Below, piece by piece: positions 1 to 64,000 of a stretch of 64,000 nt of DNA (position 1 is its first letter; each line of letters opens with the position of its first letter). The stretch is from Ruminiclostridium sp. (lineage in GTDB: Bacteria > Bacillota > Clostridia > Oscillospirales > Ruminococcaceae). The notes under the pieces were generated by a model that saw nothing but the letters and a program-made list of their open reading frames with translations, ran no database searches and was not told the DNA's origin. Made by a program: the position numbers and the translations under genes. The stretch spans positions 30,994-94,993 of the forward strand of contig JAGBMA010000092.1 in NCBI GenBank assembly GCA_017635095.1, written 5' to 3'.

Positions 1-189
1 GGCTATCAGGTAAACGATGCGGTAATGGCTGCAGCAAAGCCGGACGCTATGGTCCAGCACTGCCTGCCTGCACACAGAGAGGAAGAGATCACAGAGAAGG
101 TATTTGAGGCACACGCTTCCGAGATCTTCGATGAGGCAGAAAACAGACTTCATGCACAAAAGGCAGTAATGGTTCTTCTGATGAAATGA
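1..189 (+). CDS. argF: ornithine carbamoyltransferase, C-terminal fragment (5' end lies outside the window)
   Basis: Frame 1 is open from base 1 and reads ...[45 protein letters not shown]-stop. The HCLPAxR motif and the C-terminal helix are typical of OTCase. Confidence 0.8.
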
Positions 190-218
190 TCCGCAAGCCG
201 CGGCAGACAGGAGGAAAT

Positions 219-1859
219 ATGAAAAAACTCGCATCGCTCATTCTGGCTTTTTTGACCGCTTTTTCACTGAGCATAAGTTCATTTGCGCTTACAAAGAATT
301 CGGTCATTCCGACATCAACTCTGAACAAGATACTCACCGAATACCGTGAAGCACTCAAATCGGGAGAAAACCATGTTTCTCTCTCAGGCTACGGACTTTC
401 GGGCAAAGACGCAGAAATAGAACTGTACGACTTCTTATACCGTGCAAATTCCGAGCTCGGAAGCATATCTTACGGCAAATACAGCGACTGCTACCTTGAA
501 ACGGTGATCGAAACGTCTTCCGGCGCAATAACCGGCGTAAAGTTAGATTACTGGGACAGATACAGTACTCCCGACGGAAAGTGCGATATGGAGCTTGTAA
601 AAAAAGACCAGAAGACCGTCTCCGAAAGGTTCAGCACCGCAAAATCCATAGTAAGAAGAAATATGTCCGATGCGGAAAAAGCCCTTGTTCTTTATGAGTA
701 CATTATTCTGCAGGCTAATTATCCGCTTTCGGAAGGCACCGACTCGGACGGAGAGGACATATACCCCGATGATGTATATACCACAGTCGGTCTGCTGTGC
801 GATGGGACCGCGGTATGTGCGGCTTACGCAAAACTCTATGCGATACTTCTCAACGAAGCCGGTATCCCTGCAATAACCGTTGATTGCGATTCGATCAATC
901 ACGAATGGGTCATGGCGGAGATCGACGGTGAATGGTATCATTTCGACCCCACATGGGACGATTATTTGTTCACCGAGGGATATACTTCGCTCTGGGATCT
1001 GAATGATGACAGCTGGGACAAAGGCGCTGCAGACAGATCTTTTTTCCTGAAAAGCGACGATGAATTCATAGAAAGCGGACACCCGGACTGGGACGTATCG
1101 TACAGCGTCAATCCAAACAATATCACCGAACCTCCGGAATCGGGTCCTTCCGGCAAATACGATGACAAGTTCTTCTCGGTGAACAATGAAGACCTCTACT
1201 GCTGTACGCTTATGAACTACATAAACGGAAGCTGGTATTTCGCGGATCTCAAGACCATGTCGATCGTCAACGCGACATATGACGGCGAACTCTCATATAT
1301 CGAGATGCCCACGGACTATATCCCGAAGTACACTTTCGGTTACGGCAATTACCTTTATGTCTGCACAAATTCGTCGGTACTGCGGTACGACACGATGAGC
1401 GACAAGTTTGAGAAGATAATGAAGGTACCGGAAGATGATCGGAAAACCGACAGTTTCAGCGAGATGAGCATTGTGAACGATGAGATGTCGCTTACAACAG
1501 CAAGATATACCTTTGACGAGAACGACGAGTATAAGGACGCGTCCTTCTCTACCGAAGTCTATCCTATGTCGGACGTAGAGAAAATGAGTCCTATAATCGA
1601 CGATATGGACGGCGACGGCGAAGATGTCACTGCAGTAAAGGACGCGGCGGAGGCAGTCTCACCCTCCGGTAAGCTCACACGCCCCGGACAGATCTCCGAC
1701 AAGCCCGCTCTCAGCGAGGAAGAACTTGCGATGATCGAAAATGCGGAATCTACCGGAAAGCGAATGATGGCATTCGTTTATCTCGGTATCGCGGCAATAT
1801 TCATAATCATAGCAACTGTCGCAATAATACTTGCAGTAAAATACACCAAAAAGAAGTAA
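219..1859 (+). CDS. transglutaminase-like cysteine protease domain protein with an N-terminal signal peptide and a C-terminal TM anchor
   Basis: GGAGG lies 6 nt before the ATG at 219 (MKKLASLILAFLTAFSLSISSFA). The core CAAYAKLYAILLNEAGIP...NHEWVMAEIDGEWYHFDPTWDD matches the transglutaminase-like Cys-His-Asp triad. There is a hydrophobic C-terminal helix. Confidence 0.7.
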   Translation: MKKLASLILAFLTAFSLSISSFALTKNSVIPTSTLNKILTEYREALKSGENHVSLSGYGLSGKDAEIELYDFLYRANSELGSISYGKYSDCYLETVIETSSGAITGVKLDYWDRYSTPDGKCDMELVKKDQKTVSERFSTAKSIVRRNMSDAEKALVLYEYIILQANYPLSEGTDSDGEDIYPDDVYTTVGLLCDGTAVCAAYAKLYAILLNEAGIPAITVDCDSINHEWVMAEIDGEWYHFDPTWDDYLFTEGYTSLWDLNDDSWDKGAADRSFFLKSDDEFIESGHPDWDVSYSVNPNNITEPPESGPSGKYDDKFFSVNNEDLYCCTLMNYINGSWYFADLKTMSIVNATYDGELSYIEMPTDYIPKYTFGYGNYLYVCTNSSVLRYDTMSDKFEKIMKVPEDDRKTDSFSEMSIVNDEMSLTTARYTFDENDEYKDASFSTEVYPMSDVEKMSPIIDDMDGDGEDVTAVKDAAEAVSPSGKLTRPGQISDKPALSEEELAMIENAESTGKRMMAFVYLGIAAIFIIIATVAIILAVKYTKKK

Positions 1860-1868
1860 CGGAGGCAG

Positions 1869-2504
1869 ATGATGCGTGAAGAAAAAAATATCTCCGTTGT
1901 CATCGGAGAATCTGAGGACGAAACAAGAGTCCCCTTGATATTCCAGGTAGTGGTCGAGCTCGTTATCGGTGTTTTCCTCATAATATACCGTGATATGACC
2001 ACAAATGTCCTGTTTATCGTTATCGGCGCGCTTATGGTATGCTACGGCGTTTTCGACCTTATCGCCTTTGTGACAAACAACCGCAACTACAGCTTCCGGC
2101 GCGGGCTTACCACCGGCGTACTTATAACGATCATAGGCGTTGCTTTTATCGTTCAGGCGGAAGCGCTCAAAAACCTGCTCGCTATCATAATCGGCGCCCT
2201 TATACTTATCGAGAGCATAGTGAACTGCCGCAGATCCTTCATACTCAAGAATCTCGGATCAGAAAAGTGGTACATTCTGCTTATTTCTTCTCTTGTGGTA
2301 CTTGTTTTCGGGATCCTCATCTGCATCTACCCAAATATGTTCGGCGAGATAATATCGCTTATAATGGGGATAGGAGTGATATTTGAAGCGCTTCTCGACG
2401 CATATGCGATACTCTTCATGTCCGTACTCAGAGGAAAACTGAAAAAAAGCCGCAGATTCAGCGAGGAAGAAGAGACGTCGATAGTGGAAGTGCGTCAAAA
2501 ATGA
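1869..2504 (+). CDS. HdeD/DUF308-like multi-pass membrane protein
   Basis: GGAGG RBS. The protein has six hydrophobic segments, with repeated small-residue-rich helices as in the DUF308 family. Confidence 0.55.
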   Translation: MMREEKNISVVIGESEDETRVPLIFQVVVELVIGVFLIIYRDMTTNVLFIVIGALMVCYGVFDLIAFVTNNRNYSFRRGLTTGVLITIIGVAFIVQAEALKNLLAIIIGALILIESIVNCRRSFILKNLGSEKWYILLISSLVVLVFGILICIYPNMFGEIISLIMGIGVIFEALLDAYAILFMSVLRGKLKKSRRFSEEEETSIVEVRQK

Positions 2505-2594
2505 CCTGTTTTCAACAATTACTTTGACTGATTTCATACAGTTTTCACAAAAGCATGGTAGAATAGGTACAATGAAAGGAATGGTGATCTGTAA

Positions 2595-2765
2595 ATGAAC
2601 TCGATCAAACGCTTCAAGAACCTTATGAGCATTCTCATGCTGTACGCTTCAAATATGATCGTTCATGACAGGGTAGTTATTCCCGGAAAGTTTACTGTTG
2701 CAAAAACAGATAACCGTATTACCGGAACCGTGTTCCCGAAACTTACAACAAACGAAAAGTTATGA
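2595..2765 (+). CDS. hypothetical small protein (56 aa); below the length cut-off of the ORF track
   Basis: ATG preceded by AAGGAATGGTGA. It reads MNSIKRFKNLMSILMLYASNMIVHDRVV...TTNEKL-stop and is followed at once by the strong hairpin terminator at 2771-2804. Confidence 0.3.
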   Translation: MNSIKRFKNLMSILMLYASNMIVHDRVVIPGKFTVAKTDNRITGTVFPKLTTNEKL

Positions 2766-2770
2766 TAATA

Positions 2771-2804
2771 CCCCGGCTGAGAAAAGTATCAGCCGGGGTT
2801 TTCG
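2771..2804. terminator. bidirectional rho-independent terminator
   Basis: CCCCGGCTGA-gaaaagta-TCAGCCGGGG followed by TTTTCG. It sits between convergent ORFs. Confidence 0.75.
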
Positions 2805-2810
2805 TATATC

Positions 2811-3692
2811 TCAGAATATTCCGGGGATCACAAACGCGAGCACTGCTCCGCAGACAAACGACACGAGATTTGCAATAAAAGCATACAGCACCGAACGATC
2901 GTACTCTTTATCTGTCTTGCTGAACAGTATATGATATACCAGAGCTTCGGCTCCGAATACGATAAGCTCCCATTTCCCGTATTCTATAATGACCACAATC
3001 CCGCTCCAAGCTCCGACGAATGAGCCTCCGAATTCAAAGAGATCCACAAGGTTGAGTCCGAGGTTGAGCAGGAGCTGAGTCACTGTGTTTGTGATAAGGA
3101 TAGGAACAAGGTGGCGTTTGTCCCTGTACCCGAATGCGAGCGCGATCAGTATTTCCACAACAACAGTGAATATCATTCTGCAGATAAACGAGAAGACCGC
3201 CCCCGCAAAGTCATACTCTATCGACTGTGAAAGTATCGTCCCGTTCTCACCGAGCTCTATACGGAAATTACTCACCACGGCGTACTTTTTCATAGGAGCG
3301 CTGCATGAGAAAGTGTCGGACGACGGATCATATATGAGTACCTTGAAACTGCACGGGATATCGTTGAACAGATACATGATGCTTCCGTCAAGGGAGAGAA
3401 AACTTCCGCAGTAAACATAGCCGTCGCTGTCGGTGTAAGACATTATCTTTTCGCCTGCATCTTCGTAACTGAAGTGCCGCTCTGCCCCGATAAATATTGA
3501 CCCGGTATTCATTCTTATGCCGGCAACAGGTCTTTCGGTGAATACCGAGGCATACAATTCCCTGCTTCCGATATTCTCAAAGAAAATACTTACGGAGTGC
3601 ATCTGCGCAGCGTTGGCGAATGAAGTCAGAGATAATACCGCCGCAGTCACAAACGCTGCAAATACGGCAGAAATTCTTCTTACGAACCGCAT
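2811..3692 (-). CDS. hypothetical membrane protein (signal peptide, extracytoplasmic domain, C-terminal multi-TM region)
   Basis: N-terminus MRFVRRISAVFAAFVTAAVLSLTSFANA. Four to five hydrophobic helices in the C-terminal half. No family recognised. Confidence 0.55.
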   Translation of the reverse strand: MRFVRRISAVFAAFVTAAVLSLTSFANAAQMHSVSIFFENIGSRELYASVFTERPVAGIRMNTGSIFIGAERHFSYEDAGEKIMSYTDSDGYVYCGSFLSLDGSIMYLFNDIPCSFKVLIYDPSSDTFSCSAPMKKYAVVSNFRIELGENGTILSQSIEYDFAGAVFSFICRMIFTVVVEILIALAFGYRDKRHLVPILITNTVTQLLLNLGLNLVDLFEFGGSFVGAWSGIVVIIEYGKWELIVFGAEALVYHILFSKTDKEYDRSVLYAFIANLVSFVCGAVLAFVIPGIF

Positions 3693-3820
3693 AACCTTTC
3701 ACTCTCCTTTTTCACATCATATCATATTTCACCCTCACAGTCAATTACAAAGCGATTACAATCCGATTACAAAACGGTAACAAAAAGCTCTCCCCGTGTT
3801 CTGCACAGAGAGAGCTTTTT

Positions 3821-5296
3821 TCACAGTATGATGCAGATAAGACCTCCGCAGCCTTCGTTGATTATGCGCTCAATTGTCTCGCGCAGCTTTCCTCTCGCGT
3901 CAGCCGGCATACGATACAGTTTGTTGCGTAAACCTTCGTTCACCAGCTCATGCAGGGATTTTCCGAAAATGTTGCTTTCCCAGAGTTTTATCGGATCCTC
4001 CTCAAACTCGTTGAGCAGATAGCGGATAAGTTCCTCACTCTGGCGCTCGGACCCGACGATAGGAGATACCTCGGTCTCGATATCCGCGGACATCATGTGT
4101 ATCGACGGGGCGTGAGCCCTGAGACGCACTCCGTATTTTCCTCCCTGCTTTACGATCTCGGGTTCTTCAAGACTGAGTTCTCCTATATCCGGCATCACTA
4201 TGCCGTACCCCGTTGCCTGGACTTCATCAAGGGCGTTCTTTACCTTTTCGTAGCTCTTCTTTATAGCTGCAAGTTCGATCATGCAGGGCATTAGATCACC
4301 CTCATCGCTCAGCTCAAGTCCGGTTGTCTCACCGAGGATCTTATAGAACAGGTCTTTCTTCAGCGATATATTGATATATCCGGCACCCTTACCGAGATCT
4401 ATCTCTTCTATATTGCATTCTTCGATATTCTCTTCGTTGGCGACACACTTGGTTATCTTTTTTATCTCCCCTACTGAACCGATATCGGAAGCTGCGTTCT
4501 TTATCGCCGTAAACAGCTCGCGCTTGAGCCAGTGATCCTTATCGAGGGAATTGATCCACTTCGGCATCTTTATGCAGATCTCCTTTACCGGGAACTGCAG
4601 AAGGATCTCCGTAAGTATCTCTTTTACGTCCTTCTCCCCTATTTCCGTGCAGTTCAGCGGGATAACAGGCTTACCGTACTCTCCCGAAAGTCTCTCGGCG
4701 AGAGCCTGGCTTTCCGCGCTTCCCGGTTCCTTGCAGTTAAGCACAACTGCGAACGGCTTGTTTATGTTGTTGAGCTCATCTATCACGCGTTTCTCCGCTT
4801 CCTCATACTCCTCACGCGGGATATCGGTGAAGCTTCCGTCGGTGGTGATGACAAGTCCGATAGTGCTGTGTTCATTGATAACTTTCTGTGTCCCTACCTC
4901 GGCAGCCATATTAAACGGGATCTCACTGTCGAACCAGGGGGTCATGACCATACGGGGCTGCTCATTCTCGATATAGCCGATCGCACTCGGAACGATGTAT
5001 CCGACGCAGTCTATCAGCCGGACATTCATATATGTGCTTTCGTCAAGCTTCACGGAGACAGACTCTTCCGGAACGAATTTCGGTTCTGTCGTCATGATAG
5101 TCCTGCCGGCCGCGGACTGGGGCAGCTCATCGACTGCACGCTCACGCCGGAAGCTGCTCTCAATGTTCGGGATAACGATAGTCTGCATGAACTTGCTGAT
5201 AAATGTTGATTTTCCTGAACGCACGGGACCTACTATCCCAATATAGATATTTCCGTCTGTTCTCTCGGAGATATCATGATATATTGATCTGTTCAT
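3821..5296 (-). CDS. spoIVA: stage IV sporulation protein A (spore coat morphogenetic ATPase)
   Basis: The N-terminus DISERTDGNIYIGIVGPVRSGKSTFISKFM (Walker A) and the 491-aa length are characteristic of SpoIVA. Confidence 0.92.
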   Translation of the reverse strand: MNRSIYHDISERTDGNIYIGIVGPVRSGKSTFISKFMQTIVIPNIESSFRRERAVDELPQSAAGRTIMTTEPKFVPEESVSVKLDESTYMNVRLIDCVGYIVPSAIGYIENEQPRMVMTPWFDSEIPFNMAAEVGTQKVINEHSTIGLVITTDGSFTDIPREEYEEAEKRVIDELNNINKPFAVVLNCKEPGSAESQALAERLSGEYGKPVIPLNCTEIGEKDVKEILTEILLQFPVKEICIKMPKWINSLDKDHWLKRELFTAIKNAASDIGSVGEIKKITKCVANEENIEECNIEEIDLGKGAGYINISLKKDLFYKILGETTGLELSDEGDLMPCMIELAAIKKSYEKVKNALDEVQATGYGIVMPDIGELSLEEPEIVKQGGKYGVRLRAHAPSIHMMSADIETEVSPIVGSERQSEELIRYLLNEFEEDPIKLWESNIFGKSLHELVNEGLRNKLYRMPADARGKLRETIERIINEGCGGLICIIL

Positions 5297-5323
5297 TGTT
5301 TTTTCCTTTCAAAGAGTATTGTT

Positions 5324-6868
5324 TCAGACTATGGGAATAAGTATCATTCCCGATACTTCCGCCGATTCACTCTCAAGATCGTTCTCCGCTATTATTGCAG
5401 CCGCCGAGGTATTGTAGTGCTTGGAGATATCCCAGACTTTCTCACCGTTATCGGCAAAATACAGTCTTAACGCATAGTCGTTCTCTTTCGGCTTCGGCTT
5501 ATCCTCATTCACGGTGATCTCGCTGACTGCATCTATCGTATTCACACAGCACGATGAGCCGATAACATTTACCTGTGCGCGTATCTCGGCGGAGCTGTCA
5601 CCGGTTATGCCGAAGCTCACGCCGGAAATATAAGTGCACGGAAGCACCGTGAACACCTCGTCCGAAGGTATATCGGTCTCCATGTCAAAGCTTTCGTTCT
5701 TATCAAGCACTATGGGCGTGCCGTCCGATGACTTTCCGACTGCACGGAAAAGAAGCCGTATATTGAGCTTTACCCTTCCGTTATCGGAAACGCCGGGAGT
5801 AATGCCGGATATTAAGCATTCTGCATCGTATATCTCACCGATACCACCGTCGGTATATTCCATATCGCTGCGGACATTGTACTGTACGGAAACCGAACGC
5901 GGTGCGCTTTCAAGTCTGACCGGAGTAACTGTGAAGGAAGAGTCATAATCCGTCGAGTACAGGTCGTTCACGGCTTTTATCTGCGATTCCTTATATGCGC
6001 ATACCTTGCAGTCCACAGTCATATCACAGCCGAATGTACGGCTTTCTCCGCCGTCACTCTGCTTTATCTCAAGAGAGAAATCCATGATATCCAGCTCCGA
6101 CACCGTTATATGCGATTCCGTAACGCCGTTGAGATCGACTATCCTGCTGAGGGGTACCGATGCCTCCATTGACTCAACGGAAGTCTCACCGGAGCTGTTC
6201 TTTATTATGTAGAGAGCTTTTATATCCGCTTCGCCCTTTACTACGACTTTGTCTGCAATAACCTTCGTATCGGTCACTCGGGCGGCACAGGCGGAAGAAA
6301 TTACTGCAATGATCCCGCCGCCGGCACCCGTTTCTATATCCTCGCGTACAATATACTGTGAACCGCCGCAGAGCCGCTCATCACATATATCCACCGTCCG
6401 GGTACATATCTGCGTGCCCATTCCTTCCGCTCCGCACAGAAGCTCGCTCTCATACGCGCCGCACACTTTTATGCGAAGGCATACTGCGCCGCGTATATCT
6501 ATGCGCCTGCCGCTTACGGCTCTTGCCGTGCAGTACTCCACAGACGGGAATATGTTCACGACAGGATCCCTTACGGGGCGCGAAAGCTCCACAGTCTTGG
6601 AATATGTCGTTCTCTGATCCAGAACATTGATCTCGCTGCTTCCTTCGGTAAGATAAAGCACCTTGACATAGACAACCCCGTCAATAAACAGCTTATTATC
6701 GGAAACGCTGTACGATACGATCCCCGGTGTAAGCGTGCATTTAAGCAGCTTGAACACGTCCGGACAGTAATCCGGCAGAACATGCTCAAGCTCGATACCC
6801 TGCTCTGTCTGACCGTCAAAAACAGTCTCCGTGAGCAGTACCGGCTCTTTATCAAGTTTAAGTTCCAT
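5324..6868 (-). CDS. DUF3794/SPOCS-repeat protein with a C-terminal LysM-like domain; possible SipL/SpoVID-type SpoIVA partner
   Basis: GGAGG RBS before the ATG at 6868 (MELKLDKEPV...). The C-terminus YALRLYFADNGEKVWDISKHYNTSAAAIIAENDL looks like LysM. The gene lies 27 nt upstream of spoIVA on the same strand. Confidence 0.55.
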   Translation of the reverse strand: MELKLDKEPVLLTETVFDGQTEQGIELEHVLPDYCPDVFKLLKCTLTPGIVSYSVSDNKLFIDGVVYVKVLYLTEGSSEINVLDQRTTYSKTVELSRPVRDPVVNIFPSVEYCTARAVSGRRIDIRGAVCLRIKVCGAYESELLCGAEGMGTQICTRTVDICDERLCGGSQYIVREDIETGAGGGIIAVISSACAARVTDTKVIADKVVVKGEADIKALYIIKNSSGETSVESMEASVPLSRIVDLNGVTESHITVSELDIMDFSLEIKQSDGGESRTFGCDMTVDCKVCAYKESQIKAVNDLYSTDYDSSFTVTPVRLESAPRSVSVQYNVRSDMEYTDGGIGEIYDAECLISGITPGVSDNGRVKLNIRLLFRAVGKSSDGTPIVLDKNESFDMETDIPSDEVFTVLPCTYISGVSFGITGDSSAEIRAQVNVIGSSCCVNTIDAVSEITVNEDKPKPKENDYALRLYFADNGEKVWDISKHYNTSAAAIIAENDLESESAEVSGMILIPIV

Positions 6869-6989
6869 AGTGTACCTCCGTTTTTTATTGAGCATGACTA
6901 AACCGCATTGAACATGCTCTGTCAGAAAAAATATATTCCGATGATGTACTTGTTATGACAAGCTTGAACAATAAATTTATGCATGATAA

Positions 6990-7373
6990 ATGAAAATACG
7001 GCATGTTGTTCGCACCGAGAGCAACTACTGCATCAATCAGGCGGAACTCAAAGGTATGAAGGCCGCAGGTTTCGACGAGTATGAGTTTATCTCTCTCGGA
7101 GAGAACGCGGAAAACGTCTGCGACACCTGCGACGATCTCGACGGTCAGCGGTTCAAGATTGCCGATGCGGTCGTCGGTGTAAACTGCCCGCCGATGCACC
7201 CGTTCTGCCGGTGCAAGGTCACCACACCGCAGGAGACCGAGGAAGACATACAGCGCGAGATCGACGAGCGCATCGACAGCTGGAACATACCCGAGGGAAT
7301 GAGCCTTGACGAGTTCATCGAGCGGGTCAACAACGGGGAGTTTGAGGAGATCAGAGCGGAACAGGAAAAGTAA
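6990..7373 (+). CDS. phage head morphogenesis (SPP1 gp7 / Mu F-like) domain fragment; probable prophage remnant
   Basis: NVCDTCDDLDGQRFKIADAVVGVNCPPMHPFCRCKVT matches the conserved C-terminal core of the Phage_Mu_F domain. At 127 aa it is far shorter than full-length family members, and there are no neighbouring phage genes. Confidence 0.6.
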   Translation: MKIRHVVRTESNYCINQAELKGMKAAGFDEYEFISLGENAENVCDTCDDLDGQRFKIADAVVGVNCPPMHPFCRCKVTTPQETEEDIQREIDERIDSWNIPEGMSLDEFIERVNNGEFEEIRAEQEK

Positions 7374-7386
7374 GCACAGAAAACTG

Positions 7387-7414
7387 TTGACAATTCTGAT
7401 AATCGTGGTATAAT
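7387..7414 (+). promoter_or_regulatory. sigma-A-type promoter (TTGACA, 16-nt spacer, TGG-TATAAT extended -10)
   Basis: TTGACA at 7387-7392 and TATAAT at 7409-7414, preceded by TG. Confidence 0.5.
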
Positions 7415-7469
7415 AGAATTAGGAAACGAAGACATTAAAGGCAGAAGTATCGAGACAGGTGAAGAATTT

Positions 7470-7637
7470 GTGGATAATTGGAAAGAATTAGAAAAATTAA
7501 GAGAGCTTTTTAGAGACAGGCTTCGTGAACTTTGTGAAAGATGCAGAGAAAAACCAGTCAAGGATGCTTTTGTAAAAGAGGAAAAAGCACTGAGACAGTG
7601 GTACGAAGAAGAGTATAAGCGTATTTCTGCGGAATGA
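7470..7637 (+). CDS. hypothetical small helical protein (55 aa, GTG start)
   Basis: AGGTGA lies 7 nt before the GTG. It reads VDNWKELEKLRELFRDRLRELCERCREKPVKDAFVKEEKALRQWYEEEYKRISAE-stop. It is flanked by the promoter at 7387-7414 and the terminator at 7649-7680, and is in frame with the upstream Mu-F fragment. Confidence 0.35.
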   Translation: MDNWKELEKLRELFRDRLRELCERCREKPVKDAFVKEEKALRQWYEEEYKRISAE

Positions 7638-7648
7638 TAATTATTTTC

Positions 7649-7680
7649 AGCGCACGCCCTTGGGTATGCGCTGTTTTTAT
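7649..7680 (+). terminator. rho-independent terminator
   Basis: AGCGCA-cgcccttgggta-TGCGCT followed by GTTTTTAT. Confidence 0.5.
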
Positions 7681-7863
7681 GCCAAAAATCAAACAGGAGG
7701 AAAACAGAATGAGAGAATTATCAACAATCTGTGGCTGTTCCTGCTCGCGTTCGCCGGAGGATTGTCAACGATCTCGGCGGGTATCGCTGTGATCGTAAAC
7801 ATTATCCACAAGGCAAAAAGCCCGAATCAAAAGCAGAACGAGCGTATTGCAGCTCATGTATAA
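7660..7863 (+). CDS. hypothetical small single-TM protein; start codon uncertain
   Basis: The hydrophobic core LWLFLLAFAGGLSTISAGIAVIVNII is followed by a basic tail. The only good RBS (AGGAGG at about 7694) serves a different frame, so the start is unresolved. Confidence 0.25.
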   Translation: MGMRCFYAKNQTGGKQNERIINNLWLFLLAFAGGLSTISAGIAVIVNIIHKAKSPNQKQNERIAAHV

Positions 7864-7916
7864 AGATTTATTTTGTAAAATTATTTTGATTAATTGTAAA
7901 GTTTCCCAAAAAGGTA

Positions 7917-7944
7917 TTGACAAATAATCAAAACCAAGTATAAT
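7917..7944 (+). promoter_or_regulatory. sigma-A-type promoter for the prepilin gene
   Basis: TTGACA at 7917-7922, 16-nt spacer, TATAAT at 7939-7944. Confidence 0.5.
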
Positions 7945-7988
7945 TAAAGATGGGATAGTATTTATAAAAATGCAGGGAGGTGGATACT

Positions 7989-8786
7989 ATGCTGAAGTTT
8001 TTTTACAGATCATTAAGGAAAACAAAAAATAAAAAGGGCTTCACGCTGGTCGAAATGATCGTTGTTGTTGCTATTATCGCAGTTCTCGCCGCTATAATCG
8101 TTCCGACAATAACCGATTATTACAGAAGATCTCGTGTTGCTTCCGCAAATGCTACAGCATCGGAGATAAGGAACCATATACAATACTTTCTCATGGAGAT
8201 CGCCATAACCGGAAAAGGTATGAAACATGGACAGGATATAAACTGCCAGATGATGTTCATGGTAGATAAAGGCGAATGGATGGTAAAAACGGAATGTAAG
8301 GTAAACGGAAAGAACGACTCAAACGGAAGTCTGACGTTCAATGACCATGAAAACTGGTGGAAGAATAACGCAAACGGTGTGCTTCTCGATACTACCACAA
8401 GACAGGATCAGAACCACCAGCTTGCCATGTGCAGAGCCGTTGCGGACTGCTGTCCCGGTCTTCAGACAGGTTTTATCATGGCGTTCTTTACCGACGGCCA
8501 GTGCAGAGGCGTTGTTTATATGCCGGACTGCAACTATATCTGGCCCGGGAACTACAGCGGGATACCGAGCAGTCTTACCAGAGGACGTCCACAGAAAAGA
8601 CCCGCTCTCGTACACGGCAGAACGGACGCCCAGGGTCCGAGGCTCAAAGAGTTTTCTCCTTGGGCAGGTAACTGGCCGCAGTTCGCGGACGACCAGTTCT
8701 GGTCAGGAATGGCGGGTATAGATTATGAGGGCTTTGTGGTAGGTACTTCTCCCGTCATTGATCTCGGTGAGTGCAACCACGGATAA
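7989..8786 (+). CDS. prepilin-type N-terminal cleavage/methylation domain protein (type IV pilin/pseudopilin-like)
   Basis: GGGAGG RBS. MLKFFYRSLRKTKNKKG-FTLVEMIVVVAIIAVLAAIIVP is the canonical G/FTLxE prepilin motif followed by a hydrophobic helix. The globular part is Cys-rich. Confidence 0.8.
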   Translation: MLKFFYRSLRKTKNKKGFTLVEMIVVVAIIAVLAAIIVPTITDYYRRSRVASANATASEIRNHIQYFLMEIAITGKGMKHGQDINCQMMFMVDKGEWMVKTECKVNGKNDSNGSLTFNDHENWWKNNANGVLLDTTTRQDQNHQLAMCRAVADCCPGLQTGFIMAFFTDGQCRGVVYMPDCNYIWPGNYSGIPSSLTRGRPQKRPALVHGRTDAQGPRLKEFSPWAGNWPQFADDQFWSGMAGIDYEGFVVGTSPVIDLGECNHG

Positions 8787-8800
8787 CACTCGTTATTTGC

Positions 8801-8832
8801 AGGACTGTCGTTTTTGCGGCAGTCCTTTTTAT
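8801..8832 (+). terminator. rho-independent terminator
   Basis: AGGACTG-12 nt-CAGTCCT followed by TTTTTAT. Confidence 0.6.
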
Positions 8833-8918
8833 TGCAAAAATTTAAAAAAAATATTGAAATTTATCGAGTAATGTTATATAATAGATGTGTTATGGTATTG
8901 AGAAAGGATCGTCTGAAA

Positions 8919-10418
8919 ATGACAGCAGAAAAGAAAAAAGGATTTGACAACGATTTATATCTGAAGACCCAGTCGGAGCATATCCGCGAGAGGATCTCCC
9001 ATTTCGGTGACAAGCTTTACCTCGAATTCGGAGGAAAGCTCTTCGACGATTACCACGCTTCAAGAGTTCTACCGGGATTCATGCCGGACAGTAAGCTCCG
9101 TATGCTCCTCCAGCTCAAAGAAGATGCAGAAATAGTTATCGTGATAAACTCCTCGGATATCGAAAAGAACAAGATCAGAAGTGACCTCGGTATAACTTAC
9201 GACGTTGATGTCGTTCGTCTGATCGGCGTGTTCAGGCGGTTCGGTATGCTCGTCAGCAGCGTCGTGCTCACTCAGTACGAAAATCAGGTCTCCGCAGACG
9301 CTTTTGCGGAGAGACTTGCATCAATGGGTGTAAAGGTATATCACCATTACCGCATCAGCGGCTATCCCTCCAATATCCCGCTCATCATGAGCGACGAAGG
9401 CTACGGAAAGAATGATTTCATAGAGACTACCCGTCATCTTGTCGTAGTAACCGCGCCCGGCCCCGGAAGCGGAAAAATGGCTACCTGCCTTTCTCAGCTC
9501 TACCATGAGCATAAGCGCGGAAGAAATGCCGGATACGCAAAATTTGAGACATTCCCGATATGGAACCTTCCGCTCAAACACCCGGTAAATATAGCTTATG
9601 AGGCTGCAACATCGGATCTTAACGATGTGAATATGATAGACCCTTTCCACCTCGAAGCATACGGCAAGACCACGGTGAACTACAACCGTGACGTCGAGAT
9701 CTTCCCTGTTCTCAACGCTATGTTCGAGAGCATATTCGGCAAGTCGCCGTACAGATCCCCTACCGATATGGGCGTCAATATGGCAGGAAACTGCATAATA
9801 GATGACGATGTGGTGTGTGAAGCTGCAAAGGAAGAGATAATCAGAAGATACTACATCGGTCGCTGTGACCACCGCAAGGGTCTTATCACGGAAGATGAGG
9901 TGTATAAGCTCGAACTCCTAATGAAACAGGCAGGCGTAAAGACCGAGGACAGAAAGGTCGTTGCACCCGCCCTCGCCAAGGAAGAAGCTACCGGCAGCCC
10001 CGCAGCCGCAATGGAGCTTCCGGACGGTACTATTCTTACCGGAAAGACTTCAAAGCTCCTCGGTGCCTCCTCTGCCCTGCTTCTTAATGCGCTCAAATAT
10101 TTCGGTGACATTGACGACGAAAAGCTTCTCATGTCTCCGAATGTTATCCAGCCTATACAGGATCTCAAAGTCAATCACTTCGGAAACGCAAATCCCCGGC
10201 TGCATACCGACGAAACGCTTCTCGCACTCTCGATCTGCGCTACCACCAATGAGGACGCCAAAAAAGCCATGGAGCAGCTCTCAAAGCTCCGCGGCTGCGA
10301 AGTGCACTCAACAGTCATTCTTTCCGCCGCAGACGAGCGAACATTCAAAAGACTCGGCGTAAATCTCACCTGCGAGCCGAAATACGGTACTCCCGAGAGC
10401 CGCGCAGAAGAGAACTGA
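8919..10418 (+). CDS. DUF1846 (UPF0371) family protein
   Basis: MTAEKKKGFDNDLYLKTQSEHIRERISHFGDKLYLEFGGKLFDDYHASRVLPGF is the typical N-terminus of the UPF0371 family. A TTGAAA-17-TATAAT promoter lies at 8854-8882. Confidence 0.75.
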   Translation: MTAEKKKGFDNDLYLKTQSEHIRERISHFGDKLYLEFGGKLFDDYHASRVLPGFMPDSKLRMLLQLKEDAEIVIVINSSDIEKNKIRSDLGITYDVDVVRLIGVFRRFGMLVSSVVLTQYENQVSADAFAERLASMGVKVYHHYRISGYPSNIPLIMSDEGYGKNDFIETTRHLVVVTAPGPGSGKMATCLSQLYHEHKRGRNAGYAKFETFPIWNLPLKHPVNIAYEAATSDLNDVNMIDPFHLEAYGKTTVNYNRDVEIFPVLNAMFESIFGKSPYRSPTDMGVNMAGNCIIDDDVVCEAAKEEIIRRYYIGRCDHRKGLITEDEVYKLELLMKQAGVKTEDRKVVAPALAKEEATGSPAAAMELPDGTILTGKTSKLLGASSALLLNALKYFGDIDDEKLLMSPNVIQPIQDLKVNHFGNANPRLHTDETLLALSICATTNEDAKKAMEQLSKLRGCEVHSTVILSAADERTFKRLGVNLTCEPKYGTPESRAEEN

Positions 10419-10419
10419 T

Positions 10420-11208
10420 ATGAGAGTAGTATCTGTGTGCAGCTCCAGCAAAGCTAACTGCACATATATAGAAAGCGGCGGGACAGGCTTTCTCGTTGAT
10501 GTCGGCTGCAGCTACAAAATGCTGTGCGACGGTCTGAAAATGGCGGATCGCGACATCTCCTGCGTGAAAGCCGTTTTCATCACCCACGAACACACCGACC
10601 ATATTAACGGTCTGCTCATGCTCACAAAAAAACTCGCTGTTCCCGTCTATGCGTCCGAGGGAACGCTCGGTATGATACTTGCAAAAAACAAAGCGAGCGC
10701 GGGAGCGGATCTAAGGCTTATAAACGATCTCGGTAACGCACCTGTGAATGTGAGCGTCACCGCGTTTCATACGCCCCATGACAGCGCAGAGAGCGTGTGC
10801 TATACATTCAGGGATCCGGAGAACAAGATCGCGGTCTGCACGGATCTCGGTCATGTGACGCCGGAAGTACGCGAAAATCTTACAGGATCACGTTTTGTGC
10901 TTATCGAAGCAAATTACGACCCGGAAATGATGACCCGCAACCTTACATATCCCTACGAGCTCAAGCAGCGTATCCGCTCCGACCGGGGACATCTTTCAAA
11001 CGGTGACTGTGCGGCATTCGCAAGAGAGCTTGTGGCAAGCGGCACTGTTTCGCTGCTTCTCGGTCATCTGAGCCAGAACAACAACACTCCCGAAATAGCG
11101 GTAAGGACCGTTGAAAATGCACTATCCACCTCAGGTGCGGTGCGCGGCAGGGATTATATCCTTGATGCGGCAGCCGTAGTCGGAAGCGGAAAGGCTATTG
11201 CTGTATAA
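10420..11208 (+). CDS. MBL-fold metallo-hydrolase
   Basis: ITHEHTDHINGL (the HxHxDH motif). The 262-aa length is YycJ-like. Confidence 0.8.
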   Translation: MRVVSVCSSSKANCTYIESGGTGFLVDVGCSYKMLCDGLKMADRDISCVKAVFITHEHTDHINGLLMLTKKLAVPVYASEGTLGMILAKNKASAGADLRLINDLGNAPVNVSVTAFHTPHDSAESVCYTFRDPENKIAVCTDLGHVTPEVRENLTGSRFVLIEANYDPEMMTRNLTYPYELKQRIRSDRGHLSNGDCAAFARELVASGTVSLLLGHLSQNNNTPEIAVRTVENALSTSGAVRGRDYILDAAAVVGSGKAIAV

Positions 11209-11211
11209 TAT

Positions 11212-12135
11212 ATGACATTTGAATTTTCCGATGACAATAAGCGCTATCATACCCTTAGCTACCATAACAGGCATACTTACGGCAGGCGCGTCGCAAAAGC
11301 CGTGATAGACGCGGGCTTTACCTGCCCGAACATCGACGGCACCAAAAGCCATGGAGGCTGTATTTTCTGCAGCGGCGGCAGCGGATACTTCACAAACGGA
11401 CCTGCGGTTCCGATAAGTGAACAGATCAGGCTTGAGAAAGAACGTATTCACAGGAAATATCCGGACGCACTTATTATTGCATATTTTCAGGCTCATACGA
11501 ACACCTACGCCGATATCGCCACTCTCGAAAAGCGATATATGGAAGCAGTGAACGCGGGTGTAGCCGGTATCTCGATCGCAACACGGACAGACTGCATCGA
11601 CCGCGAAAAGATCGCGCTCATAAAGTCCCTGCCCTGCCCCGTTACCGTAGAGCTCGGGCTTCAGTCCATTTTCGACAGAACGACCCACAATATGAACTGC
11701 TGTCACAGCAGCTCGTCGTTCCTGTCCGCGATGTTCCTGCTCAGAAAAAACAATGTACGAACCTGTGTTCATATCATAAACGGGCTTCCGGAAGAAACAC
11801 CGGAAATGATGCTCAAAACGGCGGAATCTCTCGGCAAACAACGGCCTGATGCAGTCAAGATACACCTGCTACATGTGATAAAGGACACATTTCTGTACAA
11901 TATGTACGAACGCGGCGAATATACTCCCATGACAAAGGAAGCTTACATAGATACCGTTGTTCGTCAGCTCGAATACCTTCCCCCGGAGACGGTCATCGAA
12001 CGGCTCACCGGCGACGGCGACAAACGTACTCTTGCAGCGCCGATGTGGAGTGCGGACAAGATATCGGTGCTCGGCGGGATAGATAAGCGCATGAAAGAAC
12101 TCGACGTGTTACAAGGCGATAAATTCGTCCCGTAA
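11212..12135 (+). CDS. TIGR01212-type radical SAM protein (YtqA-like)
   Basis: CPNIDGTKSHGGCIFC is an atypical cluster motif. The length and the conserved ELGLQS motif fit the TIGR01212 family. Confidence 0.7.
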   Translation: MTFEFSDDNKRYHTLSYHNRHTYGRRVAKAVIDAGFTCPNIDGTKSHGGCIFCSGGSGYFTNGPAVPISEQIRLEKERIHRKYPDALIIAYFQAHTNTYADIATLEKRYMEAVNAGVAGISIATRTDCIDREKIALIKSLPCPVTVELGLQSIFDRTTHNMNCCHSSSSFLSAMFLLRKNNVRTCVHIINGLPEETPEMMLKTAESLGKQRPDAVKIHLLHVIKDTFLYNMYERGEYTPMTKEAYIDTVVRQLEYLPPETVIERLTGDGDKRTLAAPMWSADKISVLGGIDKRMKELDVLQGDKFVP

Positions 12136-12194
12136 CACGTCGTTACGTTTTTATAGGTTATTGCGCTGCTGATCGGCAGACATTAAGTACCGGA

Positions 12195-12728
12195 TCAATA
12201 ATTCTCTTTTCTTACCTCAAAGAAGCTCTGCGGGTGGCCGCATACGGGACATACGCCGGGAGCCTTCTTGCCGATAACGAGGTGTCCGCAGTTGCGGCAT
12301 TCCCAGATCGTCTCATCGCTCTTCTCGAATACTCTCTGCATATCAATATTGTTGAGAAGTGCGCGGAATCTTTCTTCATGGTGCTTTTCGATAGCGCCGA
12401 CCATTCTGAACTGAGCTGCAAGCTTTGTGAAGCCCTCTTCCTCTGCGTCCTTGGCAAATCTCTCGTACATATCTGTCCATTCGTAGTTCTCGCCGTCTGC
12501 CGCTGCAGCAAGGTTCTTTGCTGTATCGCCGAGCTCACCGAGAGCCTTGAACCAGATCTTTGCGTGTTCCTTTTCATTATTGGCTGTTGCCTCAAAGATA
12601 GCCGCGATCTGCTCATAGCCTTCCTTCTTTGCTACCGAAGCAAAGTAGGTGTACTTGTTGCGAGCCTGGGATTCGCCCGCGAATGCAGTGAGAAGGTTCT
12701 GTTCGGTCTTTGATCCTTTTAATTCCAT
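12195..12728 (-). CDS. rbr: rubrerythrin
   Basis: The N-terminal ferritin-like diiron domain ([27 protein letters not shown]) is followed by a C-terminal rubredoxin CRNCG...CPVCG. Confidence 0.9.
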
Positions 12729-12834
12729 ATCATTGTACCTCCGTAGATGTTATTGCATTTCTGCCCTTTCATTATAACATTTTTTGCATACTCATGTCAA
12801 TACGGAATACATAATTCACTGCTGTAATATAGGC

Positions 12835-13035
12835 TCATTTCCGTTTTTTATTTTTTGGCTCTCTGAAATACATGAACCATATTATGAACTGCCCCCCTGC
12901 AAGAAGAACGAGCAGTATCATCACTACCACCGTAGCCGGGTTCCACATACCGTTGGCGGAAAAATACCATATCAGGTATATGCAGACAGCGCCGAGTATG
13001 ATCCCGTTCAGGAGCGGAGAATTACCTTTTTTCAT
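12835..13035 (-). CDS. hypothetical small two-TM membrane protein
   Basis: There are two clear hydrophobic helices and a basic tail. The start overlaps the folD stop by 4 nt, which suggests translational coupling. Confidence 0.45.
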   Translation of the reverse strand: MKKGNSPLLNGIILGAVCIYLIWYFSANGMWNPATVVVMILLVLLAGGQFIIWFMYFREPKNKKRK

Positions 13036-13871
13036 TTGCTCTGTAAGCGTTTCGCCATAAGCGTGTTCTTCATAAGCATAGCAATAGTCATGGGTCCAAC
13101 GCCGCCGGGAACGGGTGTGATATAGGAAGCCTTCGGCTCGACTTCGTCAAACTTCACGTCGCCGCAGAGCTTGTTTTCCGCGTTGCGGTTCATACCGACA
13201 TCTATAACGACCGCTCCCTCTTTCACCATGTCCGCTGTAACGAAATCAGCCTTGCCCACAGCGCTTACAAGTATATCCGCGCAGCGGCATACTTCAGCAA
13301 GATCTTTAGTGTGGGAATGACAGATAGTAACGGTCGCGTTCTCATGCAGAAGCAGCATAGCCATAGGCTTTCCCACAATGTTTGAGCGTCCGATCACAAC
13401 ACATTCCTTACCGTCTACATCGGTACCGGTGCTGTGGATAAGCTCCATAACTCCCGCGGGGGTGCAGGGCAGAAATGCGTAGTTTCCGATCACTATTCTG
13501 CCGACATTCTCCGCATGGAAAGCGTCAACATCTTTCTTTGGAGATATGGTCTTGATGATCTTCTTCTCGGTGATATGTTTCGGAAGAGGAAGCTGTACGA
13601 GTATGCCGTTTACATTCGGGTCATCATTGAGCGTCCTTACAAGTTCGCGCAGCTCCTTCTCGGTCGTTTCCTCCGGCAGAGCGTATTCGTAGGACTTTAT
13701 CCCACAAGCCTCGCAGGCTTTCTTTTTATTGTTCACATACACGCGGCTCGCGGGATCGTTTCCGACGATGATGACTGCAAGTCCGACGGTGAGCTTGTCG
13801 CGCTCTATCTCGGCTCTTACCTCGTCCTTTATCTTCTGTGAAACTGCTTTTCCGTCAATTATCTTCGCCAT
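13032..13871 (-). CDS. folD: bifunctional methylenetetrahydrofolate dehydrogenase/methenyl-THF cyclohydrolase
   Basis: MAKIIDGKAVSQKIKDEV...YVNNKKKACE...GILVQLPLP...PCTPAGV...GRSNIVGKPMAMLL...TPVPGGVGPMTIAML are the diagnostic FolD motifs. Confidence 0.93.
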   Translation of the reverse strand: MAKIIDGKAVSQKIKDEVRAEIERDKLTVGLAVIIVGNDPASRVYVNNKKKACEACGIKSYEYALPEETTEKELRELVRTLNDDPNVNGILVQLPLPKHITEKKIIKTISPKKDVDAFHAENVGRIVIGNYAFLPCTPAGVMELIHSTGTDVDGKECVVIGRSNIVGKPMAMLLLHENATVTICHSHTKDLAEVCRCADILVSAVGKADFVTADMVKEGAVVIDVGMNRNAENKLCGDVKFDEVEPKASYITPVPGGVGPMTIAMLMKNTLMAKRLQSK

Positions 13872-13888
13872 TGTTATTTTTCCTCCTG

Positions 13889-14935
13889 TTACTTGTCGCT
13901 GTCGTCAAATATGCTCTGTGCGCCGGTCTGCTCTTTTTCGGCGCGTCTGAACGCTTTCAGCGCCTTTTCTGTTTCTTCGTCATTCTTCATATCCGTATAG
14001 AACTTCTCCATACGTTTCCTGCAGGCTTCCGTGTCCTTCCAGCGCTTATATCCCGTCATTTTCTTTACCTTTATCTTGAAATACACCAGAAGTATCACAC
14101 AGAAAAGCGCTGTGGCATAACCTATGAGCTGAGAAACACGGATACCGGTGCCGCCGACATAAAGGCTGTCGGTACGGAGACCCTCGATGAATCCTCTGCC
14201 GGAGCCGTACCATATGATATACCACAGGAACTGCTCACCGTCAAAGGTCTGGATCTTCGAGATGACGAAGTGTATGAATACCAGTCCGAGTGCGCACCAA
14301 AGGCTCTCGTACAGAAAGCAGGGGTGCACAAGAGCGTATTTACCTGCCGGAAGAGCGGCCTGTGCAGCCTGCACCACCGGGTCTATCTCGATCACATTCC
14401 CCGTCATTCCCCAGGGAAGATCGCCGGCGGTAGGCGCACCGTAGGCTTCCTGGTTTATGAAGTTGCCCCAGCGCCCTATCGCCTGGCCGATAAGAAATCC
14501 GCAGCCGCCCATGTCACACAGCGGAAGCACCGGCGCTTTCCGGATCTTTGTTGTCAGTATGCCCACGATCGAACCCATGATTATGCCGCCGTATATTGCA
14601 AGCCCGCCGTCATGGATCGTGGTGAATGTCGTGATGAAATCGTATTTGAATGTATTCTCGGGATTGATGTTCCAGAAAATAACGTAGAATATCCTCGCAC
14701 CGAGAAATCCGAAAATTCCGCCGAAAAGCGCCACATCAAAGATGTCGTCACTTGTGAGCCCGACCTTCTTTCCCCGTTTCGTGCAATATACCACTGCAAG
14801 GATAAGACCTGCCGCAATTATTATCGCGTACCAGAATATTTTAAATCCGAAGAGGTCAAGAGCAACGCGGTTCACATCTATCTCACCCGAAAACAGGTTC
14901 GGGAACTCCACGCGTCTGTCATAGATGTCGTTCAT
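13889..14935 (-). CDS. lgt: prolipoprotein diacylglyceryl transferase with a C-terminal extension
   Basis: HPCFLYESLW and GQAIGRWGNFINQEAYG match the Lgt signature. Confidence 0.88.
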   Translation of the reverse strand: MNDIYDRRVEFPNLFSGEIDVNRVALDLFGFKIFWYAIIIAAGLILAVVYCTKRGKKVGLTSDDIFDVALFGGIFGFLGARIFYVIFWNINPENTFKYDFITTFTTIHDGGLAIYGGIIMGSIVGILTTKIRKAPVLPLCDMGGCGFLIGQAIGRWGNFINQEAYGAPTAGDLPWGMTGNVIEIDPVVQAAQAALPAGKYALVHPCFLYESLWCALGLVFIHFVISKIQTFDGEQFLWYIIWYGSGRGFIEGLRTDSLYVGGTGIRVSQLIGYATALFCVILLVYFKIKVKKMTGYKRWKDTEACRKRMEKFYTDMKNDEETEKALKAFRRAEKEQTGAQSIFDDSDK

Positions 14936-14962
14936 TTGTCTGTTCCTTTCTTTTGCTCTGTA

Positions 14963-16240
14963 TCAGCGGTCAAGCGGTTCTATTACCGACAGGCTGCTGT
15001 TATCCGTATCAAGGCTGCGTAGCGCTTCCATTACGTCCTCGTAAGTCACCGAAGCGGCGAGCTCAAGGTTATCATAAACGCTGATACCGATGAAATCGGA
15101 ATTCATGACCGACTTTGCAACTCCGCCGACATTGTTGAAGCCGCTTATAAGATCGCCGTATGTCATTTTCTTGACTGTATCGAAGTCCGCTCTCGGTATC
15201 CCGTCCTTTTTCAGCCTTTCAAGCTCTTTTATGACCTCTTCCGCCACCTTGTCCGGCTCACGGGAATCACCGCTTATGAGCGGAAGGAAGAAACCGCGTC
15301 CCCTGAATACTCCCGCGGAGAATGTGTCGTTTATAAGTCCGCTGTCGTAGTTTCGGGTATAGAACGGCGAGAATGTTCCGAGCGCCGAATCGAGCATGAT
15401 GTTATGAACGAGATACGACTTTGCACTTTCACGTCCGGACAGGTTCGGCATCTTGAATCCGAGCTGGAAAAGCGGAAGAGCACAATACAGCTTCTGTGTA
15501 ACACGTTTTTCCCGGACTTTTTCCGGCTCCTCGGGAACGACAGTCTCAAGTCCGAGATCTCTCGATGGTTTAAGCATCTCATCACAGATGCTCATAGCTT
15601 CATCGGGATCGAAATTGCCCGCAATGGAAAGAGTCATGTTGTTAAGGTTGTAGAATGTGTTGTAACAGCGGTACAGCAGCTCCTTATTGATCTGAGCGAT
15701 GCTCTCGACGGTACCCGCAATATCTATCCTTACCGGATTATTGTGGTAAACAGCACCCAGCCCGTTGAAGAATACTCTCCAGCCCGGATCGTCAAGATAT
15801 ATCTTTATCTCCTGGGCGATTATGCCCTGCTCTTTCTGAACATTTTCATCGGTGAAATACGGGTTCTGAACAAAGTCAAGGAGCGTGCGGAGATTTTCTC
15901 CGAAGTGCTCCGCGCAGGTGAAATGATATGCCGTGGTATCAAATGAAGTGTACGCGTTTGAATATGCGCCGGTCTTTGAGAAGTTCTCAAACGCGTTGCA
16001 CTCTTCACCCTCAAAAAGCTTGTGCTCAAGATAATGGGCTATTCCCTCGGGAACGGTTATAAGGTCTTCGTCTTCATTCGTCCTGAAAGTGGTATCAACG
16101 GAGCCGTACCGCGTTCCGAATATTGCAAAGGCGGTACTGAACCCTTTCATCGGGTAAAGACAGATCGTAAGTCCGCTGTCATGCTTTATCCGTGTGTAAT
16201 GCTCACCGAGGCGGCTGCTTTCGAGTATTTCCTTTTTCAT
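14963..16240 (-). CDS. M16 family zinc peptidase, catalytic-type subunit (YmfH-like)
   Basis: HYLEHKLFEG contains the inverted zinc motif HxxEH. The 425-aa protein is paired with a second M16 gene. Confidence 0.8.
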   Translation of the reverse strand: MKKEILESSRLGEHYTRIKHDSGLTICLYPMKGFSTAFAIFGTRYGSVDTTFRTNEDEDLITVPEGIAHYLEHKLFEGEECNAFENFSKTGAYSNAYTSFDTTAYHFTCAEHFGENLRTLLDFVQNPYFTDENVQKEQGIIAQEIKIYLDDPGWRVFFNGLGAVYHNNPVRIDIAGTVESIAQINKELLYRCYNTFYNLNNMTLSIAGNFDPDEAMSICDEMLKPSRDLGLETVVPEEPEKVREKRVTQKLYCALPLFQLGFKMPNLSGRESAKSYLVHNIMLDSALGTFSPFYTRNYDSGLINDTFSAGVFRGRGFFLPLISGDSREPDKVAEEVIKELERLKKDGIPRADFDTVKKMTYGDLISGFNNVGGVAKSVMNSDFIGISVYDNLELAASVTYEDVMEALRSLDTDNSSLSVIEPLDR

Positions 16241-17520
16241 TCCTCACCAGCCTCCTTGTCCGTGCTCAGTACATATACGGTGTCAAGCTTCAGCGATGCC
16301 GCGGCTTCCATTATATCCTCTCTGGTCACTGCATTTATCCGTTCTATGATCTCCTCCGGAGGTTCCGCATACTCCGGGAAAAGTATATTAGACAAGCACC
16401 TTGAAGTGATCCCGCCGACCGTATCGGAGACTGCACGGATAATATTTATGATATAGAGCTTGACTTTTTCTGTTTCATCGTCGGTGAAATTACCATTCAC
16501 TATCTCATCGAGCTGATGCAGGCATTCACTCTCCGCGGCTTCAAGGTTTTTCCGGTCAACCCCGCATTCCGTGGTGACAAACCCCTTAGCGAACCCGAGC
16601 CTTGAATAGCAGTAATAACACAGCGACATCTTTTCACGAACTATGCTGAACAGCTTTGAGGATTCCGTGCCGCCGTAGAGATGCTGCATCACCATGAGCG
16701 GGTACTTTTTACGGTACCTGTCCGAAGTCTTGAAGAACATCACGAGCTTGCTCTGCTCTATGTCAAGCGTCTCTTCTATGCGTGATACCTCGGGCTTTGT
16801 GCAGCTTACCTTTGTCTCCGGCAGTTCCTCGGGTCTTCGGTCTGTTTTGGAGAATGCTTCCGCGAACATATCCGAAATGCCGGCAAAATCACTCTCGCCG
16901 ACGCATATGACCTCGGTGCGCATTTCATTTATCATACGCTTGTACGCATTCAGCGCGGTTTCGGCGGTTATCGCCTCTACCCTGTCGTTCGTGCCGCCCC
17001 AGCGGACTTCGGCAGGCTCGCCCCTGAATGCTTCCTCATAGGCTTTGAGGTAGGAGTAATTAGTCTTATCGTTGATCTCCGCGTCGTTGTCGTCGATCTG
17101 GTTCTGCTTCTCGATCTCAAGGCTCTGAGCAGGAAACAGTCCGTTCTCAAAATACGGTCTGAACAGGCAGCCGATAAGTATCTTTGCGGTCTCACGCAGG
17201 ATATCTTCACCGTCAAGCGCGAATCTGCTGTCAAGAACTGAGGCGCTGAGTTCACAGAACTGATAATCCGCATCGGCCCTCACCGACCAGCTGATATTGG
17301 CTGAATACAGCTCGGCAAGGCGCCTGTTGAGCTTTGCCATGGTGTTGAGATCTTCGCTGCATTTTGAGAGCATTCGCGGGAGAACTGCATTCTCGGACGC
17401 TTTTTCGGAAAGCTTCGTGATAAATATGACGCTTATCCGGTTGATCTTGAATTTTTCATCTGTTACGGAGGTAAAATACACGCCGTCCGCAATGGGTTTT
17501 CTGTTGTAGAGATTGTCCAA
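16237..17520 (-). CDS. M16 family peptidase-like protein, non-catalytic type (YmfF-like)
   Basis: M16-like length and architecture without HxxEH. It overlaps the downstream M16 gene by 4 nt. Confidence 0.65.
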   Translation of the reverse strand: MDNLYNRKPIADGVYFTSVTDEKFKINRISVIFITKLSEKASENAVLPRMLSKCSEDLNTMAKLNRRLAELYSANISWSVRADADYQFCELSASVLDSRFALDGEDILRETAKILIGCLFRPYFENGLFPAQSLEIEKQNQIDDNDAEINDKTNYSYLKAYEEAFRGEPAEVRWGGTNDRVEAITAETALNAYKRMINEMRTEVICVGESDFAGISDMFAEAFSKTDRRPEELPETKVSCTKPEVSRIEETLDIEQSKLVMFFKTSDRYRKKYPLMVMQHLYGGTESSKLFSIVREKMSLCYYCYSRLGFAKGFVTTECGVDRKNLEAAESECLHQLDEIVNGNFTDDETEKVKLYIINIIRAVSDTVGGITSRCLSNILFPEYAEPPEEIIERINAVTREDIMEAAASLKLDTVYVLSTDKEAGEE

Positions 17521-17539
17521 TTGTACTTTCCTTTCTTTT

Positions 17540-18022
17540 TCAAAAGTCTATCTCTATATGTTCGGCATTTATAGAGCCGTCCTCGTCAATATTGATGATA
17601 CCGTATGTAGGAGCCTTTCCTCCCCTCGGGAGCACGGGGCTTCCGGGATTGAACAGCAGCACCCCGTTCACGGTCTCATTGAACGGGACGTGGGTGTGTC
17701 CGAAAAGCGCTGCATCACAGCCGTTCACCACTGCAGTCGCCGAGAGCCGGTCACTCAGCAGCGACCGGTCGAACCTGTGGCCGTGGCACATATAGAAGCG
17801 CTTCCCGCCGAGTTCCGTCACAAGGCACTGCGGGTGATCTTCCCAGTCGTTATTACCTTTTATAAATATGAACGGTTTGTTGTAAAAGACGGACTGAACA
17901 TCATAAAATTCCCGTTCTCCGTCGCCGAGATGTATGAACAGATCAGAGTCTATGTTCTGCTCCACTATCCGGTATAAGGTATCGAAGTCTCCGTGAGTAT
18001 CGGAAACAACGGTAATATTCAT
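17540..18022 (-). CDS. YfcE/MJ0936-family metallophosphoesterase
   Basis: VSDTHGD...HLGDG...GNND...GHTH are the phosphoesterase motifs. 160 aa. Confidence 0.85.
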   Translation of the reverse strand: MNITVVSDTHGDFDTLYRIVEQNIDSDLFIHLGDGEREFYDVQSVFYNKPFIFIKGNNDWEDHPQCLVTELGGKRFYMCHGHRFDRSLLSDRLSATAVVNGCDAALFGHTHVPFNETVNGVLLFNPGSPVLPRGGKAPTYGIINIDEDGSINAEHIEIDF

Positions 18023-18181
18023 TTTATCGCCTCCGGAAGCTCATACAGAGCATCAATGATTTATTATATCACATTTCCGAAAAAAAATCAACTTTTAATT
18101 GACAATCGGCAGATAAAATAGTAAAATAAAACCATAGAACTATTTCAATTCACAATTGTTCGGTGCTATAAAGCTTGGTTT

Positions 18182-18667
18182 ATGGGAGTTATAATGGATC
18201 GGATATTGTTTTTTTCCTTGATCGGGATATGCTGCTTTGCGGCATTTATTGTGAATACGAAGCATTTATATGATTCTGTGCTGTTTTACAATGAGGTCAA
18301 AAATTTACGGAAGCTCAAAAAGTTTTCTGCGACTGTCATCTATGAAAGCACATCATTGCTGAATATGATGGCGTCAGTCAAAAGCGGCAGCGGACCTACA
18401 TCCGTAAAAATGGCAGTTGAAGCAATGTCCCACGGTAATAAACTCTATGAAATGGTATGCGCACATGATAAGCGAATAAGGGAAGGCGCGAATGTTGAAG
18501 TAATTCTCTGCAAAAAGAAGAAACTGTTTGCATTCTCTGTTCAGCAGATAAAAAATGCTTTGGTAACATATTCAACCTATACCGTTCTTTTTCTGTGCGC
18601 TTCTTTGTTTATGTTCTGGAATGTGTATTCTGCTGCTGTTAAACTCTTCAGCATTCTTAATTCTTAA
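18182..18667 (+). CDS. hypothetical membrane protein
   Basis: N- and C-terminal hydrophobic helices. A TTGACA-17-TAAAAT promoter candidate lies at about 18099-18127. No family recognised. Confidence 0.4.
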   Translation: MGVIMDRILFFSLIGICCFAAFIVNTKHLYDSVLFYNEVKNLRKLKKFSATVIYESTSLLNMMASVKSGSGPTSVKMAVEAMSHGNKLYEMVCAHDKRIREGANVEVILCKKKKLFAFSVQQIKNALVTYSTYTVLFLCASLFMFWNVYSAAVKLFSILNS

Positions 18668-18678
18668 TTTGTTTCGGG

Positions 18679-18951
18679 GTGATGTTTATGACCAGTATTC
18701 TTATGTCTCTCGGCGATACTCCCGCGGGAGAAGGCTTCGGCGGAGTTCTTGTATCCGCGCTTCTTGCATTCGGTACAATGGCGCTCATATACGGGGTGCT
18801 CGTACTGATAGACCGGTACCATAAAAAGCATATGAACGATGAAAAGCCCCCGGAGAAGCCTGCAGAGCCGCCTCAGCCCAAGACCTTCCCGCAGGTCCTA
18901 TCCGAGCAGATACATAAATCCGAAGAAAAGGACGGTGACAGGCGGGCATGA
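18679..18951 (+). CDS. small single-TM protein with a Pro/Glu-rich tail (OadG-like topology)
   Basis: The TM segment GGVLVSALLAFGTMALIYGVLVLI is followed by KPPEKPAEPPQPK. The stop overlaps the mnmA start. Confidence 0.4.
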   Translation: MMFMTSILMSLGDTPAGEGFGGVLVSALLAFGTMALIYGVLVLIDRYHKKHMNDEKPPEKPAEPPQPKTFPQVLSEQIHKSEEKDGDRRA

Positions 18952-20027
18952 AAAAGGTTATGGTCGCTATGAGCGGCGGCGTTGACAGCTCAGTCGCCAT
19001 GGTCATGCTCAAGGAGCAGTATGATGTCATCGGCGTCACTCTGAAACTGCACGACGGGGAATTTGAATGCGAGGGTCAGAAGACCTGCTGTTCCCTCTCC
19101 GATATCGACGACGCACGGGAAGTCGCTTCACGCTTCGATGTTATGCACTACGTCTATAATATGAAAGATCTCTTCCGTGAAAAGGTCATCGACAATTTCA
19201 TCTCGTTCTATGAACACGGAATGACCCCGAACCCTTGTATAGACTGCAACAGATACATCAAGTTCGACGCTATGCTCGAACGGGCGCTCACACTCGGCTG
19301 TGATTATATCTCCACCGGACATTACGCGCGGGTCGGGTATGATGAGACAAGCGGCCGCTGGCTGCTCAGAAAGGCAGTTTCGTTCGAAGGTGAGAACGAA
19401 AAGGACCAGTCTTATGTTCTCTACGATCTTAAACAGGAACAGCTCTCCCGCATATTGTTTCCCCTCGGAAGCATGAAAAAATCGGAGGTACGCGCGTATG
19501 CGGAAAAACACGGACTTGTGAACGCCCATAAATCCGACAGCCAGGACATATGCTTCGTACCCGACGGAGATTACGGCTCATTCATCTCCAGAACGACCGG
19601 CAGGGTTTACCCTCCCGGAGATGTGACCGACAGCTCAGGAAAGGTCTTCGGCAGGCACAACGGACTTATCAGCTATACTATCGGTCAGCGCAAGGGACTT
19701 GGCATAGCTTTCGGCAAGCCGATGTACGTTATCGGCAAGGATATGAACAAAAACGCTCTTATCGTGGGTGAAGCGGACGAGCTTCTGAGCCGTACACTCA
19801 CAGCCTCGGATATGAACTGGATCGCGTTTGAAAAACCGGATAAACCTTTTGAATGCAAGGCAAAGACCCGCTACAGAATGACCGAACAGCCGTGCATGGT
19901 CTATCCCGACGGGGACGGCGGTGTCACAGTGGAGTTTTCCACACCGCAGCGTGCGATAACTCCCGGCCAGCGCGTCGTATTCTACGACGGCGACATTGTT
20001 CTCGGAGGCGGCGTCATATGTACATGA
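18948..20027 (+). CDS. mnmA: tRNA 2-thiouridine(34) synthase
   Basis: VAMSGGVDSSVA (PP-loop), CIDCNRYIKF and SQDICF are the MnmA hallmarks. Confidence 0.92.
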   Translation: MKKVMVAMSGGVDSSVAMVMLKEQYDVIGVTLKLHDGEFECEGQKTCCSLSDIDDAREVASRFDVMHYVYNMKDLFREKVIDNFISFYEHGMTPNPCIDCNRYIKFDAMLERALTLGCDYISTGHYARVGYDETSGRWLLRKAVSFEGENEKDQSYVLYDLKQEQLSRILFPLGSMKKSEVRAYAEKHGLVNAHKSDSQDICFVPDGDYGSFISRTTGRVYPPGDVTDSSGKVFGRHNGLISYTIGQRKGLGIAFGKPMYVIGKDMNKNALIVGEADELLSRTLTASDMNWIAFEKPDKPFECKAKTRYRMTEQPCMVYPDGDGGVTVEFSTPQRAITPGQRVVFYDGDIVLGGGVICT

Positions 20028-20050
20028 CACGATATTTTTTCATAAGATAC

Positions 20051-20095
20051 ACAAAAACAGCCCCTCCGGGATATCGGAAGGGCTGTTGTCTTTCA
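20051..20095. terminator. bidirectional rho-independent terminator
   Basis: AACAGCCC-16 nt-GGGCTGTT, flanked by an A-run and a T-rich tract. It sits between convergent genes. Confidence 0.65.
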
Positions 20096-20099
20096 GTTA

Positions 20100-21620
20100 T
20101 CAGAAACCGAGAGATGCATTCATTTCGTCAATGTTAGTGTTGATAACATTTGCATACTCTTCACGAGCCTGCTCAAAGGAAGGAACAGACATATCATTGA
20201 TCGGAGCCTTCATGATATGATCCATAGGAGTATCGCCGGAAGTACCGTGGATACCGTCTGTACCTGCACCGTAGGAGTAGTCGAATACGGGTGTAAGAGT
20301 TGTGGCGGAAGCATTCTCGAAGTTGTTCCAGAGCAGATCGTATGCTTCATCTGTCCAGTTGTAGTTCTCAAATCTCTGAGCTCTGTCCGCAGCTATTGTA
20401 GCTTCGTCTGTCTTTGCGAGCATCAGGCACTTGTTCCATGCTCTGTAGGAATCGAGGTTTGTGGAACCTGCGCAGAGTGCGTAACCAAATACATCGTAGT
20501 TGCAGGGATGTCCTTCTGCGTTCGGGTTCTTGGGTCCGGGAACGAAGAATACATCATCGTTCGCAATGCCGACCTTCTTCATGTACTTGTAGAGGTCGCC
20601 CTGCCACCACCAGTCGCCCTGTGTCATGAACAGAGTATCGCCTGCGAGCCAAGCCTTGTCGTTTACGGACCAGCCGTTCTCAACGAGCGGATAACGGTAA
20701 TCCTGTTCACAGAGAGTTCTGATGACCTGAGCCGCACGCTCGATCTCGGGAGTGTAGAGGTTGTTTACGATCTTGCCCTGGTCGTCCATACCGATCATGG
20801 GGATACCGGCGGAGTTCATGATCGAAGACTGTATGTACCAGCCGTCGCAGAGGTACTTGTTCTCACCTGTCTGCTTGAACTGCTTACCGAAGTCAAGGAG
20901 ATGATCCCAGTCCCACTCGCCGTCGAGGAAGAGCTGGTAAGGATCGGGCAGACCTGCTTCTTCGAGCACGCTTCTGCGGTAATACCAGAGGTCTTCAACT
21001 CTGAGCTGGTTTACAGGACAGTACATCTTGCCGTTCCATGTGATCTGCTGGCTTATCTCACGATAACCGTCCCACTCGGGTCCGCTCATGTCGATAATGT
21101 CATCTATAGGCTGGAACATATTTCTGTACGCTGTGTACGGGAAGCACAGCGTTGTGAACTCGAACATATCGGGCGAATCGCCGGAAGCGACCATCTGTGC
21201 AAGCTTGTTGTAGCCTGTACCGTAAGCATAGCTTGACCATACGATGATAGCGTCCTTATAGTCGCCGTAGGAAGCCTCACCCTCCTCGGGAACGCCGTAG
21301 AGCTTTCTGAAAATCTCGTACTCGGCTGTGTTTTCCTCATTGTACCACGCGGAGAGGAATACGAGCTTCTTCTGGGGGTTGATCTCTTCTTCCGCTTCGA
21401 CGGTAACGTTTGCCGCAGCGTCCTGGACGCCCTCATTCTGACCGAATGTTTCCGCAGTAGTGAGTTCTGCAGTAGTTGTTGTCACTGCAGTGGTTGTCGC
21501 AGCATCTCCGTTTCCGCCGTTATCGGAACCCTGAGTTCTTCCGCTGCTGCCGCACGAACCTGCACCGATAACAGTCGCGAAAGCGAGAGCACCGGCAATG
21601 ATCTTATTGAATTTCTTCAT
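20100..21620 (-). CDS. ABC transporter extracellular solute-binding lipoprotein (carbohydrate type); no adjacent permease genes
   Basis: Lipoprotein signal MKKFNKIIAGALAFATVIGAGSC, a Thr-rich linker, and the size and composition of family-1 sugar-binding proteins. Confidence 0.7.
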   Translation of the reverse strand: MKKFNKIIAGALAFATVIGAGSCGSSGRTQGSDNGGNGDAATTTAVTTTTAELTTAETFGQNEGVQDAAANVTVEAEEEINPQKKLVFLSAWYNEENTAEYEIFRKLYGVPEEGEASYGDYKDAIIVWSSYAYGTGYNKLAQMVASGDSPDMFEFTTLCFPYTAYRNMFQPIDDIIDMSGPEWDGYREISQQITWNGKMYCPVNQLRVEDLWYYRRSVLEEAGLPDPYQLFLDGEWDWDHLLDFGKQFKQTGENKYLCDGWYIQSSIMNSAGIPMIGMDDQGKIVNNLYTPEIERAAQVIRTLCEQDYRYPLVENGWSVNDKAWLAGDTLFMTQGDWWWQGDLYKYMKKVGIANDDVFFVPGPKNPNAEGHPCNYDVFGYALCAGSTNLDSYRAWNKCLMLAKTDEATIAADRAQRFENYNWTDEAYDLLWNNFENASATTLTPVFDYSYGAGTDGIHGTSGDTPMDHIMKAPINDMSVPSFEQAREEYANVINTNIDEMNASLGF

Positions 21621-21677
21621 ATTTGCTCCTCCTGAAAGAGAATTTAGGTAATACTGTTAAAAATGCAGGGAAGGCAT

Positions 21678-21713
21678 AATGCCAGTATTGCCTTTAATGC
21701 CAGTATTGCCTTT
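21678..21713. repeat. perfect 2 x 18-bp tandem direct repeat (AATGCCAGTATTGCCTTT) in a divergent promoter region
   Basis: Read directly from the sequence. It lies between the solute-binding protein gene (-) and the GH43 gene (+). Confidence 0.9.
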
Positions 21714-21879
21714 AACAATGGGTGCTTGTGTAAAATACATTACCACACTTATCAATTATACACGGAATTATGCATAAATACAATTGACAAATTCAATAAA
21801 TGATATTATAATATTTTATAACATTTCACTTTACATTTTTTAATTTACTTAATTTATGACTTAACACAGGAGAAACGCC

Positions 21880-23343
21880 ATGCAGTACTGCAATCCCGTG
21901 ATAAAAGGCTTCTTTCCGGATCCTTCGGTGTGCTTTGCGAACGGAAAGTATTACCTTGCCGCAAGTTCTTTCCAGTACTTTCCCGGGGTGCCGCTTTTTG
22001 AGAGCGACGATCTCGTGAACTGGACCCAGATAGGATATGCTCTTACGAGACCGGAGCAGGTCATGCTCGACAAGATCGAGAGCTCCGGCGGCGTATTCGC
22101 ACCGACTCTGCGCTTCTTCGGCGGAAGATTTTACCTTGTGACAACAAACAACACAACTCATCAGAACTTCTATGTCCGGACGGACGACATATACGGTGAA
22201 TGGTCGGATCCAATATACGTCGATCAGGGAGGTATCGACCCTTCCCTGCTGTTCGACAACGGACACGTTTATTTTCTGAGCAACGGCGAGGACAGCTCCG
22301 GCGTTCATGGCATAACACAGTGCGAGATAGATATCCTCACCGGGCGCAGGCTTACCGAGAGCCGTTGTATTTGGCGCGGCTCCGGCGGCAGATTTCTTGA
22401 AAGCCCGCATATGTACCGGATAAATGACAGATACTATCTTATGGCAGCCGAGGGCGGCACGGAGTACGGTCACATGATAACATACGCCCGTTCGGAAAGT
22501 GTCTGGGGACCCTTTGAGGATTACAGCGGTAATCCTGTGCTCACCAACCGCAACAAAGCACCTTATATGATACAGGGCATAGGTCACGGCGACCTTATAC
22601 AGGACAAAAACGGAGACTGGCATATACTCTGCCTCGGTTTCCGGCAGATACACCAGTGGATGACATACCACCACCTCGGACGCGAAGTATTCCTTGTCCC
22701 GGTGCAGTTCGACAGCGACGGCTGGTTCACGGCAGGAAATGACGGGACCTGCGAAGGATATTACGAGATCACCGGATGCACCGGTCAGAACGAGAAAAAG
22801 ATCTACACGTTTGAAAATACGCTGTGGAACGTGGACTGGCAGTACCTCAGAAAGCCTGTTCCCGGAAACTATATATTCGGTAAAGACAGCATCGTCCTCA
22901 AGGGAACAGATGTCACCCTCGATGACACCGACTCGCCTACATTTATCTGCCTGCATCAGCGAGACTTCTGCTTCGAGCTTAAAGCGCGGGTGCTCACAGA
23001 CGGCGGCGAAGCGGGAATAACTTTGTACCACGACGAGAACGAGCACTACGATATCGCTGTAAGAAAGACGGAGAACGGGTTTGAAGCGGTGCTGCGGCTC
23101 AATATAGGCGGGATAAAACATGAACAGGCAAAGGCTTATCTCGGCGGAGGAGCACTCAATATATCCATCTCCGCAGATCACATGGGGTATGTGTTCACAG
23201 CCAACGGCTTCATGCTCGGAAGCGCCTATACCAAATACCTTTCGAGCGAAGTCTGCGGAGGCTTCACCGGAACCGTCATCGGGCTTTACGCCGTCGGCGG
23301 CAATAATGCAGAATTTTCCGAGTTGGAAATAAAATACGAATAA
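21880..23343 (+). CDS. glycoside hydrolase family 43 (beta-xylosidase/alpha-L-arabinofuranosidase type)
   Basis: NPVIKGFFPDPSVCFANGKYYLAASSFQYFPGVPLFESDDLVNW is the typical GH43 N-terminus. The C-terminal beta-sandwich domain is present. Confidence 0.85.
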   Translation: MQYCNPVIKGFFPDPSVCFANGKYYLAASSFQYFPGVPLFESDDLVNWTQIGYALTRPEQVMLDKIESSGGVFAPTLRFFGGRFYLVTTNNTTHQNFYVRTDDIYGEWSDPIYVDQGGIDPSLLFDNGHVYFLSNGEDSSGVHGITQCEIDILTGRRLTESRCIWRGSGGRFLESPHMYRINDRYYLMAAEGGTEYGHMITYARSESVWGPFEDYSGNPVLTNRNKAPYMIQGIGHGDLIQDKNGDWHILCLGFRQIHQWMTYHHLGREVFLVPVQFDSDGWFTAGNDGTCEGYYEITGCTGQNEKKIYTFENTLWNVDWQYLRKPVPGNYIFGKDSIVLKGTDVTLDDTDSPTFICLHQRDFCFELKARVLTDGGEAGITLYHDENEHYDIAVRKTENGFEAVLRLNIGGIKHEQAKAYLGGGALNISISADHMGYVFTANGFMLGSAYTKYLSSEVCGGFTGTVIGLYAVGGNNAEFSELEIKYE

Positions 23344-23362
23344 CCGTAAGGAGGTCAATCAA

Positions 23363-24628
23363 ATGCTTAATTTCACCGAAACCGCTCCTATGGGCTGGAA
23401 CAGCTGGGACTGCTGGGGTGCCGCAGTCAACGAGGACACAGTACGCAAGAACGCCGAGTTTATTGCAAAAAATCTCAGACAGTACGGCTATGAGTACGTT
23501 GTCGTTGATATCCAGTGGAGCGAACCCACTGCAGAAAACCACGAGTATCACCCGTATGCAGAGCTCTGCATGGACGACTATTCGCGGCTTATCCCTGCAG
23601 AGAACAGATTCCCCTCTTCCGCCGGCGGAAAAGGCTTTGAGCCCCTTGCGGAATATGTTCATTCCCTTGGGCTCAAATTCGGCATTCACATCATGCGCGG
23701 GATACCGAGACAGGCTGTGCATCGCAGCACCCCGATCTACGGCTCGGACAAGACTGCAAGAGACATCGTGAAAACCGACAGCATATGCGCATGGAACACC
23801 GATATGTACGGTATCGACCCGACAAAAGAAGGCGCAAAAGCATATTACGACAGCATCTTCCGTCTTTATGCAAAATGGGGCGTTGACTTCATAAAATGCG
23901 ACGATATCGCAAGAGAACTGCCGCATTGTGAAGACGAACTGAAGCTTATGAGCAGATCCCTTGCAGACTGTCCGATAGAAATGGTTCTAAGCCTTTCTCC
24001 CGGTCCCGCACTTCTCGAAAAAGCAGAACTCTATAAGCAGATCTCCAATATGTGGCGCATCACCGACGATTTCTGGGATCAATGGGATCTTCTCTACGCC
24101 ATGTTCGAGCGCTGTGAGAAATGGTGTGTACATACCGGTGCAGGTCACTGGCCCGACGCGGATATGCTTCCGGTAGGAGCGATACGCCAGGACTACGGTC
24201 CCAACGGCTATACCAACTTCACCCAGGACGAACAGATAACTATGATGACCCTCTGGAGCATCTTCCGCTCTCCCCTGTTCATCGGCGGAGATCTTTCCAA
24301 ATGCGACGATCAGACGCTTAAACTGCTCACAAATGCGGAAATACTGAAAATGCACAGAAACGCCCGCGATGCACATCAGGTATGGCGCAGAAAAATAGGC
24401 GGCAATGAGCATATCCTCTGGAAAGCGGGCTGTGCGGAGGGCGGTATATATGCTGCAATATTCAACTGCGGAAACAGCGAGAACAAAATAGAGATAAGCC
24501 TTAAAGATCTGGAAATGCCGAAAGGAAGCCTGTGCACAGAGCTCTGGAGCGGACTTAAAGCGCCTATCGCGGATAAGATCAACGTCCGTATAGCTCCTCA
24601 CGGCGCAAAGGCATTCAGAATATCTTAA
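23363..24628 (+). CDS. glycoside hydrolase family 27-like (alpha-galactosidase type)
   Basis: PMGWNSWDCWGAAVNED...YEYVVVDIQW...KFGIHIMRGIP...DFIKCDD are the GH27 core motifs. Confidence 0.75.
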   Translation: MLNFTETAPMGWNSWDCWGAAVNEDTVRKNAEFIAKNLRQYGYEYVVVDIQWSEPTAENHEYHPYAELCMDDYSRLIPAENRFPSSAGGKGFEPLAEYVHSLGLKFGIHIMRGIPRQAVHRSTPIYGSDKTARDIVKTDSICAWNTDMYGIDPTKEGAKAYYDSIFRLYAKWGVDFIKCDDIARELPHCEDELKLMSRSLADCPIEMVLSLSPGPALLEKAELYKQISNMWRITDDFWDQWDLLYAMFERCEKWCVHTGAGHWPDADMLPVGAIRQDYGPNGYTNFTQDEQITMMTLWSIFRSPLFIGGDLSKCDDQTLKLLTNAEILKMHRNARDAHQVWRRKIGGNEHILWKAGCAEGGIYAAIFNCGNSENKIEISLKDLEMPKGSLCTELWSGLKAPIADKINVRIAPHGAKAFRIS

Positions 24629-24645
24629 ATAACGGAGATGATATC

Positions 24646-25497
24646 ATGAAAAGAATAAAACCCGGCATGATAAAAATACTTGCAGTCACACTCGCATCAC
24701 TGGTACTGTTCTGCTCGTGCGGCAAGGCAGCAGACGCGGCTTCTCAGTTAGCCGGTGCAGTCGCGAGCTCGGTCGGTCAGGAGATCAACAGTGCCTTGTC
24801 CGAAGGAGCCAAAGAGTTATCCGACGGCATGAGCGAACTCAAAAGCGGTCTTTCCAGCGGTATGGACGAGGTAAGAGACGGTCTTTCCAGCGGTATGGAC
24901 GAGGTAAGAGACGGTCTTTCAAGCGGTATGGACGAGGTGAGAGACGGTCTCTCCAGCGGCATGAATGAGGTCAGGGACGGTCTCTCCAGCGGCGTTGACG
25001 GACTCAAAGAAGGTCTTGCTGATGTCACCGACGAGATCACCAGAGGCGGAGAGGAAGTGTCAAGATCTCTCGACAGCCTTGCAGAAGATATTCAGGAATC
25101 AATAAACTCGGGTCTTACCGAGGCGTCGGTTTTCTTAAGCTCACTGAATGAAAACACCTCCGGCACCGAGGCGCCTGTCACATCAATAAGCGCCGATGAC
25201 ACCACCCGTGAGCCTTCCGAAAAAACAGAGTACACCTTCCGCAACAAGCAGCGCTATGACGAGCACTACAAGAAACACGGAGCGGAATTCGGAAACATAA
25301 CCAAAGAAGAATACCTGAGACTTGCAAACGAACTCATAAACTCGGAGTCTGACCGTGTTCTCCACAAATATTCGGAGGACGGCGATTATATGTACTTCGA
25401 CCAGGATACGGGGTATTTCCTCGTACTTTCGGAGGACGGGTATATACGGACATTCTTTATCCCGACAGCCGGGATAAAATACTGGGAAAGACAGTGA
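24646..25497 (+). CDS. repeat-containing lipoprotein with a C-terminal toxin-like module of about 95 aa
   Basis: The signal/lipobox is ...SLVLFCSC. There are five tandem 11-aa units (GLSSGMDEVRD). The C-terminus reads YTFRNKQRYDEHYKKHGAEFGNITKEEYLRLANELI...GYFLVLSEDGYIRTFFIP. Confidence 0.6.
   Translation: MKRIKPGMIKILAVTLASLVLFCSCGKAADAASQLAGAVASSVGQEINSALSEGAKELSDGMSELKSGLSSGMDEVRDGLSSGMDEVRDGLSSGMDEVRDGLSSGMNEVRDGLSSGVDGLKEGLADVTDEITRGGEEVSRSLDSLAEDIQESINSGLTEASVFLSSLNENTSGTEAPVTSISADDTTREPSEKTEYTFRNKQRYDEHYKKHGAEFGNITKEEYLRLANELINSESDRVLHKYSEDGDYMYFDQDTGYFLVLSEDGYIRTFFIPTAGIKYWERQ
24847..25011 (+). repeat. about five copies of an in-frame 33-bp tandem repeat
   Basis: GGTCTTTCCAGCGGTATGGACGAGGTAAGAGAC is repeated. 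Copies 1 and 2 are identical and later copies diverge progressively. Confidence 0.9.
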
Positions 25498-25510
25498 CGG
25501 GGGTGTGGAT

Positions 25511-25705
25511 ATGCTGAAATGTGCTTGCTGCGGCAAAGATACGATAGAAGAAGAGTACGACATCTGCCCTGTCTGCGGCTGGGAACGCGATCATGTCCAG
25601 GAGCGCTTCATAGGTATGCGCGGCGGTGCGAACCGGCTTTGTCTCGCAGAAGCGAGAGAGATGTACAAAGAGTGCGGATACAGCGACGACAGGCTGAAAA
25701 AATAG
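25511..25705 (+). CDS. CPCC-family cysteine-rich small protein
   Basis: MLKCACCGKDTIEEEYDICPVCGWERDHVQ...GGANRLCLAEAREMYKECG matches my recollection of the Cys_rich_CPCC pattern (C-x-C-C-G...ICPVCxWE.D..Q...GGAN..SL.eA). It starts 13 nt after the upstream stop. Confidence 0.65.
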   Translation: MLKCACCGKDTIEEEYDICPVCGWERDHVQERFIGMRGGANRLCLAEAREMYKECGYSDDRLKK

Positions 25706-25743
25706 TACAGACCCCGTGAGTTCCAATGCTCACGGGGTCGTTT

Positions 25744-26913
25744 TTATTGCAGTATCACAGGCTTTGCCGTATAATCGAGACCGCATACCCTCTTCTTGTC
25801 AAAGGCAAGGGCATACAGGTCTCCTGCGCGCTCTTCAAGTGCAGCAAACCGCTTTGCTTTTGCACCGGTATCTGCAAGCGCACGGAGCGATGTGTCAACG
25901 GGGAGATCACACTCCGCCGCCGCAAGTATCTCCCTGCCCTTTCCGTTCATACCAAGAATGTGAACATACTGCGGAGGTATCTTCAGATCCTGCTTGCGGA
26001 TCCCTATGAACTCCGCCATGACTATGCGGCGGATACGCGACATAGTATATCGCTTTGTCTTTATGAGCATATACAGCTCGGCAAGGCTCGTAGAGACGCG
26101 CGCAGCCTTGTAAATGCGGTTTTCGAGCCCCATAAGCACATTCGGCGCTTTCTCAAGTTCTTCCTTCGACATAGTCCTGAGCTTTGCAAGTATCGCGGTC
26201 TCAAGGTTTGCAAGCTTTGCCATGCCGGTCTCATATCCCTCGGGGAGCGACGGAACGAATGCGCTCATATCCTCCCCCGCGTTCAGCGATTTTCTGATAT
26301 GCCCCGCAGAAGCGAAGTAACCGCTTGTCCTGCCGCTGTCATGCTCGGTACCGACGCGCTTTATCGTGACAGGCTTTATTGAGGAGCCAAGCTCTCCCAG
26401 AGCTTTCAGATACTCCACCGCAAGCGTGTTGTTCGGTGCGGTAAGAGCGTCTATGATCTCCTCCTCATAATACTTCTCTATCGTTTTCTGCAGAGCTGCC
26501 GGGTAGCTGTCGCCGGATCTCATGTACCTGAAAAAATCCTCGTTCTGCTGTGCAAACATAACTGCTCCGGCAGTTTCTTCAAGAAGCGATACATCTCCGC
26601 ACTCGCTCCCGAAGCTTATCATCTCCACACAGCCGAGGTCTTTCATCAGCGAGACCGCGCCGTAAGCGAACTGCTCGGCACTCCCCAGCGCGTAAGGAAC
26701 GGGAAGCTCTATGACAAGATCTGCGCCGTTTTTCAGAGCGATCTCAGCCCTGCGGTACTTGTCGAAGATCGCCGGATCGCCGCGCTGAGTGAAGTTTCCG
26801 CTCATTACCACCGCGATATGAGTGGCGCCGTAAAGTTCCTTTGTCTTTTCTATATGGTACCTGTGTCCGTTGTGGAAAGGATTATACTCCGCAACTATTC
26901 CACATATCTTCAT
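25744..26913 (-). CDS. tmcAL: tRNA(Met) cytidine acetate ligase (UPF0348/YlbM family nucleotidyltransferase)
   Basis: MKICGIVAEYNPFHNGHRYHI is the family N-terminus. GGAG lies 8 nt before this ATG. Confidence 0.8.
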   Translation of the reverse strand: MKICGIVAEYNPFHNGHRYHIEKTKELYGATHIAVVMSGNFTQRGDPAIFDKYRRAEIALKNGADLVIELPVPYALGSAEQFAYGAVSLMKDLGCVEMISFGSECGDVSLLEETAGAVMFAQQNEDFFRYMRSGDSYPAALQKTIEKYYEEEIIDALTAPNNTLAVEYLKALGELGSSIKPVTIKRVGTEHDSGRTSGYFASAGHIRKSLNAGEDMSAFVPSLPEGYETGMAKLANLETAILAKLRTMSKEELEKAPNVLMGLENRIYKAARVSTSLAELYMLIKTKRYTMSRIRRIVMAEFIGIRKQDLKIPPQYVHILGMNGKGREILAAAECDLPVDTSLRALADTGAKAKRFAALEERAGDLYALAFDKKRVCGLDYTAKPVILQ

Positions 26914-26918
26914 AATTG

Positions 26919-27530
26919 TCACTCCTTATACTCCGCCGACGTTATGCTCCTGACAACATTTGTGTTAGGATAATACTCAACCGTCAGGCTGTTTTTATGC
27001 CCGTTCATTTTGACAGCATCGCCGAGTTCAAGCCATTTTTCATCGTCCATGCCCTTTGCAGCGGCTTTGACGAACTCAGCCTGTTCCGCTGTCATATAGA
27101 CGTGAGCCTGCCCGTCTTTATCCGCATAAAGATTGAGACTGCCGGCTCCGCCTTCGAAATAGTAGTATGTTGTGATCGTCTTTGTGCCGCCGGAGATATC
27201 CTTGATGTACGCATCTGACGAAATGCAGTATAACACGCACATAGCCGCCATGACCGCCGCGCCGGCGATATACGCTCCTTTTTTTGCAAGCTTCCGGTAA
27301 CTGCATATAAGCGTTATTATATAAGTCGGCACAAGAACAAGAAGAACAGCGATCACTATGCATTGCGCATATATCGCATAGTGCCCGAGCCGTCCGCGCG
27401 AATTGAGCAGCAGAACAAACGCCCCGTTGAACAGCACAAATACGCTTGAAATGATCGAAAGTGCGGCAGCGCTCTTATCCGGCTTCTGCGCAGCTCCGTT
27501 CATATCGGGAACCGTCCCTTTTTCTTTCAT
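26919..27530 (-). CDS. hypothetical membrane protein (three TM segments plus an extracytoplasmic domain)
   Basis: Three hydrophobic helices. No family recognised. Confidence 0.45.
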   Translation of the reverse strand: MKEKGTVPDMNGAAQKPDKSAAALSIISSVFVLFNGAFVLLLNSRGRLGHYAIYAQCIVIAVLLVLVPTYIITLICSYRKLAKKGAYIAGAAVMAAMCVLYCISSDAYIKDISGGTKTITTYYYFEGGAGSLNLYADKDGQAHVYMTAEQAEFVKAAAKGMDDEKWLELGDAVKMNGHKNSLTVEYYPNTNVVRSITSAEYKE

Positions 27531-27614
27531 CTGCTTTGCTCCCTCTCCGGCTTATCATGATCTGTAGCAAAACCGCATACTCCTCGCTGCATTTTGCGGC
27601 AATGAGACCGATTC

Positions 27615-29705
27615 TTAAACGCTCCGGGTCTCAAGATTCGGCGCCTGTCTGTACGCGCGGTCATAAAGGATATCCTGCGCGGAAACGGGAATATCCTTTC
27701 CGGGGAAACGGCGCACATAGCTGCCGTCGGGCTGCATATCGCGAGCCTGGACATTATCCGCGCGCAGCAGTTCAAATATGCCTTCGAGCTGCATTTTTAG
27801 TTCGTCCGAATACACCGGAAGTGCCACCTCAACACGGCGCAAAGTGTTTCTTGTCATCCAGTCGGCGCTGGAGATGTAATACTCGGCATCGTTCCCGTCA
27901 CCGAATATATATATGCGGGAGTGTTCAAGATAGCGTCCGACGATGCTCAGAACCTGTATGTTGTCTGAAAAGCCTTCGACACCGGCACGAAGACAGCATA
28001 TCCCGCGTACCACCATTTCAGTCTTTACGCCCGCCCTGCTCGCTTCGATAAGCTTATCCATGAGCACCTTGTCGGTAAGACTGTTCATCTTCAGACGTAT
28101 GTGACCTTTTCCGCCGTTTTTCGCTTTTGCTATCTCACGGTCGATGAGATCAATGAGCTTGTTCTGAAGACAGTGAGGTGCTACCATAAGCCGCTGAACA
28201 TGATCCACAGTCTCCCCGAGGGTTAGTGCCTGGAACACCGCGGACGCTTCGTGTCCGATGCTCGGATCTGCCGTCATAACGGAAAGATCGGTATAAAGCC
28301 GGCTTGTTTTTTCGTTGTAGTTTCCCGTTCCGACCTGGGTGATGAATTTAAGCTCATCGTTCTTTTTGCGCAGTATAAGACACAGCTTACTGTGGACTTT
28401 CAGCCCGTCAAGGCCGTAGATGACGTGGCAGCCTGCACGTTCGAGACGGCGGCTCCACTCGATGTTGTTCTCCTCATCGAAACGGGCTTTGAGCTCAACA
28501 AGAACATCTACCTGCTTGCCGTTTTCGGCGGCTTCAACAAGGCTCTCAACGACTTTGCTGTCCCGGGCGAGCCTGTAAAGCGTCATCTTTATGGAGATAA
28601 CGCTCGGATCGTGTGCAGCCTCGCTCAGCATGAGAAGGAACGGTCTGATGCTCTGATAGGGATAATGCAGCATCTTGTCGCCCTCTTCGATCTGGTCGAG
28701 TATCGAGCGGTTCTCATCAAAGTCCGGCGACTTTTTCGGGTGACGGGGTGCATAGAAAAGCTCCGAGCGGCTCCTGAGCTGGTCACATATACCTGAGAAG
28801 AATGACACATCGAGCGGGGTGTCATACATAAAGACCATGCTGCTGTCAAGCCTGATCTGGTCGCAGAGCTTCTTCACCGTGTCGTGTTCTATATCGCCGT
28901 TGACTTCGATGCGGACGGGACAGAGCTTTTTGCGGAGCTTCACGACTTCCGCCATATGATCGCGGTAGTTGAGATCTTCGTCATAGATGCTGTCCGCATC
29001 TATATCGGCGTTCCTTGTTATACGGGCAAGAGCCGAAAATTTAAGTTTGTAGCCGCTGAAAATAAGGGGAAGATAATGCAGTATAAGCTCCTCCGCGAGC
29101 AGGAAGCAGCCCTTGCGCTCGGGAATGGGGATAAGGCGCGGGAAAGCCGAGCTGCTGCAGGGTACGATGCCTATCTTGGTCTTTTCCTTTTCCTTGTCGT
29201 TCTTGCCGTTTTTGGGGTTAAGCGTCGCAATAGCGTAGATCTCCTTGTTCTGCAGAAACGGGAAAGACTGCTTCTTCCCCACAACGAAGGTAGAAAGGAG
29301 CGGCATATACTCATTCTTGAAAAGGGTGCGCAGGTACTTCTCGGATTTCTCGCTTATGTTCGAGAAGTCGATAAGGGTTATGCCCTGATCTTCAAGTTTC
29401 GCGATAAGCGAACGGTATGTCTCGTCCCGGCGGCGGCAGAGTGCGCGCACACGCTCTACCGCAGCGCTTATCTGCTCGGCGGGCGTCATCTTGGTCTTAT
29501 TGTCACGGCTCTCGCTGTCAAGAAGCATCTGGTCGTGAAGGCTTCCTATGCGCACCATAAAAAATTCATCAAGATTACTCTGGAATATCGAAAGGAAGGT
29601 GAGCCTTTCACAAAGCGGCACACGTTCGTCCTCAGCTTCCTCAAGGACTCTCTCATTGAATCTGAGCCACGAGAGCTCTCTGTTTTCAAAGCATAGATTT
29701 TCCAT
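27615..29705 (-). CDS. ppk1: polyphosphate kinase 1
   Basis: NRELSWLRFNERVLEEA, the 696-aa length, and the two PLD-like HKD-type C-terminal domains. Confidence 0.92.
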   Translation of the reverse strand: MENLCFENRELSWLRFNERVLEEAEDERVPLCERLTFLSIFQSNLDEFFMVRIGSLHDQMLLDSESRDNKTKMTPAEQISAAVERVRALCRRRDETYRSLIAKLEDQGITLIDFSNISEKSEKYLRTLFKNEYMPLLSTFVVGKKQSFPFLQNKEIYAIATLNPKNGKNDKEKEKTKIGIVPCSSSAFPRLIPIPERKGCFLLAEELILHYLPLIFSGYKLKFSALARITRNADIDADSIYDEDLNYRDHMAEVVKLRKKLCPVRIEVNGDIEHDTVKKLCDQIRLDSSMVFMYDTPLDVSFFSGICDQLRSRSELFYAPRHPKKSPDFDENRSILDQIEEGDKMLHYPYQSIRPFLLMLSEAAHDPSVISIKMTLYRLARDSKVVESLVEAAENGKQVDVLVELKARFDEENNIEWSRRLERAGCHVIYGLDGLKVHSKLCLILRKKNDELKFITQVGTGNYNEKTSRLYTDLSVMTADPSIGHEASAVFQALTLGETVDHVQRLMVAPHCLQNKLIDLIDREIAKAKNGGKGHIRLKMNSLTDKVLMDKLIEASRAGVKTEMVVRGICCLRAGVEGFSDNIQVLSIVGRYLEHSRIYIFGDGNDAEYYISSADWMTRNTLRRVEVALPVYSDELKMQLEGIFELLRADNVQARDMQPDGSYVRRFPGKDIPVSAQDILYDRAYRQAPNLETRSV

Positions 29706-29829
29706 TGCAGAACCTCACAATTTGTATTATTTAATATAATTTTATATCGTATGATCCGATTTGTCAAGATGAAACTCAAAATTATTTTGTATATACTGCA
29801 CAAAAAAAATTGACAAGTATTGCCCGGTA

Positions 29830-29858
29830 TTGACTTTTAATGGAATTTATAGTATAAT
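29830..29858 (+). promoter_or_regulatory. sigma-A-type promoter (TTGACT-17-TATAAT)
   Basis: Read directly from the sequence. It lies 45 nt upstream of the EAL gene start. Confidence 0.5.
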
Positions 29859-29902
29859 GACATTCGTGTTCGATTATCAATGAGAAAGTAAGGTGATGGA
29901 TT

Positions 29903-31873
29903 TTGCAGCCAGTGTGGATGCCGGCGTTTGACTTCTGCGCTTTTGTTGTCCTCTCTTTCATACTCGTTGCGTGCTTTTTCAGACGCATGACCCACGGCAA
30001 AGCCAACCGATATTTCATGTACATCACCTGTACCTGTATAGTGTCCAGCGTTTTTGATATATTCTCGATCTATCTTGACCTCAACACGGATCCGTCTATG
30101 GTGCCGGTACGATTTGCAATGCACGGTCTTTATCTTTTCTCACACGTTCTGACTGCACCGTTGTTCCTCGTATATGTTGTGGCGCTCACCGATACTTTTC
30201 ACCTTTTCGGAAAAGACCGTATCGAGCTGTATTTTCTGGGTATGCCCACGGTCGTGATAGCGCTTGCATTCGTTGCGAACTGCTTCAACGGCATGATATA
30301 CTCGATAAAAGACGGCGTTTACACCCGCGGACCGGTAATGGGGATACTATATCTTATCGCCGGAATATTCAGTGCCGCCTGCGTTGCCTACCTTATCTGC
30401 TACAGGAAGCTTTTCAGCAGAACGAAGCTCATCTCCCTCATCAGCACTTTCCCGCTTTTCGTAGCCGCGGTCTTTCTCCAGTTCATCGACCGTTCGCTTC
30501 GCGTGGAGATGTTCGCGATAGCTGTCGGGCTGCTCTTCATAGCAATGTTTATCCAGCGCCCGGAAGCTCTCATAGATTACAACACGGGTATCTACAAGTT
30601 CAATGCCTATGCCAACGACATGAGAATGAACTTTATCAATAAAAAACCGGTGCAGATCATACTCATAAATATCGCCAATTTTCTGCAGATACAGGAGATA
30701 CTCAGCTACGAATCCGCCAACGATATGCTGAAGCTCGTCGCAGAGCGCATCGACTCGATATTAAGACAGTCCAGGACATATGCGGACATCTACTATCTCG
30801 ACAAAGGACGTTTCCGCATCGTACTCAGCGAAGAAGATCACGAAAAGACCGAATATACCGCGGAGACAATAAATGCCGCATTGAAACCGAAACTCCCGCT
30901 CAACGGTATGGAGCTCAATCTTATAGCCTTTGTGTGCGTTGCCAAATGCCCCGAGGAAATATCCGATTTCAACACTCTTGTCGAGTTCGGAAAGGATCTT
31001 TCGTCAAAGTTTCGGTTCAGCGGCAAAGTGCTCCACGCCGGAGAGCTTCTCGACAGAAGCAGGTACGACCTTATGGGCGAGCTTGACAAGATCATATCCG
31101 ACGCGGTGCTCAACAATAAATTCGAGGTGTTCTATCAGCCGATATACAATGTGAACGAGGGCAGGTTCCGTTCTGCGGAAGCTCTTATCCGCCTGTATAA
31201 TGAGAAGTACGGCTTTATCTCCCCCGAACTCTTCATTCCCGTCACCGAAAAGACCGGTGCAATACACAAGATCGGGATGTTTGTGTTCGATGAGGTCTGC
31301 AAATTCATAGCAAGCGACGATTTCAAGCGGCTCGGCCTTGAATACATAGAAGTCAATCTCTCTATCGTGCAGTGTATGCAGGGTGGTCTCGCCGGCGACC
31401 TCATAAGAGTAATGAAGAAGTACGGCGTTTCCCCCGATCAGATCAACCTTGAGATCACCGAATCCGCCGACTCACAGACCCAGAATATAATCGCAGAGAA
31501 CCTTACTTCTCTCCTCAACGCCGGTCTGACATTCTCGCTTGACGATTTCGGCACAGGGTATTCAAATATGCAGAGAATGGCTTCCCTGCCGCTGAAAATA
31601 GTTAAACTCGATAAGACTTTCGCTAATTTCGACTCGAATCCGAAGCTTATGATCGTGCTGCAGAATACCGTCAAGATGATAAAGGATATGGACATGGAGA
31701 TCGTAGTCGAAGGCGTTGAAACAAAGGAACTTGTGGAAAGATTCACAAATCTCGAATGCGAGTACATTCAGGGTTACTTCTACTCACGCCCGATACCGAG
31801 AGATCAGTTCGTTGAGTTTATCGGCAAATCCCTCGTTAATGTCCCAAAAGATGATTATTATATAACGGCATGA
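29903..31873 (+). CDS. membrane-anchored c-di-GMP phosphodiesterase (multi-TM sensor, degenerate GGDEF domain, EAL domain)
   Basis: EALIRL, EITES, DDFGTGYS, KLDK, EGVET and QGYFYSRP are the EAL catalytic motifs. The GGDEF position reads DKGRF, which is degenerate. The TTG start is uncertain. Confidence 0.8.
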   Translation: MQPVWMPAFDFCAFVVLSFILVACFFRRMTHGKANRYFMYITCTCIVSSVFDIFSIYLDLNTDPSMVPVRFAMHGLYLFSHVLTAPLFLVYVVALTDTFHLFGKDRIELYFLGMPTVVIALAFVANCFNGMIYSIKDGVYTRGPVMGILYLIAGIFSAACVAYLICYRKLFSRTKLISLISTFPLFVAAVFLQFIDRSLRVEMFAIAVGLLFIAMFIQRPEALIDYNTGIYKFNAYANDMRMNFINKKPVQIILINIANFLQIQEILSYESANDMLKLVAERIDSILRQSRTYADIYYLDKGRFRIVLSEEDHEKTEYTAETINAALKPKLPLNGMELNLIAFVCVAKCPEEISDFNTLVEFGKDLSSKFRFSGKVLHAGELLDRSRYDLMGELDKIISDAVLNNKFEVFYQPIYNVNEGRFRSAEALIRLYNEKYGFISPELFIPVTEKTGAIHKIGMFVFDEVCKFIASDDFKRLGLEYIEVNLSIVQCMQGGLAGDLIRVMKKYGVSPDQINLEITESADSQTQNIIAENLTSLLNAGLTFSLDDFGTGYSNMQRMASLPLKIVKLDKTFANFDSNPKLMIVLQNTVKMIKDMDMEIVVEGVETKELVERFTNLECEYIQGYFYSRPIPRDQFVEFIGKSLVNVPKDDYYITA

Positions 31874-32200
31874 CAGCGTATCATAAAGGTACGCTGTCTT
31901 TTGTCAATATCACCTAATCCCGTTGCATTTTATTGTGTAAAGTGCCAAAAATCTGATGTTCCCCTTGAAAAAAATACTATAATATGTTATATTTACTGTA
32001 GGTTATTGTAATTAATAACCGTGATTTGTGTTTTGAAAAAGGCAACATCTGACCACCTGCCGCTGCTTCGGAGGAACAGAAAGGCGGATCGTGCAGTCAG
32101 CGGGAACCGATCACTCCTGCCCTGTACATTATATCTCACCCGTATGCTCCGATGAGCCGCGACAGGCTCGGAGGCTGCCGAAATCAAAGGGGGGATATGA

Positions 32201-32941
32201 ATGACTTTAGGTGCATTAAAACTTAACAACAGCATTTCAAACTACAGAAATGCAGCCAATTCATATCTCAAAATGTCGGAAGACGCACAAAAACTCGGTC
32301 TCAAGGAAGAACAGACCATAAAGAAAAATGAAAGCCGTTATGATCTTGACGGAACACTCAAGGAAGAGCATTTGCCCATCGGTTCTTTGGAAAAAGCAAA
32401 GAAAAAAGAGGAAGAAGCCGAAAAGCTCGGTCTTGAAACCAAAAAGGACGATAAGACTGAAGAGGCTGAAAAGGCTGAGAAAACCGATAAAACCGAAGGA
32501 AATATTCTCGATAAAGACGTTCGCGGCAAGGAAAAAGACGATGAAAAAGGTCTTTTTGGCAAGAAAAAGGACGGCTTTGAAAAGGATCCTCCGAATTGTG
32601 AGTGCGAGACTTGCCGTAAAAGGCGGTACCAGGATGATTCGGACGATTCCGCGGTCTCGTTCCAGATGCCGACCAATATGTCACCTGCTGCTGCAAAAAG
32701 CAGAGTCAGGATGCATGAGCTCGAACACGTTCGCAGAGAGGGCATCAAGGCAAGACAGGAAGGTAAACACATCGTTTCCCAGACTGTGCAGATCAAAACC
32801 GACACCTGCAATGAATGCGGACGCATTTATGTCTCGGGCGGTCTGACAAGGACCGTTACGCGCATCGACATGAGAGATTTCCACAGAATGTTTATGCTCG
32901 GATTCGACGGTACCGATGAATACGGGAAAAACATAAGCTGA
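32201..32941 (+). CDS. SprA-related / putative metalloprotease CJM1_0395-like protein with a Lys/Glu-rich N-terminal half
   Basis: CECETCRKRRYQDDSDDSAVSFQMP...RVRMHELEHVRRE...CNECGRIYVSGG resembles my recollection of the SprA-related family (VRxHExxH...Y..GG). GGGGGG RBS. Confidence 0.5.
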   Translation: MTLGALKLNNSISNYRNAANSYLKMSEDAQKLGLKEEQTIKKNESRYDLDGTLKEEHLPIGSLEKAKKKEEEAEKLGLETKKDDKTEEAEKAEKTDKTEGNILDKDVRGKEKDDEKGLFGKKKDGFEKDPPNCECETCRKRRYQDDSDDSAVSFQMPTNMSPAAAKSRVRMHELEHVRREGIKARQEGKHIVSQTVQIKTDTCNECGRIYVSGGLTRTVTRIDMRDFHRMFMLGFDGTDEYGKNIS

Positions 32942-32954
32942 AGAGGAAGATTAT

Positions 32955-32990
32955 AACGGCGGTATCTCATATATCCGCCGTTTTCTCTTT
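32955..32990 (+). terminator. rho-independent terminator
   Basis: AACGGCGG-12 nt-CCGCCGTT followed by TTCTCTTT. Confidence 0.6.
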
Positions 32991-33004
32991 ATACAGGAGT
33001 TGTT

Positions 33005-33265
33005 ATGAAATTATTCAGTCGTAAGCACAAAATCACCGGCAAACTCTATGGACCGCCGGAAATGATAGAAGAGAGACAGAACAAAAGTCTCTTCTCCTCT
33101 AAAAATAATTCCGCCGAGTGTATATACGGTCCTCCGGAAATGCTCAGAGCCCGCATGAGGAAAAAGGAAGAATTCGAGCCTGACGATAACGTCGGTGAGG
33201 ACGTTTACGGTCCGCCGGAGATGTTTGGTATTGCCGAACCGGACGACGAGGAGAATGAAAGGTGA
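33005..33265 (+). CDS. YGPPEM-repeat small protein 1 (86 aa, no signal peptide)
   Basis: CAGGAG RBS. Three YGPPEM motifs start at codons 15, 41 and 68. The C-terminus is acidic. Confidence 0.6.
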   Translation: MKLFSRKHKITGKLYGPPEMIEERQNKSLFSSKNNSAECIYGPPEMLRARMRKKEEFEPDDNVGEDVYGPPEMFGIAEPDDEENER

Positions 33266-33468
33266 AAAAGCATTTATTCAGGTTTTCATTCCGTGCGCCT
33301 TGGAACAACAGTTCAAATATCGCAAGCGGCATCTATGGTCCGCCGGAGATGCTGAACAGAGCCGGTAAGGTAAAGAAAGAAGATACTATCGGCTCCGGTG
33401 ATGACATTTACGACAAACAGGAAATATCCGGTAAAGCCGGACCTGATGACAAGGAGGAAGCACAGTGA
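33262..33468 (+). CDS. YGPPEM-repeat small protein 2 (68 aa)
   Basis: The GTG start overlaps the upstream stop (GTGA), with GAGGAG upstream. There is one YGPPEM motif. Confidence 0.5.
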   Translation: MKKHLFRFSFRAPWNNSSNIASGIYGPPEMLNRAGKVKKEDTIGSGDDIYDKQEISGKAGPDDKEEAQ

Positions 33469-33986
33469 AGAAACGCAAGATCACGGGCGCGGCTGCCGCT
33501 CTTTCGGCTGCAGTTTCCCTGGGTGCCTGCGGTATCTACGGACCTGCTCCGGCGGATTTAACAACAACGACAACAATCGGAACTACGCCAACTGTTACTT
33601 CGACTGAAGCAACTGCATCAGACACCTTCAGACCCGAAGATATGTTTACTCAGACAGAATACGGTCCTCCGGAGTGGCTTGAGACAGATGAAACGAGCAA
33701 TGACGAACCCACCGTATTCACCGCGGAAGATAATGACGCAGAATGTGTATATGGTCCTCCCGAGTGGTTTGAAACAGAAGATACGGCGGAAAACATAGAG
33801 CCTTCCCCTGCACCATATGAGACAACCAACAGCGGTGACGATGACGTTATCGAAAAACAGGAAAAAACCGGCTCGATATTCGGACATATTCTCGACATTT
33901 TATCCCCGGACATGGAGACCGTCGATTATTCTCCCGAAGAAAACATAGGGGAAGATGTTTACGGACCGCCGGAATGGTTTGAATAA
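33465..33986 (+). CDS. YGPPEW-repeat lipoprotein (173 aa)
   Basis: The GTG start overlaps the upstream stop (GTGA), preceded by AAGGAGG. The lipoprotein signal is MKKRKITGAAAALSAAVSLGAC. There are one degenerate motif (GIYGPAP) and three exact YGPPEW motifs, and the last ends the protein (YGPPEWFE-stop). Confidence 0.65.
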   Translation: MKKRKITGAAAALSAAVSLGACGIYGPAPADLTTTTTIGTTPTVTSTEATASDTFRPEDMFTQTEYGPPEWLETDETSNDEPTVFTAEDNDAECVYGPPEWFETEDTAENIEPSPAPYETTNSGDDDVIEKQEKTGSIFGHILDILSPDMETVDYSPEENIGEDVYGPPEWFE

Positions 33987-34010
33987 TGCATTTTCGGAGG
34001 ATCTACCGAT

Positions 34011-35114
34011 ATGACAAACAGAGTACTGAAAACCAGGCACATGACCGAGCTTTCGGAATACAGGAAAAAGCTGCTTAAAGAACCGGTACTGCGGCATCTT
34101 TTCTTCGAGCTCACCATGAACTGCAACGAGCACTGCAAACACTGCGGGAGCAGCTGCGGAGACAGCAGCGTTCCCGATATTCTCACAACGGAAGAGTATT
34201 TTTCCATTCTCGACCAGATCCGAAGTGACTTCGGCACCACAGGCTTTATGCTATGTATCACCGGCGGTGAACCGCTTCTGCGCAGGGACTTCTTTGAGAT
34301 AATGGGTTATGCGGATAAGCTCGGGTTCAACTGGGGCATGACCACAAACGGTACGCTGATCGACCGGGAAACTGCACACAAACTCCGTGAAGCAGGCATG
34401 AAGACCGTGTCGATAAGCATTGACGGCACAGAACCTACGCACAATGAGTTCCGCAGGACGAAAGACGGTTATAAGCGCGCAATGACGGGACTGCAGAACC
34501 TCATCGACGAGAATGCGTTCAAGCACATTCAGGTGACTACAGTCATCACACACGAAAGCATAAGCGAGCTTGATGAGCTTTTCGATATTTTCGACAATAT
34601 TGACATTGATTCCTGGCGCGTGATCAACCTCGAACCTATCGGTCGTGCAAAACAATATCCCGAACTCCTCCTCACGCCCGACGACTACAGACGGCTTTTC
34701 TCGTTCATCAGGGAAAAACGCGAGGCGGGATATCCCCTTTGTTACGGCTGCAGCCACTACCTCGGCACCGATCTTGAAGCGGAGCTAAGGGACTGGTACT
34801 TTATCTGCAACGCCGGCATCTACACGGCGAGCATTATGGCAAACGGAGATATCGCTGCCTGTCTTGACATAGAACGCAGACCCGAGCTTATCCAGGGCAA
34901 TATCCGCCATGACCGCTTCAAAGACGTATGGCTCAATAAATTCGAGCCATTCCGCGACCCGAAGTTCAGGAGCTGCGATATGTGCGATAAGTGCAGCGAC
35001 CGTGATTTCTGCAACGGAGACTCGTTCCATACATGGAATTTTGATGAGAAACGACCGGAGATCTGCATAAAAAATCTTCTGGAACTAAGGGGAACCTCTA
35101 AAAACCCAATTTGA
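34011..35114 (+). CDS. radical SAM enzyme with a C-terminal SPASM/twitch-type Cys-rich domain
   Basis: CNEHCKHC is the CX3CX2C motif and GGEPLL is the SAM-binding motif. The C-terminal cysteines are CYGCSHY, CNAG, ACLD and CDMCDKCSDRDFCNGD. It starts 24 nt after the preceding ORF with a GGAGGA RBS. Confidence 0.85.
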   Translation: MTNRVLKTRHMTELSEYRKKLLKEPVLRHLFFELTMNCNEHCKHCGSSCGDSSVPDILTTEEYFSILDQIRSDFGTTGFMLCITGGEPLLRRDFFEIMGYADKLGFNWGMTTNGTLIDRETAHKLREAGMKTVSISIDGTEPTHNEFRRTKDGYKRAMTGLQNLIDENAFKHIQVTTVITHESISELDELFDIFDNIDIDSWRVINLEPIGRAKQYPELLLTPDDYRRLFSFIREKREAGYPLCYGCSHYLGTDLEAELRDWYFICNAGIYTASIMANGDIAACLDIERRPELIQGNIRHDRFKDVWLNKFEPFRDPKFRSCDMCDKCSDRDFCNGDSFHTWNFDEKRPEICIKNLLELRGTSKNPI

Positions 35115-35243
35115 GAGAAAAAGAGCTATCCACGCCGTCTACTGCGTCAAACCTCCTAACCGGGCGCCAGCCCGGCTTCGTCGGCTTTCCTTGTATCCGA
35201 CGCAGCTATCTCATTTTCTCTTTTCAAAGCGGTTTTTAGAGGT
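35094..35243. repeat. nested imperfect inverted repeat; about 150 nt of potentially highly structured RNA/DNA
   Basis: The outer arms 35094-35125 and 35210-35243 form about 28 bp, including a perfect 13-mer (ACCTCTAAAAACC/GGTTTTTAGAGGT). An inner pair is CTGCGTC (35143-49) with GACGCAG (35199-205). The central hairpin is CCGGGC-gcca-GCCCGG (35160-75). Confidence 0.8.
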
Positions 35244-35339
35244 ACCCAGTAATGAGAGCATTTTCATAGCGTTATCATTCATATTTCACATAGTACTGTT
35301 AAGATAATTATGATCTTACAGCTCAGGAGGTAAGCTTTT

Positions 35340-36338
35340 ATGATAGAAGTCAGGCATCTGACAAAGAGCTACGGTCCCAAGAAGGCTGTGAATGACATAT
35401 CGTTCACAGCGGAAGAGGGCCAGGTGCTCGGGTTCCTCGGTCCGAACGGCGCGGGGAAATCAACCACAATGAACATTCTTACGGGCTATATTTCCTCTAC
35501 CGAGGGACAGGCTTTCATCAACGGTGTCGATATACTCGAAGACCCGATCAAGGCGAAAAGCTTCATAGGCTATCTGCCGGAGCAGCCTCCGCTTTACTTC
35601 GACATGACCGTTGACGAGTACCTTAGCTTTGTGTACAGCCTGAAAAAATGCAAGCTTCCGAAAAAATCGCATCTCAACGAGATCTGTGATATCGTGAAGC
35701 TCGGCGACGTCCGCGGGCGTCTCATAAAGAACCTCTCCAAAGGTTACAAGCAGCGTGTGGGCTTTGCCCAGGCTCTTGTGGGTAACCCGAAAGTCCTCAT
35801 TCTCGACGAGCCCACCGTCGGTCTCGACCCCAAGCAGATAATCGAGATACGCACGCTCATAAAGCGGCTCGGCAAGAACCATACCGTGATACTTTCCTCC
35901 CATATCCTGCCGGAGGTACAGGCGGTCTGTGACCGTATCGTTGTCATAAACAAGGGGCGTATCGTTGCCAACGACAACGCCGATACGCTTGCACGCAACC
36001 TCTCCGCGGATCACAAGCTCGTACTTCACATAGAAGGCGGAAGCGACGAGATAAAGAAGATACTCACGTCCATAGGCGATGTTGAGCGCGTTTTCGTCGG
36101 CAGACAGGTCGATGAGCGTGTCTATGAATACCACGTCGAGGCAAAGGAAGGCGTGGATGTGCGCCGCGACATATTCAAAAAGCTTGCCGCGCGCAATTAC
36201 CCGATACTGCTCATGCGCTCGAACGAGCTTTCCCTTGAGGAAGTGTTCCTGAAACTCACCACCGGCGACGAGTACGGCGGAGCGGAGAAGCTCGAAACGA
36301 AATTTGACCGCATGGAGAAAGGAGAGGAGAGCAAGTGA
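35340..36338 (+). CDS. ABC transporter ATP-binding protein
   Basis: GPNGAGKST (Walker A), LSKGYKQRV (signature) and LILDEPTVGLD (Walker B). Confidence 0.9.
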   Translation: MIEVRHLTKSYGPKKAVNDISFTAEEGQVLGFLGPNGAGKSTTMNILTGYISSTEGQAFINGVDILEDPIKAKSFIGYLPEQPPLYFDMTVDEYLSFVYSLKKCKLPKKSHLNEICDIVKLGDVRGRLIKNLSKGYKQRVGFAQALVGNPKVLILDEPTVGLDPKQIIEIRTLIKRLGKNHTVILSSHILPEVQAVCDRIVVINKGRIVANDNADTLARNLSADHKLVLHIEGGSDEIKKILTSIGDVERVFVGRQVDERVYEYHVEAKEGVDVRRDIFKKLAARNYPILLMRSNELSLEEVFLKLTTGDEYGGAEKLETKFDRMEKGEESK

Positions 36339-37039
36339 CAGCTATAATGAAGCGGGAACTTTCCGCGTATTTCAAATCCCCGATAGGCTACGTCTTTATC
36401 GCAGTTTCCTTCCTCTTCTCGGGATTTTTCTTCTGGTTCTTTACGCTGAGCGTGGGCAGCACCGACGTTTCCACAGTGTTCCTCGGAATGTTCTACGTTT
36501 ACATGATATTTGTGCCGGTGCTGACAATGCGTCTTATGGCGGACGAGAACAAGCAGCGCACCGACCAGCTCTTACTCACCGCGCCGGTGGGGCTGATGCG
36601 GCTCGTTGCGGGCAAGTTCCTCTCGGCGTACTGCGTGTTTATGCTCGGCGATATAGTAATGCTGATCTACGGCGTTGTTATGAGCTTTTTCGCGAGTGTG
36701 AACTGGGCGATAATTCTCGGCAACTTCTGTGCCCTCGCGCTTATAGGTGCAGTCTTCGTATCTGCGGGGCTGTTCGTTTCGACCCTTACCGAGAGCCAGA
36801 TGGTGGCGGCGATAGGCTCCATAGCCCTCAATGTGGCGCTTGCGCTCATAAACGTCATCTCCTCGGTCATTCCCGTGCAGTTCATCTCCGATGCGCTCCG
36901 CGGAATATCCGTATTTGACCGTTACTATGAGTTCACCACAGGCATATTCAGCCTCAGCGGAGTGATCTTCTTCATCAGTGTGGTCGTGGTCTTCATGTTC
37001 CTCACCGTCCGCGTTCTTGAGCGCCGCCGTTGGGCATAA
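36335..37039 (+). CDS. ABC-2 type transporter permease (GldF-like)
   Basis: The N-terminus KRELSAYFKSPIGYVFIAVSFLF and six TM segments. It overlaps the ATPase gene by 4 nt. Confidence 0.8.
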   Translation: MTAIMKRELSAYFKSPIGYVFIAVSFLFSGFFFWFFTLSVGSTDVSTVFLGMFYVYMIFVPVLTMRLMADENKQRTDQLLLTAPVGLMRLVAGKFLSAYCVFMLGDIVMLIYGVVMSFFASVNWAIILGNFCALALIGAVFVSAGLFVSTLTESQMVAAIGSIALNVALALINVISSVIPVQFISDALRGISVFDRYYEFTTGIFSLSGVIFFISVVVVFMFLTVRVLERRRWA

Positions 37040-37159
37040 GGCCGCCCTCGGCATTGCCCTCGCCCTGCGCTCCGGCTGAGCGTTCCCCCGGAACTGAGCC
37101 GGGACGATAACTTATGACAGAATGACTGCAAAAAAGCCCGATAAAAGGAGCAGATACAA

Positions 37160-38845
37160 ATGGCAGAAAACGAAGAGATAAAGAAAGATACCGCCGAAGA
37201 AGTGCAGGAGACTGCACCCGACACGGCGGAGGAAATAAAGGAAGATACGGCTACGGAGCAGGCTCCCGAGGCACAGAGCCCGGAGGAGACTGCTCCGGAG
37301 AAGCCGAAGAAAAAAAGCGGTAATCCGTTCAGAAGCAAAAAGTTCAGGCACGGCACACTCTCTGTGGTATTCACCGTGATCTTTGTTGCGGCGGTAGTGC
37401 TGGTAAATGTTGTCATTGACCTTGTTCTTGAGCGCTTCAACGTCGAAGCCGACCTCACCACAGGCGCGATCTTCACTCTCGGCGAAGAGACCGAGGAATA
37501 TATCCGGAGCGTTGACGACGATGTGACTTTCTACGTCACTGCCGAGAGGGAAGCCCTCAACAATGCCGGCAACAATTACAAGCAGACTGTTGAATATCTC
37601 GACAAGATGACGGTCCTCAACCGCCGCTTCAAGGTGCAGTACGTCAACCTGCTCACAGACCCGGACTTCTCCAAGGATTACGAGGAAGACCTGAAAAACT
37701 ACCAGATCATAGTAAAGAGCGGAAAGACCGGAAGATACCGGGTCGTTTCCATCAACGACTTCATGAGGTACACCCTCAGCGACGGCAATACCTACGGCTA
37801 CGAAGAAGCGAGTATGTATGTGAACTACTACGGCTACACAGTCTCGGGCTATTCGAGCGTAGCCGAGGAGGAGATCGTTTCGGCGGTGCAGTCCGTATCA
37901 CTTGATGACCCGACGGTAGTTACATTCCTGACGGGCTACGGCGAATCCGACAGCTCTCCCCTTGAGCAGATACTGACTGCCAACGCTTATGTTACCCAGA
38001 CGGCAGAGATAGACCGCATCGAGGCTGTCCCGGAAAACACCGACATTCTTGTGATCCACGGCCCCACAAAGGATTACAGCAACGACGCGGTGAACAAGGT
38101 CGATGAATGGCTCTCGAACGGCGGCAAGTACGGCAAGGATCTTGTGTTCATAGCGAGCGCGGACGCCGCGGACACTCCGAACCTTGACGAATATCTTGCG
38201 GAATGGGGTCTTGAGATCGGAAAGGGCTATGTGCTCCAGACCGACACAGACCATGTTTACTACACCGGCTCGGCGCTGCCGCTCATGCAGGATCTTGAGA
38301 TAAAGACGGACACCGACTACTATGAGAACATGAAGATCTCGTCATCGTCGAAGCTCGTTGTATATCCCGTCCGTCCGGTAATAAGCCTTTGGGAGAACAA
38401 GGGCAACTTCGCAAACAAGCCGCTTGTTTCCTCTTATGGTGAAAAGTGCCTGCTTTATCCCTTCACGGCGGACGAGAACTGGAACCCCTCGGAAGCGGAA
38501 CTCAAAGGCTACGACGCGGTTGTAGAAGCTTCCAAGGTGCAGTTCGAAGGCGGCACAGTGCCCGTTTACAGCAAGATAGTGGCTGTGGGAAGCGACCAGT
38601 TCTTCGCGTCCTACTACACCACCGCCTCAAACTACAGCAACGGTGAGCTTGCACTTACGCTTTTCGATACAAACTCCGGACAGGGCGGCAACAAGATAAA
38701 GATAGTTGAAAAGCCGTTCACAGCGGAGACCTATCAGATCGACCGCAGCACCCAGCTTGCAATAGGCATAACATTCGTGGCCGTGATACCGATCATCATT
38801 ATAGTTGCAGGCATAATCGTATGGGCAAGGAGAAGAAGGCTTTAA
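37160..38845 (+). CDS. GldG-family ABC-transporter auxiliary protein
   Basis: An acidic N-terminus with N- and C-terminal TM anchors flanking a large extracytoplasmic domain. The architecture and gene order are typical of GldG-like proteins. Confidence 0.65.
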   Translation: MAENEEIKKDTAEEVQETAPDTAEEIKEDTATEQAPEAQSPEETAPEKPKKKSGNPFRSKKFRHGTLSVVFTVIFVAAVVLVNVVIDLVLERFNVEADLTTGAIFTLGEETEEYIRSVDDDVTFYVTAEREALNNAGNNYKQTVEYLDKMTVLNRRFKVQYVNLLTDPDFSKDYEEDLKNYQIIVKSGKTGRYRVVSINDFMRYTLSDGNTYGYEEASMYVNYYGYTVSGYSSVAEEEIVSAVQSVSLDDPTVVTFLTGYGESDSSPLEQILTANAYVTQTAEIDRIEAVPENTDILVIHGPTKDYSNDAVNKVDEWLSNGGKYGKDLVFIASADAADTPNLDEYLAEWGLEIGKGYVLQTDTDHVYYTGSALPLMQDLEIKTDTDYYENMKISSSSKLVVYPVRPVISLWENKGNFANKPLVSSYGEKCLLYPFTADENWNPSEAELKGYDAVVEASKVQFEGGTVPVYSKIVAVGSDQFFASYYTTASNYSNGELALTLFDTNSGQGGNKIKIVEKPFTAETYQIDRSTQLAIGITFVAVIPIIIIVAGIIVWARRRRL

Positions 38846-40380
38846 TGGGAAAGAACGCAAAGATCATCATATTCTCGCTTATAGGGCTCGCAGTCCTCGG
38901 CGGCGTTGCGGCGCTGCTGATGCTGACTGCGCCGGAACAGAAGGCTCCGGCGGAGAACAATGACTTCAAAGAGCCCGTGACCGCCTCCGACAGCGCCGAC
39001 CTTACGCTTTGCAAGAGAGACGAGAAGGATATCGTAAGCGTGGAGATCACCAACGATTCCGGAACTTACAGCATCACCCCGAGCGGCAATACCGACTCCG
39101 AGGGCAGCATAATATGGACGATCGCGGATATCGCTTCCGCCCCCCTCAATTCATCGGCTCTTTCGACTGCGGCGGGGTATGCCGCGGAATTCGACGCGAA
39201 GGAGTTCGCCGAGACCGTTGCGGACAGCTCCGAGCTTGCAAAATACGGGCTCGATAAGCCTGTCGCGCAGTTCAGGACCACGTTCACCGACGGAAGTACG
39301 TTTGAACTTAAAGTAGGCAGCGAAGTGCCCAATACCGCTTCGTCGGTATATGTCACACCGGACGGAAAGGACGTTTACACTGCATATAAGAGCCGCACCA
39401 GCAGCTACACCGGAAGCAAGTACAGTTTCGTGAGCCTGTCTGTGATGCCGGCGTATGACCAGAACAGCGGCGAAGAGGTCATGAAAATGACCATAGAGCG
39501 CACGGATCTTGACAAGCCTATAGCTATCGAGAACATAATCCCCGAATCCGAGGATGCGATACAGGTCTATTCCTACCGCATGACAAGTCCGTACACAGCT
39601 TACGTCGATCTTACCGAGGGTCCGAAGTTCGCTTACAGCGTCTTCGGGCTGAACGCGGCAAGTGTGTACAGCCTTGACGGTGACAGCACCGATCTGAGTG
39701 CGCTGGGGTTTGACGCGCCCCTCATAAAGGCTTCGGTAGAAACGAATGTAAAAACCTACACTCTTACCATAGGCTCGTCGATCTATGAGACGAGAACGGA
39801 CGATGACGGAAACGAGAGAAGCGTTTTTGCAGGCTGCTACGCCATGTCCAGCGAGCACCCGGGTATCGTGTATATACTTGCCCCCGAAAGCGTGAACGGG
39901 TTCGGGATAGCTCCGTCGGCGCTCATATCCAAGCTGTTCCTGATGCCATACATCTATGACCTTGAGTCCATTGAGTACAGCGATAACACAGACCGTAAGC
40001 TCGATATAGGCATAAAGCTCATCGAGGCTCCCGAAGCCAATAAGGAAGAAGTGAGTGAGTTCACGGTCAACGGCGAGAAATGGGACGATACGGCGTTCAA
40101 GAACCTTTACCAGTACCTTATCTCCTGCGCGGGCGAGGAACTCTATCTCGACAGCGAAAAAGGCGGGTTCATAGCCGAGATCGTGTACAACTACACCGAC
40201 AAGGCGGACGGCATCAACGGAAAGGACGTTGTGCGGCTTTACGAATCGGAGAATGACCGCAAAGTCATTATCGAGCTCAACGGTGAGAACCTGTTCAAGA
40301 CCCGCCGTCTCTATGCAACTCAGCTCTTCGCAAATATCGAAAGCTTCCTCTCCGGCGGTGAGATCACGCTTACCTATTGA
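38845..40380 (+). CDS. DUF4340-like protein (N-terminal TM anchor, large extracytoplasmic domain)
   Basis: The start is a TAATG overlap with the GldG stop, preceded by AAGGAG. It occupies the usual position after GldG in this module. The ORF-track start at 38821 is an alternative. Confidence 0.55.
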   Translation: MGKNAKIIIFSLIGLAVLGGVAALLMLTAPEQKAPAENNDFKEPVTASDSADLTLCKRDEKDIVSVEITNDSGTYSITPSGNTDSEGSIIWTIADIASAPLNSSALSTAAGYAAEFDAKEFAETVADSSELAKYGLDKPVAQFRTTFTDGSTFELKVGSEVPNTASSVYVTPDGKDVYTAYKSRTSSYTGSKYSFVSLSVMPAYDQNSGEEVMKMTIERTDLDKPIAIENIIPESEDAIQVYSYRMTSPYTAYVDLTEGPKFAYSVFGLNAASVYSLDGDSTDLSALGFDAPLIKASVETNVKTYTLTIGSSIYETRTDDDGNERSVFAGCYAMSSEHPGIVYILAPESVNGFGIAPSALISKLFLMPYIYDLESIEYSDNTDRKLDIGIKLIEAPEANKEEVSEFTVNGEKWDDTAFKNLYQYLISCAGEELYLDSEKGGFIAEIVYNYTDKADGINGKDVVRLYESENDRKVIIELNGENLFKTRRLYATQLFANIESFLSGGEITLTY

Positions 40381-40432
40381 GCGCGAATGAAGCATAAGAA
40401 AAATTTTCCTGCAAAAAATTTTGAAAAACCTC

Positions 40433-40461
40433 TTGACAAATCGAAGATCATGTGGTAATAT
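40433..40461 (+). promoter_or_regulatory. sigma-A-type promoter (TTGACA-17-TAATAT with an upstream TG)
   Basis: Read directly from the sequence. It lies upstream of the T-box leader. Confidence 0.5.
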
Positions 40462-40467
40462 AATTAC

Positions 40468-40746
40468 AAATTTAAACCGTTGATGCGGAGATAAAGATGA
40501 TGTATGACTCAACAGAGAGTCCGGGAAGGTGAGAGCCGGACGTGACACAGCTCATCAAATGGCCCGCAGAGGGCGCAGTCGGATAAGGGCGGAAGCCTCC
40601 GGATAAACTGCGACGTGATGGCATACGTCAGTTGCCTGGGATATGATGGTATCCTGTAAAGTGCACAGCGCAGGCTGTGAATCAAGGTGGCACCGCGGGT
40701 ATATTCCCGTCCTTGACTTATTTAGTCAGGGACGGGTTTTTTGTTT
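40468..40746 (+). promoter_or_regulatory. T-box riboswitch leader, tryptophan-specific
   Basis: Stem I elements (AGAGAG...GGTGAGA). A candidate UGG specifier lies at 40560-40562. The conserved T-box AATCAAGGTGGCACCGCGGG lies at 40680-40699. The terminator is CCCGTCCTTGACT-5 nt-AGTCAGGGACGGG followed by a T-run (40706-40746). Confidence 0.85.
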
Positions 40747-40782
40747 TTACGCCTGGCGCGTAATGAAAGAAAGGAAAAGAAA

Positions 40783-42258
40783 ATGTGCAGCTTCACACCG
40801 GATCTCGAAACGATAAAGCGCTGTGCCGCAGAGGGAAAATACAGCGTCTATCCCGTGAGCGCGGAGATGCTCTCCGATATGTTCACGCCGCTCAGGGTGC
40901 TCAGTATCCTGAAAAATGTCTCAACTCACGTCTATATGCTCGAATCGGTCTCGGCGCAGGCTGAGTGGGGACGCTATACGTTCCTCGGATATGAGCCGAA
41001 GATGTCCCTCGCCTGTGTGGACGGCGAGCTTAAAGCCGATGACATCACCATGAAGACAGATGACCCGTCGGGCTGCATCAGGGAGCTTCTTGCAAGATAC
41101 AAAAGCCCGAAGATAAGCGGGCTTCCCGCATTCACCGGCGGGCTCGTGGGATATTTCTCCTTCGATTTCCTTAACTACAGCGAGCCGTCGATAAAGACCG
41201 ACACCGTGGATACGGAGAACTTCAAGGACGTGGATCTGATGCTTTTCGATAAGGTGATCGCGTTCGACAATTCGCTGCAGAAGCTCATCTTTATCGCAAA
41301 TATGCGGCTTGACGACCCCGACAGCCTCGAAACGGAATACAACCGCGCAAAGCGTGAGATAATGAACATGATCGACCTCGTTACCAACGGTGAACGCAAA
41401 CGTGAGCCGTCGGGACGCATAACCGGTGAGATAACGCCTCTTTTCGACAAGGACACCTACTGCGGAATGGTCGAGAAGGCAAAGAATTACATCAGAGAGG
41501 GCGATATATTCCAGATCGTGCTCTCAAACCGCCTGAGCGCCCCGTTCGAGGGCAGTCTCCTCGGCACATACCGGATGCTCCGCACAATAAATCCGTCGCC
41601 GTATATGTTCTATTTCTCCGGTACGGACGTGGAGGTTGCCGGTGCATCTCCCGAGACTCTCGTGAAGCTCGAAAACGGCGTGCTGCACACATTCCCGCTT
41701 GCGGGAACGAGACCCCGCGGTACGACCCCGGAAGAGGACAGGGAGCTCGAAGAGGAGCTTCTCCGGGACGAAAAGGAGCTTGCAGAACACAATATGCTTG
41801 TAGATCTCGGACGCAACGATCTCGGCAGGATAAGCCGCTTCGGTACGGTAGAGGTGGAGGAACTCCACAAGATAGAGCGCTTCTCACACGTCATGCACAT
41901 AGGTTCTACCGTAAGAGGCGTGATCCGTGAGGATAAGGACGCGATCGACGCGATAAACTCGGTGCTTCCCGCAGGAACGCTTTCGGGAGCGCCAAAAATA
42001 CGCGCCTGCAGGCTCATAAACGAACTTGAGAACAACAAACGCGGCATCTACGGCGGTGCCATAGGCTACATAGCTTTCAACGGCGACATGGATACCTGCA
42101 TCGCCATAAGGATAGCGTACAAGAAGAACGGTACGGTCTTTGTACGAAGCGGCGCGGGGATAGTGGCGGATTCCGTTCCGGAAAACGAATACAACGAATG
42201 CATAAACAAGGCAAAAGCAGTGATAAACGCTTTAAACAGGGCAGGTGATCTCGAATGA
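40783..42258 (+). CDS. trpE: anthranilate synthase component I
   Basis: LSNRLSAPF, NPSPYMFYF, GTRPRG and GAIGY are TrpE motifs. The ATG at 40783 follows AAAGGAAAAG. Confidence 0.92.
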   Translation: MCSFTPDLETIKRCAAEGKYSVYPVSAEMLSDMFTPLRVLSILKNVSTHVYMLESVSAQAEWGRYTFLGYEPKMSLACVDGELKADDITMKTDDPSGCIRELLARYKSPKISGLPAFTGGLVGYFSFDFLNYSEPSIKTDTVDTENFKDVDLMLFDKVIAFDNSLQKLIFIANMRLDDPDSLETEYNRAKREIMNMIDLVTNGERKREPSGRITGEITPLFDKDTYCGMVEKAKNYIREGDIFQIVLSNRLSAPFEGSLLGTYRMLRTINPSPYMFYFSGTDVEVAGASPETLVKLENGVLHTFPLAGTRPRGTTPEEDRELEEELLRDEKELAEHNMLVDLGRNDLGRISRFGTVEVEELHKIERFSHVMHIGSTVRGVIREDKDAIDAINSVLPAGTLSGAPKIRACRLINELENNKRGIYGGAIGYIAFNGDMDTCIAIRIAYKKNGTVFVRSGAGIVADSVPENEYNECINKAKAVINALNRAGDLE

Positions 42259-42821
42259 TACTTCTTATTGACAACTACGACAGCTTTTCATACAACCTCT
42301 ACCAGTACATCGGTGAGATCGAGCCGGATATCAGAGTGGTGCGAAACGACGAGATTACAGTCGAAGAGATACTCGCGCTCGCGCCGGACAGGATCATCAT
42401 CTCCCCGGGTCCCGGAAGACCGGAGGACGCGGGAAATATCATCGAAGCTGCCCGTGAGGCGGGAAAGACGATCCCGACACTCGGCGTCTGCCTCGGCCAT
42501 CAGGCGATATGCGCGGCTTTCGGCGCAAAGATAGGCTATGCGAAGAAGCTCATGCACGGTAAGCAGTCCGAGGTCACCTTCGACCTCCGTTGCCCGCTTT
42601 TTGCAGGGCTCCCGGAAAAAGCGCCGGTCGCGCGTTATCATTCGCTTGCCGCCGACGAGAGCACCATGCCGGACTGTCTCAGAGTAACGGCGCGTACAGC
42701 CGACAACGAGATCATGGCGGTATGTCATGCGGAATACCCGATCTTCGGTGTTCAGTTCCACCCCGAGTCCATTATGACACCGGACGGTAAGCAGATGCTC
42801 AGGAATTTTATTGCAGTGTGA
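42255..42821 (+). CDS. trpG: anthranilate synthase component II (glutamine amidotransferase)
   Basis: MILLIDNYDSFSYNLYQY, GVCLGHQ and FGVQFHPES. Confidence 0.92.
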   Translation: MILLIDNYDSFSYNLYQYIGEIEPDIRVVRNDEITVEEILALAPDRIIISPGPGRPEDAGNIIEAAREAGKTIPTLGVCLGHQAICAAFGAKIGYAKKLMHGKQSEVTFDLRCPLFAGLPEKAPVARYHSLAADESTMPDCLRVTARTADNEIMAVCHAEYPIFGVQFHPESIMTPDGKQMLRNFIAV

Positions 42822-42923
42822 AGCGGCTATACCGCTTCGTGCAGATCAATCGGATACTCTTCGGCGGGAGATAGACCGCTGAAACAAACAACCATACAAC
42901 CATTCATACAGGAGGACACGAAA

Positions 42924-43943
42924 ATGATAAAGGAAGCTATAGTAAAGATAGTTCAGAAGCAGGATCTCACATATGATGAGGCATATACCGTCATGAACGA
43001 GATAATGAGCGGAGAGACCACTCCTACACAGAACGCGGCGTTCTTAGCGGCACTCTCCACGAAAAGCGCAAAGGCAGAGACCATAGATGAGATATCCGGC
43101 TGTGCGGCAGCCATGAGAGATCACGCGACAAAGGTCGAACATGACTTCGATGTGCTTGAAATAGTAGGTACCGGCGGAGACAATGCCGGAAGTTTCAATA
43201 TTTCTACCACTTCCGCAATGGTGATCGCAGCCGCGGGAGTAAAGGTGGCAAAGCACGGCAACCGCGCTGCTTCGTCTAAATGCGGCGCCGCGGATTGTCT
43301 CGAAGCTCTCGGCGTTAATATAGACCTCTCGCCCGACAAGTGCCGGGAGCTTCTCGACAAGGCGGGGATATGCTTCTTCTTCGCACAGAAGTACCACACG
43401 TCTATGAAATATGTGGGCGCTATACGCAGGGAACTCGGTTTCCGCACGGTCTTCAATATCCTCGGGCCGCTCACTAATCCTGCAAGCCCGCAGTACATCG
43501 TACTCGGCGTATATGACGACTATCTCGTTGAGCCTATAGCACAGGTACTTACGACGCTCGGAATGAAGCGGGGAATGGTCGTTTTCGGCATGGACAAGCT
43601 CGATGAGATCTCTCTCAGCTCACCTACGAAGGTCTGCGAGTTCAATGAGGGCTGGTACAAGACCTATACCATAAAGCCCGAGGATTTCGGATTTGCGCAG
43701 TGTGACAAGTCCGAGCTCGTAGGCGGTACGCCCGAAGAAAACGCGAAGATCACCCGCGATATCCTTGAGGGCAGGGACAAGGGCAGCAAGCGAAACGCCG
43801 TGCTGATGAACGCGGGGGCTGCAATATATGTCGGCGGAGCTGCTCCGACATTCGCAGACGGCGTAAAGAAAGCAGCCGAGATGATCGACAGCGGCAAGGC
43901 ACTTGATGTGCTCAACAGATTTGTTGAAATATCGAACGAGTGA
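42924..43943 (+). CDS. trpD: anthranilate phosphoribosyltransferase
   Basis: [18 protein letters not shown] and [15 protein letters not shown]. Confidence 0.92.
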
Positions 43944-43947
43944 GAAT

Positions 43948-44736
43948 ATGGAAAATATACTTGAAAAGATCGCGGAAAGCACCCGCAGACGGGTTGAGGC
44001 TGCAAAAAAGAGCGTTTCCGCTGAGGAAATGAAGGAAGCGGCGCTTGGATCGCCGAAGCTCGGATATACCTTCGAGAAAGCGCTTAAAAAGCCGGATATC
44101 GCGTTTATATGCGAGTGCAAGAAAGCGTCGCCGTCGAAAGGCATCATTGCCGCAGATTTCCCGTACATGAAGATAGCGCGGGAGTATGAAGCCGCCGGTG
44201 CAGACTGCATAAGCGTGCTGACAGAGCCGGAATACTTTCTTGGCAGCCCGCAATACCTGCGTGAGATAGCGGCGGGTGTGCAGATACCCTGTATCCGTAA
44301 GGATTTTGTGGTCGATGAGTACATGATATACGAGGCGAGAACTCTCGGGGCGGCGGCAGTGCTGCTCATCTGCTCGATACTTGGGTCTGAGCGGCTCCGG
44401 GAATACATCGGTATATGTGACACGCTCGGGCTCTCGGCGCTGGTGGAGGCTCACGACGAAGCCGAGGTGCGAATGGCGCTTGAGGCAGGCGCTCGGGTTA
44501 TAGGAGTGAACAACCGCGACCTGAAAAACTTCTCGGTAAGCACCGACAACGCGGTGAAGCTCAGAAAGCTCGTCCCGGACAGCGCAGTGTTCGTGGCGGA
44601 AAGCGGGATAAAGACTGCCGCGGATATGGCTGTGCTGCGGGAAGCGGGAGTTGACGCGGTGCTTATCGGCGAGACGCTTATGCGGGCGGAAGATAAGACC
44701 GCGAAGCTGAAAGAACTGAAAGGAGAGACGGAATGA
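43948..44736 (+). CDS. trpC: indole-3-glycerol phosphate synthase
   Basis: FICECKKASPSKG, IRKDF, LVEAHD, GVNNRDL and ESGI. Confidence 0.9.
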   Translation: MENILEKIAESTRRRVEAAKKSVSAEEMKEAALGSPKLGYTFEKALKKPDIAFICECKKASPSKGIIAADFPYMKIAREYEAAGADCISVLTEPEYFLGSPQYLREIAAGVQIPCIRKDFVVDEYMIYEARTLGAAAVLLICSILGSERLREYIGICDTLGLSALVEAHDEAEVRMALEAGARVIGVNNRDLKNFSVSTDNAVKLRKLVPDSAVFVAESGIKTAADMAVLREAGVDAVLIGETLMRAEDKTAKLKELKGETE

Positions 44737-45344
44737 TGACAAGGATCAAGATCTGCGGTATAATGCGTGAGCAGGACTGTGATGTTCTTAACGAAGTTCT
44801 CCCCGATCTTGCGGGATTCATCTTCTGGAAAAAGAGCCGCCGCTGCATAACCCGGGAAGCCGCTCTCCGGTTCAGAGACCGGATCGACAGACGGATAAAG
44901 ACAGTCGGCGTGTTCGTTGACGAGGACATAGACACGATATGCGATATAGCCCGTTCCGGCGCTGTGGACGTGATCCAGCTCCACGGTAACGAGTCGGAGG
45001 AGACTGTGGAGCAAGTGAAAACACTTACGGGAATCCCTGTTATAAAGGCGTTCACGGTGAAAAGTGCGGCGGACATAGATCCGGCGATGAAGTCCGGAGC
45101 GGATATGCTGCTTCTCGACAACGGCCGCGGCACCGGCGAGAGCTTCGACTGGGACAACCTTGACGATGTTGACAGGCTATACTACCTTGCCGGAGGGCTT
45201 GCACCGGAGAATGTGGGGGCTGCAATAACCCGCTACACACCCTACGGGGTCGATGTGAGCTCCGGGGTCGAGACGAACGGACAGAAGGATCCCGATAAGA
45301 TAAGACGCTTTGTGCAGGCTGTAAGGATCGCGGCAGGCGAATAA
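44733..45344 (+). CDS. trpF: phosphoribosylanthranilate isomerase
   Basis: RIKICGI, VIQLHG, GTGESFDW, LAGGL and GVDVSSGVE. Confidence 0.9.
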   Translation: MMTRIKICGIMREQDCDVLNEVLPDLAGFIFWKKSRRCITREAALRFRDRIDRRIKTVGVFVDEDIDTICDIARSGAVDVIQLHGNESEETVEQVKTLTGIPVIKAFTVKSAADIDPAMKSGADMLLLDNGRGTGESFDWDNLDDVDRLYYLAGGLAPENVGAAITRYTPYGVDVSSGVETNGQKDPDKIRRFVQAVRIAAGE

Positions 45345-45367
45345 GAGGAAAGAAAGGATAATGCAAT

Positions 45368-46552
45368 ATGAGCAACGGAAGATTTGGTATTCACGGCGGT
45401 CAGTATATCCCCGAAACGCTGATGAATGCGGTGATAGAGCTTGAAGAAGCATACAACAGATACAAGGACGACCCGCAGTTCAATGCGGAGCTGACCACTC
45501 TTTTCAACGAGTACGCAGGCAGGCCCTCGCGGCTCTACTATGCGGAGAAGCTCACAAAGACCCTCGGGGGAGCGAAAATCTACCTGAAGCGCGAGGATCT
45601 CAACCATACGGGCGCCCATAAGATCAATAACGTGCTCGGTCAGGCTCTTCTCGCAAAGAAAATGGGCAAGACAAGGCTCATAGCAGAGACCGGTGCGGGT
45701 CAGCACGGTGTGGCGACTGCAACGGCAGCAGCTCTTATGGGAATGGAATGTGTGGTATTCATGGGCGAGGAGGATACAAAGCGCCAGGCGCTCAACGTTT
45801 ACCGCATGAAGCTCCTCGGCTCTGAGGTAGTACCGGTAACTACAGGCACCGCGACGCTTAAAGACGCGGTCTCCGAGGCAATGCGGGAGTGGACGAGCCG
45901 TATCTCCGATACACACTACTGCCTTGGTTCGGTAATGGGACCGCACCCCTTCCCCACAATTGTACGCGACTTTCAGGCTGTCATCTCGAAGGAGATAAAG
46001 CAGCAGATCCTTGAGAAAGAGGGAAGACTGCCGGACGCAGTAATGGCTTGCGTCGGCGGCGGCTCGAATGCAATAGGCACATTCTACCATTTCATCAACG
46101 ACCCGTCTGTGCGGCTCATAGGCTGTGAGGCAGCAGGCCGCGGCGTAGATACCTTCGAGACTGCAGCTACGATAGCTACCGGCAAGCTCGGTATATTCCA
46201 CGGCATGAAATCCTATTTCTGCCAGGACGAATACGGTCAGATAGCTCCGGTTTACAGTATCTCCGCCGGACTTGACTACCCGGGTATCGGTCCCGAGCAC
46301 GCTTACCTGCACGATACAGGCCGCGCGGAGTACGTTCCCGTCACCGATGAGGAGGCTGTCAACGCATTTGAGTTCCTTGCAAAGACAGAGGGTATCATAC
46401 CGGCGATAGAATCCGCTCACGCAGTGGCTCACGCCATGAAGATAGCTCCGGAAATGGATAAGGACAAGATAATCGTAATAACGATCTCCGGCCGCGGAGA
46501 CAAGGACTGTGCGGCAATTGCACGATACAGAGGGGAGAATATCTATGAGTAA
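45368..46552 (+). CDS. trpB: tryptophan synthase beta chain
   Basis: [31 protein letters not shown] and GGGSNAIG. Confidence 0.95.
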
Positions 46553-47321
46553 TACAGCAAAAGCTTTTGCGGACGGAAAAGCGTTCATACCGTTCATTAC
46601 CTGCGGCGACCCGGATCTTGAGACAACCGGCAGGATCGTCCGCGAGATGGAGAAAAACGGAGCCGACCTCGTCGAACTCGGCATACCGTTCTCCGATCCG
46701 ACAGCAGAAGGACCTGTGATACAGGGGGCAAATATCCGTGCGCTGTCCGGCGGAGTTACGACCGACAAGATATTCGGGTTTGTGGAGGAGCTCCGCAAGG
46801 ACGTTAAGATACCGCTGGTGTTCATGACCTACGCGAATGTTGTGTTTTCCTACGGCATCGAGCGCTTTGTTCAGCGCTGTGCAGAGGTCGGTATCGACGG
46901 GATCATTCTGCCGGACGTTCCTTTTGAGGAGAAAGAGGAGTTCGCGCCGACCTGTCGTTCGCACGGTATCGACTTTATCTCACTCATCGCTCCCACCTCA
47001 GAGAACCGTATCGAAACGATAGCGGGCAGCGCCGAAGGCTTCCTGTACATAGTATCGAGTCTCGGTGTCACAGGTGTGCGCAGTGAGATCAAAACCGATA
47101 TAGGTGCAATGACCGCCTCTGTGAGAAAGTACAGCAAGGTGCCCTGTGCAGTCGGCTTCGGTATTTCCGAACCCGAGCAGGCGAAAAAAATGGCGGGTCT
47201 TTCCGACGGCTGCATTGTCGGTTCGGCGATAGTGAAGATCGTTGCGGAGCATGGACGGGAATCAGCTCCTTTCGTCGGTGAGTATGTGAAGCGCATGAAA
47301 GACGCGGTAAGAGAGGCCTGA
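46545..47321 (+). CDS. trpA: tryptophan synthase alpha chain
   Basis: [27 protein letters not shown] and VGFGIS. The start overlaps the trpB stop. Confidence 0.92.
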
Positions 47322-47354
47322 GCTGAACTCAAAAAAAATGACAGCAGATCAGAT

Positions 47355-47395
47355 GCACCCTGTCCGGGAATTTCCGGGCAGGGTGCAGTTTGTAT
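47355..47395 (+). terminator. hairpin terminator after trpA (weak T-tract)
   Basis: A 13-bp stem GCACCCTGTCCGG/CCGGGCAGGGTGC with a 6-nt loop. Confidence 0.5.
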
Positions 47396-47423
47396 TGACA
47401 AATAAGGATAGATGTGCTATAAT
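47395..47423 (+). promoter_or_regulatory. sigma-A-type promoter (TTGACA-17-TGC-TATAAT), followed by GTTATAAA / TATAAC-N4-GTTATA candidate operator repeats at 47430-47495
   Basis: Read directly from the sequence. It lies upstream of the TetR gene. Confidence 0.5.
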
Positions 47424-47504
47424 AACTGATGTTATAAAGCGACATAACAGGCGTTATAAATGCTTGAACAATCAATATAACATAAGTTATAAACGGAGCG
47501 GAAA

Positions 47505-48089
47505 ATGGCTGTACGAGAGAAGATAACAAGGAAAACAATAGTAGATGCGGGCTTTGAGATCGTGCGTGAACAGGGCATCGAGAAGCTGAATGTGAGAGGC
47601 GTTGCAGCACGGATCGGCTGTTCGACCCAGCCGGTGATGTACTGTTATCACACCGCAGATGAGATGAAAGCGGACATTCTGGAAAGAGCGAATGAGTACC
47701 ACACCGAATATCTGGCAAGACGAAGCGCCGATGACACAGATGTGCTTATCGCGATAGGAATGAACTACATACGTTTTGCCGCAGAAGAACGGAACCTGTT
47801 CAGGTTCATCTTCCTGTCCGATATGGCACAGAACGCGGGTATAACAGAGCTCATAAGCGCCGATGACAGCGCTGTGGTGCCTATCCTTGCGGGAAAGTAC
47901 GGTATGAGCGCGGAAAATGCAAAAGATACTTTCGAGGCACTTTTCGGAGCGTTCCACGGTTACGCGGCAATGATCGCATACGGTATGATCTCCTACGATG
48001 AAGCGCACTGCAGAAAACAGCTCAACCGTATCTGCGGCGGACTTGCGAAGCAGATAAGACAGGAGGAGCAGCAGACAGCGAAGATATAA
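47505..48089 (+). CDS. TetR/AcrR family transcriptional regulator
   Basis: The N-terminal HTH reads IVDAGFEIVREQGIEKLNVRGVAARIGCSTQPVMYCY. 194 aa. Confidence 0.85.
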   Translation: MAVREKITRKTIVDAGFEIVREQGIEKLNVRGVAARIGCSTQPVMYCYHTADEMKADILERANEYHTEYLARRSADDTDVLIAIGMNYIRFAAEERNLFRFIFLSDMAQNAGITELISADDSAVVPILAGKYGMSAENAKDTFEALFGAFHGYAAMIAYGMISYDEAHCRKQLNRICGGLAKQIRQEEQQTAKI

Positions 48090-48136
48090 AAAATCCCCGC
48101 AAACTCGCTTATAACGCGGTTTGCGGGGATCTTTCG
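48088..48136. terminator. bidirectional rho-independent terminator
   Basis: ATCCCCGCAAAC-14 nt-GTTTGCGGGGAT, flanked by A- and T-tracts. It sits between convergent genes. Confidence 0.75.
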
Positions 48137-48145
48137 TGTAATTGC

Positions 48146-50548
48146 TTACTTGACGACTATATTCACGAGCTTCTTGGGGACTGCGATCTTCTTGACGATC
48201 GTTTTGCCCTCAACAAGCGGCTTTATGGTGTCATTTTCAAGGGCTGCGGCGATCATGGCGTCGCTGTCGGCTTCGGAGGGAACGTTCATCTTCGCCCTTA
48301 CCTTACCGTTGATCTGCACAACGATCTCGACTTCATCATCGACACAGAGCGCTTCATCGTAAGTCACCCAGCTCTGTTCGGAGAGAATGCCGCCGAAGAT
48401 GTTGTGGTACATCTCCTCGGTGATGTGGGGAGCAAAGGGGTTGAGCATGATGAGGAGCGACTTCATCTCGCCCTTGGTGATGCTGCCCTTGTCGGCGATC
48501 TGATTAAGGAGCGTCATCATTGCTGCAACAGCGGTGTTGAATTTGAGCTGCTCGATATCGGCGCTAACTTTCTTGATAGTGCGATGGAATGCGGCTGAAA
48601 GCTCCTTGCTGTAGCTTTCATCGTCGGTGATGCAGTCCTGCAGCGCCCAGATACGTTCGAGGAAGCGCTTGCAGCCCTTCAGACTGCTCTCGCTCCAGGG
48701 AGCTGCCTGTTCATAATCTCCCATAAAGAGAACATATACGCGGAGCACATCAGCGCCGTACTCGTCAACGACATCGTTCGGGTCAACCACGTTTCCGCGG
48801 GATTTACTCATCTTTACCCCGTCGGGGCCGAGGATAAGTCCCTGTGCAGTACGCTTTGCATAAGGCTCCTTTACCGGAACAACGCCTATGTCATAAAGGA
48901 AGCGGTGCCAGAAGCGCGAGTAGATAAGGTGTCGTGTAACGTGCTCCATACCGCCGTTGTACCAGTCAACAGGGAGCCAGTATCTGAGCGCTTCTTCGGA
49001 TGCAAGCGCGCTGTCGTTCTTCGGGTCACAGTAGCGCAGGAAGTACCATGACGAGCCAGCCCACTGAGGCATGGTGTCGGTCTCGCGCTTTGCCGCGCCG
49101 CCGCACTTCGGGCACTTGCAGTTTACGAAGCTTTCGATCTTTGCAAGCGGGCTCTCGCCGTCCTGACCTGGCTGGAAGTTCTCCACCGGCGGGAGCTTCA
49201 GCGGAAGCTCTTCGTAGGGAACTGCAACCATACCGCAGTTCGGGCAGTGAACGATCGGGATAGGCTCGCCCCAGTAACGCTGGCGGTTGAAAGCCCAGTC
49301 CTTCATCTTGTACTGAACGCCTGCTTCACCCACGCCCTTTGCTTCAAGGACTTTGAGTACCTTTGCGATAGCGTCTTTCTTGTTGGTGATGCCGTTGAGG
49401 TCGCCGGAATTTACCATCTCGCCGTCGCCCGTATAGGCTTCCTTGGAGATGTCGCCGCCCTTGATGACCTCGATTATCGGGATACCGAACTTCTGCGCGA
49501 ACTCATAGTCGCGGGTGTCATGAGCCGGAACTGCCATAATAGCGCCGGTTCCGTAGCCCATCATTACATAGTCAGAGATGTATATCGGAATTTCCTTGTC
49601 TGTGAGCGGGTTTATAGCGGTAAGACCGTCTATCTTTACACCTGTCTTGTCCTTTACGAGCTGAGTGCGCTCAAATTCGCTCTTCTTTGCGCATTCTTCC
49701 CTGTAAGCGTCCAGCTCGGCGATGTTCTTTATGCTGTCCCTGTACTTTTCGATCATGGGGTGCTCCGGCGCCATTACCATGAATGTAACGCCGTAAAGCG
49801 TATCGGGACGGGTGGTGTAGATCCTGAGCTCTTCGCCGTTCTCCTTGACCTTGAACTTAACGAACGCGCCGGTGGATTTACCGATCCAGTTTTCCTGCTG
49901 GAGCTTGATATTGGGCAGGAAATCCACCTCTTCGAGACCCTCCAACAGCTTGTCGGCGTACTCTGTTATGCGCAGGTACCAGACTTCCTTCTCCTTCTGG
50001 ATAATGTCGGAGTGGCAGATATCGCACTTGCCGCCCTGGGAATCCTCATTGGAGAGAACGACCTTGCAGCTCGGGCAGTAGTTTACAAGGGTCCTGTCGC
50101 GGAAAACGAGTCCGTTCTCGAACATCTTCAGGAATATCCACTGAGTCCACTTGTAATAGCCTTCATCGGTGGTGTCAACAACTCTTGACCAGTCGAAGGA
50201 GAAGCCTACCTTGCGGAGCTGGCCGGTGAATTTCTTTATGTTGTTGTCGGTAACGACACGGGGGTGAACGCCGGTCTTTATTGCAGTATTCTCTGTGGGC
50301 AGTCCGTAAGCGTCGAAACCTATGGGGAAAAGCACGTTGTAGCCTTCGAGACGGCGCTTTCTGCTCACTACTTCAAGTCCGGAGTACGCCTTGATATGTC
50401 CGACGTGCATTCCGGCGCCGGAGGGGTAAGGGAACTCCACAAGCGCGTAGAACTTGGGCTTTGAGCTTCCGGTCTCAGCCTTGAAGCTCTCGTGCTCGTC
50501 CCAGTATTTCTGCCATTTGGGTTCGATCTCTTTAAAATCGTACTTCAT
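48146..50548 (-). CDS. leuS: leucine--tRNA ligase
   Basis: PYPSGAGMHVGH (HIGH motif), VKMSKS (KMSKS motif) and the 800-aa length. Confidence 0.95.
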   Translation of the reverse strand: MKYDFKEIEPKWQKYWDEHESFKAETGSSKPKFYALVEFPYPSGAGMHVGHIKAYSGLEVVSRKRRLEGYNVLFPIGFDAYGLPTENTAIKTGVHPRVVTDNNIKKFTGQLRKVGFSFDWSRVVDTTDEGYYKWTQWIFLKMFENGLVFRDRTLVNYCPSCKVVLSNEDSQGGKCDICHSDIIQKEKEVWYLRITEYADKLLEGLEEVDFLPNIKLQQENWIGKSTGAFVKFKVKENGEELRIYTTRPDTLYGVTFMVMAPEHPMIEKYRDSIKNIAELDAYREECAKKSEFERTQLVKDKTGVKIDGLTAINPLTDKEIPIYISDYVMMGYGTGAIMAVPAHDTRDYEFAQKFGIPIIEVIKGGDISKEAYTGDGEMVNSGDLNGITNKKDAIAKVLKVLEAKGVGEAGVQYKMKDWAFNRQRYWGEPIPIVHCPNCGMVAVPYEELPLKLPPVENFQPGQDGESPLAKIESFVNCKCPKCGGAAKRETDTMPQWAGSSWYFLRYCDPKNDSALASEEALRYWLPVDWYNGGMEHVTRHLIYSRFWHRFLYDIGVVPVKEPYAKRTAQGLILGPDGVKMSKSRGNVVDPNDVVDEYGADVLRVYVLFMGDYEQAAPWSESSLKGCKRFLERIWALQDCITDDESYSKELSAAFHRTIKKVSADIEQLKFNTAVAAMMTLLNQIADKGSITKGEMKSLLIMLNPFAPHITEEMYHNIFGGILSEQSWVTYDEALCVDDEVEIVVQINGKVRAKMNVPSEADSDAMIAAALENDTIKPLVEGKTIVKKIAVPKKLVNIVVK

Positions 50549-50575
50549 TCTCTTTTGTTCCTTTCATTTGTACGT

Positions 50576-50971
50576 TTATCGGTATAATTTATATTCTTTT
50601 GCATAGATGTAAAGTGACTTTTCGAGGTGGTCATCATACATATCAACGGTCACGACGACCGTTTCGCCCTCTTTGATGCTGAGCACCTCGTCTGTATTAC
50701 TGCCATCGGATATAATGGTGATGTAAATGCTCGCCATTATAGACGTATCGGGGACTGCGTATATGACACCCGATCTGCTGTCAAACGATGCTTTTACCGC
50801 TATGGTCTTGCCTGTGATATCCGTACCGCCTCTTGCAGCCAGTATTGCCTCTTTCGGGGTCATGTAATCTGCCTCGACCTGCGGAGCGGAACTGCCGCAC
50901 GCAGCAAAAGATATCAGCAATACAGCGGTGAGAAACAGCGCTGTTATCTTCTTCATCATTTTTTGCCTCAT
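50576..50971 (-). CDS. hypothetical lipoprotein
   Basis: The signal/lipobox is ...LLISFAAC. No family recognised. Confidence 0.5.
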   Translation of the reverse strand: MRQKMMKKITALFLTAVLLISFAACGSSAPQVEADYMTPKEAILAARGGTDITGKTIAVKASFDSRSGVIYAVPDTSIMASIYITIISDGSNTDEVLSIKEGETVVVTVDMYDDHLEKSLYIYAKEYKLYR

Positions 50972-50980
50972 GCCGGACGC

Positions 50981-52006
50981 TTATTTTCTTACGCCGAATT
51001 TGTATATCGTCGTGTAGTTGTACTCTTCGCCCGCCTTGAGTATGCAGTCGGGGAAGTTGGGCTGGTTGGGCGAATCCGGAGCGTACTGGCTCTCAAGACA
51101 GAGCGCGGTCTGAATCTTCATCATGGTGCCGCCCTTTCCTATCTCGCCCTGCAGACCGATAGCGGTATAGAACTGGATAGCGGGCTTATCGGTGGAAACT
51201 CGCATCTCACGGCCTGTCTCCGGGTCGTAAACCACTGCGGCTTCACGCATAATGTGGGGCTCGCCGAGCATGAAGTTGTGGTCATAGCCGATGAGGTCGC
51301 TCTGGTCGAGGTCGCGGCAGATAGCCTTGGGCTGTCTGAAATCGAAGACTGTGCCTTCTACGGGAGCGATCTCGCCCGTAGGGATAAGGCGGCTGTCAAC
51401 GGGAGTGTAGCTTTCGGCGTTGATCTGTACGATCTGGCTGAGTACCGAGCCGGAGTGGATACCACCGATGTTGAAATAGGAGTGGTTAGTCATATTAACA
51501 ATGGTGTCCGCGTCGGACTTGCCCTTGTATTCAAGCTTTATCTCGTTTTCTTCTGTGAGTGTGTATTTGCAGGTGATCTTGAGATTTCCGGGGAAATTCT
51601 CCTCGCCGTCGGGGCTGAAATAGCCGAAAGTCACGCTGTTGTCGGTAGTTTCATCAACAGTCCACACTCTCTTGTTGTAGCCGATGATACCGCCGTGGAG
51701 ACAGTTTGTGCCTTCGTTTGCGCGAAGCCGTATCTCCTCGCCGTTAAGGGTGAACTTTGCGTCGGCGATACGGTTCGCATAGCGTCCCACAAGTGCGCCC
51801 TGAGAGGAAGTGCCGTTCACATAGCCTTCGAGGTCGTCGTAGCCGAGAACAACATCGTCAATGTCGCCGTTCTTGTCGGGGACCATGATGCTTACGATGG
51901 CGCCGCTGTAGTTTGTGAGCTTAACGGTCATTCCCTTGCTGTTCCTGAGTGTGAAGAGGAAGACTTTATAGCCGTCCGTCATTCCGAATACTTCTTTTTC
52001 GATCAT
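50981..52006 (-). CDS. galM: aldose 1-epimerase (galactose mutarotase)
   Basis: GRYANRI, LHGG, TNHSYFN and LCLESQ are mutarotase motifs. Confidence 0.88.
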   Translation of the reverse strand: MIEKEVFGMTDGYKVFLFTLRNSKGMTVKLTNYSGAIVSIMVPDKNGDIDDVVLGYDDLEGYVNGTSSQGALVGRYANRIADAKFTLNGEEIRLRANEGTNCLHGGIIGYNKRVWTVDETTDNSVTFGYFSPDGEENFPGNLKITCKYTLTEENEIKLEYKGKSDADTIVNMTNHSYFNIGGIHSGSVLSQIVQINAESYTPVDSRLIPTGEIAPVEGTVFDFRQPKAICRDLDQSDLIGYDHNFMLGEPHIMREAAVVYDPETGREMRVSTDKPAIQFYTAIGLQGEIGKGGTMMKIQTALCLESQYAPDSPNQPNFPDCILKAGEEYNYTTIYKFGVRK

Positions 52007-52084
52007 ACCTTGTACCTTGCCTTTCGCTTGTTTATATGCACCCGCAGAGCTTTGCGGGAAGTGTACTTATCTGTATAATGCCGT

Positions 52085-52200
52085 AACTGCGGCAGTCGTC
52101 AGAACTGCGGCATTCGTCAGAACTGCGGCATTCGTCAGAATTGCGGCAGTCGTCAGAACTGCGGCAGTCGTCAGAACTGCGGCATTCGTCAGAATTGCCA
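52085..52200. repeat. 18-bp tandem repeat, six full copies plus one partial, overlapping the MBOAT stop codon
   Basis: AACTGCGGCA(G/T)TCGTCAG units at an exact 18-bp period from 52085. Confidence 0.95.
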
Positions 52201-53604
52201 GTAGAGAAACGGATTGTTTGTGCTGTTTACCAGCAGTATCGAGCTTGCAGCCAGTATAAGTGCGTTGCAGACGATAGTTGAGATGCCCACCGCGTTCTGA
52301 CCGGAATTCGTCTCCTGCAGCTTTGCGCGGAGCCAGGGAATAAGGGGAGCGCTGAAAATGACGGCTGCGGAAATAAGGAAGACGTTGTTCATGAAAGAGG
52401 TCTGAGTGCCGAGATCAATGAGTTGGTTGCCGTTGGCTCCAACGAGGTTGCCGAGGAAAGTTCCGAGCGCCTGCAGCCCGCCCGCTTTGTCGTTGAAGTA
52501 GAATATGCCGAAGCCGACAACTATCACGATCTTTGCGTATATATGCATTATCGGAGCAGGCACCTTTTTGAGCCGTTTGCTTCCGATAAGGCGCTCTATG
52601 AAAATGAAAATGCCGAAATAAAGTCCCCAGATGATGTAGTTCCAGCTCGCTCCGTGCCAGAAGCCGGTGCAGAACCATACCAGAAACAGGCTCGCGTACT
52701 GTCTGCGTTTGCCGAAAAGCGGAACGTAGAGCAGGTAATCGCGGAAGAACGTCCCGAGGGAGATGTGCCAGCGCTGCCAGAATTCGGTGATGTTCTTTGA
52801 TACGAACGGGTAGCGGAAGTTCTCGTCGAAGTGGAAACCGAATATCCGTCCGAGACCGATAGCCATGTCGGAATAGCCCGAGAAATCGTAGTAAACGTAC
52901 AGCGCGTACAGGATCACGGCATACCATGTGCCTGCAACCGAAAGGGTCGTGAGGTCATTCCCGAAGTATTTCTCAACTATGGCATAAAGGCTGTTGGCGA
53001 TGATGACCTTCTTGCCGAAGCCGAAGATGAAGCGTGTAATGCCCGCACTTATGTCCTCGGCAGAAGAGCGGCGGGAGTTGATCTCGTTTTCGATGACGCT
53101 GTAACGGACGATAGGGCCTGCAACAAGCTGGGGGAAGAGCGAGATATAGAGCATGAGCTTGCCTGCGTTCCGCTGGACCTGAACTTTGCCCCAGTAAACG
53201 TCCATAATGTAGGAGATGATCTGGAAGGTATAGAAGCTTATACCAATAGGGAGCGGGATATGCGGAAGAGGGATATCGGTGCCGAACAGATTGTTTATAT
53301 TGGCCAGGAAAAAGTCTGTGTACTTGAAAACAGCGAGCATTCCGAGGCTCAGTATAAGCGAGAATGCCACGCCGAGCTTCGCTTTCGCTGTGCCGCGGAA
53401 CTTGTCGATCATCAGACCGAAGCCGTAGTTGGCGAAAATGCTTATAAGAAGCGGGATAAGCCAAAGAGGCTCGCTCCACGCATAGAAAACGAGCGAAAAG
53501 GCTATAAGGACAATATTTCTGTAAACGGTATTTCTGCCAATGAAGTAAACGGGGATCAAAGCCGCCATAAACACATAGACAAACACCAGATCTGTAAATT
53601 TCAT
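52189..53604 (-). CDS. MBOAT family O-acyltransferase (AlgI/DltB-like)
   Basis: A 471-aa multi-TM protein. FWQRWHISL and the conserved His region (FWHGASWN) are typical of MBOAT. Confidence 0.85.
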   Translation of the reverse strand: MKFTDLVFVYVFMAALIPVYFIGRNTVYRNIVLIAFSLVFYAWSEPLWLIPLLISIFANYGFGLMIDKFRGTAKAKLGVAFSLILSLGMLAVFKYTDFFLANINNLFGTDIPLPHIPLPIGISFYTFQIISYIMDVYWGKVQVQRNAGKLMLYISLFPQLVAGPIVRYSVIENEINSRRSSAEDISAGITRFIFGFGKKVIIANSLYAIVEKYFGNDLTTLSVAGTWYAVILYALYVYYDFSGYSDMAIGLGRIFGFHFDENFRYPFVSKNITEFWQRWHISLGTFFRDYLLYVPLFGKRRQYASLFLVWFCTGFWHGASWNYIIWGLYFGIFIFIERLIGSKRLKKVPAPIMHIYAKIVIVVGFGIFYFNDKAGGLQALGTFLGNLVGANGNQLIDLGTQTSFMNNVFLISAAVIFSAPLIPWLRAKLQETNSGQNAVGISTIVCNALILAASSILLVNSTNNPFLYWQF

Positions 53605-53727
53605 ACTAATCTCCGTGAATAAATGATGTATCTATTATACATTAATAAAGTAAATATTTCAACCTGTTTATGAAATTTTTTTGCAAATTCCGGAGCTCTG
53701 CTCTCAGGAGAAACAGGGTACTGCACT

Positions 53728-53761
53728 AAAATGTTCATGTTTTTGAATTTCTGAACATTTT
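53728..53761. promoter_or_regulatory. 10-bp perfect inverted repeat AAAATGTTCA-N14-TGAACATTTT
   Basis: Read directly from the sequence. It lies about 125-155 nt upstream of the MBOAT start. Confidence 0.5.
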
Positions 53762-53764
53762 CGG

Positions 53765-53848
53765 GGATATTTCGGCTTGTTTTTGGGATATTTGGGGCCG
53801 AAAACAGGATATTTTGATGTTTTTTGGGGATATTCTGAAAATGATCGT
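53765..53848. repeat. four GGATATT boxes phased at exactly 21 bp (iteron/response-regulator-like direct repeats)
   Basis: The boxes start at 53765, 53786, 53807 and 53828. Confidence 0.85.
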
Positions 53849-55976
53849 GATTTTTTCATTGAACCAAAAGATAGTTTTGTGAAAAATCAGATGATCTGAT
53901 TTATTTTTCCGAAAAAAATCATGTCATCTGATTTATGCCCGCGAACCCGCATTGTGAGCGGGTCCGCGGGCATCGGGCAAACTTTGTGGCTTGTTTTCTG
54001 CGTTGAAGGGTGCATTTTCGGTCAGTATAAGCAAAAAAAATCGCTGCGGGCGAACCTGATCCGGGGAAACGAGAAACCTACTGTACCGCTCTGTGCCGCA
54101 GTATGACAGATAGATGAACATTTTTTACCGGTTGGGACAGCAGTCTGAGATCATGATGCTTCCCGGAACATCTAACCCCCACAAAGATTATGAAAATTTT
54201 CGCACCGGTTTATACATTTCCGAGAGCCCGAACTGCTCGGTGTAACTCAGGTAATGAGAGCAGGGTCACACGGTTGTAAAGATGATGAGGGCGAGAACTT
54301 GATACGCCGAATATTGGGTGCTTGCTAAAACGGGCGTAAAAAAAGCAGATAAGACTGTCGTTTTGTGGCGTAAGAATGAAAGAATGGAAATGTTCATATT
54401 TTAAGAAAAAATGCCCGTTTGAGCTGAGGTCGATTTCTTGCCGGAGGAAAGAAAGAAATCGTACTGTCAACGCCATGTGCAGCTTCTGTGTTAAGACTGA
54501 CCCGAAGAATCGCGTCATGGCAAACTCATCGGATTATGACAGGGCGGAGTTTGCAGAGGATATCCGAGGGATATCAGATACTTGTACGTATATGCAAAAT
54601 TTGTGAACAATGCACAATAAAACAAGGTGATTTGCATTGTTTTTCCGGCTCTCGGAATAGGCGTTATGTGAAAAATGAGGTCATTTGAATTTTCACATAA
54701 CGTTTATAAAATCACATTATATACGCTTTGTAAAAGAAAACTTGTGTGAAAAATCAGGTAAGCTCAGTTTTCACCAAACCGGGGAGAGATAGTCTGACCG
54801 GCTTATATCATTAACTTACGACAACTGGATATCAACCAAAAGGGGGTGATTAAAGGGGATTTTTAAACACAAAAATAAGATGATGCGATTTTCCTGAATG
54901 CTGAAGCGCGTTTGCTTTGTTCACAATTTATAATGTTAGTGAATAAACCAATTCATTATTTGGCTGTTCGTGAACATCTTTAATGTGAACAGTTTAAAAA
55001 CGATGATCCGGATTATTTTTTATTCAAATTCGGACATTATTTAAATATTGTCCAAACCTGCTCTGATGGCAAATAATTTCTGTCGATGACGCGGATTTTA
55101 ATGTGAAAAAGTGTCATAAAACCGCAGAATAAAGCGAAATTTCCGTGTTTTCAATACTGCGTCGTTATATAAGCTAATGACCGAGACGGGATTTTCCCCT
55201 AAAAGATAAATCAGATGACTTGAATATTGTATAATTCGACGTAAAAAAGACAAAAAGTAAAGAATTTGACAAAAATCAAAGCAAAAAACTGATATAAAAT
55301 ACAGATTTTTGTCAAAATATTGTGAAAATAATAACAAAAAGCAAGGCTGTAAAAATCAAATGATCCTATTTATTAAAAGTGTGAACAGCTCGGTTTCTTT
55401 CGTTGAAATGCACAAAACTTCTACTGATATCTTCTGTCTCCGGAACTGCATTACCCTGTATTTTACTAACTCCGGTTCGTGTACAATAGGTCGCTTGGTT
55501 CTCATTTCCTCAGCACGAATCAAATAAGACCGGTTAGGAGATAACAATGCAGATCGGCTTAGATGTCCCGCTGAAACGGGAAAATTTGTCAGTTCCTGGG
55601 TGGGAGATGCAAATTCAGAGATGTTCATATTTTAATGAAAAAATGAAAATTCAGGATATCTCTGTTTCAGAGCTCAGGAAATTTCCGAAACGGGTAATAG
55701 TAGGTTCCATTTCACGGGAAATAACTGAGACGAAGGATAAAAAACTGCCGGACGGAAAGAATAGCATGGGAAAGCCTGCTTTCAGACGCCTTACAAAAGT
55801 TATTCATTGTTTGTTATTCTTAAAATTTGAACAGACCGGCTTGCCCGAAAAGATCAAACCGAGCAAAGTCTGCAAAAAATATTGTAAAAAATTGCGGTTG
55901 GCAATAAAAATCACTTGACATTTTGCGATAATTAAGGTATTATAAAATATATATGTATAGGATCAGGTGAATTCAT

Positions 55977-57086
55977 TTGTATTTCGGCAGTGTAAAATTC
56001 TTTAAACATATTATAGTTGCTGTAACAATACTATTAATAATAGTACCTTGTGTGTTCGCTTTCATTCTTTCCTCAAAAGTTGCTCAGCTTGAAGAGGAGA
56101 ACCAGAGCCTACGGTCTGAGATCGGGGAGTACCAGCTTACCGGACATCAGTCCCGCTATGACGCGGACGAGCTTTTCAGCCTTTATAAGGAAAACCTTGA
56201 AAATAAAGATGATTTCCTTAAACTTGCATATGAGTACGATGAGGGAATGTACAAGAACGCCGCGGGTATCGAAGAACAGGCTGTTCCGACTTCATCGGGA
56301 AATATCATAACAGCAGCACCTGTCACAGAGAATAATATAACTCAGTCCGGTACGATAAACGGCCTGGACGAGCCTGAGGAGGAAACCCCGAACAGCGGTA
56401 CGCCCTCGTATCAGATGCTCTATCCCGACCTTTACGCCGAGCTCCCCGAAAATATCATATACAACGACGATATGGACTACGTTTACCTGACTTTTGACGA
56501 CGGTCCTTCCAAATATACAAAGGATATCCTCAATTACCTCAAGGCTTACGACATCAAGGCGACATTCTTCGTAGTGCCCGACGGAAGCGAGGAAAGCAAT
56601 GCCCGTCTGAAAGCTATCGCTGATGCAGGTCACACTATCGGTATCCATACCGCAACACATGAATACGACAAGATATATGCAAGCGTCGATGCCTACCTTG
56701 AGGATTTCAAGATCGCATATGACCGAGTTTATGAAGCCACCGGCCTGAAGTGCAATCTCTTCCGGTTCCCCGGCGGCAGTATCAACGACTACAACACAGA
56801 GATCCGTGATGAGCTTATCGCCGAGATGACAAGGCGCGGGTTCATATACTTCGACTGGAACGTTGACAGCAGCGACGCTATGGGCGCAACATGGACGGAG
56901 ATGTATAACAACGTCCGCACGCAGACCATGGACGTGAACCGCGCAGTCATACTCATGCACGATTACAACGGCGGCTGGAACACGATCCTTGTGCTTGAGG
57001 ATATAATCAAGTGGATAATCGGCAACGGAAAGAGAACTTTCCATGTCGGACAGCTCTCGGAGTTCGTAAAGCCCGTCCAGTTCTGA
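55977..57086 (+). CDS. polysaccharide deacetylase (NodB homology domain) with an N-terminal TM anchor
   Basis: YLTFDDGPSKYT, ATFFV, IGIHTATH and FRFPGG are NodB motifs. The TTG start is preceded by AGGTGA. Confidence 0.8.
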   Translation: MYFGSVKFFKHIIVAVTILLIIVPCVFAFILSSKVAQLEEENQSLRSEIGEYQLTGHQSRYDADELFSLYKENLENKDDFLKLAYEYDEGMYKNAAGIEEQAVPTSSGNIITAAPVTENNITQSGTINGLDEPEEETPNSGTPSYQMLYPDLYAELPENIIYNDDMDYVYLTFDDGPSKYTKDILNYLKAYDIKATFFVVPDGSEESNARLKAIADAGHTIGIHTATHEYDKIYASVDAYLEDFKIAYDRVYEATGLKCNLFRFPGGSINDYNTEIRDELIAEMTRRGFIYFDWNVDSSDAMGATWTEMYNNVRTQTMDVNRAVILMHDYNGGWNTILVLEDIIKWIIGNGKRTFHVGQLSEFVKPVQF

Positions 57087-57176
57087 TAAACGACGTAAAC
57101 GCCCTACGCGGCGGCAAACATACACACATTGAAAGGAGTGCGGATCCGGCATGATAACGGGGATCCGGTCATCAAA

Positions 57177-58265
57177 ATGGGTATAAAGGATAATTTTCAG
57201 CAGGCGCTCAGAGAGCTTACCGGCACCGAAAAGGACGATACCAAGCGTGAAAAGCGCATAGACGCCATGAAAAGCGCAGTCGCTGCGGGCGATACGTCCG
57301 AGTTTGATGCAATAAGAGATGTAAGCGACGGCTCCTCTTTCGAGGAGATAGAGAAAAGAGCGGCCGCGGCTGCCGATGAGTACAGCAGACAGCAGAGCGC
57401 TTATACCGGCGTTCAGCGTATTGACGGCAGCAATATCGGAGATGTTCCGCCTATGCCGGATGATCTCGGCGGTATGGATATGTCCTCCGCCGGTATGCAG
57501 CAGCCCACACAGAATATGGGATATCAGCAGTCCGCGCAGAATATGGGCTATCAGCAGTCTGCACAGAACATGGGCTACCAGCAGTCCTCACAGGATATGG
57601 GATATCAGCAGCCCTCACCGAATACGGGCTATCAGCAGTCCGCTCAGAACATGGGCGGCTACCAGCAGGCTCCGAATGCCGGCTACCGCCAGCCGGGTGC
57701 ATCGGGTATAGGCACCGGTCCGGCAACTGCCGGAGATCCTGCAGCACAGCAGCAGAATATCTTCTCGGCTGCACGTTATCAGCACCCGATGAATGAGGAC
57801 GACGAAATAACGGTCATCTCGAGGAATACAGTCATAGACGGAAATGTGCGTTCTTTCGCCAATATGAGCGTTGACGGCAACATCAAGGGCAACATCGAGA
57901 CCACAAAGGATATAGACCTCAACGGCAAGGTCGTGGGAAATATAGCCTGCAACAACGCACAGATGCGTACATCGCAGATACAGGGCAACATTCAGATGAA
58001 AGGCAACGCTTATATGGAGCGCGACACGCTTCTTATCGGAGACCTTACTTCTACATACGCCAATGTGAACGGCAAGATCAAGGGCAACCTTGACATCACC
58101 GGAAAGGCTGAGCTCAAGAGCGATGCTGTAGTATTCGGCGACATAAGCGCTTCCACGATCACCGTGAATGACGGCGCGATCATACAGGGCTATGTAAGCA
58201 CCACATTCCTCAACAAAGAAGAAAGCAAGAACATATTCCCCGATACTATCACGATCGGCGAATAA
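57177..58265 (+). CDS. bactofilin-family cytoskeletal protein with a Gln/Tyr-rich repeat linker
   Basis: The C-terminal beta-helix repeats (IDGNVRS...VDGNIKGNI...LNGKVVGNI...VNGKIKGNL...VFGDI...INDGAIIQG) are typical of bactofilin/DUF583. The start is uncertain (TTG at 57129 or ATG at 57177). Confidence 0.75.
   Translation: MGIKDNFQQALRELTGTEKDDTKREKRIDAMKSAVAAGDTSEFDAIRDVSDGSSFEEIEKRAAAAADEYSRQQSAYTGVQRIDGSNIGDVPPMPDDLGGMDMSSAGMQQPTQNMGYQQSAQNMGYQQSAQNMGYQQSSQDMGYQQPSPNTGYQQSAQNMGGYQQAPNAGYRQPGASGIGTGPATAGDPAAQQQNIFSAARYQHPMNEDDEITVISRNTVIDGNVRSFANMSVDGNIKGNIETTKDIDLNGKVVGNIACNNAQMRTSQIQGNIQMKGNAYMERDTLLIGDLTSTYANVNGKIKGNLDITGKAELKSDAVVFGDISASTITVNDGAIIQGYVSTTFLNKEESKNIFPDTITIGE
57498..57686 (+). 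repeat. about seven in-frame 27-bp tandem repeats encoding QQ(S/P)xQNMGY
   Basis: Read directly from the sequence. The copies differ mostly at synonymous positions. Confidence 0.9.
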
Positions 58266-58336
58266 AAAAGATCACAAAAAGCTATCCCGCTGCCGAAGCT
58301 TTCCTGCCGTGCAGTGGGATTTTTAACGGAGAAAAA

Positions 58337-59149
58337 ATGGAATACCATTACAAAACGAGCTGTCTTGACCTGAGACAGACCCTTGAAAGCGGTCAGTGTT
58401 TCCGCTGGCGCAGGCAGGAAGACGGCTCATACATAGGGATATCCGGCTGCCATATCCTGAAGATAGCGCAGACCGATGACGGCGCGATACTTACTGTACG
58501 CGACAAGACGGAAGCGGACTACTGGCTCGGGTATTTTGACAGCGCAACGGATTATGAAGCTGTGATAAAGCAGTTTTCCCCGGACAGGACGCTGAGTGAG
58601 GCTGCAGCCGAGAACCGCGGCATCAGGATACTGCGTCAGGAGCCTTTCGAGACGCTCATAAGCTTCATAATCTCTCAGAACAACAATATCCCCCGCATCA
58701 CGGGCATAATCTCACGTCTCTGTGAGAGCTTCGGGGACAGGATAAGCGACGAGTACGGCGGAATGTACTCATTTCCGGACGCGAAGCGGCTCGCGGCACT
58801 CACACCCGATGATCTTGCCCCGTTAAGGGCTGGATTCCGTGTACGCTATATTCTTGATGCCGCATACAAGGTCGCCGACGGAACAGTTGACCTCGGAAGC
58901 ATACGCGCAATGAGCTACGATGACGGAAAAGCGTACCTGAAAACGATCACAGGCGTCGGAGACAAGGTGGCGGACTGCGTGCTCCTGTTTGCATATCACA
59001 AGACCGAGGCTTTCCCCTCCGATGTGTGGATAAAACGTATCGTCGCCGAGTACTACAGCGACGGACTGCCGGAATGCATGGGCGATTACAAAGGTATCGC
59101 TCAGCAATACCTGTTCGAGTATTTCAGAAAAAGAACTCCCGTTAAATAA
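58337..59149 (+). CDS. ogg: 8-oxoguanine DNA glycosylase / HhH-GPD family base-excision repair enzyme
   Basis: LRQTLESGQCFRW, ISQNNNI and GVGDKVADCVLLF...FPSDVW form an HhH-GPD domain with the catalytic Lys/Asp context. Confidence 0.8.
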   Translation: MEYHYKTSCLDLRQTLESGQCFRWRRQEDGSYIGISGCHILKIAQTDDGAILTVRDKTEADYWLGYFDSATDYEAVIKQFSPDRTLSEAAAENRGIRILRQEPFETLISFIISQNNNIPRITGIISRLCESFGDRISDEYGGMYSFPDAKRLAALTPDDLAPLRAGFRVRYILDAAYKVADGTVDLGSIRAMSYDDGKAYLKTITGVGDKVADCVLLFAYHKTEAFPSDVWIKRIVAEYYSDGLPECMGDYKGIAQQYLFEYFRKRTPVK

Positions 59150-59177
59150 AAGCGGGCATTTGAAAGGAAATGATCTC

Positions 59178-59654
59178 ATGATTTGCAGAAATTGCGGAAA
59201 TGAAGCGGAGGACAACGTTCTATTCTGTCCTTTTTGCGGGAAAAAGATAGACGAAATGAAGGATTCCGAGAAGAAATCTGCTGCAGTAAGCGACGTATTC
59301 GGCGATTCTTCTGTTCAGACGGAAACAACAGTCCCCGCATACGAGCCGAAACCCTCGGTAACACCTGTTCCCGCGTTCGAGCCGAAACCCCCGGTAACAC
59401 CTGTTCCCGCGTTTGAGCCGAAGCCCCCGGTGACACCCGTTACCGCGTTTGAGCCGAAGCCTCAGGCGATACCGCCGGTTCAGCCCGCTCAGATACCGCC
59501 TGTGCAGAAGCAGACGGAAGGTACTGCACCCAAAAAGGAGAAGGAGTTCTTCGGAGTCGGCGCATTTGTGCTCTGTCTTGTGGTGATCGGCATTCTTGCC
59601 GCATCTACGGGAGTATTTGCGAGCCTGTATTTCTCGCTCCTCGGCGCTGTATGA
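59178..59654 (+). CDS. zinc-ribbon protein with a Pro-rich tandem repeat and a C-terminal TM anchor
   Basis: MICRNCGNEAEDNVLFCPFCGKKI, then repeats of PVPAFEPKPPVT, then a hydrophobic C-terminus. Confidence 0.65.
   Translation: MICRNCGNEAEDNVLFCPFCGKKIDEMKDSEKKSAAVSDVFGDSSVQTETTVPAYEPKPSVTPVPAFEPKPPVTPVPAFEPKPPVTPVTAFEPKPQAIPPVQPAQIPPVQKQTEGTAPKKEKEFFGVGAFVLCLVVIGILAASTGVFASLYFSLLGAV
59343..59465 (+). repeat. about 3.4 copies of an in-frame 36-bp tandem repeat
   Basis: GAGCCGAAACCC(T/C)CGGTAACACCTGTTCCCGCGTT(C/T) units. Confidence 0.9.
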
Positions 59655-60262
59655 GCGAGTCGTTCAGGAAGATGATACGGCTTGCCGTGATAATATTCCT
59701 TTCCGCGACGGTAGGTATCCTTCTCGGCCAGTTTGTGAGCAACTATGAGATGCGGTTCATGCTCTCGCGGGAATATTGCGGCGATGTTAGCGGTATCGAG
59801 ATATACGCGGTGGGGAATGTTGACCGCGAAAACTTCGTCAAGCATCTTGAGATGCTGGTCGATGCGCCGGAGCAGCTTACCGAGTGCTGTGACAGAATGT
59901 ACTTCACGGGCACCGATCTTGAGATACCCGCCCATGATTCCGGGCTTGGCGACGCGCTCGGGCTTACGCAGGACAGAATGATCTGCATCTCTACCCGGAG
60001 TTTCAGCACTTATGTCGTGTTCCACGAGTTGTTCCATGCGTATGACAATGTGCACGGTACGCTTTCGGAAACAGCCGAGTTTTTGCAGCTTTACTCCGAG
60101 AACGAACGTGCAGTTCCCGTGTTTGCGTCTCACCGCAGTGCTTATGCGGCTGAGTTCTTCGCTCAGGCGGGAGCGCTCTACCTGCTTATGCCCATGGAGC
60201 TTTCATTCTCCGCGCCCGGTCTGTATGAGTATTACAATAATATGCTCAATATATACAACTGA
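59651..60262 (+). CDS. membrane-anchored putative zinc metallopeptidase-like protein (HExxH)
   Basis: An N-terminal TM segment and the motif VVFHELFHAYD. It overlaps the upstream gene by 4 nt. Confidence 0.5.
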   Translation: MSESFRKMIRLAVIIFLSATVGILLGQFVSNYEMRFMLSREYCGDVSGIEIYAVGNVDRENFVKHLEMLVDAPEQLTECCDRMYFTGTDLEIPAHDSGLGDALGLTQDRMICISTRSFSTYVVFHELFHAYDNVHGTLSETAEFLQLYSENERAVPVFASHRSAYAAEFFAQAGALYLLMPMELSFSAPGLYEYYNNMLNIYN

Positions 60263-60450
60263 AAGGATAATACAATCAAAATATACACAGCGTAAATCAT
60301 CTTGAATATACAAATCGACAAAAATATCCCGCTTTCTACAAGCGGGATTTCATTTTGTCGATAAAGCATCATGCACGCTTGACCTACTCGGGAGAGTAAA
60401 GCGCGTGAGCGCCAGACACGCTGCCGAAAAAGTGCCTTTTCGGCAAATTA

Positions 60451-60476
60451 AAGCCCCGTTTTTAAAAACGGGGCTT
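60451..60476. terminator. bidirectional hairpin terminator
   Basis: AAGCCCCG-tttttaaaaa-CGGGGCTT. A second hairpin, GCCGAAAA-6 nt-TTTTCGGC, lies at 60423-60444. Confidence 0.65.
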
Positions 60477-60491
60477 ACTGTTCAGAGAAGC

Positions 60492-61043
60492 TTATTTCAT
60501 GAACGGAAACGAGCGGATTATAGCAGGTTCCTTGGCTTTTCCGCCGCAGACCTGGAAGAAAGCGATGATCTGCAGGACTGTTATGATAAGGAGGCAGATC
60601 GGAGCGGCTATCCAGCCGAGGAACGGCACGATCATAAGGAATGTGCAGAGTATCTCGGAGATCTGGAGCTTCATGGCCTGTCTTACATGGAACTTGAGGT
60701 AAGCCGAGTCGCGGCTCGCGAGGAGTGCGATCACAACGCCGATAACGCTCAGCATATATGTTGCCATAGCATAGACCTTGTTATCCGAGATATCCTTGGG
60801 GTCAAACTCGGAAGTATGATCGTAAGGATTGTACTGAGGAGCAGCCTGCTGATACTGATACTGCTGCTGCTGCTGTTGCTGCTGATACTGCTGCTGGGGC
60901 TGAGGCTGAGGAGCCGGAGCGGGTGCAGGCTCGGGAGCAGCTGCTGAGGGAGTGGGGGCTGCGGCAGCTACAGAAGCACCGCAGGAAGTGCAGAAAACAG
61001 AACCGTCGGGTATCTGAGCTCCGCATTTTGTACAGAATGCCAT
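60492..61043 (-). CDS. zinc-ribbon protein with a Gln-rich linker and a C-terminal multi-TM (DUF4870-like) domain
   Basis: MAFCTKCGAQIPDGSVFCTSCGASV, then the poly-Q tract QQQYQQQQQQQQYQYQQ, then three to four TM helices. Confidence 0.6.
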   Translation of the reverse strand: MAFCTKCGAQIPDGSVFCTSCGASVAAAAPTPSAAAPEPAPAPAPQPQPQQQYQQQQQQQQYQYQQAAPQYNPYDHTSEFDPKDISDNKVYAMATYMLSVIGVVIALLASRDSAYLKFHVRQAMKLQISEILCTFLMIVPFLGWIAAPICLLIITVLQIIAFFQVCGGKAKEPAIIRSFPFMK

Positions 61044-61282
61044 AGATGATCTCTCCTTTTTCTTTTCGCTCTTGTCTGCCGGGTCGGCAAAAGAGCCTTA
61101 CATTGATCGGTGTTTACACGCGTACCGCGTTATCCGGAAGTGTGTGACCGGACATTGGCCGCGGCAATGAGCGCTAAAAAAGCGGTCATTGGACATATAT
61201 TAATTATACCATTATATCCTGCATTTGTCAATGTTCATAGGGTGAAAAAAACCGGCAATGTCATAAACACTGCCGGTAAAAT

Positions 61283-62701
61283 TTATCCCATATTATTCAG
61301 GTGGTATTTTTTGAATATCGTCGGCCAGTCTTTGTAGCTGTAGTCGAGGTCTATACCGCCCTCGATACCGTTGACTCTGCCGGTGAACGAATACTGCCAG
61401 ATATAATAGCCGCCGTCGTAGGTGACTTCATCGCCGACCTGAGCGAGCCATACCGCGTATTTGTCAAGGGTGCTCATATCGAGGTAAGTCTCTATCCAGC
61501 TCTTGTATGAGTAGAACATTGGGAAGTAGCCGTTCTCCATGAGCACTTCAAAGAACGCGTCGATCATGTTGGTGAGCTTCTTCTTGCCGATATTGCCCTG
61601 GTACTGTTCTTCCATATCAAGGATACATGGGTACTGGATCTTGTAATCCTTGATCGTATTCACGAAGAATTCGGCTTCTTCGCGGGCTTCCGCAACGGTG
61701 GAAGCGTAGCTGTAGAAGTAAACGCCGACGTCGATGCCGTATTTCTGGGCTTCTTCTATGTTTCTGCGGAAGCATACGTCCTCTGCCATGGGCTTTTCTT
61801 CGGAGATATAGCCGCGTGCAGCTCTTATGATCGCGAATTCGACGCCGGAAGCTGCAACTTTCTCCCAGTCTATCGAGTCGCCCTGTGCCCAGGAAACGTC
61901 TATACCTTTGCGGAACACATCCGGCTCGTCGATAAGTATATCAACGGTCATATTTTCGAACTCGTATGTAGGTCTGGTATCTGTGAACTGACCGCTCCGG
62001 GTGAGGGTAATGGGCTTGAACCGTGTGTAAGTTGCAGTCTCATTCAGCTGCAGTTTTCCGCTGCATCTTACATTTGACGCTGCACCGACGGTGAGGTGAC
62101 CGCTTACATCTATCGTACCGCTCAGGGAGACGGACATGATACCGCGGAGTTCGAGCATGCTCTTTTCGACAGTACGGATAGTGCTGCTGAGCTTTACGTC
62201 ACTGCTCTTATAGAAACTGAGCACGCCTTTGACGTAGATCTCGGCGCCCTTGTAGATCTTGACGCCGGAGGAGACTTCCACGGAGCCGCGGTTATATACG
62301 GTCATATTGCCGGAAATATTTATCTTTGCGCTGACGGAGGACTGGAAAACGCCGTAGATGTTGAGTTTTCCGCCCTTTTTGATATTGAGCTCGCCGTAGT
62401 TTAGGATAGTTCCGCCGATAGCTGCGGAAAGCTCTCCATAGACCTTGAGGCTCCCGGAGGCGGAGATACGGAGCGTTCCGCCCTCGCGGACGCTTATTTT
62501 GGTGCCCTCGGGGACGGTGAACGCCTGTTTCACTCTTATGGTATCGAGGATATAGTATGTATGTCCGGCTTTTAGCTCGGATCTTCCGTCCCAGACCGTC
62601 GCGGTCGCTGCAGAAGCTTTTATCGGTAACGCGGTAAGCATGAGTGCTATGCACAACAGCAAGGCCGCCGCCGCGCGCATTATTTTAACGTCTTTTGTCA
62701 T
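61283..62701 (-). CDS. secreted GH25 muramidase (lysozyme) with an N-terminal beta-helix-like repeat region
   Basis: KGIDVSWAQGDSIDWEKVAASGVEFAIIRAARGY...GVYFYSYA is a GH25 core. The signal peptide is ...LTALPIKASA. The ATG at 62701 has a GGAAGGG RBS, and the ORF-track start at 62734 is an alternative. Confidence 0.8.
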   Translation of the reverse strand: MTKDVKIMRAAAALLLCIALMLTALPIKASAATATVWDGRSELKAGHTYYILDTIRVKQAFTVPEGTKISVREGGTLRISASGSLKVYGELSAAIGGTILNYGELNIKKGGKLNIYGVFQSSVSAKINISGNMTVYNRGSVEVSSGVKIYKGAEIYVKGVLSFYKSSDVKLSSTIRTVEKSMLELRGIMSVSLSGTIDVSGHLTVGAASNVRCSGKLQLNETATYTRFKPITLTRSGQFTDTRPTYEFENMTVDILIDEPDVFRKGIDVSWAQGDSIDWEKVAASGVEFAIIRAARGYISEEKPMAEDVCFRRNIEEAQKYGIDVGVYFYSYASTVAEAREEAEFFVNTIKDYKIQYPCILDMEEQYQGNIGKKKLTNMIDAFFEVLMENGYFPMFYSYKSWIETYLDMSTLDKYAVWLAQVGDEVTYDGGYYIWQYSFTGRVNGIEGGIDLDYSYKDWPTIFKKYHLNNMG

Positions 62702-63088
62702 AAAAACACCCTTCCGGCAGAAAAATAACTTCATATACCTATTTTCGCATATTTATGGCGAAATGTCAAACATTTTTTTGCATTTTCCATAAATTAATTG
62801 AAAAAAGAGGGCGTAATATGCAGCAAGGGTTTTCCACTTTTCAACGTTAAAAAGCTGTTTAAAACCGATCGACATCATTTCTTTGAACCGGTTTTGAGCG
62901 TTTTCCACAGCAAAAGCTTTGCTATTATTCTTTTTTATTCTGTAAAAAATCACTATTTTTTTGCGGCGGCGGTAAATCGGGTGTAAAAAAGCTTGACGAT
63001 ATCCGGGTTTTGGGTTAAAATTATTTTTGCAGTTATGGGTGAATTATGCCCTTTTGCAGATCATACCAACCGGAAAGTGATATAAAAA

Positions 63089-63727
63089 ATGCCCGATACG
63101 ATAATTTCAGCGTCAATACTCAATTCCGACCTGTCCGATCTCAGAGGCACAGCTTCAAAGGTTGACGGAAGCGGAGCCGAATGGCTTCATTTCGACGTAA
63201 TGGACGGAGAGTTTGTTGACAACATAACTTTCGGAAGCTCGGTGCTTGCCGCCGTAAAGCCGCATTCCCGCGCTTTTATGGACGTGCATCTCATGGTGAT
63301 GCATCCGCAGAAGCAGGTGAAGCTGTTCGCGGACGCGGGCGCGCAGATGATAACGTTCCATGCTGAGAGCGACTGTGACCCGAAAGAGGTCATAGAGATG
63401 ATACATGGCTGCGGCTGCCGCGCAGGTATTGCTGTGAAGCCGAAAACGCCGGTGTCCGGGATCGTACCGTATATCACAGATGCGGATATGGTACTTGTTA
63501 TGACGGTCGAGCCGGGGTACGGCGGCCAGGGATTTATTCCGGAAACTCTTGATAAGATACGCGATGTCCGCCGTATGGCACCGGAGAAGGATATTGAAGT
63601 TGACGGGGGAATGAACCGAGAGACATCAAAGCTTGTCCGTGAAGCCGGGGCGAATGTGATCGTTGCGGGAACGTTCCTGTTCCGCGCGGAGGATATGGGA
63701 GCCGCGGTCTCCGGGCTCAGAGCGTAA
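63089..63727 (+). CDS. rpe: ribulose-phosphate 3-epimerase
   Basis: SILNSD, HFDVMDG.FV.NITFG, DVHLMV, MTVEPGYGGQ.F and VDGG are Rpe motifs. A TTGACG-17-TAAAAT promoter lies at 62993-63021. Confidence 0.93.
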   Translation: MPDTIISASILNSDLSDLRGTASKVDGSGAEWLHFDVMDGEFVDNITFGSSVLAAVKPHSRAFMDVHLMVMHPQKQVKLFADAGAQMITFHAESDCDPKEVIEMIHGCGCRAGIAVKPKTPVSGIVPYITDADMVLVMTVEPGYGGQGFIPETLDKIRDVRRMAPEKDIEVDGGMNRETSKLVREAGANVIVAGTFLFRAEDMGAAVSGLRA

Positions 63728-63799
63728 ACCCTTTCATCTCATCGCGACAGCTATAGGTGCAGGGCTTGCCCTGCCGCGGGACGGGGGCGCGCAGCCCCA

Positions 63800-63865
63800 G
63801 CGCCGTCTGCGAGGACAAGCGCGTGAGCGCCGTACCGCCGTCTGCGAGGACAAGCGCGTGAGCGC
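63800..63865. repeat. two tandem copies (35-bp period) of CCGTCTGCGAGGACAAGCGCGTGAGCGC
   Basis: Read directly from the sequence. The 14-mer AAGCGCGTGAGCGC also occurs at 60399-60412. Confidence 0.85.
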
Positions 63866-64000
63866 TCAGCACAGCGCTGACAGCCGGCTTACGGCTCCGG
63901 AGCGGCAGATCGGCGTTCCGTGCTCGGTGACGCAGGCTATGTCGGTGGGGTCGTCGGAGATGCCGCCGTATTCGCCCAGAATGTGTGACGCAAGACCGGA
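63866..64000 (-). CDS. C-terminal 44 codons of an unidentified protein (5' end lies outside the window)
   Basis: The reverse frame is open to the window edge and reads SGLASHILGEYGGISDDPTDIACVTEHGTPICRSGAVSRLSALC-stop. No family recognised. Confidence 0.3.
   Translation of the reverse strand, partial: SGLASHILGEYGGISDDPTDIACVTEHGTPICRSGAVSRLSALC

What the first reader, a model, noticed from the sequence alone, without database searches (positions are those of the whole stretch)
33005..35114. YGPPE[M/W]-repeat small ORFs coupled to a radical SAM/SPASM enzyme: candidate undescribed peptide-modification (RiPP-like) locus
Seen in the sequence: three consecutive ORFs (86, 68 and 173 aa) each have a Shine-Dalgarno site. 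They are chained by GTGA stop/start overlaps. Together they carry seven exact YGPPE[M/W] motifs (KLYGPPEMI, CIYGPPEML, DVYGPPEMF, GIYGPPEML, TEYGPPEWL, CVYGPPEWF, DVYGPPEWFE-stop) plus a degenerate GIYGPAPAD. A 367-aa protein begins 24 nt downstream. It has CNEHCKHC (CX3CX2C), GGEPLL and a Cys-rich C-terminus (CYGC, CNAG, ACLD, CDMCDKCSDRDFCNGD), which is the look of a SPASM/twitch auxiliary Fe-S domain. A terminator at 32955-32990 precedes the block and a large hairpin follows it, so the four genes look like one operon.

Established knowledge: rSAM/SPASM enzymes encoded beside short ORFs that carry repeated motifs are the hallmark of RiPP maturases. Examples are sacti- and ranthipeptides, streptide, and the three-residue cyclophane 'triceptide' enzymes that act on repeated aromatic-X-X motifs.

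Inference: the aromatic-Gly-Pro-Pro-Glu-[Met/Trp] unit could be the repeated site of modification or recognition. I do not recognise this motif from any described RiPP class.
Basis: partly seen in the sequence, partly recalled or inferred. Interest (0 to 1): 0.85.

Follow-up and report, generated by a model that had tools for sequence, protein, structure and literature searches.

The report
Radical SAM enzyme with Tyr-Gly-motif partner proteins
A rumen Ruminococcus-like bacterium encodes an iron-sulfur radical enzyme next to three small proteins studded with a conserved Val/Leu/Ile-Tyr-Gly-Pro motif; the pairing recurs across gut anaerobes and probably marks a backbone-rewriting ("tyramine splicing") protein modification not yet tested in this clade.

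Summary
Three chained ORFs (86, 68 and 173 aa) carry seven YGPPE[M/W] motifs and one YGPAP. They are the only YGPP motifs in the 64-kb window. A 367-aa radical SAM/SPASM gene follows them.

Comparative genomics supports an enzyme-substrate pair. In 39 of 40 assessable homologous loci, an adjacent ORF carries [VLI]-Y-G-[PSTVA]-P sites. No other neighbour is conserved. Natural enzyme-motif fusions exist.

The locus is not wholly undescribed:
- The enzyme's best model is TIGR04133 (287 bits, below the 425 cutoff), the "rSAM/lipoprotein system".
- True TIGR04133 loci carry the TIGR04134 lipoprotein, with a YG[TCVA]P site just after the lipobox.
- ORF3 is likewise a lipoprotein, with Cys-Gly-Ile-Tyr-Gly-Pro.
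- Elsewhere the motif sits on dockerin and DUF805 membrane proteins. These look like anchored proteins rather than diffusible peptides.

The invariant core X-Y-G equals the splice site of spliceotides. There, rSAM/SPASM "spliceases" excise tyramine (−135.06 Da) and leave protease-inhibiting α-ketoamides.

My best explanation is a binary, leader-independent, splicease-like module (confidence about 0.45). Another Tyr-centred chemistry is the main rival. The chemistry is inferred, not shown. I could not read Scott et al. 2022, which may already list this clade.

The parts
32955..32990 (+). Terminator-like hairpin with a U-run, ending the upstream 246-aa gene. It lies only about 14 nt before the ORF1 Shine-Dalgarno site.
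   Evidence: 11-bp stem, -13 to -16.8 kcal/mol, z = -2.3. Not listed by the simple scan.
33005..33265 (+). ORF1, 86 aa. Small basic/acidic protein without a signal peptide. Three X-Y-G-P-P sites: LYG at 33044-33052, IYG at 33122-33130 and VYG at 33203-33211.
   Evidence: Positional homologues in L001, L003 and L004.
33262..33468 (+). ORF2, 68 aa, GTG start overlapping the ORF1 stop. One site, IYG at 33331-33339. No signal peptide. Its positional counterpart in L001 is a lipoprotein.
   Evidence: The exact sequence is seen on 12 contigs.
33465..33986 (+). ORF3, 173 aa. Lipoprotein with signal MKKRKITGAAAALSAAVSLGAC and lipobox LGAC. The mature N-terminus is Cys-Gly-Ile-Tyr-Gly-Pro. Four sites: IYG at 33534-33542, EYG at 33657-33665, VYG at 33747-33755 and VYG at 33957-33965. 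The last motif ends the protein. The linkers are Thr/Asp/Glu-rich.
   Evidence: Homologous lipoproteins in L001, L003 and L004. Only 6 sequence homologues were found.
34011..35114 (+). Radical SAM/SPASM enzyme, 367 aa. It has an N-terminal helix (residues 4-23), a CX3CX2C motif at C38/C42/C45, a conserved extra Cys49 and a full SPASM domain. It has no RRE domain.
35110..35235 (+). Long imperfect hairpin followed by a T-rich run; a probable operon end.
   Evidence: -43.6 kcal/mol, z = -2.2. No Rfam match.

Best explanation
This is a two-component, motif-directed protein-modification module. It belongs to the wider superfamily around TIGR04133/TIGR04134, the 'rSAM/lipoprotein system'.

Proposed mechanism:
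1. The cytoplasmic rSAM/SPASM enzyme recognises short [Val/Leu/Ile]-Tyr-Gly-Pro sites directly. It needs no leader peptide and no RRE partner.
2. The sites lie in the three proteins encoded just upstream, eight sites in total.
3. For the lipoprotein ORF3, modification happens before Sec/Lsp export.
4. The most likely chemistry is that of the spliceases (PlpX, RcsX, RasX). The 5'-deoxyadenosyl radical attacks the Tyr. A tyramine equivalent (C8H9NO, -135.06 Da) is excised from the backbone. C1 of residue X is joined to C1 of the former Tyr. [quoted passage not shown]
5. Ketoamides are electrophilic Ser/Cys-protease inhibitor warheads. The products would therefore be multivalent protease inhibitors, either soluble (ORF1, ORF2) or anchored on the surface (ORF3; dockerin or DUF805 carriers in relatives).

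Status of each step:
- Shown: the gene pair, the motif and its conservation, the carrier architectures and the enzyme fold class.
- Inferred: that the motif is the substrate site (about 0.8), that the chemistry is tyramine splicing (about 0.45-0.5), and that the role is protease inhibition (about 0.25).
For: Synteny:
- 39 of 40 assessable genome loci at 43-87% enzyme identity have an adjacent ORF with [VLI]YG[PSTVA]P sites. They come from Ruminococcus, Oscillospiraceae, Lachnospiraceae and Bacilli.
- More distant loci keep the pairing. Clostridium swellfunianum has two 54/57-aa lipoproteins with KYGPP x2. A deltaproteobacterial MAG has a 222-aa lipoprotein with LYGP repeats.
- Only the enzyme and the motif proteins are conserved neighbours.

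Motif specificity:
- All YGPP motifs in the window and in the loci lie in these ORFs.
- The carriers are otherwise unrelated in sequence. Selection therefore acts on the motif itself.
- Logo: V/L/I 93% at position -1.

Fusions: natural fusions join the enzyme to the motif in P0128, P0133 and P0135.

Link to TIGR04133/TIGR04134:
- TIGR04133 is the best NCBIfam model, full length, 287 bits.
- True TIGR04133 enzymes sit beside TIGR04134 lipoproteins (124 bits). These have [EM]YG[TCVA]P after the lipobox, or small lipoproteins with VYGPRP or LYGPPP.

Link to spliceases:
- X-Y-G is the defining splice site. Validated sites are MYG and LYG.
- PlpA splice tags read ...RP[L/G]YGLPI, also Y-G-x-P.
- Spliceases outside type I are binary systems without a Y protein.
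- Splicing is leader-independent and works on proteins (PMC11414181, PMC10533398, PMC11626197, PMC9811515).
- The PlpX-family model TIGR04103 is the best-scoring RiPP-maturase model besides MftC for this superfamily, at 105-138 bits, in some cases nearly full length.

Fold: the AF2 model (pLDDT 92.5) is a compact rSAM-SPASM without an RRE. It resembles the motif-directed protein modifier anSME, with TM 0.68-0.70.
Against: - There are no experimental data for any member of the TIGR04133 superfamily in the literature I could search.
- The enzyme is not a PlpX-family member: TIGR04103 scores 114.7 bits against a cutoff of 725. It scores equally or better against AhbD, MftC and NirJ models. Sequence therefore does not single out splicing chemistry.
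- The equation TIGR04103 = IPR026482 (the PlpX family) is my inference, not a tool result.
- One Bacilli lineage has V-Y-A-G-P-S, with Ala between Tyr and Gly (L035). Others have LYGVK, LYGAR or KYGVV without Pro. The strict XYG-P rule is therefore not universal.
- An AF2 run on an artificial ORF3-tail/enzyme fusion left the tail at pLDDT about 30, with no docking signal.
- ORF1 and ORF2 lack export signals, so a surface role cannot apply to them.
Confidence: 0.45

Rival explanations
1. The enzyme-substrate pair and the target motif are the same, but the chemistry is different. Options: a Tyr-centred crosslink (for example a three-residue cyclophane between the Tyr ring and the Pro at +2, triceptide-like, or a Tyr-O/C link to a neighbouring C-alpha), beta-hydroxylation or desaturation of Tyr, or epimerisation of the V/L/I or Tyr residue.
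For: - Y-G-P formally fits the aromatic-X-X pattern of triceptide sites, and the motif is repeated.
- Pro at +2/+3 is strongly but not universally conserved, which a pure XYG splice site does not require.
- MftC (Val-Tyr chemistry) scores 140 bits over the full length.
- The structural neighbours SkfB, CteB and SuiB are crosslinking enzymes, and EpeE is an epimerase.
Against: - No triceptide (XyeB-type) model appears among the top 25 NCBIfam hits.
- Pro is absent in several lineages (LYGVK, LYGAR, LYGVD), whereas Tyr-Gly persists. This argues against a crosslink to residue +2.
- No second conserved reactive side chain (Cys, Lys, Trp) accompanies Tyr.
Confidence: 0.3
2. This is a classical RiPP natural-product locus. 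The small ORFs are leader/core precursors. Their modified cores are cleaved out and released as diffusible bacteriocins or signals.
For: - ORF1 and ORF2 are short, lack signal peptides and are translationally coupled to each other and to ORF3, with the maturase gene following 24 nt after ORF3.
- Similar small ORFs occur in L001, L003, L004 and L028.
- Characterised spliceotides are RiPPs.
Against: - No protease, exporter or immunity gene is conserved with the pair. The ABC transporter downstream of the window locus is not syntenic elsewhere.
- Most carriers are lipoproteins, dockerin proteins, DUF805 membrane proteins or TM-anchored proteins of 100-490 aa, with sites spread over their whole length.
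- No Nif11/NHLP or other leader family is detected.
Confidence: 0.1
3. The motif proteins are not substrates. The enzyme makes or modifies a cofactor or small molecule (AhbD/NirJ-like), and the YG proteins are co-functioning partners such as binding or anchoring proteins.
For: The second-best NCBIfam hits are heme-pathway rSAM enzymes: AhbD 160 bits and NirJ2 140 bits.
Against: - Those hits cover mainly the generic rSAM core and are far below their cutoffs of 500.
- No other pathway genes are conserved nearby.
- Enzyme-motif fusion proteins exist.
- The only thing conserved in the partners is a 4-5-residue linear motif in disordered, fast-evolving sequence. That is typical of a modification site, not of a folded binding partner.
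Confidence: 0.1

Closest known systems
TIGR04133 / TIGR04134 'rSAM/lipoprotein system' (NCBIfam/TIGRFAMs hypothetical equivalogs; Bacteroidales and others; function unknown)
   Same: - TIGR04133 is the best, full-length model for the window enzyme.
- Both have an adjacent lipoprotein with a Tyr-Gly-x-Pro site close to the lipidated Cys.
- Both are two-gene modules.
- JGI annotates intermediate Clostridium relatives as 'radical SAM enzyme (rSAM/lipoprotein system)'.
   Different: - The enzyme scores 287 bits, below the cutoff of 425.
- The window partners get no TIGR04134 hit. They lack its beta-sandwich-like body and instead carry 1-4 motif copies in acidic, disordered sequence.
- Two of the three window partners are not lipoproteins.
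Spliceotides / tyramine spliceases (PlpX-PlpY type I; RhaX/RcsX/RasX type II; Scott et al. 2022 binary types)
   Same: - Both use an rSAM/SPASM enzyme.
- Both have X-Y-G sites with hydrophobic X, sometimes several per substrate.
- Validated PlpA tags also read Y-G-x-P.
- Non-type-I systems are binary.
- The reaction is leader-independent and works on whole proteins (PMC11414181, PMC10533398, PMC11626197).
   Different: - The enzyme is not in the PlpX family: TIGR04103 scores 114.7 against a cutoff of 725.
- There is no Nif11/NHLP leader and no Y protein.
- The substrates are lipoproteins or anchored proteins from strict anaerobes.
- The chemistry is untested here.
- I could not check whether Scott et al. 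2022 already lists this clade.
Anaerobic sulfatase-maturating enzyme (anSME)
   Same: - Both are compact rSAM-SPASM enzymes of about 370 aa without an RRE (TM 0.68-0.70).
- anSME modifies a short linear motif in a protein in the cytoplasm before Sec export. The same logic is needed for ORF3.
   Different: - The target motif differs (Cys/Ser-x-Pro-x-Arg) and so does the chemistry (formylglycine).
- There is no sulfatase nearby.
- Sequence identity is about 22%.
Triceptides (three-residue cyclophane-forming rSAM enzymes, XyeB-type)
   Same: Both have a repeated aromatic-X-X motif in small ORFs beside an rSAM/SPASM enzyme.
   Different: - No XyeB-type model appears among the top hits.
- The residue at +2 is not conserved in all lineages.
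Mycofactocin maturase MftC
   Same: Both show SPASM rSAM chemistry on a Val-Tyr dipeptide. The full-length model hit scores 140 bits.
   Different: - The score is below the cutoff of 265.
- MftC needs a C-terminal Tyr and the MftB chaperone.
- No mft genes are present.

Membership tests
TIGR04133/TIGR04134 rSAM/lipoprotein system | Enzyme scores at or above the TIGR04133 curated cutoff (425 bits). | tested here: not met
   287.2 bits, full-length alignment. True members score 447-569 bits.
TIGR04133/TIGR04134 rSAM/lipoprotein system | Adjacent partner matches TIGR04134 (cutoff 39.8 bits). | tested here: not met
   None of the three ORFs hits it, even at E <= 10. Bacteroidales partners score 85-124 bits.
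TIGR04133/TIGR04134 rSAM/lipoprotein system | rSAM/SPASM gene adjacent to a lipoprotein gene. | tested here: met
   ORF3 has the signal peptide and lipobox LGAC 24 nt upstream of the enzyme gene.
TIGR04133/TIGR04134 rSAM/lipoprotein system | Tyr-Gly-x-Pro site near the mature N-terminus of the lipoprotein. This shared feature was found here; it is not an official criterion. | tested here: met
   The window has C-G-I-Y-G-P. Bacteroidales have C...[EM]YG[TCVA]P or C-YGPRP.
Spliceotide (tyramine splicease) systems | rSAM enzyme with a SPASM domain. | tested here: met
   PF04055 and PF13186. Conserved Cys pattern.
Spliceotide (tyramine splicease) systems | X-Y-G motif(s) in the protein(s) encoded next to the enzyme. 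| tested here: met
   Eight XYG sites in the window. They are conserved across 39 of 40 loci.
Spliceotide (tyramine splicease) systems | Enzyme belongs to the PlpX family (IPR026482; I equate it with TIGR04103). | tested here: not met
   TIGR04103 scores 114.7 bits against a cutoff of 725. Other splicease 'types' are defined by a phylogeny I could not access.
Spliceotide (tyramine splicease) systems | Nif11/NHLP leader and a PqqD-like Y protein (type I only). | tested here: not met
   No Pfam or NCBIfam hit on the ORFs. No extra small conserved gene. Binary types do not require these (PMC11414181).
Spliceotide (tyramine splicease) systems | [quoted passage not shown] | not testable with these tools
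   Needs co-expression and MS.
Triceptides (3-CyFE) | XyeB-type maturase and a crosslink from the aromatic ring to C-beta of residue +2. | tested here: inconclusive
   The Y-G-P pattern fits formally. No XyeB-type model is in the top 25 hits. The crosslink is not testable.
anSME | C/S-x-P-x-R substrate motif in a sulfatase, and anSME family membership. | tested here: not met
   No such motif and no sulfatase. There is structural similarity only, and anSME is not among the top NCBIfam hits.
Mycofactocin (MftC) | TIGR03962 at or above 265 bits, with mftA and mftB neighbours. | tested here: not met
   140.2 bits. No mft genes.

The most novel reading that the evidence does not exclude
Strict anaerobes of gut and rumen (Clostridia, Bacilli, Bacteroidales, some Deltaproteobacteria) use TIGR04133-superfamily enzymes to splice tyramine out of X-Y-G sites in whole proteins: lipoproteins, cellulosomal dockerin proteins and DUF805 membrane proteins. 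This would create native proteins whose backbone contains beta-amino-acid ketoamides. Such proteins would act as multivalent covalent protease inhibitors, displayed on the cell surface or on the cellulosome. It would give the orphan TIGR04133/TIGR04134 pair a function. It would also extend 'spliceotides' from secreted peptides to structural surface proteins of the microbiome.
Probability: 0.3. Interest if true: 0.8.

Novelty: new variant of a known kind. Interest (0 to 1): 0.62.

Why it matters
- If the chemistry is tyramine splicing, this clade would show that backbone-rewritten, ketoamide-bearing proteins are common on the surfaces of gut and rumen anaerobes.
- That would bear on protease resistance and protease inhibition in the gut. 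It would also bear on protection of cellulosome linkers; dockerin-borne serpins are a precedent I recall from memory, not a checked source.
- It would supply compact, leader-independent enzymes that recognise a 4-5-residue tag, which is useful for protein engineering.
- If the chemistry is something else, the very short, deeply conserved V/L/I-Tyr-Gly-Pro tag still defines a new rSAM protein modification with several hundred enzyme clusters: 369 clusters at 50% identity with E <= 1e-30.
- Either way, the work assigns a concrete, testable target site to the long-orphan TIGR04133/TIGR04134 pair.

Tried and rejected
- Pfam and NCBIfam searches on the three ORFs gave no family.
- A homologue search with ORF3 found only 6 close relatives. 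The carriers evolve too fast for family detection.
- Literature searches for TIGR04133, TIGR04134, YGPP, YGPPE, VYGPP and 'rSAM lipoprotein' found nothing relevant.
- Scott et al. 2022 (Chem 8:2659) and Vagstad et al. 2024 are not held.
- The held supplements contain no splicease sequences, so I could not build a phylogeny with validated spliceases.
- AF2 on an artificial fusion (last 122 aa of ORF3 + read-through linker + enzyme) left the tail at pLDDT about 30, which is uninformative.
- An Rfam scan of 31800-35600 gave no RNA family.
- Methanocella protein P0368 could not be located on a contig.
- I rejected anSME, AhbD/NirJ, MftC and PqqE membership, because all score far below their cutoffs.
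- I rejected chance, because the motif count far exceeds the shuffles and is conserved across phyla.
Full report
**1. Observation**

- ORF1, 33005-33265, 86 aa.
- ORF2, 33262-33468, 68 aa.
- ORF3, 33465-33986, 173 aa.
- A 367-aa gene at 34011-35114.

ORF2 and ORF3 start with GTG inside GTGA overlaps with the preceding stop. All four starts have Shine-Dalgarno-like sites 5-10 nt upstream (read).

The seven YGPPE[M/W] motifs and GIYGPAPAD are exact. YGPP occurs seven times in the six-frame translation of the whole 64-kb window, and all seven are in these ORFs. Shuffles give about 1 for the whole window.

The enzyme matches Radical_SAM and SPASM.

The upstream hairpin with its U-run folds at -13 to -16.8 kcal/mol. 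The downstream long hairpin folds at -43.6 kcal/mol. No promoter-like site separates the upstream hairpin from ORF1, so read-through from the 246-aa gene is possible.

**2. What the proteins are**

ORF3 is a lipoprotein. Its signal is MKKRKITGAAAALSAAVSLGAC, and the mature N-terminus reads Cys-Gly-Ile-Tyr-Gly-Pro. ORF1 and ORF2 have no hydrophobic N-terminus. All three are acidic and low in complexity. Most of their tyrosines sit in the motif: 8 of 11. None matches a Pfam or NCBIfam family.

The AF2 model of the enzyme is confident (pLDDT 92.5, pTM 0.90). It shows an N-terminal helix (residues 4-23), the rSAM barrel and a full SPASM domain, with no RRE domain. The closest solved folds are SkfB, anSME (TM 0.68-0.70 over the full length), SuiB and CteB. 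By sequence, the PDB gives only weak hits.

**3. Comparative genomics**

*Size and spread of the family.* The enzyme family is large. There are 2338 90%-identity clusters at E <= 1e-20 among the word-indexed candidates. There are 369 50%-identity clusters at E <= 1e-30. Members come mostly from rumen and gut Ruminococcus, Oscillospiraceae and Lachnospiraceae.

*Synteny in 41 homologous loci.* I fetched 41 homologous genome loci.
- L001-L031, L038, L039 and L041 all have [VLI]YGPP sites in ORFs directly upstream, on the same strand. There are no such sites elsewhere in the flanks.
- L036 has YGSP.
- L033 and L034 (Bacilli) have a divergent gene with VLYG[VAP] repeats and a C-terminal TM anchor.
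- L035 has VYAGPSYF repeats.
- L032 has a single VYGTP in an overlapping downstream ORF.
- L037 has only a truncated partner.
- L040 cannot be assessed.

That makes 39 of 40 assessable loci, four of them with variant or weak motifs (L032, L035, L036, and the mixed LYGP/LYG[VA] repeats in L033/L034).

*Neighbours.* All-against-all clustering of ORFs shows that only the enzyme and the motif proteins are conserved neighbours. The window's downstream ABC/GldG-like genes and the upstream EAL protein are not part of the module.

*Motif logo.* The logo from 168 sites is N(-6) x P(-4) [EQV] [DTPC] [V68%/L15%/I10%] Y G P P [E/P] [W/A/M/D/Y] [F] [E/D].

*Carrier architectures* (Pfam):
- Small proteins without a signal.
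- Lipoproteins with the first site 2-10 residues after the Cys.
- Sec-signal proteins with a type I dockerin flanked by sites.
- DUF805 membrane proteins with motif-rich tails.

*Fusions.* Three representatives fuse the enzyme to the motif. P0128 has N-terminal VYGCATP, VYGVATP and VYGTPSS. P0133 and P0135 have C-terminal YGPPE or YGPPP with zinc ribbons.

**4. Link to a catalogued system**

The best NCBIfam model is TIGR04133 'rSAM_w_lipo', at 287 bits against a cutoff of 425.

Relatives at 32-36% identity score 380-570 bits. JGI names some 'radical SAM enzyme (rSAM/lipoprotein system)'.
- In Clostridium swellfunianum the enzyme is preceded by two 54/57-aa lipoproteins, each with KYGPP twice. 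NCBI calls them hypothetical.
- A JGI contig shows the same arrangement.
- A deltaproteobacterial MAG has a downstream 222-aa lipoprotein with LYGP repeats.

I fetched eighty metagenomic loci of true TIGR04133 enzymes. Many have the TIGR04134 'radical SAM-associated putative lipoprotein' upstream (85-124 bits). It carries [EM]YG[TCVA]P a few residues after the lipobox. Others have small lipoproteins with C-YGPRP, or with C-terminal VVYGPRP or LYGPPP.

The Tyr-Gly-x-Pro site is therefore the common denominator of the whole superfamily. The window clade is a Firmicute variant in which the site is multiplied on disordered carriers.

**5. Mechanism**

No paper in the searchable library mentions TIGR04133, TIGR04134 or the motif.

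However, X-Y-G is the defining site of spliceotides. The points below come from PMC11414181, PMC10533398, PMC11626197, PMC9811515, PMC10849128 and PMC11002830.
- rSAM/SPASM spliceases (PlpX, IPR026482) excise a tyramine equivalent (C8H9NO, 135.06 Da). [quoted passage not shown]
- Natural sites are MYG and LYG. PlpA splice tags read RP[L/G]YGLPI, which is also Y-G-x-P.
- The reaction is leader-independent and works inside proteins.
- Systems outside cyanobacterial type I are binary and have no Y protein.
- A survey of YG-rich neighbours of rSAM-SPASM enzymes predicted 939 systems in 189 genera and validated 27.
- The products inhibit Ser/Cys proteases at nM-µM concentrations.

The window system matches in enzyme class, site, binary layout and absence of an RRE.

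It does not match the PlpX family model. I equate TIGR04103 with IPR026482; that is my inference. TIGR04103 scores 114.7 bits against a cutoff of 725. Across the superfamily it scores 105-138 bits, on a par with AhbD, NirJ2, TIGR04053 and MftC. Sequence alone therefore does not decide the chemistry.

Further points against:
- The Y-A-G variant in L035.
- The Pro-less LYGVK and LYGAR sites.
- An uninformative AF2 fusion test.

My estimates:
- The motif is the enzyme's target: about 0.8.
- The chemistry is splicing: about 0.45-0.5.
- Another Tyr-centred chemistry: about 0.3.
- The motif proteins are not substrates: about 0.1.

The enzyme's own N-terminal helix might play the role of the 'activating helix' that the Y protein or the leader provides in known spliceases (PMC11414181). 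This is speculation.

**6. Novelty and verdict**

The pair is real, but three things change:
- The unit is X-Y-G(-x)-P.
- The family is catalogued, although uncharacterised.
- A described RiPP class uses the same site.

I could not read Scott et al. 2022, so this clade may already be among their predicted types. No experimental work on it was found.

I classify it as a new variant of a known kind. The novel element is the set of carriers: lipoprotein, dockerin and DUF805 proteins from strict anaerobes. Interest 0.62.

Noticed in passing
P0138, P0139, P0142, P0143, P0147, P0149 and others (representatives; not in the window): A sister clade of the enzyme (41-45% identity) carries a C-terminal extension of about 200 aa with an H-T-H-P...S-x-x-D, JAMM/MPN-like motif (read). 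Pfam did not recognise the extension. These proteins contain no YG motif.
   Followed up: partly
L033 2216-3463(-), L034 1-783(-), L035 2004-3476(-) and 3463-3882(-), L037 3167-3849(-): In the Bacilli clade the enzyme gene is divergently paired with a two-gene unit. One gene encodes a helical protein of about 130-139 aa. The other encodes a 415-490-aa protein with a conserved helical N-domain, [VL]LYG or VYAGP repeats and a C-terminal TM anchor. In L037 the repeat tail is missing. There are no Pfam hits.
   Followed up: partly
window 32201-32941 (+): A 246-aa Lys/Glu-rich protein with C-x-C-x2-C, HELEH and C-x2-C motifs lies just upstream. It matches no Pfam or NCBIfam family. It is conserved only in the five closest loci. 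It may be co-transcribed with the module, because no promoter-like site follows its terminator.
   Followed up: no
L043 3638-3802 and 3826-3999 (Clostridium swellfunianum small lipoproteins): These show weak, sub-threshold similarity (12-17 bits; cutoff 37) to NF058595 'lipo-invert putative C-terminal anchoring domain'. The match spans the signal peptide, lipobox and YGPP region. Its meaning is unknown.
   Followed up: no
window 33262-33468 (ORF2) versus L001 3010-3387: ORF2 has no signal peptide, whereas the gene at the same position in the 87%-identical locus L001 encodes a 125-aa lipoprotein with three sites. ORF2 may be a decayed copy. Its exact sequence nevertheless recurs on 12 contigs.
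   Followed up: partly
window 29903-31873 (+) and 35340-40380 (+): An EAL/degenerate-GGDEF membrane protein lies upstream. Downstream lie an ABC ATPase, an ABC-2-type permease, and 561-aa and 519-aa proteins that look GldG-like and DUF4340-like; that reading is mine, not a search result. None of these is syntenic with the enzyme in other loci.
   Followed up: partly
L005-L010, L012, L013 (Ruminococcus/Oscillospiraceae loci): Arrays of up to five paralogous Sec-signal/dockerin proteins lie upstream of the enzyme. Their YGPP sites flank the dockerin and often end the protein (…YGPPEWFEQQ*, …YGPIGWYDSE*). This suggests that modified proteins are delivered to the cellulosome.
   Followed up: partly

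Follow-up and report, generated by a model that had tools for sequence, protein, structure and literature searches.

The 2372-nt gap between two divergent genes in the sequence analysed here (a stretch of 64,000 nucleotides, henceforth the window) is, judging from its sequence, most likely a place where a large protein-DNA complex assembles, and neither a gene, a known RNA nor junk. Distances between the repeated sites in this gap vary among lineages in steps of 10.5-10.6 bp, which is the helical repeat of DNA, and the arms of the repeated motif are conserved as sequence, not as base pairs. The array of sites is probably bound by a protein, and that protein is probably a dimer.

The gap occupies positions 53605-55976. 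The gene on its left, on the minus strand, belongs to the MBOAT family (52189-53604; Pfam PF03062), and the gene on its right, on the plus strand, codes for a polysaccharide deacetylase (55977-57086; PF01522), so that the 2.37-kb gap between divergent genes reported in an earlier note is exactly delimited. The GC content is 0.30-0.46 inside the gap versus about 0.52 in the flanks, in agreement with the AT-richness noticed before, and segment 53937-54360 is relatively GC-richer (0.42-0.46). As the note had also said, the only open reading frames are short and overlapping; their lengths are 30-123 aa in our analysis, and six-frame searches of the gap against Pfam (cut-off E = 1) and NCBIfam (cut-off E = 0.1) detected zero domains. 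The protein cluster to which the 123-aa frame (55547-55918) belongs is small, with 7 members at 90% identity or more, and has no domain match. The statement that every other gap is shorter than 350 nt was slightly overstated, the longest of the remaining ones being 354-418 nt, but this gap is still 5-6 times longer. Genes at a distance of up to about 10 kb include trpBA, a TetR-family gene, leuS, an epimerase, MBOAT, the deacetylase, bactofilin, OGG and GH25. SpoIVA and SipL are encoded in the window, and the organism is a spore former.

A gene-free gap with the same flanking genes was found in 15 related contigs, all from uncultured spore-forming Clostridia; it measures 1.3-3.0 kb and persists down to 59% identity of the deacetylase. 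In bacteria, it is unusual for 1.3-3 kb between two genes to remain without genes throughout a clade. The earlier note had named absence or lack of conservation in close relatives, together with transcriptional silence, as a refutation; both the gap and its motifs are, however, kept in the 15 contigs. Between the conserved islands, most of the sequence cannot be aligned across lineages, and the motif copies are orthologous and collinear while the intervening DNA has diverged beyond alignment. All nine same-species contigs, as well as the related lineages, are collinear across the gap. Most within-species substitutions fall in 53974-54590 and 54590-55609, and the three that are found in or directly beside motif copies are all changes toward the consensus. 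Lineages with an array of GATATTT units (see below) are referred to as type A, and those without it (L102, L103, L139, L141, L151 and L153) as type B.

The main repeat is a 23-bp pseudo-palindrome, AAAAATCAGATGAYCYGATTTTT, present in 5-9 copies per gap. Scoring with a position-weight matrix gives seven copies at 20 bits or more in the gap of the window and zero copies at 12 bits or more elsewhere in its 64 kb. An extended 31-bp form, TGTGAAAAWTC-N9-GAWTTTTCACA, occurs in two copies that are always paired about 78 bp apart; each lineage has a recognisable pair of such elements, 30-31 bp long (with degenerate arms in a few), at a distance of 77-78 bp in 14 of 15 and of 65.5 bp in L097. The word TGTGAAAA occurs 51 times in 10 gaps, versus 1.4 expected. 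The matrix was built from 10 gaps, and in each of the five lineages fetched later, which served as a held-out set, 6-7 sites were found. Across 1.58 Mb of loci, every match that scores 18 bits or more is in one of these gaps, except for two copies in L001 at a second locus, between the trpA stop codon and its terminator, upstream of the TetR-family gene. A metagenome scan likewise found motif clusters at this locus only. Viral contigs contained only scattered single matches, consistent with chance; these and the metagenome singletons, several of which lie inside long open reading frames, were set aside as unrelated.

Comparison of 25 elements shows that arm positions 1-8 are nearly invariant, with at most two departures; position 9 of each arm is A or T independently, leaving it unpaired in 13 of the 25, and mismatches are frequent at the inner arm positions. 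Many core copies do not have TGTG/CACA ends. Copies of the motif occur in both orientations; sites 1 and 2 form an inverted repeat in the window, L001 and L091, and a direct repeat in L093 and L095. A literature search with the raw motif words returned only primers and unrelated sequences. None of the known operators with which the motif was compared (Rex, CRP/FNR, CodY, Fur/Zur, TnrA/GlnR, BirA, ArgR, ArsR/SmtB, Spo0A, LexA, IHF, ComK) fits in both sequence and spacing. The neighbouring TetR-family protein was rejected as the binding protein, despite the two L001 copies upstream of its gene, as the gene is not syntenic in L153 and gives only generic TetR matches.

The direct repeats, dispersed repeat family and hairpins that the earlier note had listed are all real, although the motif of the dispersed family and its conservation across species had been missed. 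The phased direct repeats turned out to be GATATTT-type units every 21 nt. The heptamer TGTTCAY/RTGAACA does recur, with 9 copies in the gap by our count; the window has 41, a total that exceeds 100 of 100 shuffles, and about 1.5 would be expected in the gap from its share of the length. Of the eight copies of TGTGAACA in the window, four are in the gap. The GC-richer core at 53937-54360 exists, and so does the 14-bp GC hairpin said to open it, with arms that are 94% complementary; this core, however, is the least conserved part of the region. The elements of the gap are listed in Table 1.

Table 1. Sequence elements between the MBOAT and deacetylase genes, in window coordinates
Element	Position	Strand	Remarks
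MBOAT promoter TTGAAA-17-TATAAT	53634-53662	-	About 30 nt upstream of the MBOAT start codon; consensus scan 11/12
Phased GATATTT array	53760-53840		Units at 53766, 53787, 53808; GATATTC at 53829; exactly 21 nt apart
Site 1: TGTG + 23-bp core (AAAAATCAGATGATCTGATTT...)	53878-53904		30.8 bits (position-weight matrix)
Site 2: core copy	53914-53936		27.0 bits; 32 bp from site 1
GC-rich hairpin/palindrome	53935-53973		Directly after site 2; arms 53935-53950, 53958-53973
Variable segment 1 (the GC-richer core)	53974-54590		Poorly conserved; length varies; largely unalignable to L001/L002
Second motif TGTTCATATTTTAAGAA	54391-54407	+	Further copies at 55622 (+), 55817 (-)
P1: 31-bp element TGTGAAAAATGAGGTCATTTGAATTTTCACA	54667-54697		First of the 31-bp pair
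Conserved block AAATACGC..TGTAAA	54718-54735		Between P1 and P2; conserved in 11-sequence alignment; also a conservation island
P2: second 31-bp element	54745-54775		Right arm degenerate in this genome
S5: core copy	54871-54893		25.0 bits; P2-S5 122 bp in window
TGTTCAC/GTGAACA cluster + conserved AATGTTAGTGAATAAA block	54915-54995		Partly conserved in L001/L002
Conserved TGTCGATGACGCGGATTTT block	55079-55111		Conservation island, up to 8/9 other lineages; aligns in L001/L002; looks like a degenerate half-copy of the core motif
S6: core copy fused to module TTGTATAA-nnCGACATAAAAAAGACAAAATGTAA	55206-55262		Module in 10/15 gaps
S7: core copy, then conserved GTGTGAACA	55351-55373		23.8 bits
Variable segment 2	55400-55880		Holds the 123-aa ORF and the inverted second-motif pair; parts missing in L001/L002
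Deacetylase promoter TTGACA-17-TATTAT	55915-55943	+	Consensus scan 11/12

Site 1 is orthologous in the window and in L001, L002, L091, L097, L099 and L137. At P2, a substitution at 54765 in strain L087 restores the palindrome. The module fused to S6 is carried by L103 as the variant TTGTCTGA; when this module was tried as a promoter (sigma-A, extended -10, sigma-E/F/G/K and ECF types, both strands), hexamers and spacing never fitted in all lineages. The second motif, TGTTCATATTTTAAGAA, is also seen in L093, L095, L097, L139, L151 and L153. Its inverted pair in the window (55622-55638 on the plus strand and 55817-55833 on the minus strand) flanks about 180 nt; in six lineages, the minus-strand copy precedes the start codon of the deacetylase by about 160 nt, and no inversion between the two copies, as in an inverton, was observed in the nine same-species contigs and the related lineages. 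A four-codon mini-ORF within the second motif (ATG TTC ATA TTT TAA) was dismissed, as it has no convincing ribosome-binding site and lacks the ATG in L153. Type A lineages have 4-6 GATATTT units each, and 27 of the 39 intervals between them are exactly 21 bp, or two helical turns; Tandem Repeats Finder does not report this array, the units being too divergent, and it was measured directly instead.

The promoter of the MBOAT gene (TTGAAA or TTGCAA, a 17-nt spacer and TATAAT) is at the same place in all 15 lineages, and the same is true of the deacetylase promoter, in which TTGACA is followed after 17 nt by TATTAT or TATAAT. These two gene-proximal promoters are the only sigma-70-type promoters that are positionally conserved in the 15 lineages. 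Zero terminator-like sites were predicted in 53400-56200, versus 2.0 in shuffled sequences.

Across lineages, P2 and S5 are separated by 121, 132, 163, 174 or 184.5 bp, and when periods of 5-20 bp are scanned, the maximum is at 10.5 bp (R = 0.99; 5 in 100000 Monte Carlo trials, p=5e-5). The distances from P2 to S6 fall into the classes of 457, 468, 479, 511, 531 and 542 bp, with the best period at 10.6 bp (R = 0.95-0.97; 26 in 100000 trials, p=2.6e-4); as the lineages are related, roughly 5-6 independent changes of length underlie the classes of each interval, and the centres of the pseudo-palindromic sites are uncertain by about 1 nt. For S5-S6, the classes are 336, 347 and 368 bp, and for S6-S7, 135, 144-148 and 158-159 bp. 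Sites 1 and 2 are 32 bp apart in the window; in other lineages, the distance is one helical turn longer, at 43 or 44 bp. Periodicity of A/T tracts summed over all gaps also peaks at 10.5-10.75 bp (z = 3.6). No constant helical phase was found for the distance from site 2 to P1, which ranges from 459 to 907 nt, nor, by hand calculation, for the distance from the hairpin to P1; by hand calculation from coordinates, the distance between S7 and the deacetylase promoter is not phase-locked either. Whole-turn quantisation of spacing implies selection, and phase-locked spacing is what one would expect where proteins bound at different sites have to come face to face on the helix and touch.

We see an even chance that the gap is a non-coding element acting at the level of DNA, an ordered, phase-locked multi-operator array for a putative sequence-specific protein, which would control the two divergent promoters by looping. 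Among the candidates of the earlier note, an extended regulatory or protein-binding region is favoured, by conservation of sequence as opposed to pairing and by the helically quantised spacing. In such a scheme, the array would be kept between two outward-firing, near-consensus sigma-70-type promoters. Its phase-locked core of about 0.7 kb is made of five sites, P1, P2, S5, S6 and S7 (54667-55373), to which many lineages add, near the MBOAT promoter, two more sites, the GC palindrome and the 4-6 GATATTT units 21 bp apart; the latter may be an array for a second protein or a stretch of intrinsically curved DNA. Cooperative binding would loop or wrap the DNA into a repressosome-like complex, and this complex may jointly control the strong promoters of MBOAT and of deacetylase-bactofilin.

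Several well-known systems invite comparison. In E. coli deo, three DeoR operators are about 600 and 880 bp apart; looping between OL and OR of phage lambda spans 2.4 kb; and gal, ara and lac are further multi-operator looping regions. Like these, the gap has several palindromic sites spread over hundreds to thousands of base pairs, at or between promoters and with helical phase kept: there are 5-9 copies of one palindromic motif per gap (a looping region has at least two copies of its operator), and the P2-S5 and P2-S6 distances are in constant phase. Unlike them, it has at least seven sites over 1.3-3 kb, a fixed 78-bp pair of 31-bp elements and a 21-bp array; moreover, its motif is not known to match any operator, and in this genome neither flanking promoter is overlapped by a high-scoring site. 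In type A lineages, most sites are 0.3-1.2 kb from either promoter, which is far for ordinary operators.

The same features would also fit a role in chromosome architecture unrelated to the flanking genes. The array may be a once-per-chromosome site (centromere-like, polar-anchoring, or for partition or replication control) that does not regulate its neighbours; we regard this as unlikely. The clusters of the motif are confined to one locus in all sequence examined, their spacing is phase-locked, and their distance to the flanking promoters is long and variable. Furthermore, the host forms spores, as SpoIVA and SipL of the window show, and spore formers need chromosome anchoring. The place between divergent promoters would keep such an array free of transcription. 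A more specific version, to which we assign a slightly lower likelihood still, makes the array a single-copy organising centre of the clade, in which at least seven phase-locked sites and the 21-bp iteron-like array would seat a protein complex for anchoring, segregation or replication control, with no part in gene regulation.

Iteron-type origins and partition sites, such as lambda ori, the iterons of F, R6K and pPS10, parC and sopC, are the natural comparison. Iterons are tandem direct repeats of 17-22 bp in helical phase, and GATATTT units every 21 bp are just that; like the known sites, the gap is AT-rich, probably without through-transcription, and its tandem repeats of about 21 bp share one face of the helix, with partly related palindromes nearby. 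Unlike them, it is chromosomal and syntenic clade-wide, and the 21-bp array is missing in type B lineages. There is no dnaA, dnaN, parAB or rep gene within about 10 kb; blastn against 72,556 plasmids and 50,697 phages gave no match; and GC skew in the 64-kb window is positive on both sides of the gap, with no switch of sign. None of the 22 window matches to the DnaA box TTATCCACA (up to 1 mismatch) is within 53605-55976, and the parS consensus TGTTNCACGTGAAACA has 0 matches in the window with up to 2 mismatches, so the replication or partition locus proposed in the earlier note is weakened. Five perfect DnaA boxes are present elsewhere in the window. DnaA boxes at 7469 and 7802 were discounted as an origin, since they appear, by eye, to be inside small open reading frames and not in an origin-like gap. 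The half-site TTTTTCACA does fit TTWTNCACA, the relaxed DnaA-box consensus, and an intergenic cluster of a repeated protein-binding word recalls the DnaA-box clusters outside oriC, i.e., datA and DARS of E. coli and the clusters of B. subtilis. Unlike in those, however, no TTATCCACA box within 1 mismatch is found in the gap, and the unit is 23-31 bp long, with many copies without TGTG/CACA.

That the gap encodes one or more non-coding RNAs (a long RNA, several small RNAs or long 5' leaders), with the palindromes as RNA hairpins, is improbable. Folding energies are very strong: z is -7.5 and -8.6 for the two strands of segment 53865-53980, and -3.4 and -3.9 for the P1-P2 block; as read from the consensus, the core would fold on one strand into a perfect stem, one of its pairs being G-U. 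Yet this hairpin potential is equal on both strands, and the motif arms are kept as sequence, with the A-or-T position unpaired and frequent inner mismatches; the mixed orientation of the motif, above all the direct sites 1 and 2 in L093 and L095, means that conservation does not extend to the long hairpin. Moreover, spacing with a 10.5-bp period is a property of double-stranded DNA. At gathering score, covariance models of Rfam matched neither the 64-kb window nor any of 12 related loci (145 kb), and at E up to 10 gave only chance-level snoRNA and miRNA matches, far below threshold. The large RNAs suggested at the outset (OLE, GOLLD, ROOL, raiA, HEARO) find no support in this search, and neither does a stand-alone small RNA gene in the promoter and terminator predictions, which gave no positionally conserved internal promoter and no terminator. 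The gap does share with the large RNAs of Firmicutes its long, conserved, ORF-free intergenic character and strong predicted secondary structure; unlike them, it matches no covariance model, has short sequence islands in place of covarying helices, and folds symmetrically on the two strands. The GC hairpin stands apart in this respect. In eight lineages, 74% of cells pair, versus 30-45% with the partners slid; some changes are compensatory or G-U-compatible (the latter on the plus strand), and six pairs are changed on both sides, a number reached in 59 of 500 shuffles, which makes the support modest. In view of these compensatory changes, some RNA or cruciform role of this piece is possible.

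A very improbable reading makes the gap a tract of degenerate mobile elements or pseudogenes, functionless now, e.g., MITE- or REP-like palindromes or the ends of Tn7- or Mu-type transposons with their repeated transposase-binding sites. The TGTG...CACA termini in the gap, together with the repeated sites inside it, are reminiscent of transposon ends; segments of variable length and the inverted second-motif pair around about 180 nt point in the same direction, and the two extra copies at the second locus of L001 show that the motif can appear elsewhere. Against decay speak the orthologous, collinear, conserved copies amid unalignable DNA, the whole-turn spacing that implies selection, and the three within-species substitutions at or beside motif copies that move toward the consensus. 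Neither a protein remnant in six frames (Pfam, NCBIfam) nor a conserved peptide beyond the DNA islands was detected, which speaks against the pseudogene tract proposed earlier, and there is no plasmid or phage match. REP/BIME, BOX and MITE repeats are, like the motif, short imperfect palindromes clustered in intergenic DNA, and L001 with its two copies at a second intergenic site is in line with this; unlike such repeats, the copies in the gap are not dispersed (the L001 pair is the only one outside the gaps in the window and 1.58 Mb of loci) but orthologous, ordered and phase-locked at a single locus. Finally, the notion of a neutral AT-rich spacer with repeats due to chance or composition is effectively refuted by the 20-150-fold enrichment of the motif over composition-matched shuffles, the upkeep of the region across 15 contigs and the conserved inter-site distances, even though AT-rich DNA gives many short repeats and several of the two-copy families are probably chance.

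The conserved property of this region is the geometry of its sites and not the intervening sequence: sites 120-540 bp apart shift by whole turns only. This is evidence, comparative and drawn from sequence only, that uncultured Clostridia of the gut and rumen form a looped or wrapped assembly of protein and DNA here, and it defines an object (the 23/31-bp motif, the 117-bp P1-P2 fragment and the 0.7-kb core) that is usable to find a new DNA-binding protein. Should that protein be a regulator, the region shows co-control of two cell-envelope operons, those of the MBOAT acyltransferase and of deacetylase-bactofilin, in a spore-forming organism; otherwise, it may represent a chromosomal landmark of a new kind.

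We consider, with fair confidence, that the 2372-nt gap between the divergent MBOAT and polysaccharide deacetylase genes is a functional, non-coding array of putative protein-binding sites acting at the level of DNA, with a phase-locked core of about 0.7 kb. GC content within the gap is 0.30-0.46, compared to about 0.52 in the flanks. The earlier note put all other intergenic gaps under 350 nt, which is a slight overstatement, as the next largest measure 354-418 nt in a simple greedy gene call; the contrast in size is nevertheless real. ORFs in the gap are indeed only short and overlapping, and searches of all six translated frames against Pfam (E up to 1) and NCBIfam (E up to 0.1) produced no matches. 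Public assemblies and records, NCBI nr among them, annotate one ORF of 123 aa as a protein. It probably reflects a spurious gene call, however: the cluster to which its protein belongs comprises only seven sequences, all of them at least 90% identical, domain searches give no match, and the ORF sits in a poorly conserved segment that is only partly common to sister lineages.

Several metagenome assemblies of the same species have gaps that are 98.4-100% identical. Starting from both flanking proteins, we gathered related loci from other lineages (L001, L002, L003, L091, L093, L095, L097, L099, L102, L103, L137, L139, L141, L151 and L153), labeled in the records as uncultured Clostridia, Ruminiclostridium sp. 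or Oscillospiraceae. In all of them, the MBOAT gene and the deacetylase-bactofilin-OGG operon point away from each other, and the gap between them in these relatives is 1331-2528 nt long with GC content of 0.34-0.45 (one additional contig has a gap of 3018 nt). Gene callers place no genes within these gaps, except for an unsupported 154-aa ORF in L153. Where MBOAT homologues are more remote, at no more than 70% identity, the gaps are ordinary and the neighbours differ. Adjacent genes at 3821-6895 in the window code for SpoIVA and a SipL (SPOCS-domain) protein, which marks the organism as a clostridial-type endospore former.

Across ten gaps, the word TGTGAAAA occurs 51 times against 1.4 expected, and AATCAGATGA and GATTTTTCAC occur 16 and 19 times, respectively, against 0.1 expected for each. 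All three are parts of one 23-bp pseudo-palindrome, AAAAATCAGATGAYCYGATTTTT, present in 5-9 copies per gap, and a subset of copies is extended to 31 bp, TGTGAAAAWTC-N9-GAWTTTTCACA. The paired extended elements P1 and P2 are recognisable in all lineages, with arms degenerate in a few; they are 77-78 bp apart in 14 of 15 lineages and 65.5 bp apart in L097, and a block AAATACGC..TGTAA is conserved between them. A scoring matrix built from the ten gaps finds 6-7 sites per lineage in five that were added later, none at 12 bits or more in the window outside the gap, and none at 18 bits or more outside the gaps in 1.58 Mb of fetched loci, save two copies in L001. A metagenome-wide scan with exact patterns places motif clusters at the gap locus only; its single matches, and single matches on viral contigs, are unrelated. 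The two copies at the second locus, seen in the sister lineage L001 only (L001:16364-16449; 26.9 and 20.9 bits, 63 nt apart), are found between the trpA stop codon and the trpA terminator, with a TetR-family gene downstream; no copies occur at the homologous position in the window (47322-47504).

Genes and elements in and around the gap (window coordinates)
Feature	Position	Strand	Remarks
MBOAT-family gene	52189-53604	minus	weak DltB-like NCBIfam match
MBOAT promoter			TTGAAA or TTGCAA-17-TATAAT; conserved position, all lineages
Gap	53605-55976		
Inverted repeat	53729-53760		AAATGTTCA-N14-TGAACATTT
Site 1	53878-53904		
Site 2	53914-53936		
GC-rich hairpin	53935-53973		
First variable segment	53974-54590		
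Second motif, with mini-ORF	54393-54407		
P1	54667-54697		
P2	54745-54775		
S5	54871-54893		
S6	55206-55228		fused to conserved module TTGTATAA...GACAAAATGTAA
S7	55351-55373		
Second variable segment	55400-55880		
123-aa ORF	55547-55918		
Second motif, with mini-ORF	55624-55638		
Deacetylase promoter			TTGACA-17-TATTAT or TATAAT; conserved position, all lineages
Polysaccharide deacetylase gene	55977-57086	plus	PgdA/PdaB-like NCBIfam match
Bactofilin gene	57129-57946		

Distances between orthologous sites are conserved, while the intervening sequence is not, and where the distances differ, they do so by about one or more helical turns. The P2-S5 distance is 121, 132, 163, 174 or 184.5 bp (best period 10.5 bp, R = 0.99, equalled by 5 of 100000 random sets), S5-S6 is 336, 347 or 368 bp (best period 10.8 bp; R = 0.98 at 10.5), P2-S6 is 457, 468, 479, 511, 531 or 542 bp (best period 10.6 bp; R = 0.95 at 10.5 and 0.97 at 10.6; 26 of 100000), and sites 1 and 2 are 32 or 43-44 bp apart, a one-turn difference. 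Periods of 5-20 bp were scanned, and values no more than 2 nt apart were merged into classes, to guard against over-counting shared ancestry; as the lineages are related, each spacing class represents few independent events. In several lineages S5 is shifted by one turn while P2-S6 is held at 467-469 bp. A/T tracts, summed over all gaps, likewise show a periodicity peak at 10.5-10.75 bp (z = 3.6). The period of B-form DNA is 10.5 bp, so the constraint acts on the double helix; the usual cause of such phasing is that proteins at separate sites must touch via looping or wrapping. A hand calculation from coordinates gave no constant phase for the outer segments, hairpin to P1 on one side and S7 to the deacetylase promoter on the other.

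The repeats, the hairpins and the TGTTCAY/RTGAACA word that the earlier note described are all there, and enriched. Nine type A lineages, including the window, have a 21-bp array of 4-6 GATATTT units between the MBOAT promoter and site 1, with 27 of the 39 unit intervals measuring exactly 21 bp; in six type B lineages the array is absent, and P1-P2 comes immediately upstream of the MBOAT promoter. The inverted repeat just upstream of the array shares the TGTTCA word with a second motif, TGTTCAWATTTTAAGAA, of which the window has three copies, two of them, at 55622 and 55817, forming an inverted pair; six lineages have a copy about 160 nt ahead of the deacetylase start codon. Two copies hold a four-codon mini-ORF, ATG TTC ATA TTT TAA (Met-Phe-Ile-Phe-stop), with no clear ribosome-binding site; its nucleotide sequence is conserved in L095, L097, L139 and L151, and the ATG is missing in L153. 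In the GC-rich hairpin after site 2, 74% of cells pair across eight lineages versus 30-45% in slid controls, and six pairs are altered on both sides, a number also reached by 59 of 500 shuffles; we regard it as a conserved palindrome whose structure has modest support. The first variable segment, which is the GC-richer core that the earlier note put at about 53937-54360, differs in length between lineages and is poorly conserved; the same is true of the second.

Compared to L087, a strain of the same species, the window has 38 substitutions in the gap, all within 54292-55609, one in the adjacent part of the MBOAT gene and none in the deacetylase gene. Three of them (54765, 54893 and 55220) are in or directly beside motif copies, and all three are toward the consensus in L087. 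The bactofilin gene, next to this identical deacetylase gene, shows 93 differences over 818 aligned positions (11%), and its products in public contigs are 359-378 aa long; its 5' region looks hypervariable or recombining.

A role in chromosome architecture or replication control would also fit the iteron-like array of 21-bp units and the confinement of the motif clusters, in the sequence examined, to a single locus. Every specific hallmark that could be tested is missing, however, as there is no DnaA box (up to one mismatch) in the gap, no parS (up to two mismatches) in the window, no switch of GC skew, no rep or par genes, and no similarity of the gap region to plasmids or phages. Elsewhere in the window, two perfect copies of the DnaA box TTATCCACA and one single-mismatch copy occur within 340 bp (7469, 7718 and 7802); by eye, they appear to lie within a pair of small ORFs that follow a Mu-F-like gene fragment, and not in an origin-like gap.

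The interpretation of the gap as a non-coding RNA is disfavoured. Predicted folding is very strong, but equal on both strands, a symmetry that palindromes produce. Rfam at gathering thresholds has no matches in the window and twelve relatives, with only chance-level matches at E up to 10; no terminator-like sites are predicted in the gap, and sigma-70-type promoters conserved in position in all lineages are limited to the near-consensus pair next to the genes. Among 25 full-length 31-bp elements, arm positions 1-8 hardly vary (no more than two departures at any of them), position 9 carries A or T independently in each arm and is unpaired in 13 elements, and mismatches are frequent at inner positions, all of which points to selection on half-site sequence and not on pairing. 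The long hairpin formed in the window by sites 1 and 2 is not a conserved feature, as the two sites have inverted orientation in some lineages and direct orientation in others.

For most pairs of gaps the alignable part is below about a quarter of the length, so recent common ancestry alone does not explain the long-term retention of the gap; a decayed element and a neutral spacer are both disfavoured.

For the array of putative protein-binding sites, the likeliest role, to which we give about an even chance, is co-regulation of both strong divergent promoters via a looped complex; we go no higher because most sites are far from the promoters and the binding protein is itself putative. Such a complex would bring the two divergent promoters under joint control.
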